Sequence record: OZ346222.1
Origin: a phage
Strand: one strand, 5' to 3'
DNA length: 64,000 nt
How positions within the stretch are numbered: position 1 is the first letter of the stretch; every line of letters begins with the position of its first letter. Position numbers and translations under genes: made by a program. The notes beneath the pieces were generated by a model. It saw only the letters and a list, made by a program, of their open reading frames with translations. It was not told where the DNA came from and ran no database searches. This document shows positions 1 through 64,000 of this stretch, piece after piece.

Positions 1-1
1 G

Positions 2-166
2 CCAGTTAGTGCAGAAGGTGGTCCAAACTGGATATACAGCGCATGGAGAAAGGTTGACATTCTCCCAAACCCAGGTAAAGATATGGTAGTTTGGCAGCTT
101 ATCAACAACATCGGGATTCCAATCTTTGATGAAGCTGTTAAAATCTATTTTGAACTTGACGATTAA
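2..166 (+). CDS. 3' end of an upstream gene (partial, hypothetical)
   Basis: Open frame from window edge to TAA at about 164-166, directly before the RBS of the next gene. Confidence 0.35.
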   Translation, partial: PVSAEGGPNWIYSAWRKVDILPNPGKDMVVWQLINNIGIPIFDEAVKIYFELDD

Positions 167-183
167 TATCAGGAGACCTTAAG

Positions 184-429
184 ATGACTGAAGCAGTTGC
201 TCGCGCAGGACAGAAAGTACGTTGTGTTGAAGTAGGTTTTGGTGGCAAAGGGTGTCAAAACTTGACTCAAGGCAAGGAATATGCTGTTATCTCTGGTGGT
301 GGCGACGAAAGTATTGTGTTCGAGGGTCACATCCTGGATGCTGAAAACTTTGAAATCTTTGACGACGATGGGGATCCGATCACCTGCCTGCTGGACGGGA
401 ATTGGGGAACTTTCGAAGTGATTGGCTAA
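184..429 (+). CDS. hypothetical protein (81 aa)
   Basis: Track ORF; AGGAGA RBS upstream of ATG. Confidence 0.6.
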   Translation: MTEAVARAGQKVRCVEVGFGGKGCQNLTQGKEYAVISGGGDESIVFEGHILDAENFEIFDDDGDPITCLLDGNWGTFEVIG

Positions 430-512
430 CAAATACCTATTGTAATTTACAGAAGGGGATGCTAAAATAGTGTCTCCTTCTATGTTGTTCAAATAAAATC
501 GGAGATTCCATA

Positions 513-881
513 ATGGAACAAATGAACGATCAAGAGTCGGTTGCGATGAACGAGCAAGAACAACCTCAAGAATTTTTCTTAGGGTTAAGTAAAGATCAAG
601 TGTCTCTTTTGCTAGTGCTTTCTTCTTTCATGGGAAGACTTCAGGAGCTCACACAACAACCGGAGGCTGAACAATTATTTCAGGCTCTGCGTGAAGAAGA
701 AAAATATCGTCGTTTGGACTATGCCTTAGGTTGGGTAGCTCAACAACGAGATATGCTGATGGCCCTCTCTGGGACCACAAGTTTTGCAATGGGCCTGTTG
801 GCTCAAGTTCAGGACAAATTAATTCAAGCAGGGTTTGCACACACGGCAAACACTAACGAAGAACAAGGAGACAAAGAATGA
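513..881 (+). CDS. hypothetical acidic protein (122 aa)
   Basis: Track ORF; GGAG RBS; stop overlaps next start (ATGA). Confidence 0.6.
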   Translation: MEQMNDQESVAMNEQEQPQEFFLGLSKDQVSLLLVLSSFMGRLQELTQQPEAEQLFQALREEEKYRRLDYALGWVAQQRDMLMALSGTTSFAMGLLAQVQDKLIQAGFAHTANTNEEQGDKE

Positions 882-2092
882 GCGTTATTCAACAATTCGC
901 TAACCCGATGAATCCGCGTGAAACTGTTTTACTGGCTCACGGCATGATTAAACGCGTCAGCATCAAGCCTATCAAAGGTGCTGATCCTACAACAGGTATT
1001 AAAACCACTGTGTGGCAAGGTAAGAAAATTGAATCCAGCCACACCATCTCTTTACTGATTTCTGAACTGGATTCCTCTGATAACCTACTTCAAGGTGGTG
1101 AAGAAGTTTGGATCAGTATGGGCGATAAGCTGCTTAAACCGGGTCATCAAGACTCTGTCTCTGTTAAAATTGATGACAAGTGGGAAACCGTAACGCCAGG
1201 ATGGATCGTAAATATTCCTTTGAAGGCAAACGAGCATAACGGTAAGACCTATTACAAAGGCTCACTGGCTAAGATGGTTAAGCTGGGTGTAGGAGAGGCT
1301 CCAGCAGCGACTCAGCAGCAAAAACAGCAACAAGGTGTACAATCACAAGGCCAGAAGCAGAATGCCAATCAGGACGTTTTACGCATCTATGGCGATGTGA
1401 CTCAGATTGTTGGCAACGTGGTTACTGTCAATGACCACAAGATTGGCGAAGGTGCTATGGTTGTCACCGATGAGCAGCTTAAAGATCTGGTGGTAGGTGG
1501 TCGTGTTGCAGCCATTGTTGACAAAGACACCGGAAACATTATCAGTGGTTTCAAAGCCTACCCCCCTAAGGCAGAGAACGGCACTCAAGGCTCCGGTGGC
1601 AAGCGTAAATCCTCTTACGACCCTATCGGTGTGGAAACGGGGCATAGCATCAATGCGTTGCAGATCATCCTGGATCGCGGGTTTAAGGTAGACGACCCAC
1701 TGGGCGTGGCTAAAACACTGCACGTAGTCACCATTGAGCTTAAGAAAGAGTATGCTCAGGCCACCAACCGAACTGAAGATGAAGTAGGTGCCAGTGTCGG
1801 TAATGCGGTGTTGAACGCTTGTCGCCGTATTGACAAGAAAACGAAAGTTGATGATTTTGCAGCGGCAATTACTGCAGAAGCAAAAGATGTCTTGACTAAT
1901 CTGGCTGAGCCGTTGTACGATTGGATCAAGAACGGTGCTGGGTCAACTGACCATCAAGAACCTCAGGCTACCAAACAGGAAGCAGCTCCACAGCAAAACA
2001 CTGTAGACGCTCCTCCTGTAAATGATGAGGAAGATGACCCAATGGATCAGAATCCAGCACAGTACTCCTTTGATGATGACATCCCTTTTTAA
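878..2092 (+). CDS. SSB-like protein with bacterial SSB-type C-terminal tip (DDDIPF)
   Basis: 404-aa track ORF, translationally coupled to upstream gene; Q-rich linker and acidic tail ending DDDIPF, the hallmark C-terminus of E. coli SSB; OB fold not verifiable by eye. Confidence 0.55.
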   Translation: MSVIQQFANPMNPRETVLLAHGMIKRVSIKPIKGADPTTGIKTTVWQGKKIESSHTISLLISELDSSDNLLQGGEEVWISMGDKLLKPGHQDSVSVKIDDKWETVTPGWIVNIPLKANEHNGKTYYKGSLAKMVKLGVGEAPAATQQQKQQQGVQSQGQKQNANQDVLRIYGDVTQIVGNVVTVNDHKIGEGAMVVTDEQLKDLVVGGRVAAIVDKDTGNIISGFKAYPPKAENGTQGSGGKRKSSYDPIGVETGHSINALQIILDRGFKVDDPLGVAKTLHVVTIELKKEYAQATNRTEDEVGASVGNAVLNACRRIDKKTKVDDFAAAITAEAKDVLTNLAEPLYDWIKNGAGSTDHQEPQATKQEAAPQQNTVDAPPVNDEEDDPMDQNPAQYSFDDDIPF

Positions 2093-2107
2093 CAATTAGT
2101 TAACATA

Positions 2108-2137
2108 GCCCTGCCCGAAAGGGTGGGGCATTTTTAT
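2108..2137 (+). terminator. intrinsic terminator
   Basis: GC stem (CCCTGCCC / GGGTGGGG) followed by TTTTT. Confidence 0.6.
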
Positions 2138-2154
2138 ATAAGGAGATCTGAAAA

Positions 2155-2571
2155 ATGACATTAGAAGATATCATTGTTAAACCTGAGAACTATGACCAAT
2201 ACAACCTGTCAACTCAATCTGTAGACCTTGGATGCGCCACGGTCAGTGCGTGGCCGGTTAACGGAAAAGAGCTAGATAAATGCTTAGAAGCTCACATGTC
2301 TATTAACAAGTTTCTGGATGAAAATACTCACTGGCTTGAGGGTGCAGGAGTATATGCTTCATGGTTGGAGAGTATGGGATTCGACTACCAATCTGAAGAA
2401 GGGTGGTGGAGCTATTTAGCTATCTGTCCAGAGACGCTACAATGCTTCATGAAATACTCTGAAGATTTAGAGTACCGGGCGGTGGTTGATAGTGCTATTG
2501 CCCGTTATAGCCGTAAACCTTTTTCCCACGACATTAAAACTGTGGAAGAGTTTGTTGAAGTTTTCTGTTGA
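2155..2571 (+). CDS. hypothetical protein (138 aa)
   Basis: Track ORF; AAGGAGA RBS. Confidence 0.6.
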   Translation: MTLEDIIVKPENYDQYNLSTQSVDLGCATVSAWPVNGKELDKCLEAHMSINKFLDENTHWLEGAGVYASWLESMGFDYQSEEGWWSYLAICPETLQCFMKYSEDLEYRAVVDSAIARYSRKPFSHDIKTVEEFVEVFC

Positions 2572-2596
2572 CACAGGTTGAAAGGTGTGCAATTAT
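2568..2596 (+). promoter_or_regulatory. sigma70-like promoter
   Basis: TTGACA, 17-nt spacer, AATTAT; overlaps stop of upstream gene. Confidence 0.4.
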
Positions 2597-2667
2597 AACT
2601 TCATATGACTGGAGGACGTGATGAACGAAGAAAACTGGGATGTATAACTAACAGGAGGCCACTGCCC

Positions 2668-2865
2668 ATGATTTATCGAATCCGTGTAAGAGAAGATGCA
2701 CCAGGCTGTTACTTTGACTGGCGTGGGTGGTGGTTTCTCCACCCAATGGATGGACTCACAGATAGAATGCTGGATGCTGCCCTTTATACAGATACCGACA
2801 TAGAGTATAATCTCTATCTGAAGGACGGTATAGATAACGGCCTGTTTGAAGCAATTCCTGTGTAA
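2668..2865 (+). CDS. hypothetical protein (65 aa)
   Basis: Track ORF 2605..2865 trimmed to the ATG that follows an AGGAGG RBS. Confidence 0.5.
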   Translation: MIYRIRVREDAPGCYFDWRGWWFLHPMDGLTDRMLDAALYTDTDIEYNLYLKDGIDNGLFEAIPV

Positions 2866-2933
2866 GAGACTGTGATAGCTATGTTTTATGATCTTCCTGT
2901 AGCGCCACCACCTGTTGAACCCGGAGAACTAAG

Positions 2934-3359
2934 ATGATCTATGAAATGCCAAAACTGATTCGTGACGATGCCCAAAACGCTCACACCATTATTATGGGCA
3001 AACGCATGGATATTATTTGTCATAAAGATTTCTGGGAAGGAAGTTACTTCACAGAGTATTTTGGTAAACTGGATAATGGTCTGCTGATCCAGTTCTACAC
3101 CGATGCGGAAAACAACATTCCCTGGGAGTTCGAAACTGAAGATATTCATAAACTTTTCACCTTCCTCGATATTAAGGTTAAGGCCAAGTTTGAAGAGGGT
3201 GAGTGCGACGATTGTGGATTTTATGAGGTAACAGATTTCTATCTTCCAAGTGGTAAGAACCTTTACTATGAAAGCCACTTCGGTAACTCAAATATGCCAC
3301 AGTGCTGGACTGAGTTTTTTGAAATTGTGGAAGAGGAGCTGGCATATCGTGATTATTGA
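2934..3359 (+). CDS. hypothetical protein (141 aa)
   Basis: Track ORF; GGAGA RBS. Confidence 0.55.
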   Translation: MIYEMPKLIRDDAQNAHTIIMGKRMDIICHKDFWEGSYFTEYFGKLDNGLLIQFYTDAENNIPWEFETEDIHKLFTFLDIKVKAKFEEGECDDCGFYEVTDFYLPSGKNLYYESHFGNSNMPQCWTEFFEIVEEELAYRDY

Positions 3360-3807
3360 TACTGTAGAGGGAGATTTAATCTCCCTTTTTAAGAGCGGTG
3401 CTGGTCACCTGATCCACGGTTGTAACTGCTTCCACACAATGGGTAAGGGTGTAGCAAAACAGATTGCCCGTGAGTTCCCTCAAGCATTGGAAGCTGATAA
3501 AATGACTATGCACGGTTGCCTAAGTAAACTGGGCGCGTTCTCCCGCTGGGAGCACTTATCTCCGAGAGGTATTGTCTACGGAATAAATCTGTATACTCAG
3601 TTCTACCCAGGGCCTAATGCTGAATATTTCTCAATACTGAAAGGCTTTGAGCGAGTCAATGAAGTATTTGAGGGGTCGATTTTACCATTCTACATCCCTA
3701 AGATCGGGTGCGGCATAGGTGGTTTGAAGTGGGAACATGTAGAGGACATTATTAACCTTGCCACTTTTGATATAGATATTATCGTGGTGGAGTACAAAGA
3801 GTGTTGA
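3250..3807 (+). CDS. macro-domain-like protein (putative ADP-ribose binding/processing)
   Basis: Track ORF; glycine-rich segments HGCNCFHTMGKGVAKQIA and KIGCGIGG resemble macro domain loops; start uncertain because the 5' end overlaps the upstream ORF. Confidence 0.5.
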   Translation: MVRTFTMKATSVTQICHSAGLSFLKLWKRSWHIVIIDTVEGDLISLFKSGAGHLIHGCNCFHTMGKGVAKQIAREFPQALEADKMTMHGCLSKLGAFSRWEHLSPRGIVYGINLYTQFYPGPNAEYFSILKGFERVNEVFEGSILPFYIPKIGCGIGGLKWEHVEDIINLATFDIDIIVVEYKEC

Positions 3808-3832
3808 CAGCTATATTTTAAGATGGTATAGT
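3804..3832 (+). promoter_or_regulatory. sigma70-like promoter
   Basis: TTGACA, 17-nt spacer, TATAGT. Confidence 0.5.
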
Positions 3833-3861
3833 CGCCACAACGATTAAGACAGAGGAGCACT

Positions 3862-4056
3862 ATGGAGACTAAAATCTTAATTCTAGCTGTGATAGATACA
3901 ACAGAAGGAGCCATGTTTGAATCTGCAGGAGGGTATTTCTACCTGCCCTATGGAAAAAGAACTTCCGAGCCGAGTAAAGATTCAATCCTTAAAGTGTTCC
4001 CGTGTGCTTTCTGGCTGGAGATCTTGGTAGAAGATTGCAGAGGACTAGGGAGATAA
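3862..4056 (+). CDS. hypothetical protein (64 aa)
   Basis: Track ORF; GAGGAG RBS. Confidence 0.5.
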   Translation: METKILILAVIDTTEGAMFESAGGYFYLPYGKRTSEPSKDSILKVFPCAFWLEILVEDCRGLGR

Positions 4057-4058
4057 TT

Positions 4059-4253
4059 ATGAGAAACAAGAAAGAGCTTTACTCTGGTGAGTGGATAAAC
4101 GATCAACAGGTAGGAGAGGTAACCTGCTTCCGGTGCTTTACTAGGTACAATCTTAAAACTGCACCAAAAAGTGTTCCAAAGACTGACGGTTATTACATAA
4201 AAGAACCTCATTGCCCAAAATGCAAATGCCGATTATACTGGAGTAACCTGTAA
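4059..4253 (+). CDS. small zinc-ribbon protein (64 aa)
   Basis: Track ORF 4002..4253 trimmed to internal ATG; CxxC...CPKCKC pairs. Confidence 0.5.
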   Translation: MRNKKELYSGEWINDQQVGEVTCFRCFTRYNLKTAPKSVPKTDGYYIKEPHCPKCKCRLYWSNL

Positions 4254-4257
4254 AAGA

Positions 4258-4285
4258 TTGACATCTGAAAACTGCGGTGTATAAT
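4258..4285 (+). promoter_or_regulatory. sigma70-like promoter
   Basis: TTGACA, 16-nt spacer, TATAAT. Confidence 0.6.
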
Positions 4286-4316
4286 ATAAACATAAACTAG
4301 CAGAGAGTGATATATT

Positions 4317-4508
4317 ATGGTAATTTTTAATCGAGACGGTATCATAGTTAGACAGCACCCATTCCTTGAATACTATCAAATTGAGCAATGGTGCTACGGG
4401 GATTGCAGTCACTCCTATGGGCAAAGTTGGGGATATCGCACAGTTTTTGAATCAACAGATCTTGATAAGGTAAGACAGAAAGTTTTAGAACTTATTAACA
4501 ACAAGTGA
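4317..4508 (+). CDS. hypothetical protein (63 aa)
   Basis: Track ORF downstream of consensus promoter. Confidence 0.55.
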   Translation: MVIFNRDGIIVRQHPFLEYYQIEQWCYGDCSHSYGQSWGYRTVFESTDLDKVRQKVLELINNK

Positions 4509-4515
4509 GTATGAT

Positions 4516-4851
4516 ATGGTAACATTAGAAAGACGTAAAGCTATCGCCGCCACACTGGCAGACATCTTTTGGGAGTGCAATTTAAAAGATACCCGATATT
4601 GTGGCGCATCTGTAGATGCATTATTCCCACGGCCCACTATTGTTGCAATGGGAAACCTGTCAAACGTGGTGTATGGAGCATGGGACAAAGAAGGTGGATT
4701 TTATATCTGGCAACCTGACTACGGGACCTGGAAAGAGGTAAGGGGTGCGGATGACTTTGGGCCTGCAGTTGCCAAAACGATGGATGGCTGGAAAATCTAT
4801 GTCGGTAACGACATGAAGCTGAAAGGCGAGATTGTTTACTGGTTACCTTAA
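4516..4851 (+). CDS. hypothetical protein (111 aa)
   Basis: Track ORF in co-oriented array. Confidence 0.55.
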   Translation: MVTLERRKAIAATLADIFWECNLKDTRYCGASVDALFPRPTIVAMGNLSNVVYGAWDKEGGFYIWQPDYGTWKEVRGADDFGPAVAKTMDGWKIYVGNDMKLKGEIVYWLP

Positions 4852-4872
4852 TAAAACGCAGGAGATAAAGTT

Positions 4873-5118
4873 ATGAACAAAGGGTGGACATTTGTAGACG
4901 GCGTTAAAAACATGCCTCTAGGAAAGTATATTGTAGCCATGGCAGATGAGAATGGCAAGGTGGATTTCGGAGTTTGCGAGGTTGTTCTTGCAGGATCTGG
5001 TGACTATGCTCACAAAACTGGGATAATTAACGGTCATTTCTACTTTGATTACAACCCTGTTGTGGCGTATATGGCTATGCCAGAGTTCGAGCTCCCAAAG
5101 GAGGGTGCGGATGTTTAA
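4873..5118 (+). CDS. hypothetical protein (81 aa)
   Basis: Track ORF; GGAGA RBS. Confidence 0.55.
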   Translation: MNKGWTFVDGVKNMPLGKYIVAMADENGKVDFGVCEVVLAGSGDYAHKTGIINGHFYFDYNPVVAYMAMPEFELPKEGADV

Positions 5119-5308
5119 GCTTAAATCTGCATGGAACATCGCTGTGGGGGACGAGATCCGCATCCCAGGTGGAAAGACCATTATGAAGATATCTCGTATC
5201 GAGTACGAAGGTGATCGTGTATTTCATATCTTTGCAGAAGATGGTCGAGAAATTTATATACAGGCAGGCTCTCACATCTATATTCGTAAGAAAGGGGACG
5301 ACAAATGA
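5111..5308 (+). CDS. hypothetical protein (65 aa)
   Basis: Track ORF 5045..5308 trimmed to ATG after AAGGAGGG RBS. Confidence 0.45.
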   Translation: MFKLKSAWNIAVGDEIRIPGGKTIMKISRIEYEGDRVFHIFAEDGREIYIQAGSHIYIRKKGDDK

Positions 5309-5634
5309 CAGAGATCATCATTTCAACTGCAGGGTATGTGTTCCTGACAATCATTGCACTGACCATTCTGGTGGTGGTATATGGAATTGTTATTCTCCCT
5401 ATTCTTGAGACAATTAGTTTGTGTCGGTGTTGGAGAAAGGCTTACGGTCCACAGCCGTGGAAGGACTGGCCCCACCTGGTGCACATAGCGTTCTCTTATG
5501 CTTATGATCACGCCAGCAGTGCATGCATAACCGGGTATCACGCCCACAACTGGAGCTGGGAAGGGTTGAGGAAATGGAATGTTACAAAGACCATACCTCT
5601 GCGCATGTACAAACCTAAAAACAAAGACAGCTGA
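5305..5634 (+). CDS. membrane protein (109 aa)
   Basis: Track ORF; ATGA coupling; hydrophobic N-terminal helix. Confidence 0.55.
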   Translation: MTEIIISTAGYVFLTIIALTILVVVYGIVILPILETISLCRCWRKAYGPQPWKDWPHLVHIAFSYAYDHASSACITGYHAHNWSWEGLRKWNVTKTIPLRMYKPKNKDS

Positions 5635-5947
5635 TACTTGAAAATCCCTGGCATATCAAGTGTAAGGAGGATTTCTAAAATGGATTTCCTCCTTTTGATA
5701 TTTCACCGGGCCAGATATTTTAAAATTCTTAGAAAATCAGAAAATGGATCGAAAACTAAAATGGATTTTTCAAGACAGGCACGATAAGATGTGCTGCTCA
5801 TTCTATCGTTCGCACCGTACTTTAAGTCACTATTCCAGATTTTTCCGCACATACTCTCACCCTTCTACCAGAACTTTCCCAGCTTACCTCTGACCTTTTA
5901 TAACAATAAGTCCATTATTATCAGAAAGTTTCGGCACATCTCTTTCG

Positions 5948-6140
5948 GTACTCGATCTGTTTTTCATTTCAAAGACCTGATTTTCTGAAAATTTTTCTCG
6001 ATAAATTTCTTAGTACTCGATCTGTTTTTCATTTCAAAGACCTGATTTTCTGAAAATTTTTCTCGATAAATTTCTTAGTACTCGATCTGTTTTTCGTTTT
6101 CTGAATCGGATTTTCTGGAAATCGTTCCAGCTCTCGACCT
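5948..6140. repeat. tandem direct repeat, about 64-bp unit, two full copies plus a diverged third
   Basis: Unit GTACTCGATCTGTTTTTCATTTCAAAGACCTGATTTTCTGAAAATTTTTCTCGATAAATTTCTTA repeated exactly twice, third copy diverges. Confidence 0.8.
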
Positions 6141-6305
6141 GAAATTTTTGGGGACGAAATCGATTTTTCGTTTTCAGAAATGGATTTTTAAAATTTCTAT
6201 ATGGGAATATTTTATGGGATACTGTTTTATAGGAAATTGTTACGGAGGGTAATTAGCATGCTAATTAAATTTATTAAATGCGAGGAGTTCTCATTTAGAA
6301 TTTTG

Positions 6306-6495
6306 AATGATAATCATTCTCGTTTGCAGAATAACGGGCAGGCCCGGTGATTGTCTCCCGGCCCCTACTGCCCCGGCTTGTTATTATAGTATCACACAGG
6401 ACAAAGAAAGCAAGGATTTTTTGCATAAATTTTTAAATGATAATGATAACCGTTCTCATTTTATGCAGCGCCCATCCCCGGTGGTTGTCTCCCCC
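6306..6495. repeat. two about 60-bp direct repeats ending in GC-rich core CCGGTG(A/G)TTGTCTCCC
   Basis: AATGATAAT...TTGCAG...CCGGTGATTGTCTCCCGG at about 6306-6365 and a variant at about 6436-6495; third inverted copy of the core at about 16115-16139. Confidence 0.7.
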
Positions 6496-6716
6496 GTCAC
6501 CGGTGCCTGCCGTCCTTTCGATAGGTATATCGTGCCACCTGGCGGGGCCGCTGTCAACACTTTTCAAAAAATTTTTCTAACCTGATGCGCTAACCGCTGC
6601 AACCTGGCGGGGTCAGCCTGGCAGGACCTAACTGACCGGGTAGGAGAGAATGAAGGCTTGTAAACCTGGTGGGCCTATGCTACAGGATAGGTAACAATTG
6701 AAGAGGAGGTACAAAA

Positions 6717-6884
6717 ATGAAAGGTAATATGATCCCCCTAGAAAATGTAGCTATTAATGACGCTGAGGCTATCGCCCTGGTTGAAAAGGCTATGGCGGGA
6801 GCGTTGGAACATAAAGAAGAGTACGAAAAATGGTGGTTAACCTGGCGGGGGCGGCAGGTGGATTCTATCATAAAAATAATTTAA
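6717..6884 (+). CDS. hypothetical small protein (55 aa)
   Basis: Below track cutoff; GAAGAGGAGG RBS then ATG; open frame to TAA. Confidence 0.4.
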   Translation: MKGNMIPLENVAINDAEAIALVEKAMAGALEHKEEYEKWWLTWRGRQVDSIIKII

Positions 6885-6892
6885 AATAGTCG

Positions 6893-6922
6893 TTGACAAC
6901 AAGGTTAATCATGGTATTATTA
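6893..6922 (+). promoter_or_regulatory. sigma70-like promoter
   Basis: TTGACA, 17/18-nt spacer, TATTAT-like. Confidence 0.5.
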
Positions 6923-6970
6923 CCCTACAAGGTGAACAACACCGCACTAACCAGTAAAGAGGATAAATTT

Positions 6971-7168
6971 ATGAACGCATACGGGATCAAAGTACGTCGC
7001 AACACTCGCCAGGTGGTCACCAATCAAGTGATTTGCCGGGTGGATGTAACCATCAACAACGGGCAAGGCCTTTATAAATTTCGTCGCGGTCATAGCTATA
7101 CCCTGCAACAGCTTAATCGTTGCGCCCTGACAAAAGGTCAGATCAACCATTGGTTTAATAAAAAATAA
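6971..7168 (+). CDS. hypothetical protein (65 aa)
   Basis: Track ORF 6893..7168 trimmed to ATG after AAGAGGA RBS (upstream part is the promoter). Confidence 0.5.
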   Translation: MNAYGIKVRRNTRQVVTNQVICRVDVTINNGQGLYKFRRGHSYTLQQLNRCALTKGQINHWFNKK

Positions 7169-7171
7169 GTA

Positions 7172-7200
7172 TTGACATACAGTCCGACACCAAATACACT
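7172..7200 (+). promoter_or_regulatory. sigma70-like promoter
   Basis: TTGACA, 17-nt spacer, TACACT. Confidence 0.55.
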
Positions 7201-7232
7201 AAAAGCACAAAAGACACTAAGAGGATAAAATC

Positions 7233-7631
7233 ATGAAAACCACTACCTTTAATTTTGATAATGCAGACTTTTCTTTTTCTGATGTCAAGAACTGCCGCCG
7301 TGATCGTGGATTTTACAAGGCTTATAATCTGGTGGGCCTGGACGATGACAATAATTTGCACGAAGTAGCTGAGATCCGGTATTATGCCGCCGCCAGCGGT
7401 AACACTAACTACTGCGTTTTTTGGATACACGACAACAAGAACAATAAGTACGGTTATACTGGTGGCAAGGCGAGCGGTCACGGTTACGATAAAGCTAATG
7501 CAGCACTTGAGAGCGCATTAAATGCTATGGGGATCACTGCCAACGGCTGGATCTATGAAGAAGAGTTTTTGTCGGCACTTGCTGACCACCTGGGCTATAA
7601 AAAGCACATTGTAACATGCGCCCACGAATAA
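7233..7631 (+). CDS. hypothetical protein (132 aa)
   Basis: Track ORF; AAGAGGA RBS. Confidence 0.6.
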   Translation: MKTTTFNFDNADFSFSDVKNCRRDRGFYKAYNLVGLDDDNNLHEVAEIRYYAAASGNTNYCVFWIHDNKNNKYGYTGGKASGHGYDKANAALESALNAMGITANGWIYEEEFLSALADHLGYKKHIVTCAHE

Positions 7632-7637
7632 AAATTG

Positions 7638-7665
7638 TTGACACGCTGCAAAATTCAAGTAAACT
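7638..7665 (+). promoter_or_regulatory. sigma70-like promoter with 5' UTR hairpin
   Basis: TTGACA, 16-nt spacer, TAAACT; followed by hairpin GGCGGGAATGTTTCCCGCC and AAAGGA RBS. Confidence 0.45.
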
Positions 7666-7713
7666 AGTCACAAAAGGCGGGAATGTTTCCCGCCAACACA
7701 AAGGAAAAAGATC

Positions 7714-8118
7714 ATGAATAAGAACGTACGCCGCATCATGAACGAACTGGCAAACGATGAAAAAATTATTGACATGCATTTGATCAACATTTGCCGCCGT
7801 TGTGTAACATACAACAACCGCGCCGCAAAAGCGCGTGAGATGAACGCAAAAGGCACCTTAAAGCCATTCCAGGTGGTGGTAAAGGCCATTAAAGATGTAA
7901 CTAATACGGCAAACCAGGTACAGGGGAACACCAACGAGAGTACCAATATTGATCCGGCTTACATCATGAAACGGATCCGGACCTGCAAGAACAAAGAGCA
8001 AGTGTATAATGTCATAGACTGGTTGGATTCTATGGGCGATGTGGTGTACAATAGATTCTCGGCAGCTATTGAGATCCAGCTTGACAGGTTAGACGGTAAA
8101 GTACTTAAAACTTACTAA
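7714..8118 (+). CDS. hypothetical protein (134 aa)
   Basis: Track ORF. Confidence 0.6.
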   Translation: MNKNVRRIMNELANDEKIIDMHLINICRRCVTYNNRAAKAREMNAKGTLKPFQVVVKAIKDVTNTANQVQGNTNESTNIDPAYIMKRIRTCKNKEQVYNVIDWLDSMGDVVYNRFSAAIEIQLDRLDGKVLKTY

Positions 8119-8124
8119 ATTTAT

Positions 8125-8164
8125 TTTTAGATGGCCTTGACTCCAGGGCCATCAATAAAGTAAA
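8125..8164 (+). repeat. conserved intergenic element, copy 1
   Basis: TTTTTAGATGGCCTTGACTCCAGGGCCATCAATAAAGTAAA; palindromic arms GATGGCC/GGCCATC around an embedded TTGACT. Confidence 0.8.
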
Positions 8165-8208
8165 TTAATCTCAGCTAAGCGAAAAAGGGGGCTTTAAGAT
8201 GAGCACTA

Positions 8209-8318
8209 CACGCCAATACACAAAGGTAACTATTATCGCCTGCGTTGTCGGTTACATCCTGGCGCAAATGTTAATGAGTAGCGCTAACAGTTTTGCAAAA
8301 TTTTTCTTAAATTTTTAA
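8209..8318 (+). CDS. hypothetical hydrophobic micro-protein (36 aa)
   Basis: Below track cutoff; purine-rich RBS then ATG; hydrophobic core. Confidence 0.3.
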
Positions 8319-8346
8319 TTGACAAGCTAACTTAGATTGATATACT
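8319..8346 (+). promoter_or_regulatory. sigma70-like promoter
   Basis: TTGACA, 16-nt spacer, TATACT. Confidence 0.5.
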
Positions 8347-8397
8347 TAAACACGTAAACGGGAAAACTTCCCAGAACACACAAAAGGAGAAAACACC

Positions 8398-8739
8398 ATG
8401 ACTACTATGGCCGCCGCAGAAAAAGCTATTCAGATCGCCGCACTGAAAAAACAGATCGCAGACCTTGAGAACAAGATCGATAACTTTGAAATCGACGAGG
8501 ACAAGTACGACGAAAACTATGATGAATGGTTAGACGAGATCTACGGCGAAATTATGATCGGAAACATTTCTTTTCTTCCGTCGCGTATCCTCAAGGAGCT
8601 AGATCCTATCGCTTACCGCTGCGGATTTAGCGACTACATCGACAGCCTGGATATTGAGGACGATGAAGAATACCAGGAATTACAGACAGAGTTAGAAGAA
8701 GCAAAAGAAGAGCTTGCAGAACTGGAAGAAAACGAGTAA
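8398..8739 (+). CDS. hypothetical acidic coiled-coil protein (113 aa)
   Basis: Track ORF; AAAGGAGAA RBS. Confidence 0.6.
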   Translation: MTTMAAAEKAIQIAALKKQIADLENKIDNFEIDEDKYDENYDEWLDEIYGEIMIGNISFLPSRILKELDPIAYRCGFSDYIDSLDIEDDEEYQELQTELEEAKEELAELEENE

Positions 8740-8745
8740 GATTAT

Positions 8746-8785
8746 TTTTAGATGGCCTTGACTCCAGGGCCATCAATAAAGTAAA
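8746..8785 (+). repeat. conserved intergenic element, copy 2
   Basis: Identical 40-mer to copy 1. Confidence 0.8.
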
Positions 8786-8828
8786 CTTTATACTGTTAAC
8801 ACTGAACTAATGCATAGGAGTTAAAACC

Positions 8829-9074
8829 ATGGCAGCACTAATCACCAAATATTATGCCCCTACCAACACCAAAAGCGCCCGTATCATGGTAAAAGGCTTC
8901 GGACGTAAAAAGGTGTACACCTGGGATTATGCCTTAGACACGGAAGACAACTACACCAACGCGATGACCGATTTTATTAATGATCTGAACACGCGGATCT
9001 TGACAAATTATAAAATTACCGATATTGCCTATATAGGGGAAGGCGGGATCTGTTTTGTCGGTATCGTCAAATAA
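8829..9074 (+). CDS. hypothetical protein (81 aa)
   Basis: Track ORF; TAGGAG RBS. Confidence 0.6.
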   Translation: MAALITKYYAPTNTKSARIMVKGFGRKKVYTWDYALDTEDNYTNAMTDFINDLNTRILTNYKITDIAYIGEGGICFVGIVK

Positions 9075-9080
9075 GCTGTT

Positions 9081-9120
9081 TTTTCGGTGGTCCTGGTAGC
9101 AGGGCCATCTATAAAGATAG
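9081..9120 (+). repeat. conserved intergenic element, diverged copy
   Basis: TTTTCGGTGGTCCTGGTAGCAGGGCCATCTATAAAGATAG, same position class after a stop codon. Confidence 0.5.
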
Positions 9121-9149
9121 TTTATCAATACAATGAAAGGAGAAAGTAC

Positions 9150-9503
9150 ATGATCAGCGGGGCAAGTTTTATTATTGGCGCTATTGCTACGGCTTTAATT
9201 GTAAACAAGATCCAATCTAAAAACGAAAAAGATAGCAACGCCCTTACAGAATACCCGTTTTGGGTATTCAACGACAATGAAGACTATATTATCAAGTACA
9301 AGAATGAGAAGGGCGACCAGGTAACACCGCGACCGATCCCGGCTTACAAGATGCAAGAAACACTATACCGCCTAAAGGCTGGAGGCGCAAAAATCGTAGA
9401 CTTTTGGGGATACGATCACACAGATCAGGAAGTTATAAAGCGCCGTATCCGGGCTATTCAGGCCAATATTGAAGTTAGCAAGGGGGGAATATATGAAGAT
9501 TAA
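9150..9503 (+). CDS. membrane protein (117 aa)
   Basis: Track ORF 9087..9503 trimmed to ATG after AAAGGAGAAAG RBS; N-terminal TM helix. Confidence 0.55.
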   Translation: MISGASFIIGAIATALIVNKIQSKNEKDSNALTEYPFWVFNDNEDYIIKYKNEKGDQVTPRPIPAYKMQETLYRLKAGGAKIVDFWGYDHTDQEVIKRRIRAIQANIEVSKGGIYED

Positions 9504-9690
9504 TTTTGAGAAGATTGTAAAGCGATCTCATGCTTCCGAAGAGCTGCCGGAACGCCGCCAGCGCAACAATAAACTGAATAAGCCAAAAAGATTTGGGAAG
9601 ATCTGGCGGAATCATTATGATCGCAAATTACCGGGCCTGCTTTTGGAACGTGAACGACAGGCGGAACGATACCGCCACAAAGGCAAATAA
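9493..9690 (+). CDS. hypothetical basic protein (65 aa)
   Basis: Track ORF 9469..9690 trimmed to ATG after AAGGGGGGA RBS. Confidence 0.45.
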   Translation: MKINFEKIVKRSHASEELPERRQRNNKLNKPKRFGKIWRNHYDRKLPGLLLERERQAERYRHKGK

Positions 9691-9698
9691 CAACCAAC

Positions 9699-9726
9699 GC
9701 CCCGCCATTGTGCGGGGCTTTTTATT
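9699..9726 (+). terminator. intrinsic terminator
   Basis: GCCCCGC cattgt GCGGGGC followed by TTTTTATTT. Confidence 0.7.
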
Positions 9727-9871
9727 TCTATCCTACGAATAGCGCCCCTGGTTGGCCCTGTAAGCGCCAAAAAGGCCCCACCTATGCAATCGCCCACCTT
9801 TAACCTGAAAACATCGCTTAGGGCCGTTTTATGGCGTTAAAAATATCATTGACAGTGATTTTATTTAAAGC

Positions 9872-9899
9872 TTGACATCTTAAACAGGTTAGCTATACT
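9872..9899 (+). promoter_or_regulatory. sigma70-like promoter
   Basis: TTGACA, 16-nt spacer, TATACT. Confidence 0.55.
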
Positions 9900-9933
9900 A
9901 ACCACATCAAAGAGAGAGAAAGGAGTAAACGCC

Positions 9934-10194
9934 ATGCGTAAATTAAAAAATTTTGATAAAGTTGATGTTGTCCTGAATAATTTTTACTACTGCAACAACA
10001 AGGCCATTTGGTGGCGTGATAGTTCCACCGATAAAGTCAAGGCGCGCTTTCTCCAGGGGCACTGGCAAGGCCGCCCAGTGATTAAAATCATGGGGCAATT
10101 GGTAGCGTTTAAAAATTGCCGCCGTGTTGATGACGTTGAAGAGATCTTGAATATTTTACGCCACAATAATTTAAAAAATAGTGTTGACAAGTAA
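9934..10194 (+). CDS. hypothetical protein (86 aa)
   Basis: Track ORF; GAAAGGAG RBS. Confidence 0.6.
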   Translation: MRKLKNFDKVDVVLNNFYYCNNKAIWWRDSSTDKVKARFLQGHWQGRPVIKIMGQLVAFKNCRRVDDVEEILNILRHNNLKNSVDK

Positions 10195-10211
10195 ATCTCA
10201 ATAAGTATACT
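10184..10211 (+). promoter_or_regulatory. sigma70-like promoter with 5' UTR hairpin
   Basis: TTGACA, 16-nt spacer, TATACT; hairpin GGCGGGAAGTTTTCCCGCC follows. Confidence 0.5.
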
Positions 10212-10268
10212 TAAGCACACAGGCGGGAAGTTTTCCCGCCACTAACAAAGAAAATAGGAGAAAATATC

Positions 10269-10892
10269 ATGACCACCGTTAACATTACCACAGGTTGCAA
10301 TTTATCTTTCGACGTGCTGACCGACGAACAAAAAGAAAAAGCTGTTGAAATGGTCCGCGAAAGAGAAGAACACAGCGGGGATAACTTTTTTGCAGAAAGT
10401 GTAATTGAATACTATAAAGAATATGTTTTTCCAGAGTACGGGCTTGAAGATACCAAGGTACAGTGGTCCGGCTTTTGGTGTCAAGGCGACGGCGCATCAA
10501 TTAGCGCTGAAAATGTAAACTTAGAAAAATTCTTGCGTAAGGTTAAAGCGCTTACAAAATTTCGCTCAATTAGACACTTGTTCGGCACAATGCACGATGG
10601 CGAACTATCAGCCAGCGTTGAACGTATCCCGTTTAGCCATTATCATCACGAAAACACAATAGGCGGGTGCATCGATACCAACTGGCTAGACCTGACCACC
10701 AAGCAAGAGGATAAAATTGAAGAGCTGGAAGAGCTGATCACCGAGACGGTACGGGAGCTATCCCGCAAGGTTTACGTAGACCTGGAGCAGGCCTATCTTG
10801 AACAATTCACTACCGAAAACCTGATCGGCCTTATCGAGGCCAATGATTGGCGGTTTGATGTGGATGAGTATGGCGAGATGACTTTTTCATAA
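10269..10892 (+). CDS. hypothetical protein (207 aa)
   Basis: Track ORF; TAGGAGAA RBS. Confidence 0.65.
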   Translation: MTTVNITTGCNLSFDVLTDEQKEKAVEMVREREEHSGDNFFAESVIEYYKEYVFPEYGLEDTKVQWSGFWCQGDGASISAENVNLEKFLRKVKALTKFRSIRHLFGTMHDGELSASVERIPFSHYHHENTIGGCIDTNWLDLTTKQEDKIEELEELITETVRELSRKVYVDLEQAYLEQFTTENLIGLIEANDWRFDVDEYGEMTFS

Positions 10893-10900
10893 ATAAAGTG

Positions 10901-10929
10901 TTGCAATAACCTAAAAACCTGCTATATTA
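10901..10929 (+). promoter_or_regulatory. sigma70-like promoter with 5' UTR hairpin
   Basis: TTGCAA, 17-nt spacer, TATATT; hairpin GGGGCAAGACGTTTGCCCC follows. Confidence 0.45.
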
Positions 10930-10981
10930 AAACTCAAGGGGCAAGACGTTTGCCCCCACACAAAACAAAGAGGAAAACATC

Positions 10982-11362
10982 ATGAAAAACACTACTAAAG
11001 CTATTGACACCGTTATGTTTAACCTGGTTACCTTTCGCGAGGATATGAAAGATCTTCCACGTGAAACAGTGTGCGATCACATTGAAAACTATCGCAAACT
11101 AATCAAAGAGTTGCCTTTAAAACGTGACCAGTATGCGGCTAACGCCATGCTTAATGCCATGATCAAAAAGATGATTCAGTGTGATTTAACTCTGGCCTAT
11201 GACTATGCGGGTGGTCGTTTTGCAGTATACAATCAGCCCGTGCCCGGTATGGGCACCACCGAAGAATTGCACGCGCTCAATCTAAAACAAGACGTATGGG
11301 ATAACATGCCCCGCGTGGTGGTGTGGGCAGAAAGCGGAAAGATTTACGGCGATAATTTTTAA
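10982..11362 (+). CDS. hypothetical protein (126 aa)
   Basis: Track ORF; AAGAGGAAA RBS. Confidence 0.6.
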   Translation: MKNTTKAIDTVMFNLVTFREDMKDLPRETVCDHIENYRKLIKELPLKRDQYAANAMLNAMIKKMIQCDLTLAYDYAGGRFAVYNQPVPGMGTTEELHALNLKQDVWDNMPRVVVWAESGKIYGDNF

Positions 11363-11373
11363 TCAGGTAACAG

Positions 11374-11397
11374 GCGGCATATTTGCCGCCTTATTGT
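11374..11397 (+). terminator. probable intrinsic terminator
   Basis: GGCGGCA tatt TGCCGCC followed by TTATTGTT. Confidence 0.45.
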
Positions 11398-11426
11398 TAA
11401 ACAGAGTTGCAAAAGAGGTACATAGA

Positions 11427-11798
11427 ATGGAATTTATTATTTTGGCTGTAGTAGTTGCCTTGTTCAACGCCTGGATCGCTGGCAAGATGGGTAGATCCGC
11501 CTTTTTATGGTTTATTATATCTATTTTCCTGGGGGTGGTTGCAACTATTGTACTTGTTATCCTTGCAATTGTTGACAAGGGGAATAATAGAAAGGGTAAA
11601 GTATTTTCAGACCTGTACGACGCTCAAACGTTTGTCAACGCCTATTATAGTGATCTTCCAGTCTCCCTACGCTGCAGCCTGGCACAACAAGTTTTCGATG
11701 AGGCTAAAACCAGAGATCAAGCCCATGAGATATGTTTAACTGAGGCGGATCGCCTATTTGAGAGGAATAGAAAATATGTGGGCCAACCGTTTAAATAA
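11427..11798 (+). CDS. membrane protein (123 aa, two predicted TM helices)
   Basis: Track ORF 11394..11798 trimmed to ATG after AAAGAGG RBS. Confidence 0.55.
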   Translation: MEFIILAVVVALFNAWIAGKMGRSAFLWFIISIFLGVVATIVLVILAIVDKGNNRKGKVFSDLYDAQTFVNAYYSDLPVSLRCSLAQQVFDEAKTRDQAHEICLTEADRLFERNRKYVGQPFK

Positions 11799-12021
11799 TG
11801 CCACGTTAATTAATCCCTTTAGTGAAGATTTGAAGCCAGCCGCCTGGCGTGATGGATTCAATAACGAACGCTTTATTTTCAAGCCTGATCTTGAGGAATT
11901 TTATAACAATGGATCGAACAACAGCGGAGATAATTTTTCTTGGGATGTGCGTGGTGATGGTACTCCTGGGGGCCATTGTAAACCACGTCACTACTACCAG
12001 GAGGAAAGAGGGAGACGATGA
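11776..12021 (+). CDS. hypothetical protein (81 aa)
   Basis: Track ORF 11758..12021 trimmed to ATG after GAGAGGA RBS. Confidence 0.45.
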   Translation: MWANRLNNATLINPFSEDLKPAAWRDGFNNERFIFKPDLEEFYNNGSNNSGDNFSWDVRGDGTPGGHCKPRHYYQEERGRR

Positions 12022-12137
12022 CAACCAAGGATAAGCCCCGTACCGATAAGGCGCGCCGGGTTATGGTATGGCTTGAGATCATCGCCCTTGAAATATTGCT
12101 AGGCGTAGGGATGTACTTTATCGCTGTAAGTAACTAA
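12018..12137 (+). CDS. hypothetical membrane micro-protein (39 aa)
   Basis: Below track cutoff; ATGA overlap with upstream stop; hydrophobic C-terminus. Confidence 0.3.
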   Translation: MTTKDKPRTDKARRVMVWLEIIALEILLGVGMYFIAVSN

Positions 12138-12141
12138 GAGC

Positions 12142-12170
12142 GGCCCCCGATCATGGGGGCCTATCTTTTA
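12142..12170 (+). terminator. intrinsic terminator
   Basis: GGCCCCC gatcat GGGGGCC followed by TATCTTTT. Confidence 0.7.
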
Positions 12171-12191
12171 AAAAATTTTTCTTCCGGGGTG

Positions 12192-12219
12192 TTGCAATCC
12201 GGTCCGGAATGTGGATAAT
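12192..12219 (+). promoter_or_regulatory. sigma70-like promoter with 5' UTR hairpin
   Basis: TTGCAA, 16-nt spacer, GATAAT; the -10 region contains TGTGGATAA (DnaA-box-like); hairpin GGGGAGCTAATCCCC follows. Confidence 0.5.
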
Positions 12220-12275
12220 AACAATCAACGGGGAGCTAATCCCCACCACCACAAAAACCAGAAAGGAGAAACAAA

Positions 12276-12476
12276 ATGAGCAACAATATCCGCGTTATTA
12301 ACTTCAAAAAAGAAGAAAAAATTGCCGTGCTGATTGACGGTCAAGAAATCTTCAAGGGCGACTATGAAGATCATCAAACGGCGATTAGTATCACTCGCGT
12401 GATTGGTTATCATAATTTCTACCCCCAAGGCGCTGAGGCAGCAGTTAAACGAATCAAAGAGATTGTAGGCCTGTAA
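12276..12476 (+). CDS. hypothetical protein (66 aa)
   Basis: Track ORF; AAAGGAGAA RBS. Confidence 0.55.
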   Translation: MSNNIRVINFKKEEKIAVLIDGQEIFKGDYEDHQTAISITRVIGYHNFYPQGAEAAVKRIKEIVGL

Positions 12477-12483
12477 AATTTAT

Positions 12484-12524
12484 TTTTAGATGGCCTTGAC
12501 TTCAGGGCCATCGATAAAGTAAAT
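12484..12524 (+). repeat. conserved intergenic element, copy 3
   Basis: TTTTTAGATGGCCTTGACTTCAGGGCCATCGATAAAGTAAA, two mismatches to copies 1 and 2. Confidence 0.8.
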
Positions 12525-12560
12525 TTAAACCCTGTTAAAATACCACGCAGTTAACAAGGA

Positions 12561-12869
12561 GTGATAGACATGTTTATCCAGGCTAATAATCTTTATTTCT
12601 TTGATGGTCAGATCGTAGATGGTGTGGAAGTGGAGATCACCGGGTGCCCTGGCGGTCAGGCTATGACTTTTCGGAATAATGCCTTTGATGATTCTCATAT
12701 CGTTATGAGAATGGAAGTTACGAAGCTGGACGACAAGAAAACACTTATTGACTATTCTGTGAAAGATCATCCAGACTACCGCATGATCCATGGTGATTTG
12801 TGCATTGTTGACCGTGACAAGGTGGGCGGCATTGTGATCGCTATTGTGAACGATGTTTTCTCAAACTAA
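12561..12869 (+). CDS. hypothetical protein (102 aa)
   Basis: Track ORF; AAGGAG RBS. Confidence 0.6.
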   Translation: MIDMFIQANNLYFFDGQIVDGVEVEITGCPGGQAMTFRNNAFDDSHIVMRMEVTKLDDKKTLIDYSVKDHPDYRMIHGDLCIVDRDKVGGIVIAIVNDVFSN

Positions 12870-12886
12870 TTTCAGCAGGCGATTTT

Positions 12887-13237
12887 ATGAAAGTCAAACT
12901 ATATTACCTTAATGAGCTTAACCCCCTTGCCCAGGTCCGCGCCCTAGCTAATACCTTGATTTGTGAGAAATCTGTATATTGTGTTGAGCTTAACGCCATG
13001 CGTGAACGTCTCAAAGGTGGTTACTTTGACATCCATGCTGCAATCAACGGCCTGAATATGGAATTTATACGCTTACGTAACAGCCGCCGGAATCTGGCAA
13101 GAATGGAACAAGATCCGGCCCACCTTCGTAAGCTGGTTATTGAAAATCATCTGATGTTTAATGCCGAGGGTGATTATTACCATTTTCACCGCAAACGCTG
13201 GTACCGTGGCGGCAATACAGGCAAGAATGCAAAATAA
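12887..13237 (+). CDS. hypothetical protein (116 aa)
   Basis: Track ORF. Confidence 0.55.
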   Translation: MKVKLYYLNELNPLAQVRALANTLICEKSVYCVELNAMRERLKGGYFDIHAAINGLNMEFIRLRNSRRNLARMEQDPAHLRKLVIENHLMFNAEGDYYHFHRKRWYRGGNTGKNAK

Positions 13238-13272
13238 GGCCCCTAGCAGGGCCTGCAGCAATATAATCACAT

Positions 13273-13306
13273 AAAGGCCATGCGGTTGCATGGCCTTTAT
13301 TATTTT
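13273..13306 (+). terminator. intrinsic terminator
   Basis: AAAGGCCATGC ggtt GCATGGCCTTT followed by ATTATTTT. Confidence 0.7.
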
Positions 13307-13354
13307 GGCGTTACAACGGCATACGGGGCGCTTAAAAAATTTTTAAAGAAGTAC

Positions 13355-13382
13355 TTGCATCATTCCCGACAATATGGATAAT
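13355..13382 (+). promoter_or_regulatory. sigma70-like promoter with 5' UTR hairpin
   Basis: TTGCAT, 16-nt spacer, GATAAT; hairpin GGGGGAGGCCCCC follows. Confidence 0.5.
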
Positions 13383-13439
13383 AAGAGTTGTCGAGGGGGA
13401 GGCCCCCAATCGTTGACCAGATAGATAGGAGTTAAAATC

Positions 13440-13724
13440 ATGGCTATTGTTACCGCTGGCGATGTAGTAGAAATGGAAGCAAAATACTTAAAAGCGGGTA
13501 TGCACATCCTACGGAATGATCAAGAGCTATTATTAACGATGGTTGACTATAATCACGGCCAGGATTATCCAAGCATCGACTACTTTTTTGAGTATGTTGA
13601 TGAAGAGTTGAAAGAGGATGAGGCCTATTGCGGTGAGTTCTGCAACTTCTTTTGTCCTGATGAGGTTGTAAAGGTTATTTATCAACCTGGCGTAGCTTTC
13701 CCGCTGCACGCTATCAATAAATAA
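13440..13724 (+). CDS. hypothetical protein (94 aa)
   Basis: Track ORF; TAGGAG RBS. Confidence 0.6.
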   Translation: MAIVTAGDVVEMEAKYLKAGMHILRNDQELLLTMVDYNHGQDYPSIDYFFEYVDEELKEDEAYCGEFCNFFCPDEVVKVIYQPGVAFPLHAINK

Positions 13725-13779
13725 ACCTGGCGGGGCCGAAAAGGCCCCCAATTATGAAAATAAAGAGAGGCAAATCATC

Positions 13780-14013
13780 ATGATGGAACAAATTAAACGC
13801 GCCGAGGCTATTAATGGCAACGTGATCTATTTTGTCAGCAAAAACGAAAAAGGCGTACCATATGCGGCAGTAATAGTACAACCTGACGGCGATTATTGGT
13901 TTACTGTGTACGGCGCTTATTCTTTTGGGCGTCCAGTGCATGATAAAATTTTGAAAGTAGCGAACCCTACCGGGAAGAATATCACAGCAGAAAAATTTTT
14001 TGAAAATAGTTGA
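13780..14013 (+). CDS. hypothetical protein (77 aa)
   Basis: Track ORF; AAGAGAGG RBS; preceded by hairpin GGGGCCGAAAAGGCCCC. Confidence 0.55.
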   Translation: MMEQIKRAEAINGNVIYFVSKNEKGVPYAAVIVQPDGDYWFTVYGAYSFGRPVHDKILKVANPTGKNITAEKFFENS

Positions 14014-14038
14014 CATGACCATATAAGACTGTAATATA
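14010..14038 (+). promoter_or_regulatory. sigma70-like promoter with 5' UTR hairpin
   Basis: TTGACA, 17-nt spacer, TAATAT; hairpin GGGGGCAACGAACCCC follows. Confidence 0.5.
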
Positions 14039-14088
14039 TAAATCAAAGGGGGCAACGAACCCCACCAACTACAAAGAGGATAAAAATC

Positions 14089-14268
14089 ATGGCTATTATT
14101 GCAAAGACTGAGATCATAGGCTTAGATTCTATTCTCCTCGCATATGAGGAAGCTATAGAAATGTATGTGGTTTCCTATGGTGAGTATATCCGTGAATATA
14201 AATCTATTGATCTGGCTTTTGAATGTTATATCCGCCAGGTTAATAAAGCGTACGATGATTATCGTTAA
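14089..14268 (+). CDS. hypothetical protein (59 aa)
   Basis: Below track cutoff; AAAGAGGATAAAAATC then ATG; open to TAA. Confidence 0.45.
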   Translation: MAIIAKTEIIGLDSILLAYEEAIEMYVVSYGEYIREYKSIDLAFECYIRQVNKAYDDYR

Positions 14269-14274
14269 AATAGT

Positions 14275-14303
14275 TTGACAACAGCCATCTTACAAAGCAT
14301 AAT
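14275..14303 (+). promoter_or_regulatory. sigma70-like promoter with 5' UTR hairpin
   Basis: TTGACA, 17-nt spacer, CATAAT; hairpin GGCGGTGGAATGGTCCGCCACC follows. Confidence 0.5.
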
Positions 14304-14355
14304 ACATAAGGCGGTGGAATGGTCCGCCACCTGGAACAAAGAAGAGGTAAACACC

Positions 14356-14601
14356 ATGAAAAGCAATAAAGGTTATAACGGTTACAAAAACAAAACTCAT
14401 TGGAATGTAAGCCTTTGGATTAATAACGATGAGTCATTGTACCGGTTGGCCCAAGGCTTTATTAACGCCAATGCTAATCGTAATGATGCGGCGCGGGATA
14501 TGATGCTTTTTCTGGAGCTAACCGGACAAGATAAGACCCTGGACGGCTTCAAGTACAGCACTACGGCGATCCGTGCCGCGATGGTTGGAATGAAACACTA
14601 A
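14356..14601 (+). CDS. hypothetical protein (81 aa)
   Basis: Track ORF 14275..14601 trimmed to ATG after AAGAAGAGG RBS. Confidence 0.55.
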   Translation: MKSNKGYNGYKNKTHWNVSLWINNDESLYRLAQGFINANANRNDAARDMMLFLELTGQDKTLDGFKYSTTAIRAAMVGMKH

Positions 14602-14792
14602 AAGCACATAGCTGCCTTACCCTGGGGCTGTGGTAGCGGCCCCATGAATAAGGTTACTAACAGAAGAGAATAAACACCATGAAACAGAAATTAATCGATG
14701 CAGTGATCTTGGTTATTGCCCTGGGTATTGGCCTGATTGCAACCATGTCTAATATGATCTTGTCTTCCAACGGTATCGGGTGAGGTTGGCAA

Positions 14793-15008
14793 ATGATCAC
14801 TAACAAAACAGGCAAAACGGAATTTTTACGCAACTTACAGATCGGCAAGCCTGAGATCTGGTACTGCACTAAAACACCGCGTGACGAAATGAAAGACTTC
14901 ACCGCCACGCTGCAACGGGTAAAGATATCTATCACGCAGAAAAAGGCCTTACTAGTGGTGGAAGGGGAGATCCCCCAAACCGTTGTTATAGTTGATCGTA
15001 CAGCATAG
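14793..15008 (+). CDS. hypothetical protein (71 aa)
   Basis: Track ORF. Confidence 0.5.
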   Translation: MITNKTGKTEFLRNLQIGKPEIWYCTKTPRDEMKDFTATLQRVKISITQKKALLVVEGEIPQTVVIVDRTA

Positions 15009-15099
15009 TTTAATTTATACAGATACCTGAAAATTAACCAACAAAGCATAAACAGGCGGTTACCGCCGCCTTAAACGTAGCAGAAAGAGGATAGGCACA

Positions 15100-15384
15100 A
15101 TGAAAAAGATGATCGCAGTGGTTACCCTGGTTGTTGGACTTAATGCGCCTGTAATGGCTAAAGAGCTGGCAAAAGAGGTTAATCTAACGGATATTCATGC
15201 CGTCAATCAAATCGGGGTTACTTATCGCTTATGCCTTGCCGCTAAAACTTTTAAGGACGGCACAACAGAGTACTACGGATTCGAGGGTATCCGGTGCGGT
15301 GAGCTTGCTCGCGACCTTAAGGAAGATCCAGACCTGGAGGATCTGCCCATAACCGTGAACGGGAAAACTTACGTGAACCGTTAA
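15100..15384 (+). CDS. secreted protein with N-terminal signal peptide (94 aa)
   Basis: Track ORF; AAAGAGGATAGG RBS; MKKMIAVVTLVVGLNAPVMA signal-like N-terminus. Confidence 0.6.
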   Translation: MKKMIAVVTLVVGLNAPVMAKELAKEVNLTDIHAVNQIGVTYRLCLAAKTFKDGTTEYYGFEGIRCGELARDLKEDPDLEDLPITVNGKTYVNR

Positions 15385-15529
15385 CCATGAGAAAGATAAT
15401 TATTACCATGGGGATCGTGGCGGCAATGTTGGCGATCTTTCCCTTTATGGTTAGGTATGTGCTGATTAATGTTGTCCTGGTAGTCAGCGATCTGGTGTTA
15501 TATATTAACTCATTGTTTTAGGCGCGATA

Positions 15530-15721
15530 ATGACAGCGGAAGAAGTTAAAAAAGTACTGGCGGTACTGCGTTATCATAATCATTGCAAGGTGAAGAATGA
15601 TCCTGATTATCTTGATTCATCCCTTGAAGAGGATACACTACAAGCCATAAGCAACATGCAAGAATTGCTTAAGCGTATGACAGAGAAAAACCGACCGGAC
15701 TACATAGGGGGTAAAATATGA
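15530..15721 (+). CDS. hypothetical protein (63 aa)
   Basis: Track ORF. Confidence 0.5.
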   Translation: MTAEEVKKVLAVLRYHNHCKVKNDPDYLDSSLEEDTLQAISNMQELLKRMTEKNRPDYIGGKI

Positions 15722-16029
15722 TCGCTATTACGCCAACCGTTTTAGATTGGTATCGGCAACGCATAGCGCCTCCGCTGGCTATCTTCAAAGATGCGGAAGC
15801 AAAACAACGCCGGATCTCAATACATGAGATCATCAACCTTAACGCTGGAGGCACACCATACCGCCCAGGACCTGGCCGTGAGATGGACAATACATTGGCG
15901 ATCCTGAAGATACGCCGTAAACGGTCCTCCCTTACGCTGGATTCATTACACACAATGCAGTCTCCGTTCCAGGTGACTGGGAAACGGATCGCCAGGTCCT
16001 GGACAAAGGCCAATGACCGGACCGTATAA
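15718..16029 (+). CDS. hypothetical protein (103 aa)
   Basis: Track ORF; ATGA coupling to upstream gene. Confidence 0.5.
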   Translation: MIAITPTVLDWYRQRIAPPLAIFKDAEAKQRRISIHEIINLNAGGTPYRPGPGREMDNTLAILKIRRKRSSLTLDSLHTMQSPFQVTGKRIARSWTKANDRTV

Positions 16030-16165
16030 ATAAAAAGTGTTTTGGTACTGATTTTGGGGTTGACTTGTTCGGCCCCTTTTGCTATTCTTATTAAACGGGC
16101 GGCACTTGGGAACAGGGGGAGACAATCACCAGGCCTGCCTGTCATATAAGAACTATAAAAACCGT

Positions 16166-16195
16166 TGACATCTGCCAGGGGGTGGGGTAACATTT
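16166..16195 (+). promoter_or_regulatory. sigma70-like promoter with 5' UTR hairpin
   Basis: TTGACA, 17-nt spacer, TAACAT; hairpin GGGGCAAAGGTGCCCC follows. Confidence 0.5.
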
Positions 16196-16247
16196 ATCTT
16201 GAAGGGGCAAAGGTGCCCACACAACAACCAGAAGAGAGGAAAACACT

Positions 16248-16520
16248 ATGTCAAGCTGGATTAATCAAGAAGTCGAATCACGTTTTAATGCTATTTGGGA
16301 TCTCATCGAAAAAGAAGACGGCACATCAAGCCCCTACCTCAACAATTTGGAATTCCATTTTGTGGAAGCGATGAACGCAGAACATGATCACGAAGGTGGT
16401 GCGGACGAGTTCGCTAAAGGGTATGGCTTCAACAATGCCAACGAAATGATCGAGGCGGTTGTACTCCAGGCTGAGGAAGATTATCAATTAAAAACGCTTG
16501 AATTCTGCCGCCGCAAGTAA
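16248..16520 (+). CDS. hypothetical acidic protein (90 aa)
   Basis: Track ORF; AGAGAGGAAAA RBS. Confidence 0.55.
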   Translation: MSSWINQEVESRFNAIWDLIEKEDGTSSPYLNNLEFHFVEAMNAEHDHEGGADEFAKGYGFNNANEMIEAVVLQAEEDYQLKTLEFCRRK

Positions 16521-16580
16521 TAAGATAATGACACGGGCCGGGAGGCCCACTAATCAGAACCACACAAAGAGGTAAACATC

Positions 16581-16844
16581 ATGAAACGTCTTGATCAGCT
16601 TAAACTAGTTCAGTACATGGCCTACAAAGTTCTTGAAGTCCAAAAAGGTAGCAAAAAAGAGGTTTGCGAGAAAGCGTACAAGATCTTTACCCGTAAAAAA
16701 GATGATTGGATGTTACGCCAGACCAAAAAAGCCGATATCTTGGGGTACCTGGAAGAAGAGATCCGACTTGAAGAGCAAGAAGAGATCCGCCGCAGTGAGG
16801 CAGATTATCAGGCAGCCTGGGAAAACTGGATGAGCAACAAATAA
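16581..16844 (+). CDS. hypothetical protein (87 aa)
   Basis: Track ORF; AAAGAGG RBS; 5' UTR hairpin GGGCCGGGAGGCCC. Confidence 0.55.
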   Translation: MKRLDQLKLVQYMAYKVLEVQKGSKKEVCEKAYKIFTRKKDDWMLRQTKKADILGYLEEEIRLEEQEEIRRSEADYQAAWENWMSNK

Positions 16845-16910
16845 TACAACAAGTTGCACGATCAGGGGGCAATAAAGCCCCTTGATCACATAAAAATTAT
16901 GCTATCCTTG

Positions 16911-16940
16911 GTTGACAAGGATCGGCAGTTTTGCTATATT
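16911..16940 (+). promoter_or_regulatory. sigma70-like promoter
   Basis: TTGACA, 17-nt spacer, TATATT. Confidence 0.55.
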
Positions 16941-16988
16941 CTTTTTGAAGGGAAGTTGTAAGAAAATTAACTAAGAGGTAAAAACACC

Positions 16989-17408
16989 ATGAACATTAAA
17001 TCTAATAATCCGGCATATAGCTTTGATAACGCTTTTTGTCACGGTCCGGCGGCGAAAGGATTCGAAATCGATGGTAAACTAATTATTGTCAATGTTGACG
17101 GGGAAGAGGTTGCAGTATATCCGGTGGCAGACGTAAAAAGCCGTTTACAATGCCGCATGGATGTTACCGCCTATCAGCTTGATCCGGTCCGCATAGTTGC
17201 CCTGGTCCTGGAAGAAGAAATTAAAGCCATGCACCATAGCAACAGATTTATTGGTGACGCGCAGGATAATATGAAAGTATGCCGCCATAAAGTTAATGAA
17301 GTGCTTAAAGAGTACGGCTATAAAGATCTTATGATCAAACGTGAGGAAAAATTCCGCTACCGTAACGACCTGGCAAATCGGATTTTTGAAATATACGAAT
17401 CATTATAA
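16989..17408 (+). CDS. hypothetical protein (139 aa)
   Basis: Track ORF; TAAGAGG RBS. Confidence 0.6.
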   Translation: MNIKSNNPAYSFDNAFCHGPAAKGFEIDGKLIIVNVDGEEVAVYPVADVKSRLQCRMDVTAYQLDPVRIVALVLEEEIKAMHHSNRFIGDAQDNMKVCRHKVNEVLKEYGYKDLMIKREEKFRYRNDLANRIFEIYESL

Positions 17409-17426
17409 TTTTTTAACTGAATTATC

Positions 17427-17452
17427 AAGGGGCTTAGGCCCCTTTCTTTTTG
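17427..17452 (+). terminator. intrinsic terminator closing the rightward early array
   Basis: AAGGGGC tta GGCCCCTT followed by TCTTTTT. Confidence 0.7.
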
Positions 17453-17889
17453 TCTGCTCTTCCCCCTACCATAAACGGCCCTACCTGGCAAGTGGAATAA
17501 TTGACGAGCCATCAATCCCACACACTGTACAAATATACATGTAAAATAACTATTGCATAACCTTTCATTGTGTGGTAGCGGTGCTATTTTTTACCTGTTT
17601 TCCTTCCAAAATTGCACGTAATGCAGCTATTGCACAAAATTTAACCTGATGCACATCTCCAATATCCTGTCAACAACTAAAAATCTTTATAAGTCATACA
17701 CTTACACAGCATCGAAAGCGTGTTCTACGCGAAAAATCGAGTATAACTATAGCCGCCAGATCTCAGAATTCACGTACGCACGCCATTCTATAGCCTGCAA
17801 AGTATTTATTCCAACCACAGAATAACGGAATAGTCAATACCTGAATAAAATAATTATTCGTTTAAACTGCATAACATAAATCAGCTCAG

Positions 17890-19410
17890 GTGTCAACATT
17901 TTTCGTAAACAGTCTGAAATTGTCACTGTGAGTTATCATAAACAGAGAAATCTTTAGTCGTATAATGTTTACTGTACGTTACTATACTGACTGGAATCAT
18001 TAGATGACTAATAGAAAGATAAGAAATAATTAACAATACAATTATTTTACCTGTAACAATAAGACAACTATGCAAACGAATGGCATGGCGCGACGGAGTC
18101 GCGACATAATATAAAAGCAGTAACCATCACCCCCGTGATGGTTTGTCTGCAATCTATTAATCAGATCATAGTTGCCTTGTATTCAGTTAATCATGACATA
18201 ATAAGCAAGGCAACTATAGATCTGCTAATAGTTGCCCTGCTTTTATATTATGTCATATATTATTAACTTGTTAATTGTTAACTTGCTAATTGTTTTCATG
18301 CAAACGAATGTCATGGCTTATCCTATCTGTGTAAACAGTTAAGGTGTAAACTATCCAGGCGTAAACAGTCTATGCGGGAACAATCTATACGTGAACAGTG
18401 AAACATGAAATAATAACAGTCGTTATTGTGTCGAAAGTGTATAAGGTGTCAGACAAGTTTTTCTCCTCTTTGTCAAGTGCTGCATGAAAAATTTACAAGC
18501 TTGTATGGTAGCATTTTTGCGGCCCTGTTTACATTCAGCGATGTATGTATAATCCTTGTTGTGTGGGCGTTTAGACGTCTAGACGGTCAGAAGTCTGCAG
18601 GTTAATACCTAATCTATCGGCTGCTAACTATATCCCACACAAATAGTAAGAAATATAATTGTTATGTGCGTAAACAGTAACTCATGTTATCAATCCCTGT
18701 ATGTATCGCCAGTGGTGCGCATAATGGGTATTATGTTAAATTGCCCGTAATGATAACTATTCTCACAATGATAGGTATTCTCATTCACTCCCACAAGATA
18801 GGTTGCAAATGTTGTGCCACTGTGTGAACGGCCTAACCTATTAATTTGCCTCACTGCCTCGATATTTGAGAATTGTTATAAGAATGAGAAGTATTCCCAT
18901 TTCGTCCGCCTGGCAGCACTCCAGTCGCTACCGCTCATGACAGGGCAGAACTAGACCCTCTTCAGATATTTCTGGCTGACTCTTCAGGTCTGTGTGGGAA
19001 AAGCCAACCTCTCCGGCGGCGGGGAGGGGGTCAATTAAAAAAAATTACGTGGTGCATGAAGCGCTCTTCAGGTAAGGCATGTGTTATGGGATGAAACCCT
19101 CTTCAGGCAATGATATTTGTGGGTGTGATATTTGCTGGAAAGCCAGATATGACGGGACTCCTGGCGGGGCAGGGGTAGTACAGACAGGGAAAATATGGGG
19201 GATGTAGTTGGGGAAATTGATCAGACAGGTAGAGTATGGAATATGTTACAAGTATGTTAAATAGGGAGGATGAATATCTGCAGGATTTGTGTGTAAAATC
19301 AAAGACTTAAGTGGTGTTGTGGTATTTTCTATAAATAATTCAAGTTTAATAGGTAATATTTGTCTCTATCCACTTTGTGTGGTAAACAGATTCAGATGAA
19401 ATTGGTTTAC
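17890..19410. repeat. iteron field: at least 8 copies of GTAAACAG(T) in both orientations
   Basis: Copies at about 17899, 17969(-), 18332, 18361, 18527(-), 18669, 19381 plus variants GTAAACTA, GTGAACAG; no ORF of 60 aa or more in 17545-19823. Confidence 0.6.
18150..18320. repeat. nested inverted and direct repeats
   Basis: ATAGTTGCCTTG / CAAGGCAACTAT perfect 12-bp inverted repeat, ATGACATAATA / TATTATGTCAT inverted repeat, TAATTGTT direct repeats, flanked by direct repeats ATGCAAACGAATG(G/T)CATGGC at about 18070 and 18298. Confidence 0.7.
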
Positions 19411-19873
19411 AAGTGTATACATAATATACAAATTAAAGATACAAGAAACCCCCCTCCCCCTTCGGCTACCATTCACCTTTTCCTCTGACTGGTACTTAAA
19501 CACTTATTCAGACTCTTCAGGTTATCACCCATATATCATATGGCAGTGACTGGTGTCCTCCGGCCCCTCTTTCGTCACCCGTCCGCTTCGCCATGCTAAT
19601 GCCATAGCCAATGGTTCGGTTGTTCACTCTGTTCACTCAGGTGTATCTCCATACCCCTTCAAACCGAAGAGAACAGAAAACCCGAATTACTCGGTAAAAG
19701 AAAAGAGAAGAACTTAATTTTATCAGGATAGGCAAGAATGTCAAGGCATGACTGCTCACTAAACAAGCAAACAGTCATGTGTGGAAGGTAAGTGATTGTG
19801 GTGGTGGGAAATTTAGTTGAAAGATGTGTTATAGGTGCGCTTCCAGCACTTTGGCCGGGCAGCTAATTGTGTG

Positions 19874-20089
19874 TCAGTCCAGCGGTTCATCCTCTACTTC
19901 ACTGAAATCAATGTTCATGGTCTCCTCCCAACCATCGATCTCAGCACAAGAGTGGAGTTCTTTAGGGTTTACTCCCAAAGCCTCAGCAACAGAGTCTATA
20001 TTTAACACCTCTGGCAGGTATGATTCATCGAATTCAAGGTAAATCAGGCCACGAGTGTTGTCAGCTCCACCAAATATCTCTATCTTCAT
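19874..20089 (-). CDS. hypothetical acidic protein (71 aa)
   Basis: Track ORF; last gene of leftward array. Confidence 0.5.
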   Translation of the reverse strand: MKIEIFGGADNTRGLIYLEFDESYLPEVLNIDSVAEALGVNPKELHSCAEIDGWEETMNIDFSEVEDEPLD

Positions 20090-20210
20090 GAAATCTCCTC
20101 TGGAAATGAGAGTGTGAACAGGGTTTTATACGTTCTAATGCACAGGAATTATACACGTTTGCCTCTTCAGGCCATGCTTTAGCATGAGGAACCTGTGTGG
20201 GCTCGGTGCT

Positions 20211-20423
20211 TCATAGTCTACCACCTCTGAACTCTTCGTGCTCAGGCATAATAGAGAACCAGATATCTACGATGTCCTCCCACGTCAGGTCATCAGCCTC
20301 AGGATCTGTCTGGGACGAAGATGAAGAGTCCTCAGAATCTAAGTTTTCCTCTTTAACTGGCTCATCCAAGGGACATATGGTCACTCCTTCGGATGTCTCT
20401 TCAGATGCATGTGTGTTGATCAT
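20211..20423 (-). CDS. hypothetical acidic protein (70 aa)
   Basis: Track ORF. Confidence 0.5.
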   Translation of the reverse strand: MINTHASEETSEGVTICPLDEPVKEENLDSEDSSSSSQTDPEADDLTWEDIVDIWFSIMPEHEEFRGGRL

Positions 20424-20521
20424 GTTCCCCCCGTGAGTATTCCGGCAACAGCCGCTATGGAAGTAATGATCATCAGGATCACCACTAAAACTTCAGACAA
20501 TGTTCTCATTGTGTATTCCAT
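20420..20521 (-). CDS. hypothetical membrane micro-protein (33 aa)
   Basis: Below track cutoff; GGAGAA RBS; stop overlaps ATG of downstream gene (ATGA). Confidence 0.4.
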   Translation of the reverse strand: MEYTMRTLSEVLVVILMIITSIAAVAGILTGGT

Positions 20522-20783
20522 ATTCTCCAAACTGTGTGTGGATACTATCACGGGAGCGGTAATGTGTCAACAGCAACGCCGCGAGGGTTTGGTTAAAATC
20601 CGAGCGTATGGTGATTTGGGTCAAAACGGACGTGCGTTCTCGCTACGCTCGAAAGAGAGACTTGTTTGTAGAAAGCTCTTAAACGCTCTGTAACGAGATT
20701 ATCTGTCCAAGGTATGCAATCGTGCACCAGATAAAGAAAAGGACGCCACAGAGCGTCCTAGGTGTCTTAAATTTGATATTTTG

Positions 20784-21095
20784 CTATACCCATGAGGGCT
20801 TATCAAGGTTGGAGTAGCTGAAAGGTGTCAAAAGGTGACTGTCAAAATCCCTCAAACTATCCAAATCTTTTTCCTCGTCCTGACACCATCTGTGCCTACA
20901 TTTATTGTTGTAGTGCATAGAATGCATAGCGTTCTGCAACTTAACAGGTACAAGTGATTCAGGAGTAGATAGTATTGTTGGGTATGCCAGAATCACCTCA
21001 AACAGTGGAAACACATCGAAACTAAAGTCTATCTCTGCAGAGGTTGATGGCATATAGGAGTATTTAGCCGCCTTTGTAGACATAATCCACCTCAC
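20784..21095 (-). CDS. hypothetical protein (103 aa)
   Basis: Track ORF in leftward array. Confidence 0.5.
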   Translation of the reverse strand: MRWIMSTKAAKYSYMPSTSAEIDFSFDVFPLFEVILAYPTILSTPESLVPVKLQNAMHSMHYNNKCRHRWCQDEEKDLDSLRDFDSHLLTPFSYSNLDKPSWV

Positions 21096-21209
21096 ACAGG
21101 TTTGATAATACCTTTACCGAATAATTCTTCGTATCTAATCTTATCCGGATCCCACTCTTGGATAATTTCGAAGACAATATCCAACCCAGGGATAATCACT
21201 TCTCCAGTG

Positions 21210-21419
21210 TCAAGTTTGGCAAGAACAAAACCAGAAGGCTGAATGGTTTCCCAGTTGTGCTTCATTGGAATAGAAGACCTCGAAAATATCGCCGACCTTT
21301 ATCTGTTGATCAAGATGTTCAAGATTCTCTTTCATATAGACGCAGCGGATTTTTCGTGCAGGCCAGAGACCACCTGCATCACGTTCATTTAGCTCTTTTA
21401 CAGTAATCGGTATACCCAT
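21210..21419 (-). CDS. hypothetical protein (69 aa)
   Basis: Track ORF in leftward array. Confidence 0.5.
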   Translation of the reverse strand: MGIPITVKELNERDAGGLWPARKIRCVYMKENLEHLDQQIKVGDIFEVFYSNEAQLGNHSAFWFCSCQT

Positions 21420-21436
21420 CTCAAATCTCCTTCATA

Positions 21437-21468
21437 GATAGTAAAAAGAGGGGCCCAAGCCCCCCTCT
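21437..21468 (-). terminator. intrinsic terminator (hairpin symmetric, may act on both strands)
   Basis: AGAGGGGGGCTTGGGCCCCTCTT flanked by T-runs on the minus strand. Confidence 0.5.
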
Positions 21469-21474
21469 TTGTCA

Positions 21475-21780
21475 TTATTCTACAGAGCGTTTGAACAGAA
21501 TGTCTGCCTCAGACATGTGCTCAACCTCTTCTTCGATTTTAGCGCGACGTTTTTCAGCCTCATAGCGAATATCGAACTCGGTAGCCACCAGAGATTTGAT
21601 GAATTTAGGAGAATACAGGTGATCCTGCTTCTCAACGAGAATGATATCCTTAATGGCATCTTTCAGATCTTTAATCTGAAGTTGGAGTTCTACCAGTTCT
21701 TCGATTGTTTTGCGAAGGCGATCACGCTCTGCAGTGTCAGAAGGAAGAGAGGTGAACAGTTCAACTTTAGATTTAGCCAT
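21475..21780 (-). CDS. hypothetical coiled-coil protein (101 aa)
   Basis: Track ORF. Confidence 0.55.
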   Translation of the reverse strand: MAKSKVELFTSLPSDTAERDRLRKTIEELVELQLQIKDLKDAIKDIILVEKQDHLYSPKFIKSLVATEFDIRYEAEKRRAKIEEEVEHMSEADILFKRSVE

Positions 21781-21808
21781 AGTAAGAGTCTCCTTATGTT
21801 GTTTTAAA

Positions 21809-22126
21809 TTAACGTTCTACAAAAATACCGTTCAGTTCAATAACCAGGAATTTCTGGTCTTCACTATCGTCTCGTGCCAGCACCTCACAGACGTATCGGT
21901 CATCCCCATCATCATCGCAGTCAAATACAAGACTGAGGACTTTATCATGGTAAACCTTCGCCACTACCGCCTCGTAAGTATTGCCGATTGTGAATCCAAG
22001 ATAATCTCCGATGCATTTGACAACAACATGGTCTCCAGCATTTAAGTCAATCTTCGTCATTACTGCGCTCCTTGGGTAATAATACTGTATGTAAAACTTT
22101 AACCAGAGATGTGAATAACGCCCCAA
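21809..22126 (-). CDS. hypothetical protein (105 aa)
   Basis: Track ORF. Confidence 0.55.
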   Translation of the reverse strand: MGRYSHLWLKFYIQYYYPRSAVMTKIDLNAGDHVVVKCIGDYLGFTIGNTYEAVVAKVYHDKVLSLVFDCDDDGDDRYVCEVLARDDSEDQKFLVIELNGIFVER

Positions 22127-22215
22127 AACACACCGATAGCGCTAAAACAGACAAGGCCATCATTAAAGCTTCAGTAAAATCAGTCATTCCTCACCTCTTG
22201 TTAGTCACTGTACTA

Positions 22216-22479
22216 TCATTTATCCTTGTCGTCAAGAACTTTTTTAAATCTTTCAGGGATATCTCCCGTTCTTAGATAGTTCATGACCTCGCAAGGTTCC
22301 CACTTGAATTTCTTACAGAGCAGGGCGGCTGAGATTGTTTCATTGCGAAAAGAAAGGATATTAATATCCCACTCTGAGAACCCCAACTTCCGAAGGGTAG
22401 CTACAGAAATCCTCACCGCAACCCAGCAGCAAAAACATGCAACAAACGCCACTGCTACAACCCACATCAGGATGTTCAT
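22216..22479 (-). CDS. membrane protein (87 aa)
   Basis: Track ORF; N-terminal TM helix. Confidence 0.5.
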   Translation of the reverse strand: MNILMWVVAVAFVACFCCWVAVRISVATLRKLGFSEWDINILSFRNETISAALLCKKFKWEPCEVMNYLRTGDIPERFKKVLDDKDK

Positions 22480-22568
22480 ATAAGCACCTTACTGAAATAC
22501 AAGACACAGTGTTAAGGTTACTGACCAGCAAATAATTAACAGTGCCGTTGCAACCTTTGCAAGATTTA

Positions 22569-22856
22569 TCATAGTGCCTCTAAGATTTCATATCCTTCGG
22601 GTCGGAATACAAGCCACTCCGTGGCTCCGTTTGGTCGATACGCTTTATACAGAACAACCTGGTCTCGGCACATGCACATGGCTACATAGTTTTCATCCAC
22701 ACCTGCAGCCTGCATTGCATCTTCTTCTCCGGCAACTGCTTTGCTTACAACTTCCTTGGTAGGCAGGTGTGCGATCAGCTCGTCACCATCATTAATTCCA
22801 AAATGGCTGAGTTCGCCGTTGGTATCTTTAATCTTAATCTTAACCAGATCTTTCAT
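22569..22856 (-). CDS. small acidic protein, paralog family B (95 aa)
   Basis: Track ORF; MK start and C-terminal YE(I/V)(V/L) motif shared with neighbours. Confidence 0.55.
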   Translation of the reverse strand: MKDLVKIKIKDTNGELSHFGINDGDELIAHLPTKEVVSKAVAGEEDAMQAAGVDENYVAMCMCRDQVVLYKAYRPNGATEWLVFRPEGYEILEAL

Positions 22857-23185
22857 TAGTCTTCCCCCAGGTTCAAAGGTCCTAAGATTTCATATGCCAG
22901 ATTAGAAGTTACAAGAGGGTCTTCTGCGTCTTTAGTATTATACCACCCGTGAATAACCAGAGTCCCACTTTGTTTCATGTCCAACTGGAACTCTTCTGCC
23001 GTTTCCTCATCCAGCTCCAAGATTTCCATAAGGTATTTGATGTTAGGGAGGTATGCAGCTGTTACAGTCCCCTCTACCAGACCTTCAGGCCAACCTACAT
23101 CTGGATGACAAGTAGGAACCAGGTTGGTCAGCTTAATGGTGTACGCTTTTTCTGCACGAGCCTTCAGTAACGGGTCAATCTTCAT
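22856..23185 (-). CDS. small acidic protein, paralog family B (109 aa)
   Basis: Track ORF; start/stop overlap with neighbours. Confidence 0.55.
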   Translation of the reverse strand: MKIDPLLKARAEKAYTIKLTNLVPTCHPDVGWPEGLVEGTVTAAYLPNIKYLMEILELDEETAEEFQLDMKQSGTLVIHGWYNTKDAEDPLVTSNLAYEILGPLNLGED

Positions 23186-23535
23186 TATTCGTCCTCCTCT
23201 TCGGTACCTGCTTCCAGTAATAAGTTAAGAATATCTTCTGCACAAGGTTCATAGAACTCTTGGCCTTCATTATCGATGATTTTGTAGTCATCTCCACGAA
23301 TAATCAGGGGATCACTATCAAAATTATCGAGACCTTTAACAACGACAACACGATCGATTGCCATCATTGTAAGAACTTTATCGACATCTTCCTCTGCTAC
23401 ACCATACTGCAGCAGAATGTCTTTGGTAGGAGGAACAGCATCCACCACAACGCCGTTACCAAAACCTTCTGGAAGTTTAGCTAAAATATCTTCCGGAACC
23501 ACATTCACATCAAAACCGGTAATTTCTACTTTCAT
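23185..23535 (-). CDS. small acidic protein, paralog family B (116 aa)
   Basis: Track ORF; MKVEITG start, acidic tail. Confidence 0.55.
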   Translation of the reverse strand: MKVEITGFDVNVVPEDILAKLPEGFGNGVVVDAVPPTKDILLQYGVAEEDVDKVLTMMAIDRVVVVKGLDNFDSDPLIIRGDDYKIIDNEGQEFYEPCAEDILNLLLEAGTEEEDE

Positions 23536-23796
23536 TTACAGCACCTCTTCGTCAACTACTTCATAAAAATGGCCTGGGATTGCAATAGCGTTCTCACCTT
23601 CACCTACAAACACAGTTCCGTCAAGAATCAACATCATAAGAATTTCTGTAATATCCTCTTCCGGAACGTTGCCAAAACCTTTAATCAGCTCGTAGGTTGG
23701 AATATTTACCTCTAAGATGTCACCATCTTTAGAACGGAAATCAACACCGTCCTGAATCTCTGCCGTTTCAAGGTTTTTCAATTTAATCTTCATCAA
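23536..23796 (-). CDS. small acidic protein, paralog family B (86 aa)
   Basis: Track ORF; ends FYEVVDEEVL. Confidence 0.55.
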   Translation of the reverse strand: MMKIKLKNLETAEIQDGVDFRSKDGDILEVNIPTYELIKGFGNVPEEDITEILMMLILDGTVFVGEGENAIAIPGHFYEVVDEEVL

Positions 23797-23872
23797 TCGG
23801 TCCCCTGTCTTGTTAAGATGAAGGTATTATTTCACACAGGGTTGGCGTTGTCAACACCTGTGTGCAAGAAAA

Positions 23873-24268
23873 TTACTGAAACAGTGCGGATAAATTACCT
23901 TCTGGTGGGAACTTATCTGCCAAAAACGGTGTTAGCACAGTAGCCTTCTGAAGATCTGGGGTCCACTCGTTGTTCAGAACATCCCAGTAGTACGCAATGT
24001 TGCTGTGTGGGTGCCGCATTACGAACTTTTTCCCTTCGTAGTCATCTGAAACCTCTACAGAAGAAATAACAACAGAATCTTCAAGGGTTTCTTCATAGAA
24101 AGATCCACCTTCAAATTTCCAACGAGATGCAAGAGCCCCTGCCTTGAACGCTGCAGATAACGGACTGTCGGCAAGAACATACATTTCTTGCACTCTGTCG
24201 CTGCGATCTTTGCTTCTTACGTTGTATACAGTATCTGAGCTATACTCAACACGGTATAGTCTTACCAT
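23873..24268 (-). CDS. hypothetical protein, paralog family C (131 aa)
   Basis: Track ORF; shares HP...YW...W(T)P motif with 26074..26472. Confidence 0.55.
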   Translation of the reverse strand: MVRLYRVEYSSDTVYNVRSKDRSDRVQEMYVLADSPLSAAFKAGALASRWKFEGGSFYEETLEDSVVISSVEVSDDYEGKKFVMRHPHSNIAYYWDVLNNEWTPDLQKATVLTPFLADKFPPEGNLSALFQ

Positions 24269-24627
24269 TACCGCACCTCCTCAATAACTTCCACATCTGA
24301 ACCCACCACAAATGCAAAAGGACAGGTTTCATGAAAGACATCCGGATCTCCGCCAAGCTTGCTAACAATTTCTCCACCACTAATAAACACAAGCTCACCG
24401 ATATTCATCAGATTGCTGAAATAGTATCCATAATGATTAAAGAATGCAGCAGGGTCAGGTAGACTAGTAGCCTCAAGTTCTACATCGGTTGAGATTACTT
24501 TCTTATCATAACCTCTCGCCTTCTGAGATGCAAGATCCGCAGAATCTTCAGGCGACCTGAGATGCACAGGAATTGTTTCACCAATAAAGCGTACTTTCAT
24601 ATTATCACCCAACAACCATAGCTTCAA
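24268..24627 (-). CDS. small acidic protein, paralog family A-like (119 aa)
   Basis: Track ORF; internal MKVRFIGE may be the true start; ends VEVIEEVR. Confidence 0.5.
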   Translation of the reverse strand: MKLWLLGDNMKVRFIGETIPVHLRSPEDSADLASQKARGYDKKVISTDVELEATSLPDPAAFFNHYGYYFSNLMNIGELVFISGGEIVSKLGGDPDVFHETCPFAFVVGSDVEVIEEVR

Positions 24628-24868
24628 AAGGGGTCATGAACGAATAAACGGCATCATCATCTGCTTCAGGGAATGCTCCCAAAGACTTCATGTCTGAGCC
24701 CTTGACAAATACAAGGTTTTGATCAAAAGCTTCTTGGGGATCAATCCGATACATATTTCGTAGAATATCGCTTACCTCCTCATCAAGAGGTGAGTATGCT
24801 GTGCACGTTTTTCCGATCAAGCTTTGAGAATCAGGGTATCCACCTGAAGTTTTAAAATAAACAATCAT
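24605..24868 (-). CDS. hypothetical protein (87 aa)
   Basis: Track ORF. Confidence 0.5.
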   Translation of the reverse strand: MIVYFKTSGGYPDSQSLIGKTCTAYSPLDEEVSDILRNMYRIDPQEAFDQNLVFVKGSDMKSLGAFPEADDDAVYSFMTPFEAMVVG

Positions 24869-24958
24869 ATAGTATCACCTCTGGTAAGAGATGGGATTCC
24901 TTTCCCACAAATAATTACAAACCTTCCTTATCGAGGAAGTATGCTAATCCAAGCAGGA

Positions 24959-25228
24959 TTATTCCTCTACAATCTCATACACATCAGGAGTTACAATCAA
25001 CTCTTCTCCGTTACCCGGTGCAATAAACACCACCAAACCTTCAGGTGTGTGCTTTTTAGCCATCTCGATAACATCTTCCCGCAGGGCTGGCTCCATCAGA
25101 TCAAAACCTTCACCCAGGGCATCACGAACCACCTTCATATAGTCCACTGGTTGTGCTTCAACAATCATGCCTTCAACCAGACCACAATTTTTGTCTGCCA
25201 GCTCAGTTTTGAATAATTTAATTTTCAT
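24959..25228 (-). CDS. small acidic protein, paralog family B (89 aa)
   Basis: Track ORF; MKIKLFK start, ends VYEIVEE. Confidence 0.55.
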   Translation of the reverse strand: MKIKLFKTELADKNCGLVEGMIVEAQPVDYMKVVRDALGEGFDLMEPALREDVIEMAKKHTPEGLVVFIAPGNGEELIVTPDVYEIVEE

Positions 25229-25261
25229 TTAGAGGTCTCCTCAATTATTTGATATTAATAG

Positions 25262-25363
25262 CCGTAACCTAACACATTAACTACAACTGCGATTGCAAAC
25301 ATAATTTCAAAGCATGCAATCTCTACATTTGGGACTAATTTCTTGATCACACCCATTGTAGCA
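25262..25363 (-). CDS. hypothetical hydrophobic micro-protein (33 aa)
   Basis: Below track cutoff; GAGGTG RBS 6 nt before ATG. Confidence 0.3.
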
Positions 25364-25365
25364 CC

Positions 25366-25683
25366 TCATTCTCTAAAGTCAATCTTTACTTTGCCTTTCC
25401 CCTTACCTTTCTTTCCACCGCATTTAGCCAGTTGACGTGCTGCAACATCTACCATACGGTCAGTTGCCTCGTAAGCATCACTGCCTTTAGCTTTGGCAAT
25501 AACTTCTTTTCCAGAATTGTCAAAAATGAACGCCATAACTTCCTGGTGATCATTTTCAACTTTTACACTCACACGTGCATAGTTGGCAGAGGGATGCAAA
25601 CGCTCCAGCTTAGACATTTTGTGGGAAATGAAAGACACCATACCTTCAGTGATTTCTACGTTGCCAGTGATTTCAATTTGCAT
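25366..25683 (-). CDS. hpf: ribosome hibernation promoting factor / RaiA-like protein
   Basis: Track ORF; MQIEITGNVEITEGM...KLERL...SVKVEN...AKAKGSDAYEATDRMVDVAARQLAK follows the bacterial HPF/YfiA pattern. Confidence 0.8.
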   Translation of the reverse strand: MQIEITGNVEITEGMVSFISHKMSKLERLHPSANYARVSVKVENDHQEVMAFIFDNSGKEVIAKAKGSDAYEATDRMVDVAARQLAKCGGKKGKGKGKVKIDFRE

Positions 25684-25765
25684 AACGTGTTCCTTTTAAA
25701 GAAGAGGGAACCAAACCCTCTTTGAAAACAATGATACTAAATCTGAAGCGTTGTGTCAACAGTTT

Positions 25766-26056
25766 TTACAGATTGTTGTCGATAGTTTTTAAAATATCCA
25801 CAGCAAGATCTGCCATTTTTCGAACATACTCTGCAAACTCAACAGGATCCTTGATCAAAGAATTCACAGGGTCGTACCCTAGAGCGTTCAAAATGGCTGC
25901 AGCATCTACAACCTTCTCATCATTTGCGAAGATCTCTCCATCAAACTTGTAGGTCCATTTTGAGTCAATCTTGGCAGGGAATGATTGGTCAACGCTTGTT
26001 ACACCATCCTTTTTAAACGCTCCGGTGTTATCAGTGTCTAGAACTAAATCCATCAT
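25766..26056 (-). CDS. hypothetical protein (96 aa)
   Basis: Track ORF. Confidence 0.5.
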   Translation of the reverse strand: MMDLVLDTDNTGAFKKDGVTSVDQSFPAKIDSKWTYKFDGEIFANDEKVVDAAAILNALGYDPVNSLIKDPVEFAEYVRKMADLAVDILKTIDNNL

Positions 26057-26073
26057 GTTAGTACCTCACCGTT

Positions 26074-26472
26074 TCAGTTTAGCTTTTCTTCAACAACCCC
26101 ATAGCTCGGGACAGAGTCAAGAGCTTTCTGGTTTAAAAGTGGTGTAGCAGAATCTGCAAACGGTGTCCAAGTTTTTGTTCTGGCGTTCCAGTAATGCTTC
26201 ACTCTGGAATCTGGATGCACTATAACAAAAACTTTTTCACTTGTCAACACATTAATTTCTTCCACACCCCTGCTGATAATTTCTCCGTCATATCCCCCGG
26301 TCTGGTATCCTTCGTACCAGGTTCTTGCATAGGCATAGCCAGCCTGCCAGCATGCAGCCTCCTCCGAGGTGGAGACTACGTAGAAGTCTTTCTCAAATTC
26401 TGGGATACGCCCTTGCTTTACGCTCCAAGCTCCGCGAATTTTCATTGTAACTTTGAATAGTTTATTTTTCAC
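26074..26472 (-). CDS. hypothetical protein, paralog family C (132 aa)
   Basis: Track ORF; paralog of 23873..24268. Confidence 0.55.
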   Translation of the reverse strand: MKNKLFKVTMKIRGAWSVKQGRIPEFEKDFYVVSTSEEAACWQAGYAYARTWYEGYQTGGYDGEIISRGVEEINVLTSEKVFVIVHPDSRVKHYWNARTKTWTPFADSATPLLNQKALDSVPSYGVVEEKLN

Positions 26473-26484
26473 AACGGTTACCCA

Positions 26485-26739
26485 TCACAGTTCTACAATA
26501 TCTGCATCTGACCCTGCCCCAAAGGCATAATAGGACTCTTCCCCGAAATAATATTCCGGTGCACCAGCAGCGATCAGGTCTGATCCCAAAATGAATACCA
26601 CGTTGTGGCCTACATAGCTGTGATTTTGCCGCACAGGATCATCCCACGGCAACCCTTCGAAGTATACCGCAGGGACGACCTTTCCTTTCAGGAAGGATTG
26701 CCCCAAGTAGACGTTAGAATCAAGAATTTTAACCTTCAT
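26485..26739 (-). CDS. small protein, paralog family A (84 aa)
   Basis: Track ORF; MKVKILD...GK(V)...LIAAGA motif. Confidence 0.55.
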   Translation of the reverse strand: MKVKILDSNVYLGQSFLKGKVVPAVYFEGLPWDDPVRQNHSYVGHNVVFILGSDLIAAGAPEYYFGEESYYAFGAGSDADIVEL

Positions 26740-26956
26740 GATCGTCCTCCACTATCTCTACATCCTCACCTAGGGCAAAGTTGTAGGTCCACTGACTGTC
26801 AAAGCATTCCTGAGATGCACCAGCGGCAATAAGATCTGCCCCTTTTATTTTTAAAAGGTCAGGGTAATCTTCGTTAGGGACAGCAGTAAACACTTTCCCT
26901 ACTAAAGGCTCCTGACCAATATAGAAGCTTGAATCTAAAACTTTAACTTTCATCAA
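26729..26956 (-). CDS. small acidic protein, paralog family A (75 aa)
   Basis: Track ORF; MKVKVLD...DLIAAGA; ends VEIVEDDHEG. Confidence 0.55.
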   Translation of the reverse strand: MMKVKVLDSSFYIGQEPLVGKVFTAVPNEDYPDLLKIKGADLIAAGASQECFDSQWTYNFALGEDVEIVEDDHEG

Positions 26957-27240
26957 CGGTCTCCATCAGGTGGTTGTGGGACGTAAACACTGTTACGAAT
27001 ATCGTCCGCAGTATAGTAATAAGTGTCTCCAACCCTATCTCTGGCTGCAATGTACTCTGCTATACCAATAAGTGCCATTGATTTGGTGGCGTATCTTCCC
27101 CACTCGTTAGCTCCCCAGTAGAATTTAGACCAGTAGGGAATAATACCGAACAAATATACCTTTTGACGAACTTCCCAGTAAGTGCCTTTTCCGACAAGTT
27201 TAAACTCTACTTCACTACTGTTAATCTTTTTCATTATCAA
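26953..27240 (-). CDS. hypothetical protein (95 aa)
   Basis: Track ORF; ATGA coupling. Confidence 0.5.
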   Translation of the reverse strand: MIMKKINSSEVEFKLVGKGTYWEVRQKVYLFGIIPYWSKFYWGANEWGRYATKSMALIGIAEYIAARDRVGDTYYYTADDIRNSVYVPQPPDGDR

Positions 27241-27533
27241 TCTCCCTCTACCGTGGTCGGATTGTCAGTAAGAAATTGAGCATTGGCTGGAGGCACGCCT
27301 GACATTTTCCACACAACCATAAGTTTGTAACCAGGAACTCTATTAAGTGCAGATCGAGTAGAGTTTGTGCACGTATACTTTCGCTTTCCAAACCCGTTCT
27401 CCATCATAATCCAGTACCCAGTATCTTTGTCACCAGGTATCGGTAGACCACCTTCATCAACCCACTGAATGGACCACGGCACGATGGCTACAGCTTTATA
27501 TTTAAACTTTTTAAACCACTCAAAAAGTTTCAT
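27237..27533 (-). CDS. hypothetical protein (98 aa)
   Basis: Track ORF. Confidence 0.5.
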   Translation of the reverse strand: MKLFEWFKKFKYKAVAIVPWSIQWVDEGGLPIPGDKDTGYWIMMENGFGKRKYTCTNSTRSALNRVPGYKLMVVWKMSGVPPANAQFLTDNPTTVEGD

Positions 27534-27628
27534 AATTCAGCCTCGCATAGACATAATCACTATAAACAGGCAAACAATGAATCCGAATGCCACGCCACCC
27601 ATAAACGTTAATATTGATGCAATCATAG

Positions 27629-27826
27629 TCAATCAGCCTCGCTTGGCAACTCTTCTACCTTAACATGCCGAAAAGTGTTACCGTAATGGTTGATCCATGA
27701 CATCAGCTCGCTTTCTTGCTCTTCCTCTGGGATGAACTCTCGAATGCTGACAAGTTTTAAGAAAACCCAATCACAATCTGCACCCATTCTACCAGACAGG
27801 CAATAGTGCTTCATAAAACCCCCCAC
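27629..27826 (-). CDS. hypothetical protein (65 aa)
   Basis: Track ORF. Confidence 0.5.
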   Translation of the reverse strand: MGGFMKHYCLSGRMGADCDWVFLKLVSIREFIPEEEQESELMSWINHYGNTFRHVKVEELPSEAD

Positions 27827-27831
27827 CTGGT

Positions 27832-28026
27832 TTAGAATATTGCTTCTTCCATTGCACCTGAGAGCAACAAAGAGGTGATCTGGCTAACATTCATCTCAGA
27901 CTCTACTTCCTCCCCTTTGAAAGGTTCGCGGCAGAATAGGACTGTTTCAGGACTTTTACTTCGAACAATATAATACAAATCATTCAATGTGTTGTAGTAA
28001 TAAGTGTTAAAACGTAAGTTTTTCAT
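27832..28026 (-). CDS. hypothetical protein (64 aa)
   Basis: Track ORF. Confidence 0.5.
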   Translation of the reverse strand: MKNLRFNTYYYNTLNDLYYIVRSKSPETVLFCREPFKGEEVESEMNVSQITSLLLSGAMEEAIF

Positions 28027-28310
28027 TTTCTAGTCCCCTTCTTAGATTTTTGTGTAGAAACGCTTTCTGCAATACGAGACAAACGTTCTTCTGAAGCCTT
28101 GCCTATTCCAGGTTTTTTGAGTGGGTTATCTTTATGACCACAATCCAATTGGATATTGGATACCTCTCCAACCTTGTAAGTCAATTCTAGCAAAAGGTTG
28201 TCGTCCTTGTCAAATGTTCTTACGATAAATTTTTTATCGTTCTCCTGAACTTCGTATCGGGTACCCGCAGTATACAGCATGGTGCCATCCGCATAGGATA
28301 TCCAGATCAT
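28023..28310 (-). CDS. hypothetical protein (95 aa)
   Basis: Track ORF; ATGA coupling. Confidence 0.5.
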   Translation of the reverse strand: MIWISYADGTMLYTAGTRYEVQENDKKFIVRTFDKDDNLLLELTYKVGEVSNIQLDCGHKDNPLKKPGIGKASEERLSRIAESVSTQKSKKGTRK

Positions 28311-28654
28311 TGAACCTCCTTCTGCTGCAACAGCATTAACTCTTTGTTGGAGATTTTTACTGCTGTTTTTATTGTTCCATCTTCACGAAACCACGACCAG
28401 AACTCTACAGTGTCACCACTATCAAGTAAAGCATGCCCATGGTAAAAATCTTTGTCCTTAGACAGTTTCTCATCTATATCTGCATCAACACATTCGTGAT
28501 CCATAGCATTTTGCCTGAACGCATCGGTTATGCCAATGCACGCCTTGCTCTCAAGACTGGTATATCCGATATCTTTTAATTCAGTTTCCCAAGTCCAGTA
28601 CCCTATAAAAGCTAAAACAGCTACCCACAGTAATAACGTTTTAATCTTTGGCAT
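28307..28654 (-). CDS. signal-anchored/secreted protein (115 aa)
   Basis: Track ORF; hydrophobic N-terminus LLLWVAVLAFIGYW. Confidence 0.5.
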   Translation of the reverse strand: MPKIKTLLLWVAVLAFIGYWTWETELKDIGYTSLESKACIGITDAFRQNAMDHECVDADIDEKLSKDKDFYHGHALLDSGDTVEFWSWFREDGTIKTAVKISNKELMLLQQKEVQ

Positions 28655-28716
28655 TCTCTCTACCTCTTTCTTAGTTTATTTCACTATGGCACATCCTTTG
28701 TGCCATATCTCAACTA

Positions 28717-28959
28717 CTACTTAAATAGTAGTTCAAAATAGTGCAAAATTAACAGAAGTTGAACTACACCTAGTGCAACGGCGAGTATGTTAATCTTAGA
28801 ATCGAAAAACTTCTTAACTTTTACTCTAAAAGGTTCCTTAATGTCCTTTACGATCCTATCTATAGATGACCTCATATCTCTGATTACCATCCTGAACATT
28901 AAAGACGGATGCTCCCCCCATCTCTGTAACGGAATCAAAAACATACTCTCTTCGGTCAT
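28717..28959 (-). CDS. hypothetical membrane protein (start uncertain)
   Basis: Track ORF overlapping the upstream gene by about 100 nt; true start probably an internal Met; hydrophobic C-terminus. Confidence 0.35.
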   Translation of the reverse strand: MTEESMFLIPLQRWGEHPSLMFRMVIRDMRSSIDRIVKDIKEPFRVKVKKFFDSKINILAVALGVVQLLLILHYFELLFK

Positions 28960-29188
28960 AAGGGCCGCCAGCTCTGCGTATTAACCTCTCCACAGAGACT
29001 TCGAACGTCACACCTGTAACGTAATCATCTATAACAAGTCGTGACGGGTCTTTACCTTTACTATCAAGAGGTATCAAAGTTATCTTTCCAGATTTTGTTA
29101 AAATTTCCCCTTTTTCAAGCAAGGTGTACCAATGCTCTCTGCCAAGACTGTTGAGGCACGTTTTTACATATTTAACAAACATCGTCAC
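28856..29188 (-). CDS. hypothetical protein (110 aa)
   Basis: Track ORF. Confidence 0.5.
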   Translation of the reverse strand: MTMFVKYVKTCLNSLGREHWYTLLEKGEILTKSGKITLIPLDSKGKDPSRLVIDDYVTGVTFEVSVERLIRRAGGPYDRREYVFDSVTEMGGASVFNVQDGNQRYEVIYR

Positions 29189-29388
29189 CCCTCATCGCAC
29201 GTCTGATATAACCACTCTATAAAATCTTGATACCATTCGCCCTCTGAGCGCTCCGTAGGCCAATAATCTTCACCCTCTCGTGCATTAAAATCTGAGTATT
29301 CAACTTTCCACTCCTTTACCAGCTCGTGGAGAAGGTTTTCAGCCTGCTCTAAAGATTTATTTTTTACCATTGCTGTCTCCTTTTTCAA
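29185..29388 (-). CDS. hypothetical protein (67 aa; second ATG with AAGGAGA RBS may be the true start)
   Basis: Track ORF. Confidence 0.5.
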   Translation of the reverse strand: MKKETAMVKNKSLEQAENLLHELVKEWKVEYSDFNAREGEDYWPTERSEGEWYQDFIEWLYQTCDEG

Positions 29389-29589
29389 GATAGTTATACA
29401 TCAGAACTGCACCACCTAAGATGGCTACCAGTAACAATACCCCAGATAGCATCTCAATAAACATGGCTTGAAACACTGGAAGGCCTCCCTAAATTAACGC
29501 ACCATTTTAAATACATGCTCTTTTCCCATAAAGGTGCCTGGCTAAGATCTGCGTAGAACGCAATCTCTTTAAGAACAGTATAAACAGTT

Positions 29590-29826
29590 TTAGGTGCGGT
29601 CTCCATCCCTACCCTCCTTTTTCTCCTTCCTGATATTCTTGTAGTAATCAACTAGGCACATTATTACGATGAAGATAACAACAGGCCAAAAAGGTGCAGC
29701 AGTGATGATGGTGATAAAATCATCAAACTTCACCCTTCGTCTGGACACGATGCATACACCTGTCAAGAATACCGCTGTTATAACGGACATTACCAGGTAA
29801 CCTATTAGCACAACATTTATACTCAT
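29590..29826 (-). CDS. membrane protein (78 aa, two TM helices)
   Basis: Track ORF. Confidence 0.55.
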   Translation of the reverse strand: MSINVVLIGYLVMSVITAVFLTGVCIVSRRRVKFDDFITIITAAPFWPVVIFIVIMCLVDYYKNIRKEKKEGRDGDRT

Positions 29827-29856
29827 TGGTCCTCCCTTTGTAGGTTAAATTGTATA

Positions 29857-30390
29857 CTACAAATGGTCGCTGAGGGTGTCAAGAAAATTATCCCGTTCTT
29901 TCTCAGAGTTTTCATGTGTGTAGCTGAAAAACATATCGAGAATAACCTTATTGATATATTCCAGCTCCTCTGTGTTCAGATGCTTAGCAGGATCTACAAT
30001 GACATCCCAAATATCATACAGACCACACTCATGATACCCATAACGCCACTCAATTGTCAAGCTGAGCGGCAAATCTTTACCTTCACAAACAACCTTCCAT
30101 CTACATATGTTGGTATCTGGTCGTACCTGTGCACGGTACACCTGCACAAAATCCAATTTGAATTTGAGGTACTCGTCATACAATTTAAGCACAAAGCTCT
30201 CGATTTGTGGAGACACTTTTGCAGCAAACTGTGCGTATTTGTACTTGCACTGGATGATCTTTCTGCGTTTTGCAGTTAAATTTTTTGCCGCCAGTTGTTC
30301 TTCAGTGTATCTCCACCTACGATCAACAAACGCAACAGGGTCTTTGTCCCCATAGAGGTCTTCCCAGTTAATCAGAAGCATACCTGTCAC
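29857..30390 (-). CDS. hypothetical protein (177 aa)
   Basis: Track ORF. Confidence 0.55.
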   Translation of the reverse strand: MTGMLLINWEDLYGDKDPVAFVDRRWRYTEEQLAAKNLTAKRRKIIQCKYKYAQFAAKVSPQIESFVLKLYDEYLKFKLDFVQVYRAQVRPDTNICRWKVVCEGKDLPLSLTIEWRYGYHECGLYDIWDVIVDPAKHLNTEELEYINKVILDMFFSYTHENSEKERDNFLDTLSDHL

Positions 30391-30620
30391 TCCTCCACAA
30401 CTTCAAGGCCTTTACCGCCTCGCTCTGGCAGATTACTTAAAGATAGGTAATACATATAATCAGGAGAGATCCTGCCAGACTCTGCACCTGCAGCTAGTAA
30501 ATCCTTCCCTTTAACCAGGACAACATTCTCGTTTGCAGATAGCCGTTTTGCTTCCACAATTTTACCAACACAGTCAACCAAGGAAGGGTACCCTAAATCT
30601 GTAAGAAATTTAACTTTCAT
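30387..30620 (-). CDS. small protein, paralog family A (77 aa)
   Basis: Track ORF; MKVKFLTD...GK(I)VEA...DLLAAGA; ends LEVVEE. Confidence 0.55.
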   Translation of the reverse strand: MKVKFLTDLGYPSLVDCVGKIVEAKRLSANENVVLVKGKDLLAAGAESGRISPDYMYYLSLSNLPERGGKGLEVVEE

Positions 30621-30657
30621 GCTACCTCCTACCTACCGTCCCTGGTAAGATAAATTA

Positions 30658-31056
30658 TTACTGAACAGAGCGCGGTGCTGGGAAGGATAACTCTTCTAAA
30701 GAGAAGATTTCATTTCCTACCACCCAAGTTGCTGGGTCATCTGGATCAACAGGTTGGATAATCATTACCTCATCCGCCTCGCACACACGTTTCCCACCCA
30801 TAGTAGCGTCAGCCACTAACATACGCGGCTCTTCAGAAATGCACAGGTAGCCACCTCGGCCCACTGTTCCTTCCACGGGATCCTGCCCTTTGACCACAAT
30901 GAATACCTTCTCTCCTGTGGAGATATTACTTTTCACACTAACAGTTTGACCAACTTTAGATGTACCGATCTTGGTGGCTTCAAACATTAAATCCCGAATT
31001 ACTGTTGCATAGTTGCCGGACACTTTCTTACCTTCTTTAGTAATCTCAATCTTCAT
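30658..31056 (-). CDS. hypothetical protein (132 aa)
   Basis: Track ORF. Confidence 0.55.
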   Translation of the reverse strand: MKIEITKEGKKVSGNYATVIRDLMFEATKIGTSKVGQTVSVKSNISTGEKVFIVVKGQDPVEGTVGRGGYLCISEEPRMLVADATMGGKRVCEADEVMIIQPVDPDDPATWVVGNEIFSLEELSFPAPRSVQ

Positions 31057-31328
31057 AATCTAGGCTCCTTAAATGAATCTATGTAATCAATTAAATCCCA
31101 AGCATCGCGATGGGCTGTCAGAGGGTATACTTCTCCGAGAGGGATCATAGCAATAAGTCTATCAAAAACCCAGTCTGGACGCAACATTTTATGGTGATAT
31201 TCCCACTCACCTTCCACAGATTTTTTCTGAGTGATCAGGATCTCTGTGTAGTGTTTCGCCTGTCTTGAGTAGATTGAAAATGACTTGTACATAAATGACC
31301 CCCTCTTGTTGAAAACAACAATACACAA
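31053..31328 (-). CDS. hypothetical protein (91 aa)
   Basis: Track ORF. Confidence 0.5.
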   Translation of the reverse strand: MCIVVFNKRGSFMYKSFSIYSRQAKHYTEILITQKKSVEGEWEYHHKMLRPDWVFDRLIAMIPLGEVYPLTAHRDAWDLIDYIDSFKEPRL

Positions 31329-31643
31329 CTACCAGGTTACTGTCAAGTAGGCAACCGTATTATTTTTCTCTGGGGAGATGCCAACAACATCTACCTGCAG
31401 ACCTCCTGCCCTTAAATCTCCAACAATGTGCGGGAAGTAATCTGAGAGATGCGAGGGTAGATTTATCGAAAATCCGCACCCCAGAAAGCCTGCTAACGCT
31501 TTATTTTGTATCTCCCCTACAATCGCATCATAAATGGAGTTAAGCTCGTCAGGGAGTGTTACAGGGCGTTTTAGCGCTAGCTGGTGTAATTTGTCCTTAG
31601 CACTCATTTTCATTTCAGGTCTACCTCTGGGGGTGCCAACCAC
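31329..31643 (-). CDS. hypothetical protein (104 aa)
   Basis: Track ORF. Confidence 0.5.
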   Translation of the reverse strand: MVGTPRGRPEMKMSAKDKLHQLALKRPVTLPDELNSIYDAIVGEIQNKALAGFLGCGFSINLPSHLSDYFPHIVGDLRAGGLQVDVVGISPEKNNTVAYLTVTW

Positions 31644-32143
31644 ATAAACGGCGGCAAGTCTAAACGGTTTTTCTTATCCCACACAAAATATGCATATGCT
31701 TGCCCGTCAGTTCTGCCGTTTGATTGAAATGATGGACGCTTAGATATTGTGATCACAGTAGTAGGTGCATTATCAAGCCACCATTCAAATCTGGCTTTGC
31801 TTTCCAGAAAATTAAGACGCAAAAGCATAATAACTACGTCAGCATCTTTCAACGCCTTGTCTACAAACTCACGAGCCAGGCTGTATGGTGGGTTGGTGAT
31901 AATACAGTCAACATGGTTGTATTCTGTATTCAGATAGTCAACACCTTCTTGTATTTCTCCCCATGCAGATCCTAACGGCATACGGGAGTAGAACACACCT
32001 GAGGCACTATTCCTGCAAGGCTCTAAGTAGGTCCAGTCTTCTGGGAACGGAATAAGGTCATACAGCCCTTCTGCACACCACTCCGGTGTCACATACTCAT
32101 CGTAGGCGTTACGTTGTTCATCAGGTTTTCTAGCACAAGTCAT
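31610..32143 (-). CDS. phage-type DNA N6-adenine methyltransferase (Dam-like)
   Basis: Track ORF; YVTPEWCAEG N-terminal segment and catalytic NPPY motif. Confidence 0.75.
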   Translation of the reverse strand: MTCARKPDEQRNAYDEYVTPEWCAEGLYDLIPFPEDWTYLEPCRNSASGVFYSRMPLGSAWGEIQEGVDYLNTEYNHVDCIITNPPYSLAREFVDKALKDADVVIMLLRLNFLESKARFEWWLDNAPTTVITISKRPSFQSNGRTDGQAYAYFVWDKKNRLDLPPFMWLAPPEVDLK

Positions 32144-32194
32144 GCAAATCTCCAGATCATAAAAGCCCTCCGAAGAGGGCTTTAGAATTAATGT

Positions 32195-33244
32195 TTAAGC
32201 TTCTTCGACAATTCCTGCACCCAGGATTTTTTCATTGAGCTCTTTTGCTGTTTTAATAATATTGTCCACCAGACGCTTGCGAGTCTTATCTTTCACCTTA
32301 ACCTCTTCACCGCCGTTCAGAGTAGTCTTCAATTGAGACAGAATATCCTGAAGTTCAACGACAGAGAATCTCTGCAGATCTTCTGAAGTAATCTCACTCA
32401 GGGCAATTCTGACGGTCTCGCCACTTTCCATCTGCAGATTCAGGAACACAGTGTGAACATCACCTTTCGAACCACCCGCTTTTGCAGATTCAACAGCATG
32501 AACTAACTCATCTAAAGATGTGCACTGGTGAATCTCCGGAAGACCTGCTTCACCTAACACGCCTTCTTCATCACCTTTTGCCAGAAGCTTTTTCGGTTTT
32601 TGTCCGTTCTGGATGCGTTGTATGTTGCCTTCATCCAGAATAATAGCTCCAGTGCGTGCTGCCAGCTCTTCTCCGTCCAACCACACTTCGCCACCAGCTG
32701 TGATGGATGCGATCTCATCTTCTGTCAGCACCCCACCGTAGTATTTTTCGATCAGGCGTTCAAAACGTTTTTTCCAGTAGCTGACCTGAGTATTCATGTT
32801 CACACCGTTACCATAAGTGCCACCTTGATAGTAGTGGAACATAAACTCTGTGTCCGGAGCCACAGTACGTTCTTTACAACCAAGCCATAAGATTGTTCCA
32901 GCAGAGCAGCACATCCCTTCAGCATGTGCAACAACGCTTGCCTGAGACTCTCGGAATGCCTGCAGATAAGCCATTGCAATGTGCACGCAACCCCCAGGGC
33001 TATTGATGATCACCCGAATGCTTTCTTCCGGCTGAGCCATACGGATCGTCTGCAGACGAGACATATGATCTTGTAAGTCTTCCAAATCGTCGATATAAAG
33101 AACGTGGTCAACAACAGGTGTTGGGTAGCTGTATGTTTCCATGATACCGCCCGGCATACCAAACATTTTATTACTCATAGGTTCGAAACCGTTCTGTTTT
33201 TCTTTCATGCCGTGCACCATGGTTCTGCGAGGTGTTAAATTCAT
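32195..33244 (-). CDS. ClpP-family serine peptidase with C-terminal extension
   Basis: Track ORF; VIINSPGGCVHIAMAYL and GMCCSAGTIL match the ClpP active-site region. Confidence 0.7.
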   Translation of the reverse strand: MNLTPRRTMVHGMKEKQNGFEPMSNKMFGMPGGIMETYSYPTPVVDHVLYIDDLEDLQDHMSRLQTIRMAQPEESIRVIINSPGGCVHIAMAYLQAFRESQASVVAHAEGMCCSAGTILWLGCKERTVAPDTEFMFHYYQGGTYGNGVNMNTQVSYWKKRFERLIEKYYGGVLTEDEIASITAGGEVWLDGEELAARTGAIILDEGNIQRIQNGQKPKKLLAKGDEEGVLGEAGLPEIHQCTSLDELVHAVESAKAGGSKGDVHTVFLNLQMESGETVRIALSEITSEDLQRFSVVELQDILSQLKTTLNGGEEVKVKDKTRKRLVDNIIKTAKELNEKILGAGIVEEA

Positions 33245-33304
33245 GAGAAATCCTTAATATTGGAAGTTGAAAGCTATTTATTTAAACCTGATTCACATTT
33301 ACCT

Positions 33305-33616
33305 TTATTTAGCAATCACTATGGAATACTTACGATTGTCAGAAGCATCACAACTCAATGATTGCCAGTCTACCACATACCACGTATCATTGTCAACAAT
33401 TACTTTATCGCCTGTTCTGTAGCAAGTGCTGCTTTCAATAATTCGAGACTCGATAAAGAATCTGTGTCGGCGCTCACGTAGCAACGCTAAGTTAATTATA
33501 TTACCACCGCTGTCCTTGGTCCACACATTCTTGGATCCCTTATTTGCCAAAATTGTCTCGCCGTTATAGACAAACAGGCAGTATATTTTATTCAGTTTCT
33601 CTTGTATTGTAGCCAT
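33305..33616 (-). CDS. hypothetical protein (103 aa)
   Basis: Track ORF. Confidence 0.5.
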   Translation of the reverse strand: MATIQEKLNKIYCLFVYNGETILANKGSKNVWTKDSGGNIINLALLRERRHRFFIESRIIESSTCYRTGDKVIVDNDTWYVVDWQSLSCDASDNRKYSIVIAK

Positions 33617-33717
33617 ACTGTCCTTCTCTCTGTTTTGTCCGATAATAATATCTAAAGCTTACCTATTTGTCAACAACTGTTTTAGATATTTAAGGGTGGA
33701 ATAACCACCCTTCTGTA

Positions 33718-34506
33718 TTACTCGGAAACAGGGGTCCAAATATGATTTGCACGATCCTCAATAAGATTGAGTGCGATCTGACGACCCAACCCAGAACGAA
33801 CGACATCGTCTGGACTATCAAAGCTGATCATTCCAACCTCAGGATCTGGATGACGAGTAAAGAAATCCGTCACCCATGCAAGGCCAGATTTACCAGGGAT
33901 GTCACGTTGGCTATTATCACCCATAATTACAAGGGTGGCTTGATCAGAGATCCTTGTGATAATTGACAACATTTCTTCAGGGTTAGTTTGCTGTGCCTCG
34001 TCAATCAGGACAAAGCATCGCTCATCGAAACTACGACCACGAATGCTTTCAACTTCACAAATCTCGATACGGCTGTTCTGACCGTCTCCCAGCATTGCGG
34101 CAAAAGCACCTTTGCCAACACGACGACAAATCGTGTCCATCATGCTTCGAAGATAGGGCCACAGTTTCTGCATTGCATTTCCAGGTTTAAATCCTGAAGT
34201 CTTTCCTGTCTGAACGTAAGGACGTGCAACAATAATCTTATCAATCTCGTTCTTACGCAGAAGATCACCTGCATATGCAGATGCCATGAATGTCTTACCG
34301 GATCCAAACACACCGTTTACAATAATAATCTTACGTGACCCTAGATAATCAAGATACTTTTGCTGCTTCTTATTCATTGGTCGGAGAGCTGGAGCGGTGT
34401 GCTCTCTTTCGTCAGCAAATTTCTCAGCAGCCTTACGCAGGCGATCAGATTTGCGAGCCTCTCTAGCTTCATCACGCATGCGTTTTGTTTCTTTAGCTCG
34501 ACCCAT
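33718..34506 (-). CDS. phoH: PhoH-like ATPase
   Basis: Track ORF; Walker A GVFGSGKTF and PhoH-like downstream motifs. Confidence 0.85.
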   Translation of the reverse strand: MGRAKETKRMRDEAREARKSDRLRKAAEKFADEREHTAPALRPMNKKQQKYLDYLGSRKIIIVNGVFGSGKTFMASAYAGDLLRKNEIDKIIVARPYVQTGKTSGFKPGNAMQKLWPYLRSMMDTICRRVGKGAFAAMLGDGQNSRIEICEVESIRGRSFDERCFVLIDEAQQTNPEEMLSIITRISDQATLVIMGDNSQRDIPGKSGLAWVTDFFTRHPDPEVGMISFDSPDDVVRSGLGRQIALNLIEDRANHIWTPVSE

Positions 34507-34544
34507 GTTGGGACTCCTTTCAGATTGAGATGTGCCAAGTACTT

Positions 34545-34895
34545 TTACTGCAACAGTTTTTCAATAGCCGCTTCCATGCTGCTTGCAACAGCCTGAACTC
34601 GGATATTCATCTCTTCTTGGTGGATCAGCTCCTTAAGCTCTTTAATGGTAAATTCTTTAGAGAAACCTTCCACCATAATCTTGTGCAAGGCTTCTTGCGT
34701 GTCTACTTGCAAGAACTTTTCCAGTTTGTTGGCAGAGGCTTCTAAATCAGCCCGAATACGAGGGTCATCTGTGCGATTCAGCATTAGGCGTAAGCCATCA
34801 AGATTAGTAGAAATAGCATCTGCATGTTGAGTAACTAACCGTGGCAAAATGAGATCTACAAACTTATTAGCCAAATCGATACGTTCTTGTGTCAC
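34545..34895 (-). CDS. hypothetical protein (116 aa, GTG start)
   Basis: Track ORF. Confidence 0.5.
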   Translation of the reverse strand: MTQERIDLANKFVDLILPRLVTQHADAISTNLDGLRLMLNRTDDPRIRADLEASANKLEKFLQVDTQEALHKIMVEGFSKEFTIKELKELIHQEEMNIRVQAVASSMEAAIEKLLQ

Positions 34896-35005
34896 TGTTG
34901 CACCCCCTCTTCATCTTCATGATGTTTCTTTTCACGCTTGTGTTTTTTCTTAAGCTCAAGCGCAATCTCTTTCTTGTACGCCTTCTTCAAGGCTTTTTTA
35001 GCCAT
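34892..35005 (-). CDS. hypothetical lysine-rich micro-protein (37 aa)
   Basis: Below track cutoff; GGAGGTG RBS; stop overlaps downstream GTG start. Confidence 0.45.
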   Translation of the reverse strand: MAKKALKKAYKKEIALELKKKHKREKKHHEDEEGVQQ

Positions 35006-35067
35006 TTGGCACCTCCTCTGCTTTCATTACGGCAATTATAACCAACTCAACAAAGCTTTGTCAACAA

Positions 35068-35541
35068 CTAGTCTACCTGAACCCAACCGCCTGATACTTT
35101 TTTAAACATTCTTTGGTTATCACTGCCTCGGAACGGTTTCTTGGTTGGTAAATCTTTTACATACTTACCGTCAATGATGATATCAGCCAGTTTAAGAACA
35201 TCACTAGAGATATGGTCAAATGTGAACCCAGTATATACAAGAATAGTTTTCTTGTCACCAAATTTTTCCTTAATTTTCTCCATCAGGCTAATAATATCTG
35301 GCTCATTATAGTATGCTAAGGGTTCTCCACCCAGTAGAGAGATACCGCACACAGACGGGTTATCTAAATCTGACAAGATTTTTTGCAAGTCTTCTTCAGT
35401 GAACTTCCTCCCCTTATCTTTTGACCAAAATGCCTGATTAAAGCAACCAGGGCAATCGTGTGGGCACCCAGATACCCACAAGGCAGTTCTAATACCTGGT
35501 CCTTCGGTGTAAGATATTTCTGTGTATCCAGCAATGTTCAT
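35068..35541 (-). CDS. nrdG: anaerobic ribonucleotide reductase activating protein
   Basis: Track ORF; radical SAM CPHDCPGC motif; directly downstream of nrdD. Confidence 0.9.
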   Translation of the reverse strand: MNIAGYTEISYTEGPGIRTALWVSGCPHDCPGCFNQAFWSKDKGRKFTEEDLQKILSDLDNPSVCGISLLGGEPLAYYNEPDIISLMEKIKEKFGDKKTILVYTGFTFDHISSDVLKLADIIIDGKYVKDLPTKKPFRGSDNQRMFKKVSGGWVQVD

Positions 35542-35654
35542 AGATACTCCGCATCACATTTAGGGCAATGCCAAATAAAATCGTCTAGTGCCTTGCACCA
35601 ACGAAGATTACAACTACAGCCGCACTTGCAAATTTTATAAATACCTGATGACAT
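35538..35654 (-). CDS. Cys-rich zinc-ribbon micro-protein (38 aa)
   Basis: Below track cutoff; GGAGGTG RBS; seven Cys including CKCGCSC and HCPKC; stop overlaps nrdG ATG. Confidence 0.45.
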   Translation of the reverse strand: MSSGIYKICKCGCSCNLRWCKALDDFIWHCPKCDAEYL

Positions 35655-35717
35655 ACTGCACCTCCTAGCTCACTGTGTGTCAATAATATGCCACATCCTT
35701 GTGGCTTTTGTCAAGAA

Positions 35718-37841
35718 TCAGCAACCACAACTTCCGTAGTGCTTAACTCGCTCGATAACTTCCGCTTGCTTACCTTTATTGTAAGGACGGGAGTTAGGAC
35801 TGGAAAGGTATCCAGACACACGTCGAATTACACTGATCGTTCCCTCTTCATGGTTTCCACACTCTGGGCATACAAAGCCTTTAGCTGTTGCACTGAACTC
35901 ACCAGAGAAACCACACTTGAGACATTTATCCACAGGTTGGTTAATACCAAAATACATAATGTGTTTATACCCGAAGTCAACAAGAGCCTCTAAAGCATCC
36001 AGGTTGTTTTTCAGGTTAGGTGTTTCTACGTATCCGATGTTGCCACCAGAGGAGATCATAGCAAAACCTTCCTCATACTCCCACTTATCAAAAGGAGAGC
36101 TATTTATCCATACTGGCTGATGGAAACTGTTGGTGAGATATTCATGCTCGTGCTTCAACACTTCCGGATATTCACGATCCAGACAGGTTGCAGCTTTATA
36201 GCATAGACTCTCAGAAGGAGTGCCGTACAAGCTAAATGCTAGTCTACTTTCCTTCTTGTATCGCTCACAAGCATCTCTCATGTGCTGAAGGATTCCAAGA
36301 GCTAAAGCCTTGTCACCCTCTCTGCCCAAAATCTGACAGGTTTCATACACACCGATATACCCAATACTGATGGAAGCGTACCCGTCATAGAAGAGTTTAT
36401 CAATACTCTCTTCAGGATCCAGGCGAGCAAGAGCGCCTTCACACCACATGATGGGGTTCTGCCCTGCCTTTGTTCCTTTTAGACGATTAACCCTTACAAG
36501 GTGAGCCTCGTATGCAAGATCCAAGTATTCGTCAAGAACTGCAAAGAAATCAACACCTTCCGTCTTAGCTTTTGCCGCAATCATTGGCAGGTTAAGGCTA
36601 ACAACGCCTAAGTTAAATCTGCCAAGGTATTTCTCCTCGCCTGTTTCCAAGTCATTGTATTTGCTAAGAAAACTCCTGCAACCCATGCTAGTTACTTTGC
36701 CATCTGTCGAGCCTGTCACTTTTCTATTTAGTGGTACAGATACGAAGTCAGGATAGATACGTTCTGCACAGCATTCCAGAGCTAATCGTTTCAAATCATA
36801 GTTAGGATCCCCAGGGTTCATGTTGACACCCTCTTCCAGGAAGAACAGCACTTTAGGGAACACAGGTGTGATACGTTCTTCACCAAGACCCATTTTGTGG
36901 ACTTTCAGGTAGTTTTTGGTAATCATTCTACCAAAGACCGAGGTATCCAGTCCTAAACTCAATGTGATGAATGGAGTTTGCCCGTTGACAGAAGTTAACG
37001 TGTTGATTTGATAGAGCAAAGTCTGCATGCTGTCAAATACGTCTTTATCTGTCATTTGCATTGCAACAGTTTCAGCATCCGGCAACCAATGTTCCTGGCA
37101 AAATTTAAGGTTCTTCTCATAGGTTGCTTCAGCATACTGTGCCAGATAATGATCAATATGGCTCATAGTCTGACCACCATATTGAGCACTAGCTACCGCA
37201 CTAGAGATTTGGCTAAGGATTGTTGTTGCAACCCCTATTGACTTCGGCTTACTGACATGGGCGTTACCAATGTTGAATCCGTTTTCCAACATATCTGGAT
37301 AATTTACCAAACAACAGTTTGTTAACGGACTGATCAAGTAGTCAAGATCATGCACATGGATGAATCCTTTATTGTGCTCTTCGGAGACACGGTCTGGCAG
37401 GATCTGTGTTGATGCAAGGTGTTTGCTAAGAATACCTGCAAGCAGGTCGCGATGAGTGTGTACATGATTAGTAGGCTTATTTGCGTTTTCTTTTGTAAAT
37501 TCATCACAAGTTCGATCCAAGAAGCCACTAATATCTGCAAGCAGTTTTCCACCTGCCTCTCTGTTATTATCTCTTGTCTGTCTATACTGGATGTATTCTC
37601 TGGCTGCACATTTTAAACCCATATCCATAAGAGCATCTTCAACAAGGATATGGATATTTTTTACAGAGATCGTGCACTGGTCGGTTGGTAGATTGTTAGC
37701 AACAACTTCATTAACCGCGCAGGCGATCCGGTAAGCTTCTTCTTCAGTATGTCCAGACTCAAGTAAGGCGGACTCTGCCGCCTTGATCACCTTAATTCCG
37801 TTATAGAACTCTTCTCTACCGTCCCGTTTTACAACTTTCAC
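35718..37841 (-). CDS. nrdD: anaerobic ribonucleoside-triphosphate reductase (class III)
   Basis: 707-aa track ORF; C-terminal glycyl-radical-like RRVSGYL and zinc ribbon CLKCGF...CPECG. Confidence 0.9.
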   Translation of the reverse strand: MKVVKRDGREEFYNGIKVIKAAESALLESGHTEEEAYRIACAVNEVVANNLPTDQCTISVKNIHILVEDALMDMGLKCAAREYIQYRQTRDNNREAGGKLLADISGFLDRTCDEFTKENANKPTNHVHTHRDLLAGILSKHLASTQILPDRVSEEHNKGFIHVHDLDYLISPLTNCCLVNYPDMLENGFNIGNAHVSKPKSIGVATTILSQISSAVASAQYGGQTMSHIDHYLAQYAEATYEKNLKFCQEHWLPDAETVAMQMTDKDVFDSMQTLLYQINTLTSVNGQTPFITLSLGLDTSVFGRMITKNYLKVHKMGLGEERITPVFPKVLFFLEEGVNMNPGDPNYDLKRLALECCAERIYPDFVSVPLNRKVTGSTDGKVTSMGCRSFLSKYNDLETGEEKYLGRFNLGVVSLNLPMIAAKAKTEGVDFFAVLDEYLDLAYEAHLVRVNRLKGTKAGQNPIMWCEGALARLDPEESIDKLFYDGYASISIGYIGVYETCQILGREGDKALALGILQHMRDACERYKKESRLAFSLYGTPSESLCYKAATCLDREYPEVLKHEHEYLTNSFHQPVWINSSPFDKWEYEEGFAMISSGGNIGYVETPNLKNNLDALEALVDFGYKHIMYFGINQPVDKCLKCGFSGEFSATAKGFVCPECGNHEEGTISVIRRVSGYLSSPNSRPYNKGKQAEVIERVKHYGSCGC

Positions 37842-38116
37842 TTTTTCTCTCCAAAACCATTCTTAACAAAAGAGATGAAATCGTCGGCACCGCCTATATG
37901 GACACTGTCAAGATCGCTTTCTAAGAAGATCTGTGGCAACGTTCTGGGGACAATTGGACTGCACTTCTCAATAAGCTCTTCTTTTGTGTAGCCCTCGCCA
38001 AGTGTCTTATATACAAAAGGCAGACCTTTGCTGATTGCAAATTCTTTTGCTCTGACACAATGTGGGCAGTTATCCTTACCGTAAATGATGATGAAAAAAG
38101 ATTTTTCGCAGCTCAT
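37838..38116 (-). CDS. glutaredoxin/NrdH-like redoxin
   Basis: Track ORF; CPHC active site; between nrdD and nrdB. Confidence 0.8.
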   Translation of the reverse strand: MSCEKSFFIIIYGKDNCPHCVRAKEFAISKGLPFVYKTLGEGYTKEELIEKCSPIVPRTLPQIFLESDLDSVHIGGADDFISFVKNGFGEKK

Positions 38117-38119
38117 ATA

Positions 38120-39268
38120 TTAAAACTCCCAAATTTCTTCTTCAGCGTCGTTAACAGTTGTGTTGACGCGGTAGTCAGTGTTCGACATTTCTTGGTTCGC
38201 CGTCTGTTGTAATGAAGGTTTCATCCACACCTGCATAAACGGTAGCGGGTCCTTTGTTGGCGGCACAAAGTCTTTGTCGATGTCGTAGTAATCATAAATC
38301 GGTGAGCAGTTATAGTCAACCCACTCTTTAAGCAACGGTGAGTTAAGACCTATAATCGCTCTTCCTTCGCTGAAAATATAGTCACTCCAACCGTACTCTT
38401 TGGTTCGTACTTCATCAAGAATCTCTTTTAACTCCCCCTTTATCTCAAGGAAGCTTTTCTCCCATGCGGGATCATTAAGCAAGATATCAATGATGGCAAA
38501 ATCACCTTTCGAATGTAGCATTTCGTCAAGCATGATTTTTTGAACAAGCTGCGCCACCTGAACAAAGATACCCTGTTCAGCTACTGCGAAAGTGCATGCA
38601 AAACTTGCAATAAACTCAATACTTTCCAGAGCTAAAAGCGCAAAAAGCGCTCTAAGAATGCATTTCCGCACAATATCTTCTTCAACACTAGAAGGATCCA
38701 GGCGGTATTTTGCACCAATAACCTCAAGCTCTTGCATGTATTTGACAATAACGCCGGATCTGCTCAGAACGTTTTGGTTTTCCTGAATCTCTTCTATAAT
38801 CTCACGGGCATTGGGGAGGCATTGTCTAACAATCTCTGAGTAAGTTAGTGCGTGAAGAACTTCAATCTCTGACTGTTTCATCAATAGAGTGAAAAGCTCA
38901 CTATTAGTGATGAATGGTGAAAAGAGGCAGATGATCGATCTTGCCGCAACGCTATCAGCCTCCCATTGCCACATCAAGGTCTGCACCATCACGTCATAAG
39001 TTGACTTTGAGCATGTTACAAAATCTGAAATAGATTGCGACAAATCCACTTCATCCTCTGCCCAATCTTGCTCTTTTTGTTTTTTGTATAGTTCAAACAG
39101 TTGTGGATATTTTTTGTTGATAGAGTCGTACATACCCATTTGCTGTCCCAGAAACAGCGGATAGTCACCAGTTTTATGAGCGGTGTTCTCAGCATTAAAT
39201 ACAGCCATTATTCTACCTCTAAAATGGGGCCGAAGCCCCTTTAAAATTATAGTGCACAGCTTTCGCAA
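38120..39268 (-). CDS. nrdB: ribonucleotide reductase small subunit (class I)
   Basis: 382-aa track ORF immediately downstream of nrdA; ferritin-like composition. Confidence 0.85.
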   Translation of the reverse strand: MRKLCTIILKGLRPHFRGRIMAVFNAENTAHKTGDYPLFLGQQMGMYDSINKKYPQLFELYKKQKEQDWAEDEVDLSQSISDFVTCSKSTYDVMVQTLMWQWEADSVAARSIICLFSPFITNSELFTLLMKQSEIEVLHALTYSEIVRQCLPNAREIIEEIQENQNVLSRSGVIVKYMQELEVIGAKYRLDPSSVEEDIVRKCILRALFALLALESIEFIASFACTFAVAEQGIFVQVAQLVQKIMLDEMLHSKGDFAIIDILLNDPAWEKSFLEIKGELKEILDEVRTKEYGWSDYIFSEGRAIIGLNSPLLKEWVDYNCSPIYDYYDIDKDFVPPTKDPLPFMQVWMKPSLQQTANQEMSNTDYRVNTTVNDAEEEIWEF

Positions 39269-41562
39269 TACGGATCTTCAACTGAACTATCTGCAATCAA
39301 AGGATAGTTCTTTCTGGTTTCATCTTCAGCCTGTTTCTTGGCATGAAGTTCCTCTGCCAAGGAGTCACCAGCACCAACCCTAGAGTTTAAATAATACCAT
39401 GTCTTCATCCCGAATTTAGTGGCACGGATAAGGTACCCTAACTGCTCCTTCATTGAAATTTTACCATCTTTCAACTTGGTGTAGTCTATGTATAAATCCG
39501 CGCTGATTGCCTGACCTGTGAATTTTTGAATCACGGCATACATATCGATCATGTCGTTAGTATCAACGTCCCAAGCCGAGGTGTAATACTCTTTCAACTC
39601 ATCATAGTCAGGAACGATAAACAGCACCTGCCCTTGTGGCGACTTTTTAAAGATAATGTGCTCACGGACAGGATAAACCCCGTTAGTGGTGTTTGTTGCC
39701 AGCGAAGAGCTTTCATTAGGCATATATGCTTCAAGAACGCTATTACGTAGCCCACCATTCTCAATGATTTCTTTACGTAACCCTTCCCAATCCTGTTTAA
39801 GAGAAGGATCTTTCACCACGCTATCGACCTCTTTGTTATAGGTGTCGATTGGTAACCAACCTTCTGGATATTTTGTTTTATGCATCCACTCGCAGACACC
39901 ACGCTCTTTTGCCAACCGTAAACTTGCCTTATGCAAGCTGTAGCTGTGAAGTTCTGCAAGATCGTGAACGAGCTGTTTACTTTCAGGAGACCCGTAAGTA
40001 ACCTTGTGGCTGGCAATAAAATGTGCAACATTGGTAAGGCCAACCCCGATGGATCTGCGTTTTTTAACTGTGCTTTCCATATTTTCATACGGATATGTCA
40101 TGATTTCCATAACATTGTCAATCATAAGCACCGTATAGTATGCAACATCCTCATACTCCTCTGGAGTAACCCTCCCAGCTACAAGAGATGACAGGAAGCA
40201 CAATGCAACCTCTCCATCATCAGCATCGTACTTGAAGATATTACGCATATCTGAATAGCCTTTTGTCGGGAGGGCTATTTCTGCACACAGGTTGCTTGAA
40301 TAGATCACATCTTTAAAAGGTGTATGTCTATTCATCTCATCTGTCCAGTATACGTACAGCCTTCCCACCTCAGTGCGCTGCGTGATCAGTTCAACAGCAA
40401 GATCTCTAGCTCGGATCCATGTTTTAGGAATACTGTCATCTTTAGCAATACGATCAACCTCTGCATCAAACTCCTCCATAGACATGGTGAAGATACCCTC
40501 ATGCAGTTGAGGCGCGTGCTTATAAGAAACAAGCATCCAATCTAAATTCTTAGCCACACGGTTGATAAACGACCTATTAATACCGATGGAGTAGTCCATG
40601 GTGTTGATTCTTTTTGAAGCAACAGTCATAGGGTTTCTCAAACGGATTAGCTCATCAATCTGCGGGTCCAGTGCAAGGAATGATACTGTTGCAGAACCAC
40701 CACGTGATTGTTGTCTGTTCTCCTTAACCCCAGCATCAATACCTCGATAATATGGAATCTTACCCATATGTTTAATAGTGTTACCACGAACACCATCGCC
40801 TGCAGATCTTGAGGATAAGTAGTAGCCGATACCTGCTTGGTTAACCGTCATTGTGTACGCAACTTCACGTGCCACACCAATAGATTTTGCTGTATCGTCA
40901 GCTTTTATTACACAACAAGATGCATACCCTGTCTTACCTGTGCGCAGCCCGTTTAAGTACGGTGTTGGGGCATTGATCTTTAAGTCGGACAGATAAGTGT
41001 ATAATTTTACAACATCGTTGATACGACGTTCTTTCGGCATATTCTTCATGACAGCCATTGCTATCCCCATAAACATCATCTGGGGAGATTCAAACAAGGT
41101 GTCTTTAAGAGTATCCTTGATCCCGTATTTGTCGCGAAACTGTTTAAGGACTGCATAGCCATAACCGAGATCTTTACTGTGGTCAATAACAGCGTCTAAA
41201 GTGTTTAGCTCGGTAAAGCTATAACCCATATCCTCCCAATAACCTTTCTCAACCATGTCATTGTAAAATGATGGTAAGGAAGGGATCTTTGTAAACCCTC
41301 CAAAAGCCTCTTTATAGATCTGACCAATAAGAACACGACCAGCCATACGGGAATGTGCTTCGTCTTTACGGCTAACACAAGAGTCTATAATAGCTTGGTT
41401 AACTTCTTTGGTTGTACATCCATCATACAACCGCTTGTAGGCATCCAGTGCAATATGTGACCAATTGCCGTTACCATCGTCACCGAAAATAGCTGCCTTA
41501 TTTAAACGTTCTGGATCGAATGCCACTTCACATCCGTTGCTTTTAATTACCTTGGTGATCAA
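39247..41562 (-). CDS. nrdA: ribonucleotide reductase large subunit (class I)
   Basis: 771-aa track ORF; N-terminal ATP-cone-like VIKSNGCEVAFDPERL; C-terminal Cys pair. Confidence 0.9.
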   Translation of the reverse strand: MITKVIKSNGCEVAFDPERLNKAAIFGDDGNGNWSHIALDAYKRLYDGCTTKEVNQAIIDSCVSRKDEAHSRMAGRVLIGQIYKEAFGGFTKIPSLPSFYNDMVEKGYWEDMGYSFTELNTLDAVIDHSKDLGYGYAVLKQFRDKYGIKDTLKDTLFESPQMMFMGIAMAVMKNMPKERRINDVVKLYTYLSDLKINAPTPYLNGLRTGKTGYASCCVIKADDTAKSIGVAREVAYTMTVNQAGIGYYLSSRSAGDGVRGNTIKHMGKIPYYRGIDAGVKENRQQSRGGSATVSFLALDPQIDELIRLRNPMTVASKRINTMDYSIGINRSFINRVAKNLDWMLVSYKHAPQLHEGIFTMSMEEFDAEVDRIAKDDSIPKTWIRARDLAVELITQRTEVGRLYVYWTDEMNRHTPFKDVIYSSNLCAEIALPTKGYSDMRNIFKYDADDGEVALCFLSSLVAGRVTPEEYEDVAYYTVLMIDNVMEIMTYPYENMESTVKKRRSIGVGLTNVAHFIASHKVTYGSPESKQLVHDLAELHSYSLHKASLRLAKERGVCEWMHKTKYPEGWLPIDTYNKEVDSVVKDPSLKQDWEGLRKEIIENGGLRNSVLEAYMPNESSSLATNTTNGVYPVREHIIFKKSPQGQVLFIVPDYDELKEYYTSAWDVDTNDMIDMYAVIQKFTGQAISADLYIDYTKLKDGKISMKEQLGYLIRATKFGMKTWYYLNSRVGAGDSLAEELHAKKQAEDETRKNYPLIADSSVEDPYCESCAL

Positions 41563-41867
41563 TTTGCTTCCTCCACTTCACTAACGTATTTATCAAGGCA
41601 GGTATCAGTATCTTGCTGGATAAAAGTATCCTCTTCTACAGAGATATTTATAATTTTACCTGTATACTCGTCATAATAGACATCATCATACATTTTAATA
41701 TCGTTTGTCAGGCCATTGAACCAAAGCCAACCAACATACTCTGCCCGACTTGCAAAACCAAGATCCTTCCACTTGGAGTTATGACTCATCTTCACCACCT
41801 TAGCTTTCAATACCGAATAATTTTTCCAGGCGATGCAGATCTTCAAAATTGAAAGGTTCATCAACAA
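41559..41867 (-). CDS. hypothetical protein (102 aa)
   Basis: Track ORF. Confidence 0.5.
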   Translation of the reverse strand: MLMNLSILKICIAWKNYSVLKAKVVKMSHNSKWKDLGFASRAEYVGWLWFNGLTNDIKMYDDVYYDEYTGKIINISVEEDTFIQQDTDTCLDKYVSEVEEAN

Positions 41868-42300
41868 TATGAATATCTTCAGCCTTTTCAGATTGTTTTG
41901 TATACTTTCTTACATTAACACGATCCTCTACGGGGATATCATACGGGAGATCTTGAACAAGCATTGCCTCACCAGGTGCTTTATCTACATCTAAAATATC
42001 TACACCGTTATACATTTGTGGGTATCTAAAGTCTGCACGCATGACACCAGCAAATACATCTGCCTTTCGATAATGTGTTGGCTTATTTTTGCATCGAACG
42101 TTTTTTCCACGAAGAACATCAATACTTTTTAAATCAAACCCTACGGCAAAGAGTGCAGCTCGGAGACCGTTTCGTGTGCGAACGTTAAACCCGGGGACGG
42201 TAGATAGAAAATCTAAAGTAACTGAAATAAATGTCTTTTTAGGAATCATAACATTACTCATATCTGTCTCCATTTCTGGCTCACCAACAAAGTGAGCCAT
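41800..42300 (-). CDS. hypothetical protein (up to 166 aa; start likely internal)
   Basis: Track ORF; overlaps upstream gene. Confidence 0.5.
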   Translation of the reverse strand: MAHFVGEPEMETDMSNVMIPKKTFISVTLDFLSTVPGFNVRTRNGLRAALFAVGFDLKSIDVLRGKNVRCKNKPTHYRKADVFAGVMRADFRYPQMYNGVDILDVDKAPGEAMLVQDLPYDIPVEDRVNVRKYTKQSEKAEDIHIVDEPFNFEDLHRLEKLFGIES

Positions 42301-42359
42301 TATTATAGATTATCTAATACTATTAGTCAACACAAAAGTTACCTATCGCTGTGATAGGA

Positions 42360-43343
42360 TTAACCTTTCACGAAGTGGTTATTAAGCAGTTGTCTGTGCT
42401 GAACCCACCCACAAAAGTTGGCAGACCAGAATTTACCATCACGGTCTTGATGGGTTACACCTTCCTGCCAAGTACTGATGTCTTGTGTGATTTCACATGA
42501 AGACAGGTAGTAGTTTAAACGTTCCATTGCGTTATCGTGATCCATAGGTGTTGCCTGGTGCTCGTAAGGGCTTGCATGAATACGATCCCCACCAATCAAT
42601 TTTTTAGCCACACTATCTGCCTTTTCAAACGTGCTGTCAATATTTCGATAAGATACTTGTGCACAGCAACTAGCACTGATAGACAGAGCTTCTTTAGTAT
42701 CGAGAATGCAGAGCTTTCCTTCTGTGTCACGTACAGCGTAGTTAAACTCTCCGTCCAAATAAACGTGCTCTACATATGGGGTGTGCCATTGACCCGGTTT
42801 AAGGATTTCAGGAGTGCTATTCTCAAGAGCCTCCCACATACAATTAGCTAACATCTGAATCGTAGGATCCGCATCGTGCCAGCAACGGAGGTGGAAAAAA
42901 TTATTCCACTCGGTGCTTGTTACAACTGTTTTCATGCGCTGGAACGGCTCCACTAAGCGGTTACATACTTGCTTATGGTAACCAGCAAGGGCGAACTTCT
43001 CTGCATGCCAAGCGGCGTTTTTTGCAGCTTCTTTCCAAAACTCTTCAGGAGTTAGCTCCATGTCAGTGTACTCTACACGGATCTTTTGATCGTGTTCCCC
43101 ACCATCTTCCATTCCTCGCTTATTTACACCGAAGCGAACTGGCATTGCCGGATTCTCCACAATCTGTTGCAGCATCTTGCCGACAGGTACTGCACGGGAA
43201 GACATGGCGTTTCGGCTGAACACTCGGTGCGTCATAAGCTCTGAGTGAATAATTCGAGGATACTCTAGTTCAAAAGTGGTGATACGCTTACCTTTCTCGG
43301 AAATGCTGTCAGCAATAATCTTTGCAGTGCACAGTTTTAGCAT
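42360..43343 (-). CDS. thyX: flavin-dependent thymidylate synthase
   Basis: Track ORF; ThyX-like MTHRVFSRNAMSSRA motif region. Confidence 0.8.
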   Translation of the reverse strand: MLKLCTAKIIADSISEKGKRITTFELEYPRIIHSELMTHRVFSRNAMSSRAVPVGKMLQQIVENPAMPVRFGVNKRGMEDGGEHDQKIRVEYTDMELTPEEFWKEAAKNAAWHAEKFALAGYHKQVCNRLVEPFQRMKTVVTSTEWNNFFHLRCWHDADPTIQMLANCMWEALENSTPEILKPGQWHTPYVEHVYLDGEFNYAVRDTEGKLCILDTKEALSISASCCAQVSYRNIDSTFEKADSVAKKLIGGDRIHASPYEHQATPMDHDNAMERLNYYLSSCEITQDISTWQEGVTHQDRDGKFWSANFCGWVQHRQLLNNHFVKG

Positions 43344-43543
43344 TATTTAGCTCTCCTTGTTTTAATTTTGGAAATTTCGTCTGGGTTTATGTTGGCCTTA
43401 AATGCAAGGTATCTGTTGAACATGTCAGAGCACATATCTTGGGTGATCCTAGAGGCATACACTAGCTTACCTCCTAGATCATACACCTCTAGCCAGTCAC
43501 CGTATCTGACTACAGGATCGCCACCTTTAGAACATCTGCCCAT
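43343..43543 (-). CDS. hypothetical protein (66 aa)
   Basis: Track ORF. Confidence 0.5.
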   Translation of the reverse strand: MGRCSKGGDPVVRYGDWLEVYDLGGKLVYASRITQDMCSDMFNRYLAFKANINPDEISKIKTRRAK

Positions 43544-43544
43544 T

Positions 43545-44138
43545 TCAAATACCTTCTAAAAATTTTCCTATTTTATACCAGCTATTAGCGGTATAGTCAA
43601 CACTGACCTTTAACTCCTCGAATTGCTCATAAGGCGTATCTTTTAGGATTTTAATAACTTCAGGTCGTGAAGCGAATTGGTTCAGGTATTCATGCCTGTC
43701 GTCAATTATAACATCTACAGCCACATTCCCTTTGAAATGTGTGGCGTAGAAGCCGTGGCCCTGGGTGTGATCGTCCAGATCCATAAAATCACTGGTCCAA
43801 CGCTTTAAGAACCTTGATTTAGATGCAAGGTGACCTTTCTTGCATACCGAGATAAATGCAAGCTTGTGACCACGAGCCACCAAATCTTTCATAACCTCAA
43901 TAGCCCCCTCTTCAGGCTTAAGGAAGTCGTAGAGGAACGGATCACTCCAGAAATCAAAAGGTCCTATGATGTTTTCTTTGGGACGATCAGGCCAATACTT
44001 TGACAGATCGTAATACATTAGCCCATTAGAAGGTTTAGCTACTGTCTTACTGGCTGGACCATACAAACGCTCCAACCACTCCCACCATGCTGTTCCTGAA
44101 TCTACCAGTGTCAAATCTACATCAATTCCGATTAACAT
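43545..44138 (-). CDS. HAD-family nucleotidase/phosphatase (putative 5'-deoxyribonucleotidase)
   Basis: Track ORF; N-terminal IGIDVDLTL (DxD) motif and C-terminal IIDD. Confidence 0.65.
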   Translation of the reverse strand: MLIGIDVDLTLVDSGTAWWEWLERLYGPASKTVAKPSNGLMYYDLSKYWPDRPKENIIGPFDFWSDPFLYDFLKPEEGAIEVMKDLVARGHKLAFISVCKKGHLASKSRFLKRWTSDFMDLDDHTQGHGFYATHFKGNVAVDVIIDDRHEYLNQFASRPEVIKILKDTPYEQFEELKVSVDYTANSWYKIGKFLEGI

Positions 44139-44749
44139 TCTTCTTGGGCCTCTTTAGCATCAATATACTTGAACACAATCTCCGATGCACACTCCCAAGG
44201 TGCACCTTCAGGGTTTACAACATCAAACTCAACCCCTTTTATTCCGTTCTTTTCCAGACTTAGATAGGTTCTGGAATCATTTCCCCAGTCATATCCTACA
44301 CGGTGAATACGGAACAACAACAGATCTCCACCTGTGCTGTATGCGTACTCGCTAAGGCATGCCAGCTCCTCTTTGAATCCACCATCGGAGTAAACAACAG
44401 CCCCTTTACCTTCAGGGAAATCTTTCTTCAAAGATGCGACTGCGGCTTTACCGAAAGCATCTTCACCAAAGATAGGTTTAATCAGATTTTCACTACAATG
44501 GATCATCCATTCTCGCGGAGAAACATGCTTGCCGTCTATCATTAAGAAAGGGCAAGGCTCTTCTTTGTAGTGGCGGTCATAAAGTGCATTCCAGAGTTGA
44601 GGAGTTACACCAGCTGCCTTAATTGCCACACTGAAGAGCATCTCCTTAACCTCACGGTGGTGTGAGTTAGGAATAGCTTCCAACAAGAGATCTGCAATGT
44701 GATCCTTACCACTGCTAGGTGGGGCGTTAAGAACAATAATATCCATCAA
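44132..44749 (-). CDS. deoxynucleoside monophosphate kinase
   Basis: Track ORF; P-loop NAPPSSGKD resembles T4 gp1 dNMP kinase. Confidence 0.65.
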   Translation of the reverse strand: MMDIIVLNAPPSSGKDHIADLLLEAIPNSHHREVKEMLFSVAIKAAGVTPQLWNALYDRHYKEEPCPFLMIDGKHVSPREWMIHCSENLIKPIFGEDAFGKAAVASLKKDFPEGKGAVVYSDGGFKEELACLSEYAYSTGGDLLLFRIHRVGYDWGNDSRTYLSLEKNGIKGVEFDVVNPEGAPWECASEIVFKYIDAKEAQEEC

Positions 44750-44949
44750 AAACCTCCGTGGTATTCTTCAACTGCATCAATAATACTTTTACACTTATCT
44801 ACCAGCTCGTTAGCCACTACAGCATCGTCTTCCCAAACAGCTTCCTCAATCTGATCAAGCAATGATCGCATCTTACCCATCATTTCTGGGATAAAGTTTT
44901 CTGAAAAGCTGTCTGGAATTGTTAACTTTAGTGTCATTGTGGTCTCCAA
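44746..44949 (-). CDS. hypothetical protein (67 aa)
   Basis: Track ORF. Confidence 0.5.
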   Translation of the reverse strand: METTMTLKLTIPDSFSENFIPEMMGKMRSLLDQIEEAVWEDDAVVANELVDKCKSIIDAVEEYHGGF

Positions 44950-44964
44950 TCATACTATGCGTTA

Positions 44965-45423
44965 TTAGAAGTTTGTTTTTACACGTCCCTTCTCATCAAC
45001 CTCGTTGTTAGCTAAAAGCGTTACAAAGTCTGTGAAACGAACATGAAGAACCCTTTTCTTATCAAGGTATCCTAAAGCCACCCCTGAGAAATTTAGCATC
45101 AAAGGGGCTAAAGAAGCTCTGGCACTGAAATGCTGTTGTTCTACCCTTCCAACACCCTTAGTGTAGGATGGGTTAAGATTGTAAGTTCTGAATCCCAGTT
45201 TTGTTGGAGCTTTAGAATTAAAAACGACTTTATAGCGTTTCTTACTCAACTTATGCTCCAGGATAAGCATTCCCTTATCACCTTTGATAAGTTGAAAATC
45301 TGTAAAGTGCTCTTTTAAGACGAAAGGTAGTGCCAGTCCCATCGCCTGTCCTCTTTGTACCGCTGTCTCACCAAAAGCTTTTGCATCAGTAAGTTCTTTG
45401 GTCAAGTCTATGCTTTTGATCAT
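44965..45423 (-). CDS. hypothetical protein (152 aa)
   Basis: Track ORF. Confidence 0.55.
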   Translation of the reverse strand: MIKSIDLTKELTDAKAFGETAVQRGQAMGLALPFVLKEHFTDFQLIKGDKGMLILEHKLSKKRYKVVFNSKAPTKLGFRTYNLNPSYTKGVGRVEQQHFSARASLAPLMLNFSGVALGYLDKKRVLHVRFTDFVTLLANNEVDEKGRVKTNF

Positions 45424-46234
45424 ACCTGGTCTCCAAAATGTATTGTAGTTCTTTCTTACCTATACTCTTCATTCCAGCAGTCTTACCTGCTTCTTCTTGA
45501 AAAGAAGAATAGCATTCAGCAAACACTCTGTCAACACCGTTAACTAAAGATTTTATGAAATATGTTGATTCTTCAGATTTTGGGTCATCATCCCCCAATA
45601 CTTTTCCAGCATTATACCCAACACGTCTTACACAGAAGTCGTAGTCATCTGGTGTGCTAAAAGAAAATAACTTATTCTCTCCAATCTCTACAGGATCCCT
45701 ATTGCACGCCTTTTTCTCCCAAATTTGGAAAACACATGGCACGTCATAAGGTTTGCCATTAAGTAAAAACGAATTCTTAGGGCACCTTTCGCTGTAGACA
45801 AGGTGCATCGACATGTCCAGTTTGTTTGCAAAAAATATTTTTTCAAATGTCCGTGGCAAGATGAAGGCTATAGCCCCTCCAAGCTCTAGCAATGATGCAC
45901 AATGGTTAAAGAATTTGCAAGCTAAGGATGAATTCTTGCCAAATGGTGGGTTACCTATGAAGACATCTGCCTTGGGATGCACCTCCAAGAAGTTTGCCTG
46001 AATGCACGGTGTTGGTCCTTCAAATTCAGGATCTGGTACTAAATCGTACGACAGTATCTCTGAAAATAGTTTTGAAAAAGAACCCCTTCCAGCAGAAGGC
46101 TCAACGTATGCACAATTCCCATACTTATCTTTTACTTTACCAACAAGATATTCTGCATACTCAGGGTTTGTGTAGTATTTGTCGTTGGACTCTTTCTTGC
46201 TCAAAGTGCCTCCAAAAGGAAAAGGGAGGCGCAA
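45386..46234 (-). CDS. DNA N6-adenine methyltransferase (second, distinct family)
   Basis: Track ORF; SAM motif VEPSAGRGSF then catalytic NPPF. Confidence 0.75.
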   Translation of the reverse strand: MRLPFPFGGTLSKKESNDKYYTNPEYAEYLVGKVKDKYGNCAYVEPSAGRGSFSKLFSEILSYDLVPDPEFEGPTPCIQANFLEVHPKADVFIGNPPFGKNSSLACKFFNHCASLLELGGAIAFILPRTFEKIFFANKLDMSMHLVYSERCPKNSFLLNGKPYDVPCVFQIWEKKACNRDPVEIGENKLFSFSTPDDYDFCVRRVGYNAGKVLGDDDPKSEESTYFIKSLVNGVDRVFAECYSSFQEEAGKTAGMKSIGKKELQYILETRYDQKHRLDQRTY

Positions 46235-46249
46235 GCCTCCCTATAATTG

Positions 46250-47233
46250 TTAGATTATCTGAATCAGGGTATTTTTCATTTCTTCTCTGGTGCGGATGTT
46301 GTTACGGTCACGAACAACAGATCCACAACCTTCGCAGCGGTATGTTTTAAATGCACTCAGTTGAGTATACGCCAAAGCTTCTTCCTCGTGAAGGTGTTCT
46401 CCACCACAGCGTGGGCAACGAACTTTTGGCTCCTCATCCTGGTAGTACAATGACATGTTGGGGTGCTGCTTAGCAAACGGGCGAGCCAGCAAATACAGGC
46501 CTTCCAGAGATAGGATATCGCCAACATTGTACTCCCGCATCTGTTTAAACGCCTCAAGATCACCGTGAACACACTTGATCCACATTTCAAATGTGTGGTC
46601 AATCAGTTTCTGTCGGGCAAGTTGGAAGTATTTGCATGCATACTCCAAAGTGTTTGCATTCAAACGGAATGCCTTCTTGATCATTTTAAGGGTGTCAACC
46701 TCTTTGTAGGGGCTTGTTGGAGGCAATCCGTGAAATGCAAATCGTTGGTTGGCCCACCCACAGTCAAAACCTGAATTGTGGGCTACTGCGACATCACATT
46801 TATCCAGATAATACCACAAATCCTGAATCAATTCGAGATCATTGTGAATATCCTCATCCCACATTTTGTAATCAGGAAGAGCGCAGTCAACCACACTAGG
46901 ACTGTCTAACCACTTACCTGCGAAAGTTAGCATGTAGGGCATAATTTCAATACCGCAGGTTTGAATGTTGGTCTTATAGTGCCCAAAGAACCAGCCGTTT
47001 GTTGGAGATGTCTCTGTATCATACACCCAAACTTTAGCACCTTTGTGCTCTTCAAGGAAGCGCTCCGTTGCTTCTCCTACAATCTCTGACATATTCTCTT
47101 GTGCACGTTTAAGCTGTAGTCGGATCCAGCTCTCACGTGACTCACGGCCTAAAAATTCACGAGCAATTTGTCTATTAGTGTATCCCTGTTGCTTTAGTGT
47201 TAAAATTTGCTCAAGAGTTAACTTTGTCATCAT
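46250..47233 (-). CDS. DnaQ-like 3'-5' exonuclease (DEDD family)
   Basis: Track ORF; Exo motifs VYDTETS, HNSGFD, YNVGD; C-terminal Cys cluster. Confidence 0.7.
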   Translation of the reverse strand: MMTKLTLEQILTLKQQGYTNRQIAREFLGRESRESWIRLQLKRAQENMSEIVGEATERFLEEHKGAKVWVYDTETSPTNGWFFGHYKTNIQTCGIEIMPYMLTFAGKWLDSPSVVDCALPDYKMWDEDIHNDLELIQDLWYYLDKCDVAVAHNSGFDCGWANQRFAFHGLPPTSPYKEVDTLKMIKKAFRLNANTLEYACKYFQLARQKLIDHTFEMWIKCVHGDLEAFKQMREYNVGDILSLEGLYLLARPFAKQHPNMSLYYQDEEPKVRCPRCGGEHLHEEEALAYTQLSAFKTYRCEGCGSVVRDRNNIRTREEMKNTLIQII

Positions 47234-47245
47234 CGTTAAGATTCC

Positions 47246-47467
47246 TTAGTAAAACTGAAGAATGTCTTTTAAAGCGAAGTCACGATATTCGCCCTTGTCT
47301 ACATCGAAGGCACGCATCAACCACTGCTCTTCTTTATGATACTCTGTAGAGCCAAACCATAAATTAGGCTCAGTAACGCAGCGATCTGCAACAACACCTT
47401 TCCAGTTACGGTATTTCATCCTGATCAGAACTGAATCGCAAGGATTGAATACCTTTTTCATCCCCAT
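47246..47467 (-). CDS. hypothetical protein (73 aa)
   Basis: Track ORF. Confidence 0.45.
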   Translation of the reverse strand: MGMKKVFNPCDSVLIRMKYRNWKGVVADRCVTEPNLWFGSTEYHKEEQWLMRAFDVDKGEYRDFALKDILQFY

Positions 47468-48011
47468 AGAAATCTCTCTCCTCAGTTTTCTTTATAAACT
47501 CCTGCATGTAGAACTCAATAGCCTCATGCTTGGTGCACTCCGGATTAATGACAAGATTGAGATCTGATTCTGCTCGTGCAATGATCGTAGCTTTAGAGCA
47601 TCTCCTCAAGAACTTTGTCATATCATCTCTGTAGTTTTTGTGGAGCGGGAAGTCGCTGTAGTCTTTCTCCAAATAGTCAGCCATCCGGCGCAACGCCTCT
47701 GATAAACTGCAATCTGTATACTCGTTACAGTATTTCATCCAGTATTTAAGCACATACCCCTCAAAGGTATTAGTGCATTGGGACAAAACACCCCTGCAAC
47801 GACCAGTCAGATGGTCATGATCCAAACAAGGCTTACGAAGTGGCTCGCACAAGATAGGATCAAGACCATCCTGCTCCTCTGACAATTCTTTTCGAAAGTT
47901 GGCTATGTCCTTAGAATCTTTTAACCACCCGTTATGAACGGGGGCTTTGACAGCTTTCTTTCTTATTTTACGCTTTGCGATAATCCCTCCAGATGCGCCC
48001 TGCCTATCCAA
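47406..48011 (-). CDS. endonuclease VII-like (HNH) nuclease
   Basis: Track ORF; CLDHDHLTGRCRGVL...CTN matches Endo VII core. Confidence 0.6.
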   Translation of the reverse strand: MDRQGASGGIIAKRKIRKKAVKAPVHNGWLKDSKDIANFRKELSEEQDGLDPILCEPLRKPCLDHDHLTGRCRGVLSQCTNTFEGYVLKYWMKYCNEYTDCSLSEALRRMADYLEKDYSDFPLHKNYRDDMTKFLRRCSKATIIARAESDLNLVINPECTKHEAIEFYMQEFIKKTEERDFYGDEKGIQSLRFSSDQDEIP

Positions 48012-48592
48012 TAAGCATCTGCGAGATCGGCCTTACCTTGTACCAAATTGATCCCATCTAGGAACCCAGGTTCAGATACTTCGCAGGCCTTAACCATCAA
48101 CTTTTTATCCATCGTAACAGGTTTCTTCACAGTATGCTCTTTACCTGTCTTTTTGTCAAGCTTTTTCTTCTCCTCGAAAGCAAGTTCCTCAGGAAGATGA
48201 CCACGAGCAAACTTTTTGGCAGTTGTTGGTGTCACTGTGTGGACCTTAAACAGGCCGTCATTTTCACAATCCGCTAAGGCATCCCAAAGCATAACTTCAA
48301 GACCGTAAAACAACCCAGCCAGTTCACGTGTGGCATCCCCGCGTGATCCAAAGGAAAGCCCTTCCATAACTACAGTGTCAACGCCGTGCGTGTGGATATA
48401 ATATCTGACCTGTTTGCAGATCCAGTCAATACGCTCAGCAGCTGTTGCAAAAGAAACCGTCCCTGGTTTCTTCTCTTTTGCAGATGAGCTTTGAGTTCGT
48501 AACACAACCTTATGAACAGGCTTTCCATCGTCCCATACAACGCAAGCTGTGTGTGTCAACGACTGGTCTATGGATAATAGACGCTCTCTCAT
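47963..48592 (-). CDS. RuvC-like Holliday junction resolvase
   Basis: Track ORF; LSIDQS (Asp), MEGLSFG (Glu), KADLADAYWIGRAH (Asp pair) in RuvC order. Confidence 0.6.
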   Translation of the reverse strand: MRERLLSIDQSLTHTACVVWDDGKPVHKVVLRTQSSSAKEKKPGTVSFATAAERIDWICKQVRYYIHTHGVDTVVMEGLSFGSRGDATRELAGLFYGLEVMLWDALADCENDGLFKVHTVTPTTAKKFARGHLPEELAFEEKKKLDKKTGKEHTVKKPVTMDKKLMVKACEVSEPGFLDGINLVQGKADLADAYWIGRAHLEGLSQSVK

Positions 48593-48924
48593 GCTTCCTC
48601 ATCCTCCTCTCCTTCATCAGGAGCATAAGCCTTATCTTTGAACAATACGAGAGAGCAAAGCTTAACATCTGTTTCCACACTGGTGAACATGCATAACCGC
48701 TCGCCCTCAATCAGCTCACAATCCTCTTTTAAAACAGCAGACCATACACGGTCATCTGCGTAATCATCCGTGTACAGGATGTATGAAATGGTGTCATCTT
48801 CATACAACCGCCACATACCTGTGGCAACAACGAATGTATTTTTTGTTTTAAGTGTCCCTGTTGTGTGATCATCCTCAAAAACAGCTTCCATAATTGCGTT
48901 ATCTACAGAATTTTTAGTCATCAA
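48589..48924 (-). CDS. hypothetical protein (111 aa)
   Basis: Track ORF. Confidence 0.5.
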   Translation of the reverse strand: MMTKNSVDNAIMEAVFEDDHTTGTLKTKNTFVVATGMWRLYEDDTISYILYTDDYADDRVWSAVLKEDCELIEGERLCMFTSVETDVKLCSLVLFKDKAYAPDEGEEDEEA

Positions 48925-50060
48925 ATTGCTCCAACATTTCTAAGAACGTTAACAAGTTTTGTTTGATCATTGAATGTTCGCTTCATATACAAACAGTCAA
49001 AAATTATACTCATCCATTGACCTACGGAGATTCTACGATCAATACCATTGAAGTCAGTATACTTAACAACACCTTTCGGGAACCACTTCTTGTACTGATC
49101 AATAATAGCCACCCACATCTCCTTTGGAGTGCTGCACTGAGACAGTAGGTAGAATGCTGAGGCATCTCCGAACTTACCCTTACCGATAAGTCCTTGATAC
49201 GGCTTGATGTTGTCAGCAGAGTCACCACACAGCATTTGGTATCCGAAGAACAGCATTCCGTAACCACCAACCTCTCCATTAGGCTTCATGAAGATGTTCC
49301 CCATACCGTTATCGATCAGCATAGGGGTTTCCCTTACAAAATCTCCCTTATCGTTTCGCATGGGATCGAACACAAGCCCCGGTAGTGTTCTTTGGTCCTT
49401 ATCAATAGAGATAATAAACTTGTTGAACTTACCTGTTTTTTGGTAGTGGTTCCAACCTTCAAATTGCTGGATAGCTAACCAGTCATCAGCCTCGATACCG
49501 TTGATCACTTGAGCATTATACTGCTTTTGGAGATACTGTCTTGCATCTCCAAGCAGCAGTGGTCGAAGAGTATTGTTACGGTTGGCTTTGTATCTTTCCG
49601 GCATTGGAAGATCTAGTCTGAAGTTACCTGTGCCTCCCAACACCCCGACACATCGCTCTTCCGGAATACCAAGATAGTTAAGAACTGCATTTGCCTTACA
49701 TTTTATTGTGTGCAAGCAGTTCTCTACAGGGTCAGGTGTTTGGATATCCAAGACATCAAAATCTTCACGTGTCCACGGAATAAACTCCTTACCAGACTTT
49801 TTACATGCGGCTTCACGGTTGGTATTCTCAGCTTTTAGCCAACCACCAACGGTGTTCTTCTGCCGCCCCCAGAACTCTGTTCGTGTTTTAAACATCTTCT
49901 TACGTCCGGAGGCTTTGTGTGTTACCTCAATTGTCCTTTTTTCACAACTTGCTGCAGCTTGATATGCAACCTGATCGAAGTCATAATAAACTATAGCGTC
50001 AGGTTCAAGAAGATCAGCCAGACAATCTATGGACTCAATAAGTGGATATTCTCTACTCAA
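48921..50060 (-). CDS. 5'-3' exonuclease / flap endonuclease (RNase H-like)
   Basis: Track ORF; GIEADDWLA, ISIDKDQ and helix-hairpin-helix CGDSADNIKPYQGLIGKG motifs. Confidence 0.75.
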   Translation of the reverse strand: MSREYPLIESIDCLADLLEPDAIVYYDFDQVAYQAAASCEKRTIEVTHKASGRKKMFKTRTEFWGRQKNTVGGWLKAENTNREAACKKSGKEFIPWTREDFDVLDIQTPDPVENCLHTIKCKANAVLNYLGIPEERCVGVLGGTGNFRLDLPMPERYKANRNNTLRPLLLGDARQYLQKQYNAQVINGIEADDWLAIQQFEGWNHYQKTGKFNKFIISIDKDQRTLPGLVFDPMRNDKGDFVRETPMLIDNGMGNIFMKPNGEVGGYGMLFFGYQMLCGDSADNIKPYQGLIGKGKFGDASAFYLLSQCSTPKEMWVAIIDQYKKWFPKGVVKYTDFNGIDRRISVGQWMSIIFDCLYMKRTFNDQTKLVNVLRNVGAI

Positions 50061-50361
50061 AGACCCTCCTGTTAGTTATTCTGCAAGATGGTTGGATGCT
50101 GTAATGGAATGCATCATCACTCTCTGCAATAAGTGACTCAACATCCCAATACTTTTCAAAAAGGAACGGATTAGACCCCCAGTGGTGGGTTATTTTCATC
50201 AAGGAGTCTGGTATCATATAACCACAGATCTTAATTACATCGCCAGGTTGAATTGTGTTTTCATGAAGGTTGCTTGCCTTCTTCAGAATCATACCTTTAT
50301 GATTCTCGTTTGCATACAACTGGACAATATCTTTATCTTCAACAATAAAAATTTTAAGCAT
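50053..50361 (-). CDS. hypothetical protein (102 aa)
   Basis: Track ORF. Confidence 0.5.
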   Translation of the reverse strand: MLKIFIVEDKDIVQLYANENHKGMILKKASNLHENTIQPGDVIKICGYMIPDSLMKITHHWGSNPFLFEKYWDVESLIAESDDAFHYSIQPSCRITNRRVFE

Positions 50362-50420
50362 ACCTAGTTCTCCTAGTTTATAGATATCTGACCGATAATA
50401 TCAGATTAATAACACTTTTG

Positions 50421-50714
50421 TCAAGACTTTTTAGTCTTTCTTGGAGAGCTTTTTGTTGATCTTTTCCTTTTGTGGTAGATTCCAAGTGCAGCGTTTTCTT
50501 GGGCGCACGTTTTAACAGTTCTCAGACAAGAGCTTTCAGCTTTAGGCAGGTTTAACTCCCACCAACCAAGCCAGTAAAGTTCTGATTCAGACAACTGCTC
50601 AGATTCAGCCTTCCGATACAAGGCTTGCATACCCCTGATGATATCGTCCAGAGGTGTATCGAATACAAAAGCTGTCTTATCGAATTTCTCTTTTACAGAT
50701 CTCTTAGCCATCAA
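50421..50714 (-). CDS. hypothetical protein (97 aa)
   Basis: Track ORF. Confidence 0.5.
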   Translation of the reverse strand: MMAKRSVKEKFDKTAFVFDTPLDDIIRGMQALYRKAESEQLSESELYWLGWWELNLPKAESSCLRTVKTCAQENAALGIYHKRKRSTKSSPRKTKKS

Positions 50715-51168
50715 GGTAACCCTCTATCCACGAAAAGTCAGTCTTCCATTCTGGAACTTTACTAAGCTCGCGCCACTCTGCAAAGCAGTCTCGGTAATAC
50801 GCCTCTGCCATACCTCTGGTGATCTTATTCACCTTAGCCAACTGATTAACTGCCTGAGCATACTTTCCACGGATATTTGCTAATCCAGGATGTACCGATG
50901 TGTGACAATCTGGGCACAACGCTATCAGTCCGACAAGCCGGATCACTCCCTCTTCGAAAGTGTAAAGTTCATGACACTCCACTGGATGTTTGCTGCCTTT
51001 ACCGCCGCACACCTCGCAAGTGTAGTTTGCCTCTCTGTAGCACTTCTTACGGATCTTATCCCACTCACTCTTCTTCACAGCGTTTCGGAGGTTATTATAC
51101 CAAGCTGTTTCTGGGATCAGTTGCACAATAAGCCTGCGTTCAGACCTCATTAAACGTCCGTCTTCCAC
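50704..51168 (-). CDS. HNH-like zinc-binding nuclease (putative)
   Basis: Track ORF; CEVCGG...H...CH and CPDCH motifs. Confidence 0.45.
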   Translation of the reverse strand: MEDGRLMRSERRLIVQLIPETAWYNNLRNAVKKSEWDKIRKKCYREANYTCEVCGGKGSKHPVECHELYTFEEGVIRLVGLIALCPDCHTSVHPGLANIRGKYAQAVNQLAKVNKITRGMAEAYYRDCFAEWRELSKVPEWKTDFSWIEGYLDG

Positions 51169-51177
51169 GTATCCCCC

Positions 51178-51399
51178 TTATTCAAAGAAATGGGTGCGAG
51201 GGCAGGAACCTGCCTCGCCTTGTTTCACAAGCTCGTAGAGCTCACCTTGGCTTGTCTCATAAAGGCAAATACGTTTACCATTGTCCCGATACACATCGAC
51301 AAGATACGCTGTTTCACCTGCAAACACGACACCACAGGCCAGACATGCTGCCATGAACAAAATTGCCAACAGAAAATCTTTCATGGTTAAACACTCCAT
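51178..51399 (-). CDS. small secreted protein with signal peptide (73 aa)
   Basis: Track ORF; N-terminal LAILFMAACLACGVVFA. Confidence 0.5.
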   Translation of the reverse strand: MECLTMKDFLLAILFMAACLACGVVFAGETAYLVDVYRDNGKRICLYETSQGELYELVKQGEAGSCPRTHFFE

Positions 51400-51447
51400 A
51401 ACATTTTATGAGGTAACAATACCACGTCCGTGTGGTTATGTCAATGA

Positions 51448-51963
51448 TCAATCCAGGACAATGCCGCCTGCCTTTTTAAACACCTCGATCAACTTCTCGA
51501 TCTTCTGTTCATGCTGACCATATCCAGCGCCGGGTAACGAAGCCCAGCGGGAACGGCATTTGCGGATAGCTTCGTGGATACGCCCTTCGTCAATGTCGGC
51601 GAGAGCCTTGCACTCACGGATCAGTTGCAACGCAATCTTGTCCTGACTGGCAGGGCCAAAATCTGGTAATCCTAGCTGTTTCATGTAGTGTTTAGCAAAC
51701 TTCTCCAAAACCTGGTAACGACCAGCAGCGGAGGAGGTAAGTTTAGCATTTAGCTTAACGTAAACACCTGGATGCTTGCTGTAATCGCTGAACAGCTTGC
51801 CGCCGACTATGACATCGTACCCCCGATCCTTGGTAGGTTGTCTACCATTATCTGTTCCTTCCGAATATGCGATCATATCCAAGAAAGCTTTTCGTTGAAC
51901 ATTTTTATCAAGTTTCATTTTCATACTCTCCAGTTTGCTCATAACTAACCCGATCAACAACAC
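51448..51963 (-). CDS. endolysin, lambda R-type lytic transglycosylase
   Basis: Track ORF; AFLDMIAYSEGTDNGRQPTKDRGYDVIVGG...WASLPGAGYGQ near-colinear with lambda R; true start probably the internal MKMKLDK. Confidence 0.9.
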   Translation of the reverse strand: MLLIGLVMSKLESMKMKLDKNVQRKAFLDMIAYSEGTDNGRQPTKDRGYDVIVGGKLFSDYSKHPGVYVKLNAKLTSSAAGRYQVLEKFAKHYMKQLGLPDFGPASQDKIALQLIRECKALADIDEGRIHEAIRKCRSRWASLPGAGYGQHEQKIEKLIEVFKKAGGIVLD

Positions 51964-52041
51964 TGCATAGTGTGGTTATGTAGGTGCCAATTGAAAAACC
52001 ATCATTCAATTGGCTACCGTTACCTACTAAACCATCCTACA

Positions 52042-53325
52042 TCATTCCAGAACCTCCCAAGTATCTGGGTTAACATTTCGGACGCAGATACCGACAGGGA
52101 ATTGGTAGTTGTTGTCTTCTGTCCTTGCTTGATATTTGAAGGTGACAAACTTGCCGATCATTTCCTGCATCCTGTCATAGCTACGCTCCTCGTGCGTGCC
52201 TTTCATCTTCATTTTAACAACAACACCTTCCTTGTCAACACAGATAAGAACACCTTCATCATTCTTATCTTTCTCAACGTCAATAACTTTCACCTCTGCG
52301 TCGTTGAACTTTTTCCATTTCAATGCTTCAGATGTTCGCTGACCATACTCATATTTACCACAGAAGTTACGCATAATGGTACCTTCATATCCTTCAGACA
52401 TAAATATACCAACAGACTCTTCGCACCGATCAACCGTATATGCAAGCTCTGCATCAACAACCTTAATATGATCAAGCATCAAAGAAGTAATAGCACCGTT
52501 TGCCTCCATAAGATCCTTACAGCGACCAGACTCTGTTTCAGGATCCCACCACACCTTATCGCTAGGAATATCGAAAATATGATACTCTAAGTCGTAGCTG
52601 CAGTACCCTTCGTAACGCAAATCATCACGAACAGGCTCAACATCAACAGGAATGTCCACCTTGTTGAAGTTTTTGTATGTTGCTAAACCTGCTTTAATCG
52701 CAGCCTGACGGCGTTTTTTATCTGCCTTGTAGTCTTTATCGATCTCGGCCTGAATTTCTTCCTGTGTGCGCCACCGTTTAGCAAGAGACACTATTTTCTG
52801 CAGAGGTAGACCATGAATATAGAGCTCTCCGTCGAGCTGTTTAATCCCGGTGGTTAGGTGGAAAGAGCGAAGTTGCTCCAGAAGCTTTCCTTGAATAGGG
52901 TAGGACTTATTACCACGGGAAATAAATTTAGGCTCACCATTCTGGAAAACAACAAGTAGACGAAGGCCATCTAACTTACGCAAGATCCAGCAAGGTAATT
53001 TAAGTGCCTTGCCACGCTTCAGGTAGTCATGCACCAACATGGGTAAAAGATCAACACCTTGCTCACAATCTTCCATACTCTCCACGTACCCGAGTCGGAC
53101 CTGTTTTTCCCACTTACTGATCGCTTCCAGCTCGGCCTGTTGCTCAGCTGTAGTTTCATTGGCGCGACCCACGTTCTTAGGTGTGCAGATCGTCTCTTTG
53201 TATTGCAGTTTACCATCAAGCTTGCCAAACTCTACGATAACCTTATCACCATCCGTGAATACTTTCCACTGTTGGTAGCTGCCATCTTTGTTCAGTGCGT
53301 ACAGTGTTGTTTTGATTTGATGCAT
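52042..53325 (-). CDS. DNA ligase (probably ATP-dependent)
   Basis: 427-aa track ORF; adenylation motif KLDGLR (KxDGxR). Confidence 0.7.
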   Translation of the reverse strand: MHQIKTTLYALNKDGSYQQWKVFTDGDKVIVEFGKLDGKLQYKETICTPKNVGRANETTAEQQAELEAISKWEKQVRLGYVESMEDCEQGVDLLPMLVHDYLKRGKALKLPCWILRKLDGLRLLVVFQNGEPKFISRGNKSYPIQGKLLEQLRSFHLTTGIKQLDGELYIHGLPLQKIVSLAKRWRTQEEIQAEIDKDYKADKKRRQAAIKAGLATYKNFNKVDIPVDVEPVRDDLRYEGYCSYDLEYHIFDIPSDKVWWDPETESGRCKDLMEANGAITSLMLDHIKVVDAELAYTVDRCEESVGIFMSEGYEGTIMRNFCGKYEYGQRTSEALKWKKFNDAEVKVIDVEKDKNDEGVLICVDKEGVVVKMKMKGTHEERSYDRMQEMIGKFVTFKYQARTEDNNYQFPVGICVRNVNPDTWEVLE

Positions 53326-53594
53326 TACTCGGCCTCTTCCTTAAAAATTTTAAACATCTCTTCTTTACTCATTACCAACCAGTCCCCCATAAAATCAACA
53401 AGCCAATCACCCTGGTACAAGACTAGGTTACCAAACGGCTCTACAAGCTCACACATGCGACGAAGATCTCTGGTCCGAACAGGTGACGATGTAAACACAC
53501 CTGTATCAATCCACCGTTGCAGATCAGATACTGATGAAGAGCTTCCGTCAAACTGGTGTGCTTCTACAGGTTTAGCAAGATTAAATAACGGCAT
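53325..53594 (-). CDS. hypothetical protein (89 aa)
   Basis: Track ORF. Confidence 0.5.
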   Translation of the reverse strand: MPLFNLAKPVEAHQFDGSSSSVSDLQRWIDTGVFTSSPVRTRDLRRMCELVEPFGNLVLYQGDWLVDFMGDWLVMSKEEMFKIFKEEAE

Positions 53595-53919
53595 TGCAGT
53601 CCTCCTTATCTAATAGATCTTTTATTGGGTAAACAAGCAGGTGTGGATCGTAATAATTTATAGTTTTATTCTGCCACACTATGAACTTAATTACAACTAA
53701 ATTTACCACATCTTTATCTCCATGTAGTCCAACACACAGATTTGTCCATATTTTGTGGTTGAATACTTTGCTGTCGATGTAGATCTTAGTGTCAAACTTA
53801 TCCTCTATCCTGCCTATAAGTTTAACCAACTCTTTCATCTGATCCCCAAACACAGCATCGTTTTCAAGATCTCTAGAGTGCTTGTACATAACTATCTGCC
53901 TCACTTGCATACTTTCCAC
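53581..53919 (-). CDS. hypothetical protein (112 aa)
   Basis: Track ORF. Confidence 0.5.
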   Translation of the reverse strand: MESMQVRQIVMYKHSRDLENDAVFGDQMKELVKLIGRIEDKFDTKIYIDSKVFNHKIWTNLCVGLHGDKDVVNLVVIKFIVWQNKTINYYDPHLLVYPIKDLLDKEDCNAVI

Positions 53920-53952
53920 AACAAGTAAAGCCGGGTAATCCCGGCCATGTTG

Positions 53953-54666
53953 TTAAATATACTCTGCTACATCCTTGAAGCTCGAAGGCTTCATGATCTT
54001 ACCTTTACTGTCAAGGAATATGATAACTTTATTACCGTTGTAGAATTCTTCCTTAGCAACAAAACCTTCATATCGACCATCAAAGCGTCGCTCAAGATCT
54101 TTAATCTCCAACTCTATGAGTTGTTCAGCAGGCATATCTGCACTGGCACCGTGTGAATACCGTAGATGGTTGACCCGTGCAAACTTGCTGTCATTCGATT
54201 TGAGAACCTTACGCATCATCCCGCACACATCGCCGCGAAGCTGGAACAGCAAAGCTGTTGACAACTCCGCTAAACGGTAAGCTGACGCTCTTTGCTTGGA
54301 TGTGTTTTTCGCAGCGATCAGTGTGTCATAGAACTCACCGATCTTGAACTTAAGACCTCGTGGATTATCAAACAGGTTTGACCACTTTTCGTGATTGTCA
54401 TTAACAAGATAAGCTGCATAACTTGTGACAACGTGAAGATCGCAGGCCTCCTTTAGCAGGTGATCTCCACCATCACCTTTCTCCAGCTCTTCCAAAACTT
54501 CATTGAACTCTTCCTCAATGAAGCTAAGCTGTAATTCGAATGGTGTGTATGATTTTTTCACTTTAGCTGCCACACGGTTCCAGTTTTCCACCCAGTTGGC
54601 AGACCAAAGGTAGTTTTCAGGTTGGGATAGTTTTTCCAGGTTGTCAATTAATTTAGTATTCAGCAT
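53953..54666 (-). CDS. hypothetical protein (237 aa), possible MazG-like nucleotide pyrophosphohydrolase
   Basis: Track ORF; EEEFNEVLEELE...D acidic helix reminiscent of MazG; weak. Confidence 0.3.
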   Translation of the reverse strand: MLNTKLIDNLEKLSQPENYLWSANWVENWNRVAAKVKKSYTPFELQLSFIEEEFNEVLEELEKGDGGDHLLKEACDLHVVTSYAAYLVNDNHEKWSNLFDNPRGLKFKIGEFYDTLIAAKNTSKQRASAYRLAELSTALLFQLRGDVCGMMRKVLKSNDSKFARVNHLRYSHGASADMPAEQLIELEIKDLERRFDGRYEGFVAKEEFYNGNKVIIFLDSKGKIMKPSSFKDVAEYI

Positions 54667-54679
54667 TAAAGGTCTCCTT

Positions 54680-55441
54680 TTAAAGTTCCATAAAGTTTTC
54701 TACAGTCTCAATGAATGTTTTATCAGAGAAGGCATCAACCGCACCGTTAAACCAAACTGGGATGCCACGATCCTCATACTGGTAAATATCACTACGTGAA
54801 ATGCCATTCTCCTCTAGATGCTGTGAGTCGTATTTATTAACGATCAGTAGTTTGGTTCCCTTATTGCAGGCAGGGAATAGCTCCCAGTTAAAATTGATAA
54901 CTGTGTTGGAGCACCCTACAAGGATAACCATATCATTGCTCGTAAGAGAAGTCAACAGGTCATACATGTCTGTATACTTCGGAGCTACTTCTCCGAAGAA
55001 CACCACATTAGGCTTAACCCAGGTATACTTTCCTGCGTCTACCTCAGAGTATCCAATGTCCTTAATGACGTCACTTCCTTCATCGTCCTCATAGACTATT
55101 TCTGGCAAATACCCGTGGACATGTAAAATATCTTCATGTTTTACACCAGCACGCTCCAGCAAATCATCTACATTGGTGGTAAGGTTGATCACACGACCAG
55201 ACCAGCGGGAATACCACTCAGCGATCCGAAGATGTGCAAGGTTAGGCTCAACACTGCCTAAAGCTACACGACGTGCATTGTAAAAGTCATGCACCTTATA
55301 GTAGTTCTTGGCAAAGGTGTGGATGTTGCACACCTCATCGATGCTGAAATTCTCCCACATTGCAGTGCTACCAGATCGGAAAGTGGGAATACCAGATTCA
55401 GCGCTCAAACCAGCACCGGAGATAATAATCAGTCGTCGCAT
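54680..55441 (-). CDS. Sir2-family NAD-dependent deacylase-like protein
   Basis: Track ORF; GAGLSAESGIPTFR NAD-binding signature, HG and FFGE motifs. Confidence 0.8.
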   Translation of the reverse strand: MRRLIIISGAGLSAESGIPTFRSGSTAMWENFSIDEVCNIHTFAKNYYKVHDFYNARRVALGSVEPNLAHLRIAEWYSRWSGRVINLTTNVDDLLERAGVKHEDILHVHGYLPEIVYEDDEGSDVIKDIGYSEVDAGKYTWVKPNVVFFGEVAPKYTDMYDLLTSLTSNDMVILVGCSNTVINFNWELFPACNKGTKLLIVNKYDSQHLEENGISRSDIYQYEDRGIPVWFNGAVDAFSDKTFIETVENFMEL

Positions 55442-55449
55442 AAGTGTCC

Positions 55450-55800
55450 TCAGTAGATGTTTTGTTTAATCTCTATTCCAAACTTTTTAAACGAGTCAGC
55501 TGCAAGCATGAATTTACGAGCCGCTGATGGGTTAGAAGTATGCACGAAAATCTTCACGTTGTCAACTACAGGAGGCTTACCAAATACAAATTTTTCCTCC
55601 AACATAGATAGGCAATCGTACCCTTCGAATACCTCTCCAAGGTCGTTGTCCATATGCCACTCAGAAACGCGTCTGTAGAGCTTTCTATTATCGTTAATAA
55701 AATCTATAAACTCGGAGGAATTCTTTAGCCAAACAGCGTCTTGGAGCCCGTACTTTGACGGATCTCTCAAGTCATCTAGCCACACAATCAACTTCTTCAT
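55450..55800 (-). CDS. hypothetical protein (116 aa)
   Basis: Track ORF; ATGA coupling to rnlA. Confidence 0.5.
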   Translation of the reverse strand: MKKLIVWLDDLRDPSKYGLQDAVWLKNSSEFIDFINDNRKLYRRVSEWHMDNDLGEVFEGYDCLSMLEEKFVFGKPPVVDNVKIFVHTSNPSAARKFMLAADSFKKFGIEIKQNIY

Positions 55801-56732
55801 TGCATATAGTTCTCGTTGTGGAAATAGTAATCGAGTATCTCACGGCGTTCCTGCTCCAGGAGGCAGTTCCATACATCCTCTGTGTAGTTGTTACGAATGA
55901 AGTTTACCATGCCGTAAAACTCTTCGTCAACACGTTTAAAGATATCATCATCCCAAATCTTCCAAGCTTTACCCCTCATTACGGCCTTCCGTGCCAGATA
56001 GTATGGAGACTTAATCTTCAGCTGCAGATCATAAGGGTAGTAAGGCTTACGAATCATATACCCTTCACCTCTTGTTTCTGCAGCTAATTCTTTTGCATAA
56101 CTGAACGGAATTTCACGCACAGTGTGAGGACGTTTTGCACCAAGGTATTTGGCAATCCCATCTAAAGCTGCTTCTGGTAGCATTATTCCAGAATCATTAT
56201 ATCTGCAACCTATCAAATATGCGCCACGATCTTCCTGAACAATATGCGGATCTGAGGGGTGACAAATTTCAAACATGAATGTCATATTTTCATTGCCCAT
56301 AACCTTCTTGATAAGATCTAAATTACCACATTGCTCCTGGATGGTTTCCTTTGCAAGGTTACAATATGGAGAATCAAGAGACCCGGTTGTTGAGAACAAT
56401 AGTTCACCTTTATGAGATGACACCACACCAAGGAATCCGTTCTTTTTCTCTACCGCCGTCACAAGCTTATTGTCAGGCAGGTTGGTGGAGTTTTCTCCCA
56501 AGTTAAACACTTTTGTAAAGGGCCATGCCACAACATTTCCTTCATTACCGACAACAATGCCTCGGCACTCCAGTAATCGAGGAGACAAATGCCATAAGTT
56601 GTTGTAGAATACTTTTCTGGCATATTTATAGATCTTTAACCCAAGGTCTGGGTGATATCTGCTGGTTACAAGACCTTTGTCAACTAGGTCGTCTGCATTA
56701 AAATACTTCATCATACGTTCCTCATTTGTCAT
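55797..56732 (-). CDS. rnlA: RNA ligase 1 (T4 RnlA-like)
   Basis: Track ORF; LLECRGIVV, VFNLGEN and lysine motif VEKKNGFLGVVS align with T4 RnlA LLECRGIMF, FFNLNEN, LTKEDGSLVSTY. Confidence 0.75.
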   Translation of the reverse strand: MTNEERMMKYFNADDLVDKGLVTSRYHPDLGLKIYKYARKVFYNNLWHLSPRLLECRGIVVGNEGNVVAWPFTKVFNLGENSTNLPDNKLVTAVEKKNGFLGVVSSHKGELLFSTTGSLDSPYCNLAKETIQEQCGNLDLIKKVMGNENMTFMFEICHPSDPHIVQEDRGAYLIGCRYNDSGIMLPEAALDGIAKYLGAKRPHTVREIPFSYAKELAAETRGEGYMIRKPYYPYDLQLKIKSPYYLARKAVMRGKAWKIWDDDIFKRVDEEFYGMVNFIRNNYTEDVWNCLLEQERREILDYYFHNENYMQ

Positions 56733-56775
56733 TTTGTCAGTCTATCCTGCCACACAAATAACCTAGTGTCAACAC

Positions 56776-56804
56776 TTGAAATTAACAAAACAGTTAGGTA
56801 TACT
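56776..56804 (+). promoter_or_regulatory. sigma70-like promoter in divergent intergenic region
   Basis: TTGAAA, 17-nt spacer, TATACT. Confidence 0.5.
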
Positions 56805-56832
56805 ATCGTTGAAATTAAAACGGAGGATTACT

Positions 56833-57243
56833 ATGTCTAAAATGCTATATATCGTGCGTGGTCTACCAGGGTCTGGCAAATCAACACTGGCAAGTGCGCT
56901 ATCTTTAGAAGGTCTGTATCCACATTTTGAGAACGACATGTTCTGGTACGACGATGATGGAAATTACAACTGGGATGCAAGTAAAGTAACACTTGCAGCA
57001 AAATGGTGCAAAGATAACGTAGAAGATATGATGCGTATGGGATACGACCGTATCGTGGTAAGTAATACATTTACAAAAGAAAAATATGTGCAAGAATATA
57101 TTGACATGGCGATCAGTCATGGGTATAGTTATACCGTAATCGTGGTTGAAAACCGCCATGGTAGTAAAAGCATTCATGATGTTCCAGACAGGGTTGTGGA
57201 TCGTATGGAACGCCAGCTTAAAAACTGCATTAAACTTAAATGA
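56833..57243 (+). CDS. polynucleotide 5'-kinase domain protein (T4 Pnk kinase-like)
   Basis: Track ORF 56776..57243 trimmed to ATG after ACGGAGGA RBS; P-loop GLPGSGKST as in T4 Pnkp. Confidence 0.65.
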   Translation: MSKMLYIVRGLPGSGKSTLASALSLEGLYPHFENDMFWYDDDGNYNWDASKVTLAAKWCKDNVEDMMRMGYDRIVVSNTFTKEKYVQEYIDMAISHGYSYTVIVVENRHGSKSIHDVPDRVVDRMERQLKNCIKLK

Positions 57244-57250
57244 GGAATGT

Positions 57251-57805
57251 ATGAAATACTTTGTAACAAGCGACACACACTTTCTCCACCAGCGGGTCAT
57301 GGAGTTTGACTCATGTCAAAAACACAGATCTCAGTATGATCACAATCTTGACAGTATGAATGCGGGGATCATCACCAAGTGGAACTCTGTTGTGTCACCT
57401 GCAGACACTGTGTTTCACTTAGGAGATATTGCGTGCACTAATGATAAGAATATTAACAAATTGCTCCCAGATGTTCTAAATATGTTGAACGGACATATTA
57501 TTCTTGTTCGTGGTAACCATGACACAAGGACGACTGTCAGAATTATGAAAGAGTTCGGTCATGAGGTTGTAGATTATTACGAGCTTCGCCACAACAAGAA
57601 TTTGATCTGTATGAGCCATTACCAGTTTGCAAAGTGGAACAGAAAGCCTCACGGATCGGTCCAACTGTTCGGTCATGCTCACGGAACCACACAGCAGTTG
57701 TTTGGCAGGCAGTTTGATGTCGGTTGGGATGTGTGGGGGAGACTCTTACCATTAGAAGAGGCATACCGTATTGCAATGAGTCTTGCTATTGACAGCGTGG
57801 AGTAA
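57251..57805 (+). CDS. calcineurin-like metallophosphoesterase
   Basis: Track ORF 57146..57805 trimmed to ATG after GAGGAA RBS; motifs DTHF, GDIA, GNHD, GHAHG. Confidence 0.7.
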   Translation: MKYFVTSDTHFLHQRVMEFDSCQKHRSQYDHNLDSMNAGIITKWNSVVSPADTVFHLGDIACTNDKNINKLLPDVLNMLNGHIILVRGNHDTRTTVRIMKEFGHEVVDYYELRHNKNLICMSHYQFAKWNRKPHGSVQLFGHAHGTTQQLFGRQFDVGWDVWGRLLPLEEAYRIAMSLAIDSVE

Positions 57806-57852
57806 TCCCTGCTATTTTAAAGAAAATTGCCACACAAGGAGAATCAGGAGAT

Positions 57853-58203
57853 ATGAAAGATGGGGATAAGCTGCTATATCTTAAAGTCCCCCTTGAAATA
57901 CTGTCTATGTCAAAAGTTTTGAATGACACAACTGGTGAGGTTGTTGTTCTTGACTTATATGACAAGATCGTATACTGCTACCTGCACAACTGGTATAAGC
58001 TTGGAGGAAATTCACGCTTCACGCCCAGCACAAGGAAAATTGCAGCAGATATTGGGATAAAGAAAACAAAAGCAGCAGCGTGCGTTAAAACTTTAGAATG
58101 TGCAGGAGTGGTTGAAATATCCACGCAAGGGAGAGGTAAAAGATGCACATTTTCCAAAGTTTTGCCACCAGAAGAAGTTATTCGAATGTCAACAACTGGT
58201 TAG
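57853..58203 (+). CDS. hypothetical protein (116 aa)
   Basis: Track ORF; AAGGAGAA RBS. Confidence 0.55.
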   Translation: MKDGDKLLYLKVPLEILSMSKVLNDTTGEVVVLDLYDKIVYCYLHNWYKLGGNSRFTPSTRKIAADIGIKKTKAAACVKTLECAGVVEISTQGRGKRCTFSKVLPPEEVIRMSTTG

Positions 58204-58278
58204 ACCAGTAAAAACTTAAATATCTGTACTATAAGGATTCGTATGTTTTATGTTCACTCTGGAACAGAGGTTAGTAAC

Positions 58279-58361
58279 TGTCCGTGATACGGACACTACT
58301 GTCCGTCACGCGGACACATCTGTCCGTAATACGGACACTAACTGTCCGTGATACGGACACA
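58279..58361. repeat. tandem array of four palindromic sites (C)TGTCCGT-N4/5-ACGGACA(C)
   Basis: Copies at about 58279, 58299, 58320, 58343; period 20-23 bp. Confidence 0.85.
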
Positions 58362-58499
58362 TAAAGAATATAACTAAAATAACTAAATAATAAAAAAAAT
58401 AAAAGATCTAGTACTTATGGTACTAAGTACATATACTTAACTTATGTAGAATATACTAGATCCTAAGTACCATGTTTTAAATTTATTACTTACTATAGG

Positions 58500-58860
58500 T
58501 AGTGTCGGCCCTTCATTGGCACTCGCCTACGAGGGGGCGAGATGCCGGGCCTCCTTGGTGCACACAATAACAGAAGTGCATACATGAAGGTCTGTTAACA
58601 TGTGTGGGAGCGAAGCGATAGCGCAGGCCAAAGGCCGAGCACTGATGTGGACCACCGACGAAAGCTTGCCAGCGCCGTAAGGAGTCGGTTGAGAGTCTCC
58701 CGCGCGAGCTTGGATGAAGTTTATGTGTGGAAACGGACAAGAAGGCCCCTAAATCGCTCCACAGCTATATAAACTATACCAGGTAAGGCAATCGCACCAG
58801 TTTGATAGAAAAGCTCGTTACAAAGCGATACAGTGAGTTTTTCTATAACTTGAAGAGGAG
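58500..58860 (+). other. GC-rich structured non-coding segment (candidate ncRNA; strand unknown)
   Basis: No rightward ORF; many short inverted repeats (GGCCC...GGGCC, CTCGCC...GGCGAG, TGCAC...GTGCA); GC content visibly above flanks. Confidence 0.3.
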
Positions 58861-58866
58861 GCAGCT

Positions 58867-59445
58867 ATGAGTCCACGCAAAGATGACCGTGAAAAGATTG
58901 CAAAACGTTATCAGAATGAAGAACAGATGGAGAAAACTTTCAAGTGGAAGCCAGGTTTCCAGCGTAATCATTCTAACGCTCGTGATCGTAAGCATCCGGA
59001 TAAGTGGTTAACACCGCCAAATGATGGCATGCAGGTTGGGGATGAGAAGGAGCTGTCACCTGGAAAAGATGGCAACTACATTCGCACTAAGGAAGCAGGT
59101 CCAAAGGATGACAGCTATCTTGTAGATAAGGTTCTTGACGGTGTTGATGTAGGTGTTGACACTGTACGAAACCTTTTTCTTGGTTGGTATCGCACAGGGT
59201 TTTTCGACATCAAGGCTATTCGTCGTGTTTGTGATATTAAAAAGTCTGCCTACGATGATGATTCCCTACATCGCACTCTGAGACAATACTCAGAGAGGTA
59301 CGGTCATCCAGTTATCACTCTTGACGATATTAACGAAGTTATGTATCATGTAGAGGTTGTTGCAGGTAGGTTCGGTGATGCATATCTCGGTATTCTTTCT
59401 GCAAAGGATGAGGTAATGTTAAATAAGATTTACTATGAACGCTGA
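58867..59445 (+). CDS. hypothetical protein (192 aa)
   Basis: Track ORF; GAGGAGG RBS. Confidence 0.6.
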   Translation: MSPRKDDREKIAKRYQNEEQMEKTFKWKPGFQRNHSNARDRKHPDKWLTPPNDGMQVGDEKELSPGKDGNYIRTKEAGPKDDSYLVDKVLDGVDVGVDTVRNLFLGWYRTGFFDIKAIRRVCDIKKSAYDDDSLHRTLRQYSERYGHPVITLDDINEVMYHVEVVAGRFGDAYLGILSAKDEVMLNKIYYER

Positions 59446-59455
59446 GGGGCGATTA

Positions 59456-59644
59456 ATGAACAATCCGGTAGCAAAGAACTGTAATAAATTCAACAAGTCT
59501 GCGATTCACACTGACAGGAAAAAGAGTTGGTTTCCTGACATTGACGAGGAGCTTGAGAGTTACTTTGAAGATTTAGTCACCAATGCAGATGAGGTTGCGA
59601 TTAAAGAATACGCAGACAGGAGGGATAAGGCCGGAATCTGTTGA
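59456..59644 (+). CDS. hypothetical protein (62 aa)
   Basis: Track ORF 59435..59644 trimmed to ATG after GAGGGG RBS. Confidence 0.45.
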   Translation: MNNPVAKNCNKFNKSAIHTDRKKSWFPDIDEELESYFEDLVTNADEVAIKEYADRRDKAGIC

Positions 59645-59669
59645 CAAAAATAATGTTACCTGATAAGAT
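59641..59669 (+). promoter_or_regulatory. sigma70-like promoter
   Basis: TTGACA, 17-nt spacer, TAAGAT. Confidence 0.45.
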
Positions 59670-59720
59670 CTGCAATATGATGTGATACAATTTTAACTTA
59701 CGAGGTCTACAGGTAATGCT

Positions 59721-59963
59721 ATGTTTAAGGTTAAGCTCGTTTTTCGTTCCATGAATGAGGATTATTTAGAAGATGAAGGTGAATTTCGTGCACTGGATGA
59801 TGCAATAGATTTTGCCAACGACTTAGCTTGTATGAATACGGGTTATGGGCTATGCTGTTGGGATGGTGGTGTTCAGATCGGTGATAGCAAGATCTTCTAC
59901 TTCTACCCTGAGCCTGATAACAAACAAATTAAGTATGTTTTATTTATTTGTGCTTTACAATGA
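59721..59963 (+). CDS. hypothetical protein (80 aa)
   Basis: Track ORF. Confidence 0.5.
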   Translation: MFKVKLVFRSMNEDYLEDEGEFRALDDAIDFANDLACMNTGYGLCCWDGGVQIGDSKIFYFYPEPDNKQIKYVLFICALQ

Positions 59964-60251
59964 GGTTGTTTTCGTGTATCATGATGAATATCCAATTTAA
60001 AGATGAATTTGATGGCTTTATCTCCGGATGCTTTGAAACAGGGTTCGGAGAAGGCTGAGTTCCCCTTAGAGGGCTTGATAGTGCACCACACTTAAAATGG
60101 TAGGGGCAGCCAGCACATGACGATGTGACCCCAGCCAACCTGTAATAAGGTCGAGCCAAAGTGCGGTAATGGGCTCTGGTAACCCACTTGTTGGGTCTTG
60201 CTGGTCCAGGACGCTGGACAAGTCGCAGGGAATACCACCCTGCGGCGAACT

Positions 60252-60281
60252 TGACAATCAGTATTTGCTATGATAAAATCC
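60252..60281 (+). promoter_or_regulatory. sigma70-like promoter
   Basis: TTGACA, 17-nt spacer, TAAAAT. Confidence 0.5.
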
Positions 60282-60307
60282 ACCTATCACGTGATAATGG
60301 AGGAAAC

Positions 60308-60646
60308 ATGGCGGATACAACTAAAAAGCGTCGCCGTAGAGGCAGACCTCTGAAAGAGGAGTCCAACGCCATTCAGCTAGAGAAGAACATCCTTGATATG
60401 AAGGAATCTTTTATAGCGATGGTTCCAGAAGCTCACAAAGTTTTAAGAGAGCTGATGTTGGACCCGAAAACCAAACAAAATATTCGTCAAAGCATTGCAG
60501 AGTATGTTCTTGATAAGGCAGACCGAATGCAGGAAGAATATGATGAGATGTTTGGTGAAGAGGAAGAGGTGGTAGTGGAAGAGGCTGAAAAACCAGCACC
60601 TTTTATGCCATTTACTACAGAAATACAGCCTGTTAGCAATAGCTAA
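60308..60646 (+). CDS. hypothetical basic/acidic protein (112 aa)
   Basis: Track ORF 60188..60646 trimmed to ATG after TGGAGGAAAC RBS, downstream of promoter. Confidence 0.55.
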   Translation: MADTTKKRRRRGRPLKEESNAIQLEKNILDMKESFIAMVPEAHKVLRELMLDPKTKQNIRQSIAEYVLDKADRMQEEYDEMFGEEEEVVVEEAEKPAPFMPFTTEIQPVSNS

Positions 60647-60742
60647 AATATTTTCTTGACAAACTTTGCTTAACAGTGTAATATTGTAAACATGGTCTCC
60701 CACCTTTTCTGGCGGCTAAGGTGTAAAAGAAAGCCACCCAGT

Positions 60743-60817
60743 GCCCTGTTAGCTTAGTGGATAAAGCAGCGGCCTTCTAAGCCGTTGACACTGGTTCGAG
60801 TCCAGTACGGGGTGCCA
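60743..60817 (+). tRNA. tRNA-Arg (anticodon TCT)
   Basis: Manual fold: 7-bp acceptor with G-U pairs, anticodon loop CTTCTAA, T-loop TTCGAGT, 3' CCA encoded. Confidence 0.7.
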
Positions 60818-60821
60818 AATT

Positions 60822-60908
60822 GGGGAGTTATCCCGTAGAGGTAGCGGTGTAGACTGTAAATCTATTGTCATTGCGACTCGGGTGGTTCGACTCCACCACT
60901 CCCCACCA
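60822..60908 (+). tRNA. tRNA-Tyr (anticodon GTA), long variable arm
   Basis: Acceptor GGGGAGT/ACTCCCC, anticodon loop CTGTAAA, long extra arm, T-loop TTCGACT, CCA encoded. Confidence 0.75.
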
Positions 60909-61022
60909 AATTTATATTTTTAGATGCATAAATAATACAGATAATGGCATTGATATTTATCGTCGTTTATACTAGTCACTAACTGCTCGAAAATCAGTGT
61001 CATTATCAGTATAATTTATAAA

Positions 61023-61113
61023 GGAGGGTAGGGAGCAATGGTGCTCAAGCGGTATTGAAAACCGTCCCGTTGAGGATGACTCGATGATGGTTCGATTCCA
61101 TTACTCTCCGCCA
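61023..61113 (+). tRNA. tRNA-Ser (anticodon TGA), long variable arm
   Basis: Acceptor GGAGGGT/ACTCTCC, anticodon loop ATTGAAA, about 20-nt extra arm, T-loop TTCGATT, CCA encoded. Confidence 0.7.
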
Positions 61114-61211
61114 CATTGTTGACCTTGTAATTAAGCGAAAGCCGGAAGCAGAACCGGATTATCAAATGTTACAGTCGTCATCGCCGACTAGCAACATGGT
61201 CAACATACTGA

Positions 61212-61308
61212 GCTAGGTAAGCCCTTTGGCAAGGGCGAGGATTTTTAATCCTGAAAATAGACGAGGTAGTCGTTGAATACATAGGTGGTTCGATTCCATC
61301 ACCTAGCA
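61212..61308 (+). tRNA. atypical tRNA-like gene (possible anticodon TTT) with about 30-nt extra arm
   Basis: Acceptor GCTAGGT/ACCTAGC, D-arm GCCC/GGGC, 4-bp anticodon stem with loop TTTTTAA, T-arm GGTGG TTCGATT CCATC; no CCA; extra region too long for a canonical tRNA. Confidence 0.35.
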
Positions 61309-61315
61309 CCTTTTT

Positions 61316-61391
61316 GCTGATGTAGCACAATCGGTAGTGCAATTGATTTGTAATCAATAGGTTGTAGGTTCAAGTCCTGCCATCAGCACCA
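61316..61391 (+). tRNA. tRNA-Thr (anticodon TGT)
   Basis: Acceptor GCTGATG/CATCAGC, anticodon stem ATTGA/TCAAT with loop TTTGTAA, T-loop TTCAAGT, CCA encoded. Confidence 0.75.
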
Positions 61392-61392
61392 A

Positions 61393-61467
61393 GGCCCTGT
61401 AGCTGGAAGGTTCAAGCAAGCGACTCATAATCGCCAGACGGTGGTTCAATTCCACCCAGGGCCACCA
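61393..61467 (+). tRNA. tRNA-Met or Ile2 (anticodon CAT), elongator type
   Basis: Acceptor GGCCCTG/CAGGGCC (G1-C72 paired), anticodon loop CTCATAA, T-loop TTCAATT, CCA encoded. Confidence 0.7.
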
Positions 61468-61478
61468 AATAGTAAATA

Positions 61479-61555
61479 CTCCGCGTAGCTCAGCTTGGTA
61501 GAGCGCCTGATTTGGGATCAGGAGGTCGAGTGTTCGAATCACTCCGTGGAGACCA
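61479..61555 (+). tRNA. tRNA-Pro (anticodon TGG)
   Basis: Acceptor CTCCGCG/CGTGGAG, anticodon stem CCTGA/TCAGG with loop TTTGGGA, T-loop TTCGAAT, CCA encoded. Confidence 0.75.
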
Positions 61556-61601
61556 CTTTCAGTTATACTTTAAACATATATAAACAAAAGGAACCTTTAA
61601 A

Positions 61602-61871
61602 ATGTATACACTTAAAATTGTAGAGCGTGTAAATCCAACTCATACCGTAGATTTTCGTGACGATTTCAATCCTCTGGCTGTAAATCTTCGAGAGTCATAT
61701 CATGAACTCAGCTGCGATGCAGTGGTGGTCTTTTTTGAAGACAACTCTGAAGGGGCGGTAGCTTGTGTTGTTGATAGTGAGCAGAAGTTTTATATTTACA
61801 GAGATGTAGATGCATACTTGATGAATGAAAATGCAGTTACTGTTAGAATCATCCACCGAGTGCCTCGATAA
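61602..61871 (+). CDS. hypothetical protein (89 aa)
   Basis: Track ORF; AAAGGAAC RBS. Confidence 0.55.
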   Translation: MYTLKIVERVNPTHTVDFRDDFNPLAVNLRESYHELSCDAVVVFFEDNSEGAVACVVDSEQKFYIYRDVDAYLMNENAVTVRIIHRVPR

Positions 61872-61924
61872 GTATTAGTCTCCTTTTAGTTAGTTTCGAT
61901 CTATTTAGGTTACTCAATTTTAAC

Positions 61925-61958
61925 CCGCCCCGTTAGCTGTATAGCTGCGGGGTTTTTT
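61925..61958 (+). terminator. intrinsic terminator
   Basis: CCCCG ... CGGGG stem with internal AGCTGTATAGCT hairpin, followed by TTTTTTCG. Confidence 0.65.
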
Positions 61959-61976
61959 CGTTTCTGGAGCCTTAAA

Positions 61977-62375
61977 ATGATTTCAGTTTTAACATGGCTG
62001 AGCAGGTATAAAGGGATCATAAAAGGTTTAGTTTTTGCAGCTGCGATAGGTACAGCTTATCTTGGGGCCGTGTATTGGTTTAACTCTAAGCTTAATGATG
62101 CCTACCAAGAAGGTGTGTCAGCAACAGAGTTAAAGTGGGAACGGATCCTTGATCAGCAACAAAAGCAGGCCGACAAAATTAAAATGGGCCACGCAGAGGA
62201 GGTTAAAAACCTTGAAAAATCCCTTTCTGATCTGCAGGATAAATTAAATATAGCTGAGAAGGCAGGTAAAGAAAAGCAGATTATCTACCTCCAGTCACCT
62301 GAAGGCAAGAAGTCAACACTTCCTGATCAGCTTATAGATATTTATAATGAGAGTATCAATCAGGAGGATCAATGA
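61977..62375 (+). CDS. i-spanin (Rz-like): N-terminal TM anchor plus periplasmic coiled coil
   Basis: Track ORF; TM helix LVFAAAIGTAYLGAVYWF then charged helical region; stop overlaps next start. Confidence 0.55.
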   Translation: MISVLTWLSRYKGIIKGLVFAAAIGTAYLGAVYWFNSKLNDAYQEGVSATELKWERILDQQQKQADKIKMGHAEEVKNLEKSLSDLQDKLNIAEKAGKEKQIIYLQSPEGKKSTLPDQLIDIYNESINQEDQ

Positions 62376-62659
62376 GAGTTGCTACACTGTTTATTGTGTG
62401 CTTGTTATTATGTGGGTGTGCAACCAGCGTTGAGAGAGAATACAAGATTGACCCTCCTGATGTAGGAAGGTTGATTGTTAAACCCCCGGAAGGTGCCATG
62501 AAACCACCTGCTAAAGCTATGCCTTTGAAGAAAGGTGCGCCAGATGCAGTGAATTCTGGCATTATGAGGGATAATAATCTGTCTTGTAGCAATGATAGAG
62601 CTAAATTGATCATTTTGCAAGACTATATTAGAACACTTTTTCCAAAGGAGAGAGGTTAA
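62372..62659 (+). CDS. o-spanin (Rz1-like) outer-membrane lipoprotein
   Basis: Track ORF; signal peptide with Cys cluster LLLCGCAT (non-canonical lipobox) and proline-rich mature region PPDVGRLIVKPPEGAMKPPAKAMP. Confidence 0.5.
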   Translation: MRVATLFIVCLLLCGCATSVEREYKIDPPDVGRLIVKPPEGAMKPPAKAMPLKKGAPDAVNSGIMRDNNLSCSNDRAKLIILQDYIRTLFPKERG

Positions 62660-63087
62660 TGTCTAAGATTTACGGACCGTGTTCTGAAAAGCAGAAGATG
62701 ATCCTAGAAAACGATGCAGATATTTTGGTAATCGGCGGTGCCGCAGGGTCTGGCAAGTCGTTCCTCTTGCAATTGATGCCACTTAAAATTATTGATGACC
62801 CCCACAGCTCTGTGGTTATGTTCCGAAGAACAACCCCACAGTTGGAAGGTGAGGGTGGATTATGGCCTAAAGCAGTAGCTATTTATAGTGATCTGCCTGA
62901 AAACATTAAGCCAAAGTTTAGAGAGAAGGATCATAAGTTCATTTTTCCACGGTTTGATCCGAACACTGGCAAGTGGGATAGAAGCAAAAAGGGAGCTGTT
63001 GTAAAATACTGCCACATGGAGTATGTACAAGATAAGCTTAACCATCAGGGGCTTGAGTACACCATGGTTTGCTTCGATGAGGGTTAA
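62659..63087 (+). CDS. terminase large subunit, 5' exon (ATPase domain through Walker B)
   Basis: Track ORF; Walker A ILVIGGAAGSGKSFL and Walker B TMVCFDE, frame closes immediately after Walker B where intron sequence begins. Confidence 0.65.
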   Translation: MSKIYGPCSEKQKMILENDADILVIGGAAGSGKSFLLQLMPLKIIDDPHSSVVMFRRTTPQLEGEGGLWPKAVAIYSDLPENIKPKFREKDHKFIFPRFDPNTGKWDRSKKGAVVKYCHMEYVQDKLNHQGLEYTMVCFDEG

Positions 63088-63985
63088 TTTGTAGCTCTCG
63101 TAAAACCTCCCTAATTGCGGGGAAATCTTTATTATTGACACCACCAACCTGTCATGGTAACATGACAGAGGCTTCGAAGAGAGATCGAAGGTATGGTAAC
63201 AGTGTGTTAATTTAGATAATCCGCAGCGAAGCATCCGAGAGGATGAACGTTCAACGACTAGTCGAAAGACGTAGAATCAAGCGATTCGAAACGGGAGGGT
63301 GAATGTGTAATACTAAGAAATGTATGGATTGCCAAAGAGTTCTACCTATTGATGATTTCTTTTTATCATCTAAGAGCAAGGATGGATACTCAGGTACATG
63401 CAAGGAATGCTATATGTACTACAGGAAGGGTGGATCTCGTAAAAACAAAAATATGGTTAAGAGAGATGATGCAGCATTGTTTATTCAAGACTTGCTGAAG
63501 AAAGGTGAACTTTTTGAATGCAAATCTTGTCATGAAAGTATGCTCGCTGATAGTTTTTACACAAAACGTGACTATGGTAAAGTATATCTGGTTACGAACA
63601 GGTGTAAGATGTGTGAAAAGTTTTATCAGATTGAGAAGAAATTTCACATAACAAAAGATGAATACTATCGTCTACTCTCAGATCAAGATCATAAGTGTGC
63701 CATTTGTAGAATATCCCTTGATGAGTATAGGACGCAAGGGTATAGAGATTTCTTTTGTGTTGATCATGACCATAAAACTGGTGCTGTAAGAGGGTTGCTT
63801 TGTGATAAATGCAACAGAGCTTTAGGTTTCTTCCAAGAGGATGAGGAAACTATTCTTAGAGCGGCAGAGTATTTACACATTCATAAGATATAGTCTGGTC
63901 TGCATGGAGACATGCAGCTGCCTGAAAATGGCGGGGCAAGACTAGCGACCTTGCCCGAACATAAACGACACAATTCGAATGGGAG
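63088..63985 (+). mobile_element. group I self-splicing intron with internal homing endonuclease ORF (boundaries approximate, 3' end not resolved)
   Basis: Core elements P AATTGCGGGGAAA (about 63113), Q AATCCGCAGC (about 63218), R GTTCAACGACTAGTC (about 63249), S-like AAGACTAGCGACC (about 63938). Confidence 0.6.
63303..63893 (+). CDS. HNH / endonuclease VII-type homing endonuclease (intron-encoded)
   Basis: Track ORF; GGAGGG RBS; CVDHDHKTGAVRGLLCDKCNRALGFF core motif plus N-terminal Cys-rich zinc-binding segments. Confidence 0.75.
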   Translation: MCNTKKCMDCQRVLPIDDFFLSSKSKDGYSGTCKECYMYYRKGGSRKNKNMVKRDDAALFIQDLLKKGELFECKSCHESMLADSFYTKRDYGKVYLVTNRCKMCEKFYQIEKKFHITKDEYYRLLSDQDHKCAICRISLDEYRTQGYRDFFCVDHDHKTGAVRGLLCDKCNRALGFFQEDEETILRAAEYLHIHKI

Positions 63986-64000
63986 CAGATAGACTACCTG

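Follow-up and report, generated by a model that had tools for sequence, protein, structure and literature searches.

A phage sirtuin with an intact active site in a conserved RNA-repair gene neighbourhood: a possible NAD+-dependent step in RNA repair

The stretch of phage DNA analysed here (64,000 nucleotides, OZ346222.1, hereafter the window) encodes a sirtuin whose active site is intact, whose sequence is under purifying selection and whose gene is linked to a conserved set of RNA-processing genes of identifiable domain content. We tentatively favour, at somewhat less than an even chance, the reading in which this catalytically competent, NAD+-consuming enzyme would carry out the NAD-dependent reaction in a phage module that repairs breaks in RNA, probably tRNA, in the manner of KptA/Tpt1. 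The substrate and the chemistry are those that we infer from the gene context. The system itself is already known: Iyer, Burroughs, Anantharaman and Aravind described this very neighbourhood computationally in 2022, taking phage V5 as the prototype (Viruses 14:1977, PMC9503650, section 3.7.3), and predicted that the sirtuin strips 2′-phosphates from RNA with NAD+, like KptA/Tpt1. Its value is thus that of a well-defined experimental target and not that of a discovery. What is added to the published case is the clade-wide loss of the zinc ribbon, the retention of the class III Y-x-x-R pair, an unlinked Macro gene, ribbon-less cellular relatives in non-repair contexts, and the finding that the active site carries no phage-specific change.

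The window belongs to a Vequintavirus, an rV5-like E. coli phage. Over a 6.3-kb region, it is 99.7% identical to Escherichia phage slur16, and this region is found at ≥90% identity in 123 phage records, which confirms that the sirtuin is phage-encoded, as assumed in an earlier note made from the sequence alone. A Sir2-like annotation of the gene is already present in more than 100 phage genomes. The features to which we refer are as follows:

3250..3807 (+): Macro-domain protein, unlinked, about 51 kb from the sirtuin gene (Pfam Macro PF01661, E 2.2e-7, 31 bits, cut-off 22)
52042..53325 (−): ATP-dependent DNA ligase (Pfam/PHROG), in the same orientation as the cluster, its linkage to which is kept in every cassette-bearing relative
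53325..53919 (−): two small conserved ORFs of unknown function, 89 and 112 aa (PHROG 14585, PHROG 7684)
53929..53946 (−): GC-rich hairpin and T-rich tail immediately following the MazG-like gene (consensus scan only)
53953..54666 (−): MazG-type all-alpha NTP pyrophosphohydrolase with a C-terminal beta extension, 237 aa (PHROG 671, E 5e-22)
54680..55441 (−): sirtuin (Sir2), class III-like, without zinc ribbon, 253 aa (Pfam, PHROG, PDB sequence matches, AlphaFold2 model)
55450..55800 (−): cREC (cyclic-phosphate-processing receiver) protein, 116 aa (Pfam PF20274, cREC_REC, E 4.5e-15, 56.5 bits, cut-off 27)
55797..56732 (−): ATP-dependent RNA ligase of the T4 Rnl1 type, 311 aa (Pfam RNA_lig_T4_1, E 4.3e-15; PHROG 562, E 1e-66)
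56833..57243 (+): P-loop kinase, polynucleotide 5′-kinase-like, 136 aa (Pfam AAA_33, E 2.4e-10, and Zeta_toxin, E 2e-5; PHROG 2071 and PHROG 505 ‘polynucleotide kinase’)
57251..57805 (+): calcineurin-like metallophosphoesterase, 184 aa (Pfam Metallophos, E 1.4e-5; PHROG 547, E 2e-50; annotation)
60743..61555 (+): cluster of seven tRNA genes, 3 kb past the cassette

The six cassette genes (sirtuin, RNA ligase, cREC, kinase, MazG and phosphoesterase) all lie within 53953..57805. Ligase, cREC, Sir2 and MazG follow one another in this order on the minus strand, separated by 4-bp overlaps or gaps of 8–13 nt (the ligase stop codon and the cREC start codon overlap by 4 bp), and the kinase and metallophosphoesterase genes are divergent from them. 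The sirtuin ORF starts with ATG, and a GAGGA ribosome-binding site located 6 nt upstream overlaps the stop codon of the preceding gene. The hairpin at 53929..53946 may mark the end of a Rnl-cREC-Sir2-MazG transcription unit. Homologues of the two small ORFs that follow are found inside the same cluster in Mydovirus-like loci.

The Sir2 domain proposed in the earlier note was recovered with scores well above chance: SIR2 PF02146 is the sole Pfam match of the protein (E 3e-27, 96 bits, cut-off 24), PHROG 2162 ‘Sir2’ matched with an E-value of 9e-110, and residues 9–22 read GAGLSAESGIPTFR, the motif that had been reported. The PDB sequence matches were SIRT5 and CobB (E ~2e-21). In a Foldseek search against the PDB with an AlphaFold2 model (pLDDT 89, pTM 0.87), the best matches were CobB 6rxq and 1s5p (E 3e-18, TM 0.74/0.83), followed by Sir2Af1 and SIRT5. 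The phage protein thus has the fold of CobB and SIRT5, together with their NAD-binding motifs, His/Asn/Asp residues, Y-x-x-R pair and FGE loop, but is only ~25–28% identical to them.

All NAD-binding and catalytic residues are in place: G9-A-G-L-S13, F21, R22, Y54-x-x-R57, N90, D92, H109 and F148-F-G-E151. Across 65 sirtuin homologues, G9, A10, G11, F21, R22, N90, D92, H109-G110 and F148-F-G-E151 are invariant and S13 is nearly so (≥90%); F21, R22, N90, D92 and H109 align with F70, R71, N141, D143 and H158 of SIRT5. The TQNxD motif of CobB and SIRT5 reads TTNVD in the phage sirtuin, with Thr in place of Gln. Y54-N-A-R57 aligns with Y102-H-Y-R105 of SIRT5 and is invariant in the phage family and in its bacterial relatives. 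In class III sirtuins, this Y-x-x-R pair binds the carboxylate of succinyl- or malonyl-lysine, and Y54/R57 could equally hold a phosphate. The dN/dS ratio of the gene (0.02–0.05) indicates strong purifying selection, equal to that on the neighbouring DNA ligase. Judged from these residues and their conservation, the sirtuin looks catalytically active.

The same features are those expected of an ordinary NAD+-dependent lysine deacylase, a CobB/SIRT5-like deacetylase or desuccinylase acting on host or phage proteins, and this alternative has a considerable, if minority, chance of being correct. Candidate targets would include translation factors, RNA-repair factors and the adjacent lysine-nucleophile ligases, with the O-acyl-ADP-ribose product being cleared by the Macro and MazG proteins. 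CobB, Sir2Af1 and SIRT5 are the nearest relatives in sequence and fold, the catalytic residues, FGE loop and class III pair are all kept, and the NCBIfam matches are all ‘NAD-dependent protein deacylase’ models, although every one falls under its cut-off. The phage also encodes a Macro domain, the classical partner that processes O-acyl-ADP-ribose, and the sirtuin is acidic (pI 4.8; family median 5.1), no invariant basic patch being found in the family beyond the class III residues. However, a deacylase would not account for the way in which RNA-end-healing enzymes stay linked to the sirtuin in two unrelated architectures and would give the cyclic-phosphate enzyme no by-product to act on; the E. 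coli host, moreover, already encodes CobB. If the protein is a plain deacylase, it would be a case of a phage manipulating host protein acylation.

A further point against a deacylase is that the phage sirtuin has no zinc ribbon, whereas all characterised deacylase sirtuins possess one. No cysteine was found between the HG and KPNVVFFGE motifs in the window sirtuin or in 21 aligned homologues, and the four-cysteine ribbon of CobB and SIRT5 is replaced by a cysteine-free beta hairpin with a conserved (D/E)-I-G-Y; in the model, a three-stranded beta element occupies this position. More distant relatives grade into four-cysteine forms. Cellular relatives with 43–49% identity that also lack the ribbon are chromosomal in Marinobacterium species, beside transporter and dehydrogenase genes, and zinc-ribbon loss is therefore a trait of the subfamily. 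For the same reason, we rejected the idea that it signals a new, RNA-directed function, as these relatives in metabolic contexts are without the ribbon too. All active-site residues are identical among the phage, Marinobacterium and four-cysteine bacterial groups, so that nothing in the active site marks a change of substrate. A search for a phage-specific active-site change against the bacterial groups was negative: the only phage-specific invariant positions are N86, N179, W76, K197 and G226, none of which is a known catalytic residue. These identical residues in bacterial relatives with ordinary chromosomal contexts are also consistent with a deacylase. The longer relatives were either tandem sirtuins or carried unrelated C-terminal extensions, none of them resembling cassette proteins, and gave no informative domain fusion.

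Sir2 domains also act as NADases in the Thoeris, DSR, SIR2-HerA and short pAgo systems. The earlier note had suggested that the phage copy could modify host proteins or interfere with NAD-based immunity; neither role gained specific support, and the neighbourhood points instead to RNA-end repair. It appears very improbable that the protein is an NAD+ glycohydrolase serving to deplete or rewire host NAD+ or to interfere with NAD-based immunity. The precedents exist, and the phage DNA ligase is ATP-dependent, so that low NAD+ would be tolerable. Yet the PADLOC defence Sir2 models gave no meaningful match to the sirtuin (best score 13.6 bits, E 0.0076, against one candidate model, with no stretch passing alone), and none of the top 50 fold matches of the model was a defence Sir2. 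With ThsA, DSR1/2, SIR2-HerA and SPARSA, the phage-encoded protein has nothing in common beyond NAD+ binding and the fold of the Sir2 superfamily: it is a single domain, without a sensor or partner (SLOG, HerA, pAgo or the large DSR C-terminal domain), and its site and fold are those of deacylase-type class III sirtuins, with conserved acyl/anion-pocket residues that a plain NADase would not need. Furthermore, T5 encodes both this sirtuin and a DNA ligase that depends on NAD, and phages of the T5 type put resources into NAD+ salvage (PMC13464706); both observations argue against NAD+ depletion as the purpose of the sirtuin. A defence or anti-defence NADase was thus rejected as the leading idea.

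Both ORFs that flank the sirtuin gene, 53953..54666 and 55450..55800, are present as the earlier note had placed them, and the tight packing and the linkage kept despite rearranged gene order indicate that they probably work with the sirtuin, as it had proposed. Its statement that they have no recognisable function did not hold. The product of 55450..55800 is a cREC_REC protein that retains a receiver-like acidic site (D9, D10, D51, D53, T88/S89 and K96), and PF20274 was present in 54 of 54 full-length homologues. No fusion of cREC to Nudix was found among its close homologues, all of which are stand-alone proteins of ~115 aa. The product of 53953..54666 is a MazG-type pyrophosphohydrolase: its metal-binding motif E51-E-E-F-N-E56 ... 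E73-A-C-D76 (EEEFNE-x16-EACD) is invariant in the family, and PF01503 was precomputed on three homologues. Its model was of moderate quality (pLDDT 68.5), and in the fold search phage dimeric dUTPases ranked first with a probability of 0.99 but a weak E-value of 0.15, all matches having E-values ≥0.15.

The RNA ligase carries motifs I (K96-x-N-G), IV (E223-G) and V (K239-I-K241). PDB searches with the single sequences of the ligase and of the MazG-like protein gave no match; against PDB chains, the family profile of the ligase matched only T4 Rnl1 (2c5u, 9do4; E 6.5e-10). A fungal Trl1-type ligase, which would demand a 2′-phosphate, was thus unsupported. The P-loop kinase, divergent from the ligase gene, is annotated as a polynucleotide kinase in phage RudolfGeigy, and the metallophosphoesterase is a candidate 2′,3′-cyclic phosphodiesterase and phosphatase.

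This gene set shows no substantive difference from the type-2 neighbourhood of Iyer et al. (prototypes Escherichia phage V5 and Proteus phage Mydo; the window is from the same phage group), which comprises the sirtuin, a T4-like tRNA ligase, cREC, a nucleotide kinase, a MazG pyrophosphatase and, optionally, a calcineurin-like phosphoesterase. That description had escaped the earlier note. In the literature, we found no published experiments on phage sirtuins beyond Iyer et al. 2022 and a 2021 jumbo-phage survey; in the NARP3 paper, ‘phage Sir2’ occurs only within the phrase ‘anti-phage Sir2-HerA’.

Linkage was also followed in related viruses. Among 64 viral loci, 18 have the RNA-repair gene set within 5 kb of the sirtuin gene, with the genes arranged differently. 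These 18 loci represent six sirtuin clusters with 44–95% identity, and the linkage survives rearrangement even in relatives whose sirtuins are only 44–57% identical. T5 and its relatives provide a second and independent RNA-repair context: one annotated unit, running from promoter to terminator, contains both T5.102, a sirtuin with 58% identity, and T5.105, a phosphatase of the HAD_SAK_2 ‘Swiss Army Knife RNA repair’ type. In two other lineages (L062 and L087), the sirtuin gene adjoins NAMPT, a neighbour that fits a nicotinamide-releasing enzyme, and a NADAR domain was also present among the neighbouring ORFs that were scanned. Seven other sirtuin clusters (phi92-like and related loci) are without RNA-repair linkage and have unknown proteins and a DNA methyltransferase as neighbours. 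Because the linkage is not universal, the closest cellular relatives occur in metabolic contexts and the active site is identical in both, a deacylase is nearly as likely as a role in RNA repair.

For the RNA-repair reading, the following course may be proposed. The P-loop kinase would phosphorylate the 5′ end, and the cyclic phosphate would be opened by cREC and/or the metallophosphoesterase. A 2′-phosphate left at the terminus or at the sealed junction would be removed by the sirtuin, a phosphate oxygen attacking C1″ of NAD+ and nicotinamide being expelled, and the break would be sealed by the Rnl1-type ligase. Disposal of the ADP-ribose by-product would then fall to cREC, to the MazG pyrophosphatase and to the Macro protein encoded elsewhere in the window. 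The latter could process either O-acyl-ADP-ribose or ADP-ribose-1″-phosphate as by-product of the sirtuin, and in one related locus (L050) a Macro homologue is located 5.5 kb from the sirtuin gene. The seven tRNAs encoded near the cassette are possible substrates of such a module. In Tpt1, an oxygen nucleophile attacks C1″ of NAD+, followed by an attack by the ribose O2″ (PMC11417386, PMC10622864), and sirtuins proceed alike; some Tpt1 enzymes also take off a terminal 2′- or 3′-phosphate (PMC6573784). We consider it quite possible, rather than probable, that the sirtuin itself acts on nucleic acid, as an NAD+-dependent RNA 2′-phosphotransferase or terminal phosphomonoesterase convergent with Tpt1/KptA, with the phosphate held in the Tyr/Arg anion pocket. 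Given their identical active site, the cellular relatives might share this activity.

The likeness to Tpt1/KptA would be one of function and not of family membership. [quoted passage not shown] With T4 Pnkp/Rnl1 and Clostridium thermocellum Pnkp, the cassette has in common the logic of a kinase, a phosphoesterase and an Rnl-type ligase for nuclease-cut tRNA; here, the activities are carried by separate small proteins, and cREC, the sirtuin and MazG are missing from those systems. Since a kinase and a metallophosphoesterase suffice for T4-style repair and leave no 2′-phosphate, a 2′-phosphotransferase is not obviously needed.

If the RNA activity is real, this sirtuin would be the first with a demonstrated role in RNA repair, and sirtuins would gain a nucleic-acid substrate. 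It would also represent a second, NAD-dependent phage route to heal tRNA cut by host defence nucleases, and would tie the NAD+ supply, the target of many bacterial immune systems, to the upkeep of phage translation. Well over 100 phages of E. coli, Salmonella and Klebsiella, T5 and therapy candidates among them, carry the gene, and strong purifying selection has kept it conserved.

As one further alternative, the sirtuin could be an ADP-ribosyltransferase that leaves a stable mark on an RNA or DNA 5′- or 3′-phosphate end, as a cap or protection, or on a host protein such as an anticodon nuclease. As reviewed in PMC9503650 and PMC8883491, some sirtuins ADP-ribosylate proteins and Tpt1 enzymes cap 5′-phosphate ends. 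A neighbourhood concerned with nucleic-acid ends and the adjoining DNA ligase also fit, and the mark could be reversed by the Macro domain. We regard this alternative as improbable: strict conservation extends to the catalytic His, the residue that drives the second, deacylation-like step, and the gene at 3250..3807, the only Macro ORF in the window, does not adjoin the sirtuin gene, unlike in known SirTM-type sirtuin-Macro pairs.

The minus-strand ORF at 54680..55441 encodes a 253-aa Sir2-like protein (Pfam SIR2, E 3e-27), as the earlier note had proposed, and residues 9-22 of the product (GAGLSAESGIPTFR) agree with the signature on which that proposal was based. The protein matched PHROG 2162 'Sir2' (E 9e-110) and, among PDB chains, SIRT5 and CobB (~2e-21). 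An AlphaFold2 model computed with 65 homologues as input was confident (pLDDT 89, pTM 0.87); E. coli CobB (TM 0.74/0.83), Sir2Af1, and SIRT5 were its top structural matches, and no defence-type Sir2 was present among the top 50. The window belongs to a Vequintavirus, an rV5-like myovirus. A 6.3-kb region containing the sirtuin gene was 99.7% identical to Escherichia phage slur16, and 123 phage records showed at least 90% identity to this region, with the sirtuin already annotated in them as 'Sir2-like' or 'NAD-dependent deacetylase'. Purifying selection on the gene is strong: dN/dS was 0.053 in comparison with a 95%-identical relative and 0.022 with RudolfGeigy, on par with the neighbouring DNA ligase gene.

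The flanking genes, described in the earlier note as uncharacterised, turned out to encode a cREC domain on one side and a MazG-type pyrophosphohydrolase on the other, within a group of putative RNA-repair genes:

55450..55800: cREC domain (Pfam PF20274, E 4.5e-15)
53953..54666: MazG-type pyrophosphohydrolase (PHROG 671 at 5e-22, motif, and PF01503 on three homologues)
Upstream of cREC: RNA ligase (family profile matching only T4 Rnl1 in PDB, E 6.5e-10)
Divergently transcribed: P-loop polynucleotide-kinase-like protein
Divergently transcribed: calcineurin-like phosphoesterase
Downstream, on the strand of the sirtuin: a pair of short, conserved hypothetical proteins, then an ATP-dependent DNA ligase

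Motifs I, IV, and V of the RNA ligase align with those of T4 Rnl1, and the receiver-like acidic site of cREC is conserved (D9, D10, D51, D53, T88/S89, K96). In the MazG-like motif (E51-E-E-F-N-E56 ... E73-A-C-D76), E73 is nearly invariant and the remaining residues are invariant; a model of moderate quality gave weak fold matches to dimeric dUTPases, which belong to the same superfamily. The RNA ligase and cREC genes overlap, stop on start, by 4 bp, the GAGGA ribosome-binding site of the sirtuin overlaps the stop of cREC, and 13 nt separate the sirtuin and MazG-like genes, so that, judged from the sequence, the junctions from the RNA ligase to the MazG-like gene are operon-like. Directly after the latter comes a GC-rich hairpin (53929..53946, minus strand, GGCCGGG-ATTA-CCCGGCT) trailed by T-rich sequence, which may act as a terminator or stabilise the RNA and would bound the Rnl-cREC-Sir2-MazG unit. 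Seven clustered tRNA genes are located 3 kb beyond the whole group of putative RNA-repair genes.

Two alignments, of 21 and of 65 family members (48-98% identity), showed no variation at G9, A10, G11, S16, F21, R22, Y54, R57, R58, N90, D92, H109, G110, K143, P144, F148, F149, E151, G176, S178, N179, and N202. A HMMER alignment placed counterparts at F70, R71, Y102, R105, N141, D143, and H158 of SIRT5, a set made up of the NAD-binding and catalytic residues and of the Y-x-x-R pair, which in class III sirtuins binds the carboxylate of succinyl- or malonyl-lysine. Unlike textbook sirtuins, the phage protein carries TTNVD in place of TQNxD. No close homologue has a cysteine between the catalytic HG and KPNVVFFGE, and thus the four-cysteine zinc ribbon has been lost; a beta element bearing a conserved (D/E)-I-G-Y motif takes its place. 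The 150 representatives obtained at 50% clustering form a gradient from cysteine-free TTNVD to four-cysteine TQNVD proteins, and all keep FYNxRR and IGY.

To see whether the linkage is conserved, the sirtuin was used as bait to fetch 64 viral loci, which were then searched by tblastn with the proteins of the window. In 18 of these loci, mostly on contigs of 135-153 kb and representing six sirtuin clusters (44-95% identity), genes for the RNA ligase, kinase, phosphoesterase, MazG-like protein, and DNA ligase lay within about 5 kb of the sirtuin, usually together with cREC. Their gene order differed from that of the window (e.g., Rnl-cREC-kinase-Sir2-DNA ligase-unknown-MazG); a linkage that outlasts rearrangement argues for functional coupling. 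In T5, the sirtuin homologue T5.102 (58% identical) shares one annotated promoter-to-terminator unit with T5.105, a HAD_SAK_2 protein ('HAD domain in Swiss Army Knife RNA repair proteins', Pfam, E 4e-20), and two more T5-like clusters show this arrangement. The RefSeq label of T5.105 (57588..58094 of the T5 record, 27589..28095 of the fetched locus L066), 'Sir2 (NAD-dependent deacetylase)', looks like a propagated mis-annotation, the real sirtuin being T5.102. In two loci that otherwise differ (L062, 6057..7490; L087, 4086..5525), the gene immediately upstream of the sirtuin homologue encodes NAMPT (nicotinamide phosphoribosyltransferase), an arrangement suggesting local recycling of released nicotinamide. 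A NADAR domain and a PRPP-synthetase-like protein were also found among the scanned neighbouring ORFs.

This system has already been described, and its published anatomy is independently reproduced here. Iyer et al. proposed a KptA-like sirtuin that strips 2'-phosphates arising from 2',3'-cyclic phosphates, with its partner enzymes either opening the cyclic phosphate or processing ADPr-cyclic phosphate; in their third type (phage SP15), the sirtuin is coupled to a Swiss-army-knife HAD phosphatase (PMC9503650). The cREC domain was defined in the same group's 2021 jumbo-phage paper (PMC7824862). We found no experimental work on phage sirtuins in the literature, and what is known of the protein is its annotation and a published prediction.

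We tentatively favour, at somewhat below an even chance, a Tpt1-like removal of RNA 2'-phosphates, in which the sirtuin would be an active NAD+ consumer in the service of RNA-end repair. In sirtuins, an oxygen attacks C1'' of NAD+ with release of nicotinamide, and O2'' then attacks an electrophilic centre. The course of Tpt1 is similar, with an oxygen nucleophile attacking C1'', departure of nicotinamide, and attack by the ribose O2'' on an electrophilic centre (PMC11417386, PMC10622864). By this analogy, such chemistry is plausible for the phage enzyme, whose conserved Tyr/Arg anion pocket could hold the phosphate. Terminal 2'- or 3'-phosphates are also removed by some Tpt1 enzymes (PMC6573784), and an end-healing role before ligation is thus possible even with an Rnl1-type ligase. 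Every downstream step of the yeast pathway has an analogue encoded by the phage (cREC, Macro, and the MazG-like pyrophosphatase), with cREC standing in place of the cyclic phosphodiesterase. RNA-directed chemistry, if demonstrated, would sharply raise the modest interest of this sirtuin. The Macro gene is unlinked, about 51 kb from the sirtuin:

3250..3807, plus strand: Macro domain (Pfam PF01661, E 2.2e-7, above cut-off)

A Macro homologue (34% identical) lies 5.5 kb from the sirtuin in another locus (L050); Iyer et al. emphasise that these sirtuins lack an adjacent Macro gene (PMC9503650).

Several observations weaken the Tpt1-like reading. The cluster has a T4 Rnl1-type ligase, without a match to Trl1, and the kinase and metallophosphoesterase already complete a T4-/Clostridium-style healing that leaves no 2'-phosphate. 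The linkage is missing in several lineages: in seven phi92-like and related clusters, no RNA-repair gene was recognisable beside the sirtuin, its neighbours being unknown PHROGs, a DNA methyltransferase, and DUF7275/DUF7277 proteins. The sirtuin is also acidic (pI 4.8; family median 5.1) and has no additional conserved basic patch.

A scan of bacterial genomes gave 263 relatives. Marinobacterium species carry a cysteine-free TTNVD/FYNxRR/IGY sirtuin, 43-49% identical to the phage enzyme, that is chromosomal and conserved genus-wide (L067-L083 and L118, ~6001..6730 of each locus), in ordinary surroundings (SNF transporter, Glu/Leu dehydrogenase, 2-oxoacid:ferredoxin oxidoreductase); zinc loss is thus not specific to RNA repair. 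The four-cysteine form occurs in Campylobacterota and others. All active-site residues are identical between the phage, Marinobacterium, and four-cysteine groups, so there is no sequence signal of a substrate change, which also weakens the Tpt1-like reading. The Marinobacterium sirtuins would be a useful cellular comparison for assays. An ordinary lysine deacylase, the default sirtuin activity on homology alone, is nearly as likely as the Tpt1-like role; the Macro and MazG proteins would fit it too, as processors of O-acyl-ADPr. Stable ADP-ribosylation of nucleic-acid ends or proteins appears unlikely.

The interpretation given in the earlier note is only partly supported, its observation of a Sir2-like protein being confirmed. 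Interference with NAD-based immunity, which it had raised, or a NADase role is ranked last and is very improbable, since the sirtuin had no meaningful PADLOC match, its active site is of the deacylase type, T5 carries the same sirtuin alongside an NAD-dependent DNA ligase, and T5-like phages invest in NAD+ salvage.

Elsewhere in the window, an unusually long tRNA-like gene (61212..61310, plus strand, 97-99 nt) lies inside the tRNA cluster; ARAGORN gave no assignment and a four-base 'anticodon' (atcc), Rfam scored only 35.5 bits, and one related phage record calls it tRNA-Lys. The 2.8 kb at 17408..20197, in which neither strand has an ORF above 72 aa and Rfam gave no match at the gathering threshold, may be non-coding or contain many tiny early genes. 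Finally, a Pfam scan of 100 window ORFs detected a ribosome-hibernation-factor-like domain (Ribosomal_S30AE, E 1.8e-12), PhoH, aerobic and anaerobic ribonucleotide reductases, ThyX, glutaredoxin, an NT5C nucleotidase, and the following ORF:

32195..33244, minus strand: Clp-protease-like (ClpP-like) protein

Follow-up and report, generated by a model that had tools for sequence, protein, structure and literature searches.

A conserved RNA ligase, kinase and metallophosphoesterase trio in rV5-like phages as a predicted RNA end-healing and sealing module

Gene content of the locus

The window, a stretch of 64,000 nucleotides of phage DNA (OZ346222.1), belongs to an rV5-like Vequintavirus with 99.9% identity to slur16. 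The ligase, kinase and phosphoesterase ORFs reported in an earlier note on this DNA were all found, and the ligase gene indeed lies on the strand opposite to the kinase–phosphoesterase pair. The minus-strand gene (55797–56732, a 311-aa ORF) encodes a short ATP-dependent RNA ligase of the Rnl1 clade. Its start is probably Met7 or Met8 (56714 or 56711), which a GAGGAA at 56723–56718 precedes, and the resulting length of ~305 aa agrees with the annotation in phage Bas52. On the plus strand, the kinase ORF is listed from 56776, but the real start is the ATG at 56833, 5 nt downstream of a GGAGGA (a consensus match only), and the gene ends at 57243; its product is a stand-alone Pnk-type polynucleotide 5'-OH kinase of 136 aa. 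The next gene, which is translationally coupled to that of the kinase, is listed from 57146 and really starts at the ATG at 57251, behind a GAGGAA. It ends at 57805 and encodes a binuclear metallophosphoesterase (MPE) of 184 aa, which is of the aq_1665 type and is the predicted 3'-end healing enzyme. The divergent intergenic region (56733–56832; gap of ~100–118 bp) contains the kinase ribosome-binding site and a promoter-like site, TTGAAA-17-TATACT, at 56776–56804 (+), whose 10 of 12 matches are to a consensus only. Scanning the gap with the sigma-70 consensus gave no ligase-side promoter.

The earlier note had described a three-gene cassette. The trio is real, but the cassette is larger, because the ligase operon runs on into three further minus-strand genes. 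The first (55450–55800) encodes cREC, a cyclic-phosphate-processing receiver-like protein (PF20274 cREC_REC, E 4.5e-15), and is translationally coupled to the ligase gene, its ATG overlapping the ligase TGA (ATGA). It is followed by a gene for a Sir2-family protein (54680–55441; PF02146, E 3e-27; phrog_2162, E 9e-110) and by a candidate MazG-like nucleotide pyrophosphohydrolase gene (53953–54666), which matched phrog_671 'nucleotide pyrophosphohydrolase' at E 5e-22 and gave no match in Pfam or NCBIfam. The latter two are lineage-specific accessories. The GenBank annotation of the locus is correct.

The claim of seven tRNA genes about 3 kb away also held. A plus-strand cluster (60743–61555), detected with ARAGORN and Rfam, begins 2938 bp beyond the MPE stop and comprises Arg-UCU, Tyr-GUA, Ser-UGA, Lys-UUU, Thr-UGU, CAU, and Pro-UGG. 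The Lys-UUU tRNA is aberrant, with a long extra arm, and the CAU tRNA is assigned to Met by ARAGORN and to Ile in Bas52. The surroundings form a general nucleotide-metabolism block including ribonucleotide reductases, a Thy1-domain protein, and a DNA ligase.

Catalytic residues and family placement of the three enzymes

HMM searches confirmed the ligase assignment (Pfam RNA_lig_T4_1, E 4.3e-15; phrog_562, E 1e-66). A PDB search with the single sequence returned nothing useful, and the structural comparison was made with a family profile. The ligase has the overall fold of the Rnl1-type adenylyltransferase domain and possesses motifs I (KxxG), III, IV (EG), and V (KxK) of the covalent nucleotidyltransferases. 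K96, G99, E155, E223, G224, K239, and K241 are invariant in alignments of 8 and 48 sequences and align with K99, G102, E159, E227, G228, K240, and K242 of T4 Rnl1. Upstream of motif I, the invariant residues R57, K74, and F76 align with Arg54, Lys75, and Phe77 of the T4 enzyme, which are reportedly essential. The earlier description of the ligase as RnlA-like thus stands with respect to the family motifs, but not in several other respects. The enzyme has ~305 aa rather than 374, and a threonine within an invariant STTGS occupies, family-wide, the position of the motif Ia residue Lys119, which is essential in T4 Rnl1. The match to the equivalog model TIGR02308 covers model positions 32–250 only and reaches 38 bits, far below the cut-off of 242 bits. 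In T4 Rnl1, a C-terminal helical domain of ~120 aa (residues 255–374) confers tRNA specificity. The profile match of the phage ligase stops at T4 residue 268, its C-terminus consists of only ~65 residues forming short helices in the structure model, and the family-profile alignment gave no sequence match to the tRNA-specificity domain. Because this match is missing, tRNA is no more than a putative substrate of the ligase.

Many GenBank names of the ligase imply a role in tail-fibre attachment, as for T4 gp63. We rejected this as an essential role, since insertions were tolerated at 56 of 60 TA sites of the gene in phage Bas54; unlike T4 Rnl1, the ligase is not needed for virion assembly.

The kinase assignment likewise held in HMM searches (AAA_33, E 2.4e-10; phrog_2071, E 1.6e-57; phrog_505 'polynucleotide kinase', E 7e-10). 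The single sequence found no match in the PDB. The family profile detected the Mucorales RNA 5'-OH kinases 9DRZ and 9D8A (E 2e-7 to 5e-7; 4.7e-7 for 9D8A alone) and T4 Pnk (1LTQ, E 3.4e-6), the latter over the whole kinase domain (residues 2–144). The P-loop GxxGxGK(S/T) reads GLPGSGKST, and G10, G13, K16, and D35 are invariant in 16 sequences. K16, D35, and R107 align with K15, D35, and R126 of T4 Pnk, in which D35 is the catalytic aspartate activating the 5'-OH. The acceptor-binding Arg38 and the lid residue Arg126 of T4 Pnk are also said to be essential. Arg38 is replaced by tryptophan or another residue in the phage family, and the position of Arg126, which is R107 in the window kinase, is occupied by Q, N, T, L, or Y in some members. 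As the earlier note had proposed, the kinase stands alone: the HAD phosphatase domain of T4 Pnkp is absent, and 3'-healing is assigned here to an unrelated metalloenzyme.

The MPE matched Metallophos_2 (E 1.7e-6) and Metallophos (E 4.1e-6), both above the curated cut-offs, and contains the binuclear metal motifs DxH, GD, GNH(D/E), H, GH, and GHxH. D8, H10, G58, D59, G88, N89, H90, H123, G141, H142, and H144 are invariant in alignments of 18 and 47 sequences. The earlier note had likened this phosphoesterase to that of the bacterial Pnkp/Hen1 systems. The binuclear metal motifs bear this out, whereas the clade and the partner do not. The MPE lacks the GDxxDRG motif of the lambda-PP/Pnkp clade and is not most similar to that clade; it belongs to the orphan aq_1665 clade. 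In the collinear phage Bas52, no Hen1 2'-O-methyltransferase is annotated within 6 kb, and no methyltransferase occurs among the conserved neighbour families of the ligase in 41 lineages (see below). Aquifex aeolicus aq_1665 (PDB 1XM7) is a structural-genomics metallophosphoesterase, and a match to it provides placement in the MPE family but not a substrate. LpxH, lambda protein phosphatase, and small phosphodiesterases are among the structural neighbours that follow.

Linkage of the trio in phages and bacteria

A locus search seeded with a five-sequence ligase alignment yielded a census of 41 ligase lineages (88 loci on phage contigs, with flanks of ~8 kb). The kinase gene lies within 2 kb of the ligase gene in 35 of the 41 lineages and the MPE gene in 31; both are present inside the ~8-kb flanks in 32. 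They are nearly always on the ligase strand, and at least four gene orders occur. Unbiased clustering of the neighbours recovered the kinase in 36/41 lineages and the MPE in 34/41, and the next family reached 10/41, so that only these two genes are kept beside the ligase in most lineages. Their background frequencies in 50,697 phage records are 1.2% (kinase) and 2.7% (MPE), and the genus counts of the kinase and the ligase are nearly identical. The linkage persists down to ~30% ligase identity. cREC, the sirtuin, and MazG, in contrast, are confined to three of the 41 lineages. tRNA genes are found less than 8 kb from the ligase gene in only 12/41 lineages, and the proximity that the earlier note had regarded as a feature of the cassette is therefore not conserved; the seven tRNAs of the window are possible beneficiaries of the module.

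In bacteria, the trio is adjacent in 62 of 69 loci. In every locus inspected in Campylobacter, Moraxella, Neisseria, and Cardiobacterium, the kinase and the ligase match one ORF of ~500 aa, and the MPE is encoded by the next gene. These loci lie in ordinary chromosomal contexts, one of them near the RNA-repair nucleotidyltransferase RlaP. Fusions were found only in bacterial genomes and not in the phage loci. The conserved linkage in phages and the fusions in bacteria led us to conclude that the trio is a functional module, in agreement with the proposal that the three genes act as one unit. The split layout is the norm for this ligase family rather than something peculiar to this phage.

An alternative view is that the three genes are co-located but serve separate processes, with only the ligase acting on RNA. 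For example, the kinase might phosphorylate nucleotides, and the MPE might dephosphorylate proteins or hydrolyse cyclic nucleotides that act as defence signals. Several points would suit such a view. The MPE family has twice the spread of the ligase and is also present in many phages that do not have this ligase (119 records in Staphylococcus, 76 in Enterococcus, 56 in Listeria, and 43 in Bacillus phages). Its closest solved structure carries no functional assignment, the next structural neighbours are the varied ones listed above, and the region is a nucleotide-metabolism block. We nevertheless regard it as improbable. The linkage has outlasted four gene orders and the divergence of the ligase, and the bacterial fusions with an adjoining MPE occur in non-phage chromosomal settings. 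Furthermore, PPP-type protein phosphatases have a GDxxDR motif that is missing from the MPE, and the kinase can be aligned from end to end with polynucleotide kinases and retains Asp35, which activates the acceptor. Still less credible is the idea that the module heals DNA, acting alongside the nearby ATP-dependent DNA ligase on nicks with 3'-phosphate and 5'-OH ends made by host nucleases.

Proposed function and relation to known repair systems

We consider it probable, judging from the sequences, that the ligase, the kinase, and the MPE constitute a module of three enzymes that heals and seals RNA ends. In the proposed pathway, a metal-independent host RNase, such as an anticodon nuclease (PrrC or RloC) or a HEPN, toxin or Cas13-type RNase, would leave 2',3'-cyclic-phosphate and 5'-OH ends. 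The MPE may open and remove the cyclic phosphate or the 3'-phosphate to give a 3'-OH, the kinase would add a phosphate to the 5'-OH, and the ligase would join the two ends via a Lys96-AMP intermediate. This follows the logic of T4, in which Pnkp (PseT) and Rnl1 (gp63) repair tRNA against the anticodon nuclease PrrC, with other parts: the kinase is a mini-kinase to which no phosphatase is fused, the HAD phosphatase gives way to an aq_1665-type metalloenzyme, and the C-terminal module of the ligase is shortened. The T4 pathway is, to our knowledge, the only proven phage repair pathway. The activities of the enzymes, RNA and especially tRNA as their substrate, and a role in counter-defence are what we infer from the intact catalytic residues, the folds, and the conserved linkage. 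In the transposon data for Bas54 on E. coli K-12, the genes for the ligase, the kinase, the MPE, Sir2, and the MazG-like protein are non-essential, and in one Bas54 host comparison the genes for the ligase, the kinase, and the MPE were not depleted of insertions. The non-essentiality fits a conditional role: the phage can do without the module on laboratory E. coli and presumably requires it only on RNA-cutting hosts. Cleavage of RNA or tRNA, as by PrrC, RloC, PARIS, Cas13, and HEPN toxins, is now recognised as a common form of defence against phages. The paper on PARIS/AriB reports nothing that bears on repair.

The locus is best read as serving to heal and seal RNA, in agreement with a published prediction. 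Section 3.7.3 of Iyer, Burroughs, Anantharaman and Aravind (2022; PMC9503650) describes a sirtuin-linked RNA-repair neighbourhood, 'type 2', whose prototypes are Escherichia phage V5 and Proteus phage Mydo, and the cassette is thus already predicted there for V5. The locus and the phage group are the same as ours, and all six components of that set (a T4-like tRNA ligase, cREC, a nucleotide kinase, a sirtuin, a MazG-type pyrophosphatase, which the paper counts in the V5 neighbourhood, and a calcineurin-like phosphoesterase) are present at 53953–57805. In that account the sirtuin takes the central place and the phosphoesterase is termed 'occasional', whereas our census shows the reverse (kinase 36/41, MPE 34/41, sirtuin 3/41). 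What is added here is that the kinase and the MPE, not the sirtuin, form the conserved core.

The trio resembles the Pnkp/Hen1 system of Clostridium thermocellum and the Pnkp1/Rnl/Hen1 system of Capnocytophaga in combining 3'-healing by a binuclear metallophosphoesterase with a P-loop kinase and an ATP-dependent ligase, and the phage kinase profile detected both bacterial Pnkp kinase domains (4GP7, E 3e-5; Pnkp1 4XRP, E 6e-6). It also resembles the split tRNA-splicing apparatus of Mucorales, which consists of a stand-alone RNA ligase, a stand-alone RNA 5'-OH kinase, and Tpt1 (PMC11571804, PMC10946426). In both, the heal-and-seal activities reside on separate small proteins, and among solved structures the phage kinase family matches the stand-alone kinases RazKIN and the 9DRZ protein best. 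In the kinase MciKIN, Asp36 is reportedly essential; the phage kinase has the invariant Asp at position 35. The Mucorales apparatus differs in being eukaryotic, in serving tRNA splicing, and in having a 2H-type cyclic phosphodiesterase and a 2'-phosphate-dependent ligase, whereas the 3'-end enzyme of the phage is the MPE, accompanied in this phage by cREC and Sir2.

The presence of cREC and Sir2 raises the possibility that the main pathway of rV5-like phages is similar to fungal and plant Trl1/Tpt1 rather than to T4. cREC would open the cyclic phosphate to a 3'-OH/2'-phosphate, the kinase would phosphorylate the 5' end, the ligase would seal the 2'-phosphate-bearing end, and Sir2 would strip the junction 2'-phosphate with NAD; the MPE would be an accessory or a cleaner of ADP-ribose cyclic phosphate. 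A cyclic phosphodiesterase activity that needs no metal has been predicted for cREC (PMC7824862, PMC9503650), and Sir2 has been proposed to remove 2'-phosphate in the manner of KptA/Tpt1 (PMC9503650). We think this route unlikely to be the main one, considering that cREC, Sir2, and MazG occur with the ligase in so few lineages as compared with the MPE (34–35/41), that Sir2 and cREC are missing from the bacterial fusion operons, where the MPE is present, and that the activities of cREC and the Sir2 clade are themselves predictions. Under the heal-and-seal reading with the MPE, the cREC, Sir2, and MazG-like proteins of rV5-like phages would probably provide a further route, dependent on NAD, for ends that bear a 2'-phosphate or a cyclic phosphate, as suggested for the V5 neighbourhood (Iyer et al. 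2022, PMC9503650). No NAD salvage genes were found among ten large ORFs scanned in the window, which encode a Clp-type protease, PhoH, ribonucleotide reductases, and a Thy1-domain protein, with four giving no Pfam match. Genes for NAMPT and PRPP synthetase flank the module in Mydo, PaulScherrer, and Pseudomonas phage K8.

More tentatively, the trio may represent a third class of RNA heal-and-seal system, in which the MPE would act as a 2',3'-cyclic phosphodiesterase/3'-phosphatase and rV5-like phages would run metal-dependent (MPE) and NAD-dependent (cREC and Sir2) 3'-healing in parallel. Such a class would be widespread in virulent phages of Proteobacteria and fixed as a kinase–ligase fusion with an MPE in one operon in Campylobacter, Moraxella, and Neisseria, and the dual 3'-healing could allow rV5-like phages to mend RNA cut by host ribonucleases of several types. 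If the trio does repair RNA, phages would often counter host defences in this way and their host range would in part depend on it, and the orphan aq_1665-type metallophosphoesterase family would gain its first function. The module is present in hundreds of sequenced phages, including those of the therapeutically relevant Vequintavirus and Pakpunavirus groups.

Gene arrangement at the predicted repair locus

Pfam and PHROG profile matches, together with the gene coordinates, confirmed the proposal of the earlier note that an RNA ligase gene lies divergently from a kinase gene and a metallophosphoesterase (MPE) gene, with seven tRNA genes about 3 kb away. The ligase ORF (55797–56732, minus strand) matched PF09511 (E = 4.3e-15) and phrog_562 (E = 1e-66); its start is likely Met7 or Met8 (56714/56711), which has a stronger ribosome-binding site and matches the 305-residue GenBank annotation. 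Oriented away from it on the plus strand are the genes of the 136-residue kinase (ATG at 56833, behind a GGAGGA ribosome-binding site), which matched AAA_33 (E = 2.4e-10), and the 184-residue MPE (ATG at 57251), which exceeded both Pfam metallophosphoesterase thresholds. Seven bases, with GAGGAA in between, separate the kinase stop codon from the MPE ATG, and a promoter-like site, recognized by consensus match, lies upstream of the kinase. The tRNA genes (60743–61555, plus strand) are located 2.9 kb beyond the MPE.

The trio is a real feature and is already annotated: the collinear BASEL phage Bas52 names its members "RNA ligase", "polynucleotide kinase", and "putative phosphoresterase". The surrounding 2.9-kb stretch matches Escherichia phages slur16, slur12, and rV5_ev147 at 99.9% identity, and about 119 records, nearly all Vequintavirus, show at least 90% identity to it. 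About 18–23 GenBank "Campylobacter phage" records (e.g. MG065676.1, MG065674.1, and MG065644.1), mostly without annotation and with Campylobacter jejuni as the stated host, match E. coli rV5-like phages at 96–98% identity over this locus, suggesting wrong host labels or contamination. Directly downstream of the MPE, a small HTH protein (57853–58203, plus strand) scored above the Pfam cut-off for HTH_36 and just below that for DUF6945; it carries the annotation "transcriptional regulator" or "replication initiation protein".

Linkage of the three genes in phages and bacteria

Eighty-eight phage loci with a ligase homologue (eight GenBank phages and 80 from IMG/VR) were searched using iterated HMMs of the window proteins, and clustering their ligases at 70% identity gave 41 lineages. 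The kinase was found within 2 kb of the ligase in 35 of the 41 lineages and the MPE in 31, and both were present inside the ~8-kb ligase flanks in 32. In every lineage outside the rV5 genus, the two genes are on the ligase strand. At least four gene orders were observed: kinase-ligase-MPE (24 loci), MPE-ligase-kinase (20), ligase-kinase-MPE (8), and ligase-MPE-kinase (5). Unbiased clustering of all ORFs within 4 kb of the ligase recovered the kinase in 36/41 and the MPE in 34/41 lineages, with the next neighbour families well below (NAMPT, 10/41; DNA ligase, 9/41; PRPP synthetase, 7/41). Among 50,697 phage records, the ligase is present in 781 and the kinase in 622, with almost identical genus counts, and the MPE family in 1355, reaching phages of Staphylococcus, Enterococcus, Listeria, and Bacillus.

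In bacterial genomes, the trio was complete at 62 of 69 loci. At the inspected loci of Campylobacter, Moraxella, Neisseria, and Cardiobacterium, a single ORF of ~500 residues matched both HMMs, kinase and ligase, and the gene next to it encodes the MPE; Pfam confirmed that individual proteins combine AAA_33 with RNA_lig_T4_1. Such two-gene operons were located in Moraxella osloensis CP083409.1 (5353–7623 of locus L095), Campylobacter concisus (5386–7618 of locus L126), and Neisseria flavescens (locus L092); the fusion loci have ordinary chromosomal settings with no prophage context. The Moraxella operon adjoins TerD/vWA, UvrD, and the RNA-repair nucleotidyltransferase RlaP. Because the linkage outlasts the shuffling of gene order and the kinase and ligase are fused, there is strong evidence that the trio is one functional unit in a shared pathway. 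Linkage and fusions likewise oppose independent functions of the three genes, which we regard as improbable.

The 737-position profile phrog_8238, named "RNA ligase", matched the window kinase with its N-terminal positions 2–109 and the window ligase with positions 440–686, implying that some phages may carry a large fused kinase-X-ligase protein; its middle part showed no match to the window MPE.

Active sites and the predicted pathway

The ligase family comprises 1680 homologues at E ≤ 1e-5, and nearly all of the best ones among the matches listed are ~300 residues long. An alignment of eight diverse members kept all residues of the covalent nucleotidyltransferase site (K96, G99, E155, E223, G224, K239, and K241) and the Rnl1-specific R57 and K74, and F76 was invariant in alignments of 5 and 48 sequences. 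The family profile matched T4 Rnl1 in the PDB (E = 5.5e-26), aligning conserved residues with T4 R54, K75, F77, K99, G102, E159, E227, G228, K240, and K242. Across the whole family, threonine takes the place of T4 lysine K119 in motif Ia. The profile match ends at T4 residue 268 and so leaves the tRNA-specificity domain of T4 Rnl1 unmatched. Against the NCBIfam T4 RnlA equivalog, the ligase scored far under the cut-off (38 versus 242 bits). Repair of DNA ends by the module is opposed by the RNA-ligase fold and seems very improbable.

A kinase profile built from 16 family members was run against solved structures. The best relatives were proven polynucleotide kinases, led by the stand-alone Mucorales tRNA-splicing kinases 9DRZ and 9D8A (the latter so identified in PMC11571804) and including Capnocytophaga Pnkp1 and the C. 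thermocellum Pnkp kinase domain; T4 Pnk was matched over its entire kinase domain (E = 3.4e-6). The invariant Asp35 aligns with T4 Asp35, K16 with T4 K15, and R107 with T4 R126. An equivalent of T4 Arg38 is missing, and that of R126 varies across the family.

All metal-binding motifs of the MPE are invariant in two independent alignments, and the MPE is thus expected to be an active enzyme. Its likeness to bacterial Pnkp/Hen1, drawn in the earlier note, holds at the superfamily level and not beyond, because motif II has no DR, unlike that of protein phosphatases and the Pnkp phosphatase, and the sole strong solved relative by profile is Aquifex aq_1665 (E = 1e-21).

We consider it fairly likely that the trio forms a T4-like heal-and-seal pathway with substituted parts, to which rV5-like phages have added an NAD-dependent side route. 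The MPE would generate the 3'-OH and the kinase the 5'-phosphate, the ligase would seal the healed ends, and the side route would be lineage-specific. The logic would be that of T4 Pnkp/Rnl1, with the MPE and the stand-alone kinase among the substituted parts. The heal-and-seal interpretation of the earlier note appears largely right, apart from the limited Pnkp/Hen1 likeness and the genes beyond the ligase, which it omitted. More tentatively, the trio may represent a widespread, predicted class of RNA repair system; if so, the aq_1665 phosphoesterase family would gain its first function.

Neighbouring genes, dispensability, and tRNA

The omitted genes begin with cREC (PF20274, E = 4.5e-15; defined in PMC7824862), whose start overlaps the ligase stop (ATGA), followed by a Sir2 gene (54680–55441, minus strand; PF02146, E = 3e-27) and a MazG-like gene (phrog_671, E = 5e-22). 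Both the NAD-binding motif (GAGxS...GIPxFR) and the catalytic histidine (HG) are conserved in the Sir2 protein. Inspection by eye found no CxxC pairs in it, so that it appears to lack the zinc-ribbon module found in classical sirtuins, which fits the "distinct clade of sirtuin" mentioned by Iyer et al. (PMC9503650). Those authors describe the neighbourhood for Escherichia phage V5 and propose that the sirtuin strips the RNA 2'-phosphate like KptA/Tpt1 and that cREC or the phosphoesterase resolves the cyclic phosphate; the literature thus already contains a prediction of this system. A Trl1/Tpt1-like route via cREC and Sir2 being primary in the window phage is the main rival to the heal-and-seal pathway, and we judge it unlikely. 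Sirtuin, cREC, and MazG were found beside the ligase in only 3/41 lineages. Our census shifts the emphasis, in that the phosphoesterase, "occasional" in Iyer et al., belongs to the core, whereas these three genes are restricted.

The module adjoins two NAD salvage genes, for NAMPT and PRPP synthetase, in Justusliebigvirus, Mydovirus, and Pakpunavirus (loci L002, 1–1570; L003, 1–2101; L004, 6322–9148); a scan of ten large ORFs of the window found neither.

Transposon insertions have been mapped in Bas54, a Vequintavirus with the gene order of the window (HIDEN-SEQ preprint). Its table for E. coli K-12 classes the MazG-like gene, sirtuin, ligase, kinase, and phosphoesterase as non-essential (TA sites with insertions: ligase, 56/60; kinase, 33/36; phosphoesterase, 26/27) and cREC as "intermediate". 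In the one host comparison cited from the preprint, these genes showed no insertion depletion (ligase log2 fold change +0.43, q 0.89). This dispensability fits a conditional counter-defence role, and bears on essentiality rather than on RNA repair. An essential role in tail-fibre assembly, as in T4 gp63, is disfavoured because the Bas54 ligase is non-essential. The HTH homologue bas54_0212 is classed "intermediate" in the same preprint, with a low mean insertion read count, unlike the dispensable adjoining repair genes.

tRNA is a plausible substrate of the module, although only 12/41 lineages have tRNA genes close to the ligase and the ligase sequence did not match the tRNA-specificity domain of T4. 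One of the seven tRNAs of the window (61212–61308, plus strand) is aberrant: it fits the whole tRNA model (35.5 bits), but 26 extra nucleotides at the position of the variable arm fold into a separate hairpin. The anticodon loop reads UUUUUAA and thus gives the anticodon UUU (Lys); ARAGORN did not name it, and its homologue in Bas52 is annotated as tRNA-Lys. Both PrrC and PARIS AriB target tRNA-Lys(UUU), so this odd phage tRNA-Lys adjoining the predicted repair module may be a nuclease-resistant substitute.

Follow-up and report, generated by a model that had tools for sequence, protein, structure and literature searches.

Organization of the locus

The DNA analyzed here, 64,000 nucleotides of sequence record OZ346222.1 (the window), comes from a Vequintavirus, that is, an rV5-like myophage of Escherichia coli. 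It shows 99.7% identity over 3 kb to rV5_ev147 and slur16, and 120 Vequintavirus records match it. Phages of this type are widely isolated and serve for phage typing and as components of cocktails for therapy and biocontrol. Along the plus strand, a divergent transcription switch at about position 56750 is followed by the genes for an AAA_33 kinase-like ATPase and a metallophosphoesterase and then by the gene for a 116-aa winged-helix protein, referred to below as gp075. A noncoding stretch of 663 bp separates the latter from gp73 and some small ORFs; past gp73 lie seven tRNA-like genes, the spanins, and the large terminase. The noncoding stretch contains an array of four palindromes, an AT-rich segment, and a GC-rich structured element (Table 1). 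In the rV5 genome, the equivalent of the array is located at 65.15 to 65.23 kb on the opposite strand.

Table 1. Features of the winged-helix gene region and its noncoding stretch (window coordinates)
Feature	Position	Strand	Description
Winged-helix gene, 116 aa (rV5 ORF79/gp075)	57853..58203	+	Predicted RepA_N-like N-terminal DNA-binding domain only
Putative iteron 1	58279..58295	none	TGTCCGTGATACGGACA; 7-bp arms, 3-nt center
Putative iteron 2	58300..58316	none	TGTCCGTCACGCGGACA; 6-bp arms, 5-nt center
Putative iteron 3	58321..58337	none	TGTCCGTAATACGGACA; 8-bp arms, 1-nt center
Putative iteron 4	58343..58359	none	TGTCCGTGATACGGACA; 7-bp arms, 3-nt center; adjoins AT-rich segment
AT-rich, almost invariant segment	58362..58492	none	GC 22-25%; proposed DNA-unwinding element
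GC-rich structured element (RNA or single-stranded DNA)	~58495..58760	+	52-60% GC
gp73	58867..59445

The palindromic array and the AT-rich segment

A preliminary description of this region, made from the sequence alone, had noted four near-identical palindromes spaced 20 to 23 bp apart. Both points are borne out: the array occupies positions 58279 to 58359, and its four copies of TGTCCG-N5-CGGACA follow each other at 21, 21, and 22 bp from start to start. The uniform 7-bp arms around a center of 4 or 5 nt given in that description proved inaccurate, as only the core is common to all copies, the arms being 6 to 8 bp long and the centers 1 to 5 nt. The direct-repeat unit of the array is 22 nt (TAACTGTCCGTGATACGGACAC). 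The centers of the copies (GAT, TCACG, or A) do not form an A-tract, and inverted subrepeats are present. With up to one mismatch allowed, the motif TGTCCG-N5-CGGACA occurs 4 times in the window, where 0.06 occurrences would be expected on the basis of shuffled sequences; none of 100 shuffled windows contained 4 matches. No site with one mismatch or less is found outside the array in the 137,947-bp rV5 genome, and no copy of the motif is located near the promoter of the 116-aa gene itself. The array is already marked as an unnamed repeat_region in a few GenBank records.

Terminator-like sites are absent from both strands between positions 58204 and 58866, in agreement with the earlier statement that the palindromes are not terminators. 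A search of the same interval found no sigma-70-like promoter, and none is annotated there in rV5 either. Scans of positions 58100 to 58900 with the DnaA-box and IHF consensus sequences gave no match.

The array had been described as lying between a small gene and a GC-rich segment. These flanks are correct, but there is no direct contact with the GC-rich segment, from which the last palindrome is separated by 130 bp of AT-rich DNA. Within this segment, GATC occurs at 58405 and at 58459, ATAACTAAA forms a tandem pair, and there is a 9-bp inverted repeat (GATCTAGTA / TACTAGATC) as well as an A-tract. Its equivalent in rV5, at positions 65021 to 65140, is the 120-nt stretch with the lowest GC content of the entire genome (0.20). 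The locus thus displays features of an iteron-type origin: at least two dyad-symmetric direct repeats, phased at about two helical turns, and an AT-rich segment directly beside them. The preliminary description had missed the AT-rich segment, as well as the initiator homology of the adjacent gene product and hence the likely origin function.

The winged-helix protein gp075

In Pfam searches, the best matches of gp075 are HTH_36 (E value of 1.5e-5, at the threshold) and DUF6945 (E value of 4.5e-6, just below the threshold). The complete list of matches at E values of 0.1 or less consists of HTH_36, DUF6945, HTH_CodY, DUF4423, LexA_DNA_bind, and TrmB; the RepA_N family (PF06970) is absent from it, and there is no match to Phage_rep_O. 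Among the PHROGs, gp075 matches PHROG 12838, "replication initiation protein" (E value of 3e-80), with weaker matches to PHROGs 8102, 428, and 270. The RefSeq name of the gene, "replication initiation protein," comes via PHROGs; many GenBank records call its product a "putative transcriptional regulator."

The sole significant match of the gp075 sequence among solved structures is 4RO3 (phmmer E value of 1.8e-6), which is matched with an E value of 4.2e-17 by a small family profile of gp075. The AlphaFold2 model of the protein (pLDDT of 81.8, pTM of 0.78) also has 4RO3 as its best Foldseek match, with a TM score of 0.67 and an E value of 9e-6. The seven top rows of the Foldseek search are chains of four entries, 4RO3, 4PQL, 4PT7, and 5KBJ. 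The first of these comprises the N-terminal, DNA-binding part of the RepA protein of PLE, a Vibrio cholerae satellite, whereas 4PT7 and 5KBJ are N-terminal domains of RepA proteins from staphylococcal plasmids, 5KBJ being a Rep-DNA complex (PMC7145576). The 4PQL entry carries no description beyond that of a DNA-binding protein's N-terminal domain. PLE RepA is a RepA_N-type initiator, and gel shift (EMSA) and deletion experiments have shown that it binds semi-palindromic iterons in the PLE origin (PMC7145576). In both sequence and predicted structure, gp075 is similar to solved N-terminal domains of the RepA_N family.

The winged-helix domain model covers gp075 nearly end to end and leaves no room for a C-terminal effector domain, so that the C-terminal part that would recruit a helicase or its loader is absent. 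Judging from the sequence and the structural model, gp075 is predicted to be a stand-alone winged-helix domain of the initiator type. The next gene product, gp73, was considered as a possible source of the effector part that gp075 lacks, the two proteins being halves of a split initiator. It has no family matches, its AlphaFold2 model (pLDDT of 45.9) is unusable, and a 51% identical homologue is encoded in another phage without a small winged-helix gene or a long gap directly upstream. A split initiator composed of gp075 and gp73 is a possibility that these data do not support.

Close homologues of gp075 are found exclusively in Vequintaviruses, where the protein is present in all 119 matching records. 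An exhaustive HMMER search gave 12 matches and added a handful of relatives at about 30% identity. The gp075 family is small and fast-evolving.

Conservation among Vequintaviruses

In an alignment of the locus from 12 Vequintaviruses, nucleotide diversity (pi) is 0.011 in the palindrome arms and 0.013 in the AT-rich segment, compared with 0.051 at the five central positions of the palindromes and 0.07 to 0.09 at third codon positions of the two flanking genes. The arms are thus about 7 times less variable than synonymous sites, and, together with the AT-rich segment, they represent the most constrained DNA of the region. All 12 aligned loci have kept the cassette beside the conserved AT-rich segment. 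The number of palindromes shifts in register, from 2 (navn) through 3 (JES2013 and nimi) and 4 (most genomes) to 6 (O157 typing phage 14). Such in-register change in the number of units is the behavior of iterons. Phage lambda has 4 iterons and Stx phages have 6, and the minimum required for unwinding is two iterons plus the AT-rich tract (PMC7466680).

Copy 3 is retained in 10 of the 12 genomes compared, and in 8 of these its left arm reads TGCCCG. No compensatory changes are seen in the palindrome arms of the 12 Vequintaviruses; the substitutions are one-sided, which argues against selection for RNA pairing.

Joint replacement of protein and repeats in a sister phage

A more distant Vequintavirus is represented by L269, a 137-kb IMG/VR contig. 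Its phosphoesterase and gp73 share 89% and 83% amino acid identity, respectively, with those encoded in the window, whereas its winged-helix protein is only 27% identical to gp075, although the homology is still recognizable (E value of 4e-7). The TGTCCG array is replaced by 4 to 6 semi-palindromic repeats of the form ATCTGAT(A/G)CAAATATGTATC, which are followed by an AT-rich tract and then by the GC-rich element, as in the window. Since the flanks are similar and the protein and the repeats are both different, the two must have been exchanged as one cassette. Protein and repeats that change together while their flanks stay the same are what is expected of a cognate pair, and the RepA_N domains and origins of PLEs covary likewise (PMC8263062). 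This replacement is the strongest in silico sign that gp075 binds the repeats, as the sequence comparison suggests.

The same motif in unrelated phages

Two adjacent TGTCCG-N5-CGGACA units, used as a search pattern, are found in 17 IMG/VR contigs, most of which have a GC content of 57 to 70% and are unrelated to the window. With 24 specified bases, this pattern would not be expected to recur by chance. The arrays in these contigs comprise 2 to 7 units spaced by about 20 to 25 bp. In all 10 contigs examined, which represent six distinct array types, the array is located inside an ORF that starts with an N-terminal winged helix and carries the repeats in the subsequent linker, with an AT-richer stretch adjoining, an arrangement known from lambda O (PMC7466680). 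Most of these ORFs continue into a C-terminal domain after the linker; in the L006-type contigs, the ORF stops soon after the array and is followed by a separate ORF. Several of the array-bearing ORFs match PHROG families annotated as "replication initiation protein" or "O-like," and their N-terminal domains align with the gp075 family in hhalign with a probability of 95% and an E value of 3.4e-8. The window locus looks like an O-like module whose gene ends just before the iterons. A single iteron specificity, TGTCCG-N5-CGGACA, would then be common to the initiators of very different phages, while the cassette is swapped between close relatives. Searches of viral and genome contigs with a single palindrome, CTGTCCG-N5-CGGACAC, returned mostly lone chance occurrences among the matches listed.

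Comparison with known replication systems

The locus resembles the origin of phage lambda and its initiator O in having phased imperfect inverted repeats of about 17 to 19 bp that are directly followed by an AT-rich unwinding segment, and both O and gp075 have an N-terminal winged-helix DNA-binding domain. The number of repeats is 4 to 6 in lambdoid and Stx phages (PMC7466680) and 2 to 6 in Vequintaviruses. However, the iterons of lambda are located inside the O gene, between the parts for its two domains, whereas the array in the window begins 76 bp downstream of the stop codon of gp075 (58201 to 58203), so that the lambda-like placement of the origin within the initiator gene is not seen here. 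Further, gp075, at 116 aa, lacks the C-terminal domain of O that binds P, the helicase loader. Unlike lambda, the rV5-like phages are large lytic myoviruses with their own primase-helicase and polymerase.

The best relatives of gp075, by sequence as well as by structure, are the RepA_N initiators, namely, RepA of the Vibrio PLE and RepA of staphylococcal plasmids, which appear as pSK41/pKS41 and pTZ2162/pTZ6162 in the PLE paper (PMC7145576). The origin sites of RepA_N initiators are semi-palindromic direct repeats, which are bound by dimers of these proteins (PMC7145576). Their DNA-binding domain and the origin constitute a swappable module (PMC7145576, PMC8263062), and the same pattern emerges from the comparison of the window with L269. 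The C-terminal domain of RepA_N proteins is thought to recruit the replisome (PMC7145576); gp075 has no such domain. The repeats differ as well: PLE iterons are about 30 bp long, and convergence on a poly-A tract is typical of RepA_N iterons (PMC7145576), whereas the units in the window are 17 bp long with a mixed center of 3 to 5 nt. A third comparison is with Odn of phage ICP1, which, like gp075, is a phage protein that reuses a RepA_N-like iteron-binding domain (PMC8263062). In Odn, this domain is fused to a T5orf172 nuclease and targets the origin of a satellite (PMC8263062), whereas gp075 consists of a single domain, the presumed targets of which belong to the genome of the phage itself.

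A candidate iteron-type replication origin

The array and the AT-rich segment probably constitute an iteron-type replication origin of the rV5-like phages, served by an initiator that has been reduced to its DNA-binding domain. The palindromes are most likely the binding sites (iterons) of gp075, and binding of this protein to the array is well supported by sequence comparisons. The proposal of cooperative binding by a dimeric protein, made in the preliminary description, finds good support in the constraint on the arms, the initiator-type fold predicted for gp075, and its joint replacement with the repeats in L269; the other part of that reading, an array of RNA hairpins or decoys, is not supported, as discussed below.

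We infer unwinding, helicase loading, and origin firing by analogy with the systems described above. One gp075 dimer would occupy each 17-bp TGTCCG-N5-CGGACA unit, and, because the period of 21 to 22 bp is close to two helical turns, all dimers would be placed on one face of the DNA. On the phased iterons, these dimers might assemble into a nucleoprotein complex similar to the O-some, and the resulting strain would be released as the AT-rich segment next to them opens. The phage primase-helicase (rV5 ORF230) and T7-like polymerase (ORF228) could then load at the opened DNA, making the locus at positions 57853 to 58492 the putative main early replication origin of rV5-like phages. This candidate origin takes up 640 bp, in which the gene for one small protein is accompanied by four sites of 17 bp and an AT-rich tract. 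Its confirmation would open the way to origin-based engineering, such as ori plasmids that are amplified by infection or replication-defective mutants. Beyond the rV5 genome paper, the literature searched contained nothing relevant that ties Vequintaviruses to iterons or an origin or that deals with TGTCCG iterons.

The rV5 genome has a second repeat-rich noncoding region of 2.6 kb, at 104.0 to 106.6 kb. Several origins are common in large phages, and this region could be another origin or the real one. The cumulative GC skew of rV5 reaches its global minimum at about 66.5 kb, 1.3 kb from the array, which is consistent with an origin at the array locus; the minimum is not independent evidence of an origin, because it coincides with the divergent transcription switch. 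The authors of the rV5 genome paper observed a skew change at 66,675 to 66,725, ascribed all such changes to the direction of transcription, and could not define an origin by skew analysis (PMC3606486).

Alternative explanations

A purely transcriptional role of the locus is the alternative to be taken most seriously, although it appears rather unlikely. In this case, gp075 would be a regulator with no part in replication and the four sites would be its operator or a roadblock; the target of control would be either read-through or a promoter, specific to the phage, within the AT-rich segment. The array does divide a set of short early-type genes (for the ATPase, the phosphoesterase, and the winged-helix protein) from the GC-rich element, gp73, and the tRNA, spanin, terminase, and structural genes, and the locus heads the long rV5 transcription unit 27-81, which carries late genes. 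A regulatory function is also suggested by the name "putative transcriptional regulator" in many GenBank records, by the weak resemblance of gp075 to the HTH domains of CodY, LexA, and TrmB in Pfam, and by the AT-rich segment, which is conserved in sequence beyond its composition, as a promoter would be. Distant homologues of gp075 in phiPMW and an Erwinia Henunavirus have palindromic repeats (GGACA-AAA-TGTCC in phiPMW) just upstream of their own genes, directly before the start codon and promoter, in an operator-like position, and the ICP1 nuclease Odn demonstrates that a RepA_N-like domain can be nonreplicative (PMC8263062). However, the interval from 58204 to 58866 has no recognizable or annotated sigma-70-like promoter, the motif is absent near the promoter of gp075's own gene, and the best relatives of the protein in structure and sequence are domains of initiators, not repressors. 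In addition, the core motif is found in the linker of O-like initiator genes, where a role as an operator is unlikely. The two roles are in any case compatible, as iterons often have a regulatory function, too.

The remaining explanations are considerably harder to reconcile with these data. The locus might be a captured or vestigial rep-ori cassette that acts against a competing plasmid or satellite by titrating or blocking its Rep protein or its origin, or the reverse, rather than starting phage replication; this is improbable, even if gp075 does correspond to the DNA-binding half of an initiator only, the cassette is exchangeable between sister phages (the window and L269), and, in ICP1, a RepA_N-like domain has been turned against the satellite of this phage (PMC8263062). 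The neighboring GC-rich element is shared with 13.7-kb plasmids that have their own iterons and an O-like Rep, but these plasmids use different repeats, and a search of 5,426 complete E. coli genomes by locus similarity revealed no element with TGTCCG-N5-CGGACA iterons. Retention of the cassette in 12 of 12 aligned loci and of gp075 in all 119 matching records fits a core function and counts against one in conflicts of this kind. It is very unlikely that the mRNA for the winged-helix protein carries four hairpins in its 3' untranslated region that serve for protein binding, as decoys, or in stabilization. Each unit can form a stem of 6 to 8 bp, the array is downstream of a gene on the same strand, and a single strand folds far better than shuffled sequences (z score of -7.5 with DNA parameters), which is trivial for palindromes. 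In copy 3, however, TGCCCG opposite CGGACA leaves a C-A mismatch in 8 of 10 genomes with no compensation, and it is the arm sequence itself that is conserved, even in unrelated phages, within coding regions, and on either strand; the phasing at 21 to 22 bp and the joint replacement of the array and a DNA-binding protein suggest that it is double-stranded DNA that is recognized. The hairpin or decoy array envisaged earlier is therefore not supported. Repeated protein-binding sites are also typical of pac sites, and, as rV5 DNA is circularly permuted, a pac site for its headful-packaging terminase must exist somewhere. The large terminase gene follows about 4.3 kb downstream of the array, and one assembly, MG065672, starts at position 58275 of the window, 4 bp ahead of the first palindrome. 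Still, assembly start points are arbitrary and often fall within repeats, the array is neither inside nor beside the terminase genes, and the predicted fold of gp075 is of the initiator type, not that of a small terminase, all of which makes a pac site highly improbable.

The GC-rich element

The GC-rich element has an RNA fold z score of -2.07 on the plus strand. Rfam searches with the array and the GC-rich element, at gathering and permissive thresholds, gave nothing credible; a match to rli43, with 22.8 bits where the threshold is 100, was discarded. Two blocks of the element, at positions 58495 to 58555 and 58645 to 58712, show 84 to 87% identity to stretches without annotation in small, circular, phage-like plasmids of E. 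coli, for example, the 13.7-kb NZ_CP020521.1. This plasmid encodes a major capsid protein, a baseplate protein, a tape measure protein, and an O-like Rep, and its copy of the element is located downstream of iteron-like repeats and a stretch with a GC content of 26%.

The paired segments of the element differ between the phage and plasmid copies. The 5' hairpin is formed by GGCACTCGCC / GGCGAGATGCC in the phage and by GTCACTCTCC / GGAGAGATGAC in the plasmid, and the 3' helix is formed by ACCGAC / GTCGGT and GCTGCC / GGCAGC, respectively; the loop of the 3' helix, GAAAGCTTGCCAGCGCCG(T/G)AAGGA, is nearly unchanged (23 of 24 nt). These five double changes indicate that the GC-rich element is a real structure, of either RNA or single-stranded DNA. 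Among 9 Vequintaviruses, the number of compensatory pairs in the element is zero because their divergence is too low, so that covariation is seen only in comparison with the plasmid copies.

The element has been retained in L269 despite the exchange of the protein and the iterons. From this co-occurrence, it may belong to the origin module. A variant of the origin proposal, though an unlikely one, is a split origin in which a RepA_N-like initiator would provide only specificity, acting on exchangeable iterons, and the GC-rich element would provide priming or loading, in the form of a primer RNA or a single-strand initiation signal. If so, the GC-rich element would be a replication part that also serves the 13.7-kb plasmids, which are possibly satellites of rV5-like phages. 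In metagenomes, about 100 of the 111 exact matches to an 18-mer from the conserved loop are chance occurrences in GC-rich coding DNA, and the real ones come only from Vequintavirus-like and plasmid-like contigs.

Variation beside the array and related repeat-protein loci

At the locus of the palindromic array and its proposed binder, the 116-aa winged-helix protein, the more distant sister Vequintavirus L269 encodes a different winged-helix protein, of 143 aa, together with other semi-palindromic repeats. The winged-helix protein and its repeats form a specificity cassette that is exchangeable as such. Variation is also found right beside the array. Among 12 Vequintaviruses, the 22 bp immediately upstream of iteron 1 (window positions 58255 to 58276) are hypervariable, with a π value of 0.30; the corresponding values are 0.07 to 0.09 for synonymous sites and 0.01 for the array itself. 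This diversity far exceeds the neutral level.

Distant homologues of the 116-aa protein are encoded in phage phiPMW and Erwinia phage pEp_SNUABM_01. In both phages, the gene is located at a divergent transcription switch and has its own palindromic repeats directly upstream. The phiPMW half-site is the same TGTCC/GGACA as in the window, in the reversed orientation, and the first TCAATTTGAGCA copy of pEp_SNUABM_01 extends to the palindrome TGCTCAATTTGAGCA. The distant homologues P0011 and P0012 are longer than the 116-aa protein (194 to 217 aa) and carry acidic C-terminal tails that end in DAPF and EAPF. These tails resemble the C-terminal tip with which bacterial SSB recruits other proteins, a likeness that possibly hints at how initiators of the P0011/P0012 type recruit replication proteins.

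Locations of the features discussed in the text
Feature	Record	Coordinates	Remarks
Palindromic repeats	L255 (phiPMW)	2337-2413	3 copies of GGACAAAATGTCC
Palindromic repeats	L256 (Erwinia phage pEp_SNUABM_01)	2364-2409	2 copies of TCAATTTGAGCA
Replaced cassette, sister Vequintavirus	L269 (IMGVR_UViG_3300010279_000001)	2211-2340	
Conserved GC-rich non-coding element	window	58495-58760	
Plasmid counterpart of the GC-rich element	L265 (NZ_CP020521.1)	996-1309	
Circular E. coli "plasmid"	L267 (NZ_CP020521.1)	whole record	13,689 bp
Further plasmids of this kind	NZ_CP043822.1, NZ_CP178698.1, NZ_CP035869.1; L295, L315		L295 and L315 are metagenome contigs
tRNA-like gene	window	61212-61310	99 nt; ARAGORN
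Interrupted large terminase frame and following ORF	window	62659-63893	
Region without ORFs	rV5 (NC_011041.1)	104013-106618	2.6 kb

GC-rich element and phage-like plasmids

Two blocks of the GC-rich element downstream of the array show 84 to 87% identity to small circular E. coli plasmids of 13.7 kb. Between the phage and plasmid versions, five base pairs in two helices display compensatory changes. A search of the element against Rfam gave no match. It is a real structured element, formed by either RNA or single-stranded DNA. A further non-coding stretch with raised GC content (52 to 59%), at positions 60000 to 60300, precedes the ORF74 homologue and the tRNA cluster. This stretch is not similar to the GC-rich element beside the array and could be another structured RNA.

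The plasmids of the NZ_CP020521.1 type carry genes for major capsid, baseplate, tape measure, and tail-completion proteins, as well as for an O-like Rep. Approximately 2.9 kb of their DNA is non-coding and includes iterons of the CGGTAAATATTTCCG type. These plasmids could represent satellites or miniature phage-plasmids, and the common GC-rich element may link them to the rV5-like phages.

Other features of the window and of related records

The tRNA-like gene has a four-base anticodon (atcc) and no assigned amino acid in ARAGORN, and scores 35.5 bits as a tRNA in Rfam. It is listed as "tRNA-???" in the slur16 annotation and is absent from that of rV5. The large terminase reading frame stops after 142 aa, and the next ORF is rich in Cys and His, as in an HNH endonuclease. 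In the rV5 annotation, the terminase coding sequence consists of three joined pieces, with an HNH endonuclease gene within its span.

The ORF-free region of rV5 lies where two transcription units end convergently and contains many loose CTGTTTAC- or AACTAT-type repeats. It had no match in Rfam and may mark a terminus, serve as a second origin, or have a regulatory role.

Matches to window positions 57000 to 60000 included GenBank records labeled "Campylobacter phage." The 18 records of this series (MG0656xx) show 97 to 98% identity to E. coli rV5-like phages, and their host labels look doubtful. The sequence of one of them, MG065672, begins at position 58275 of the window, 4 bp before the first palindrome.
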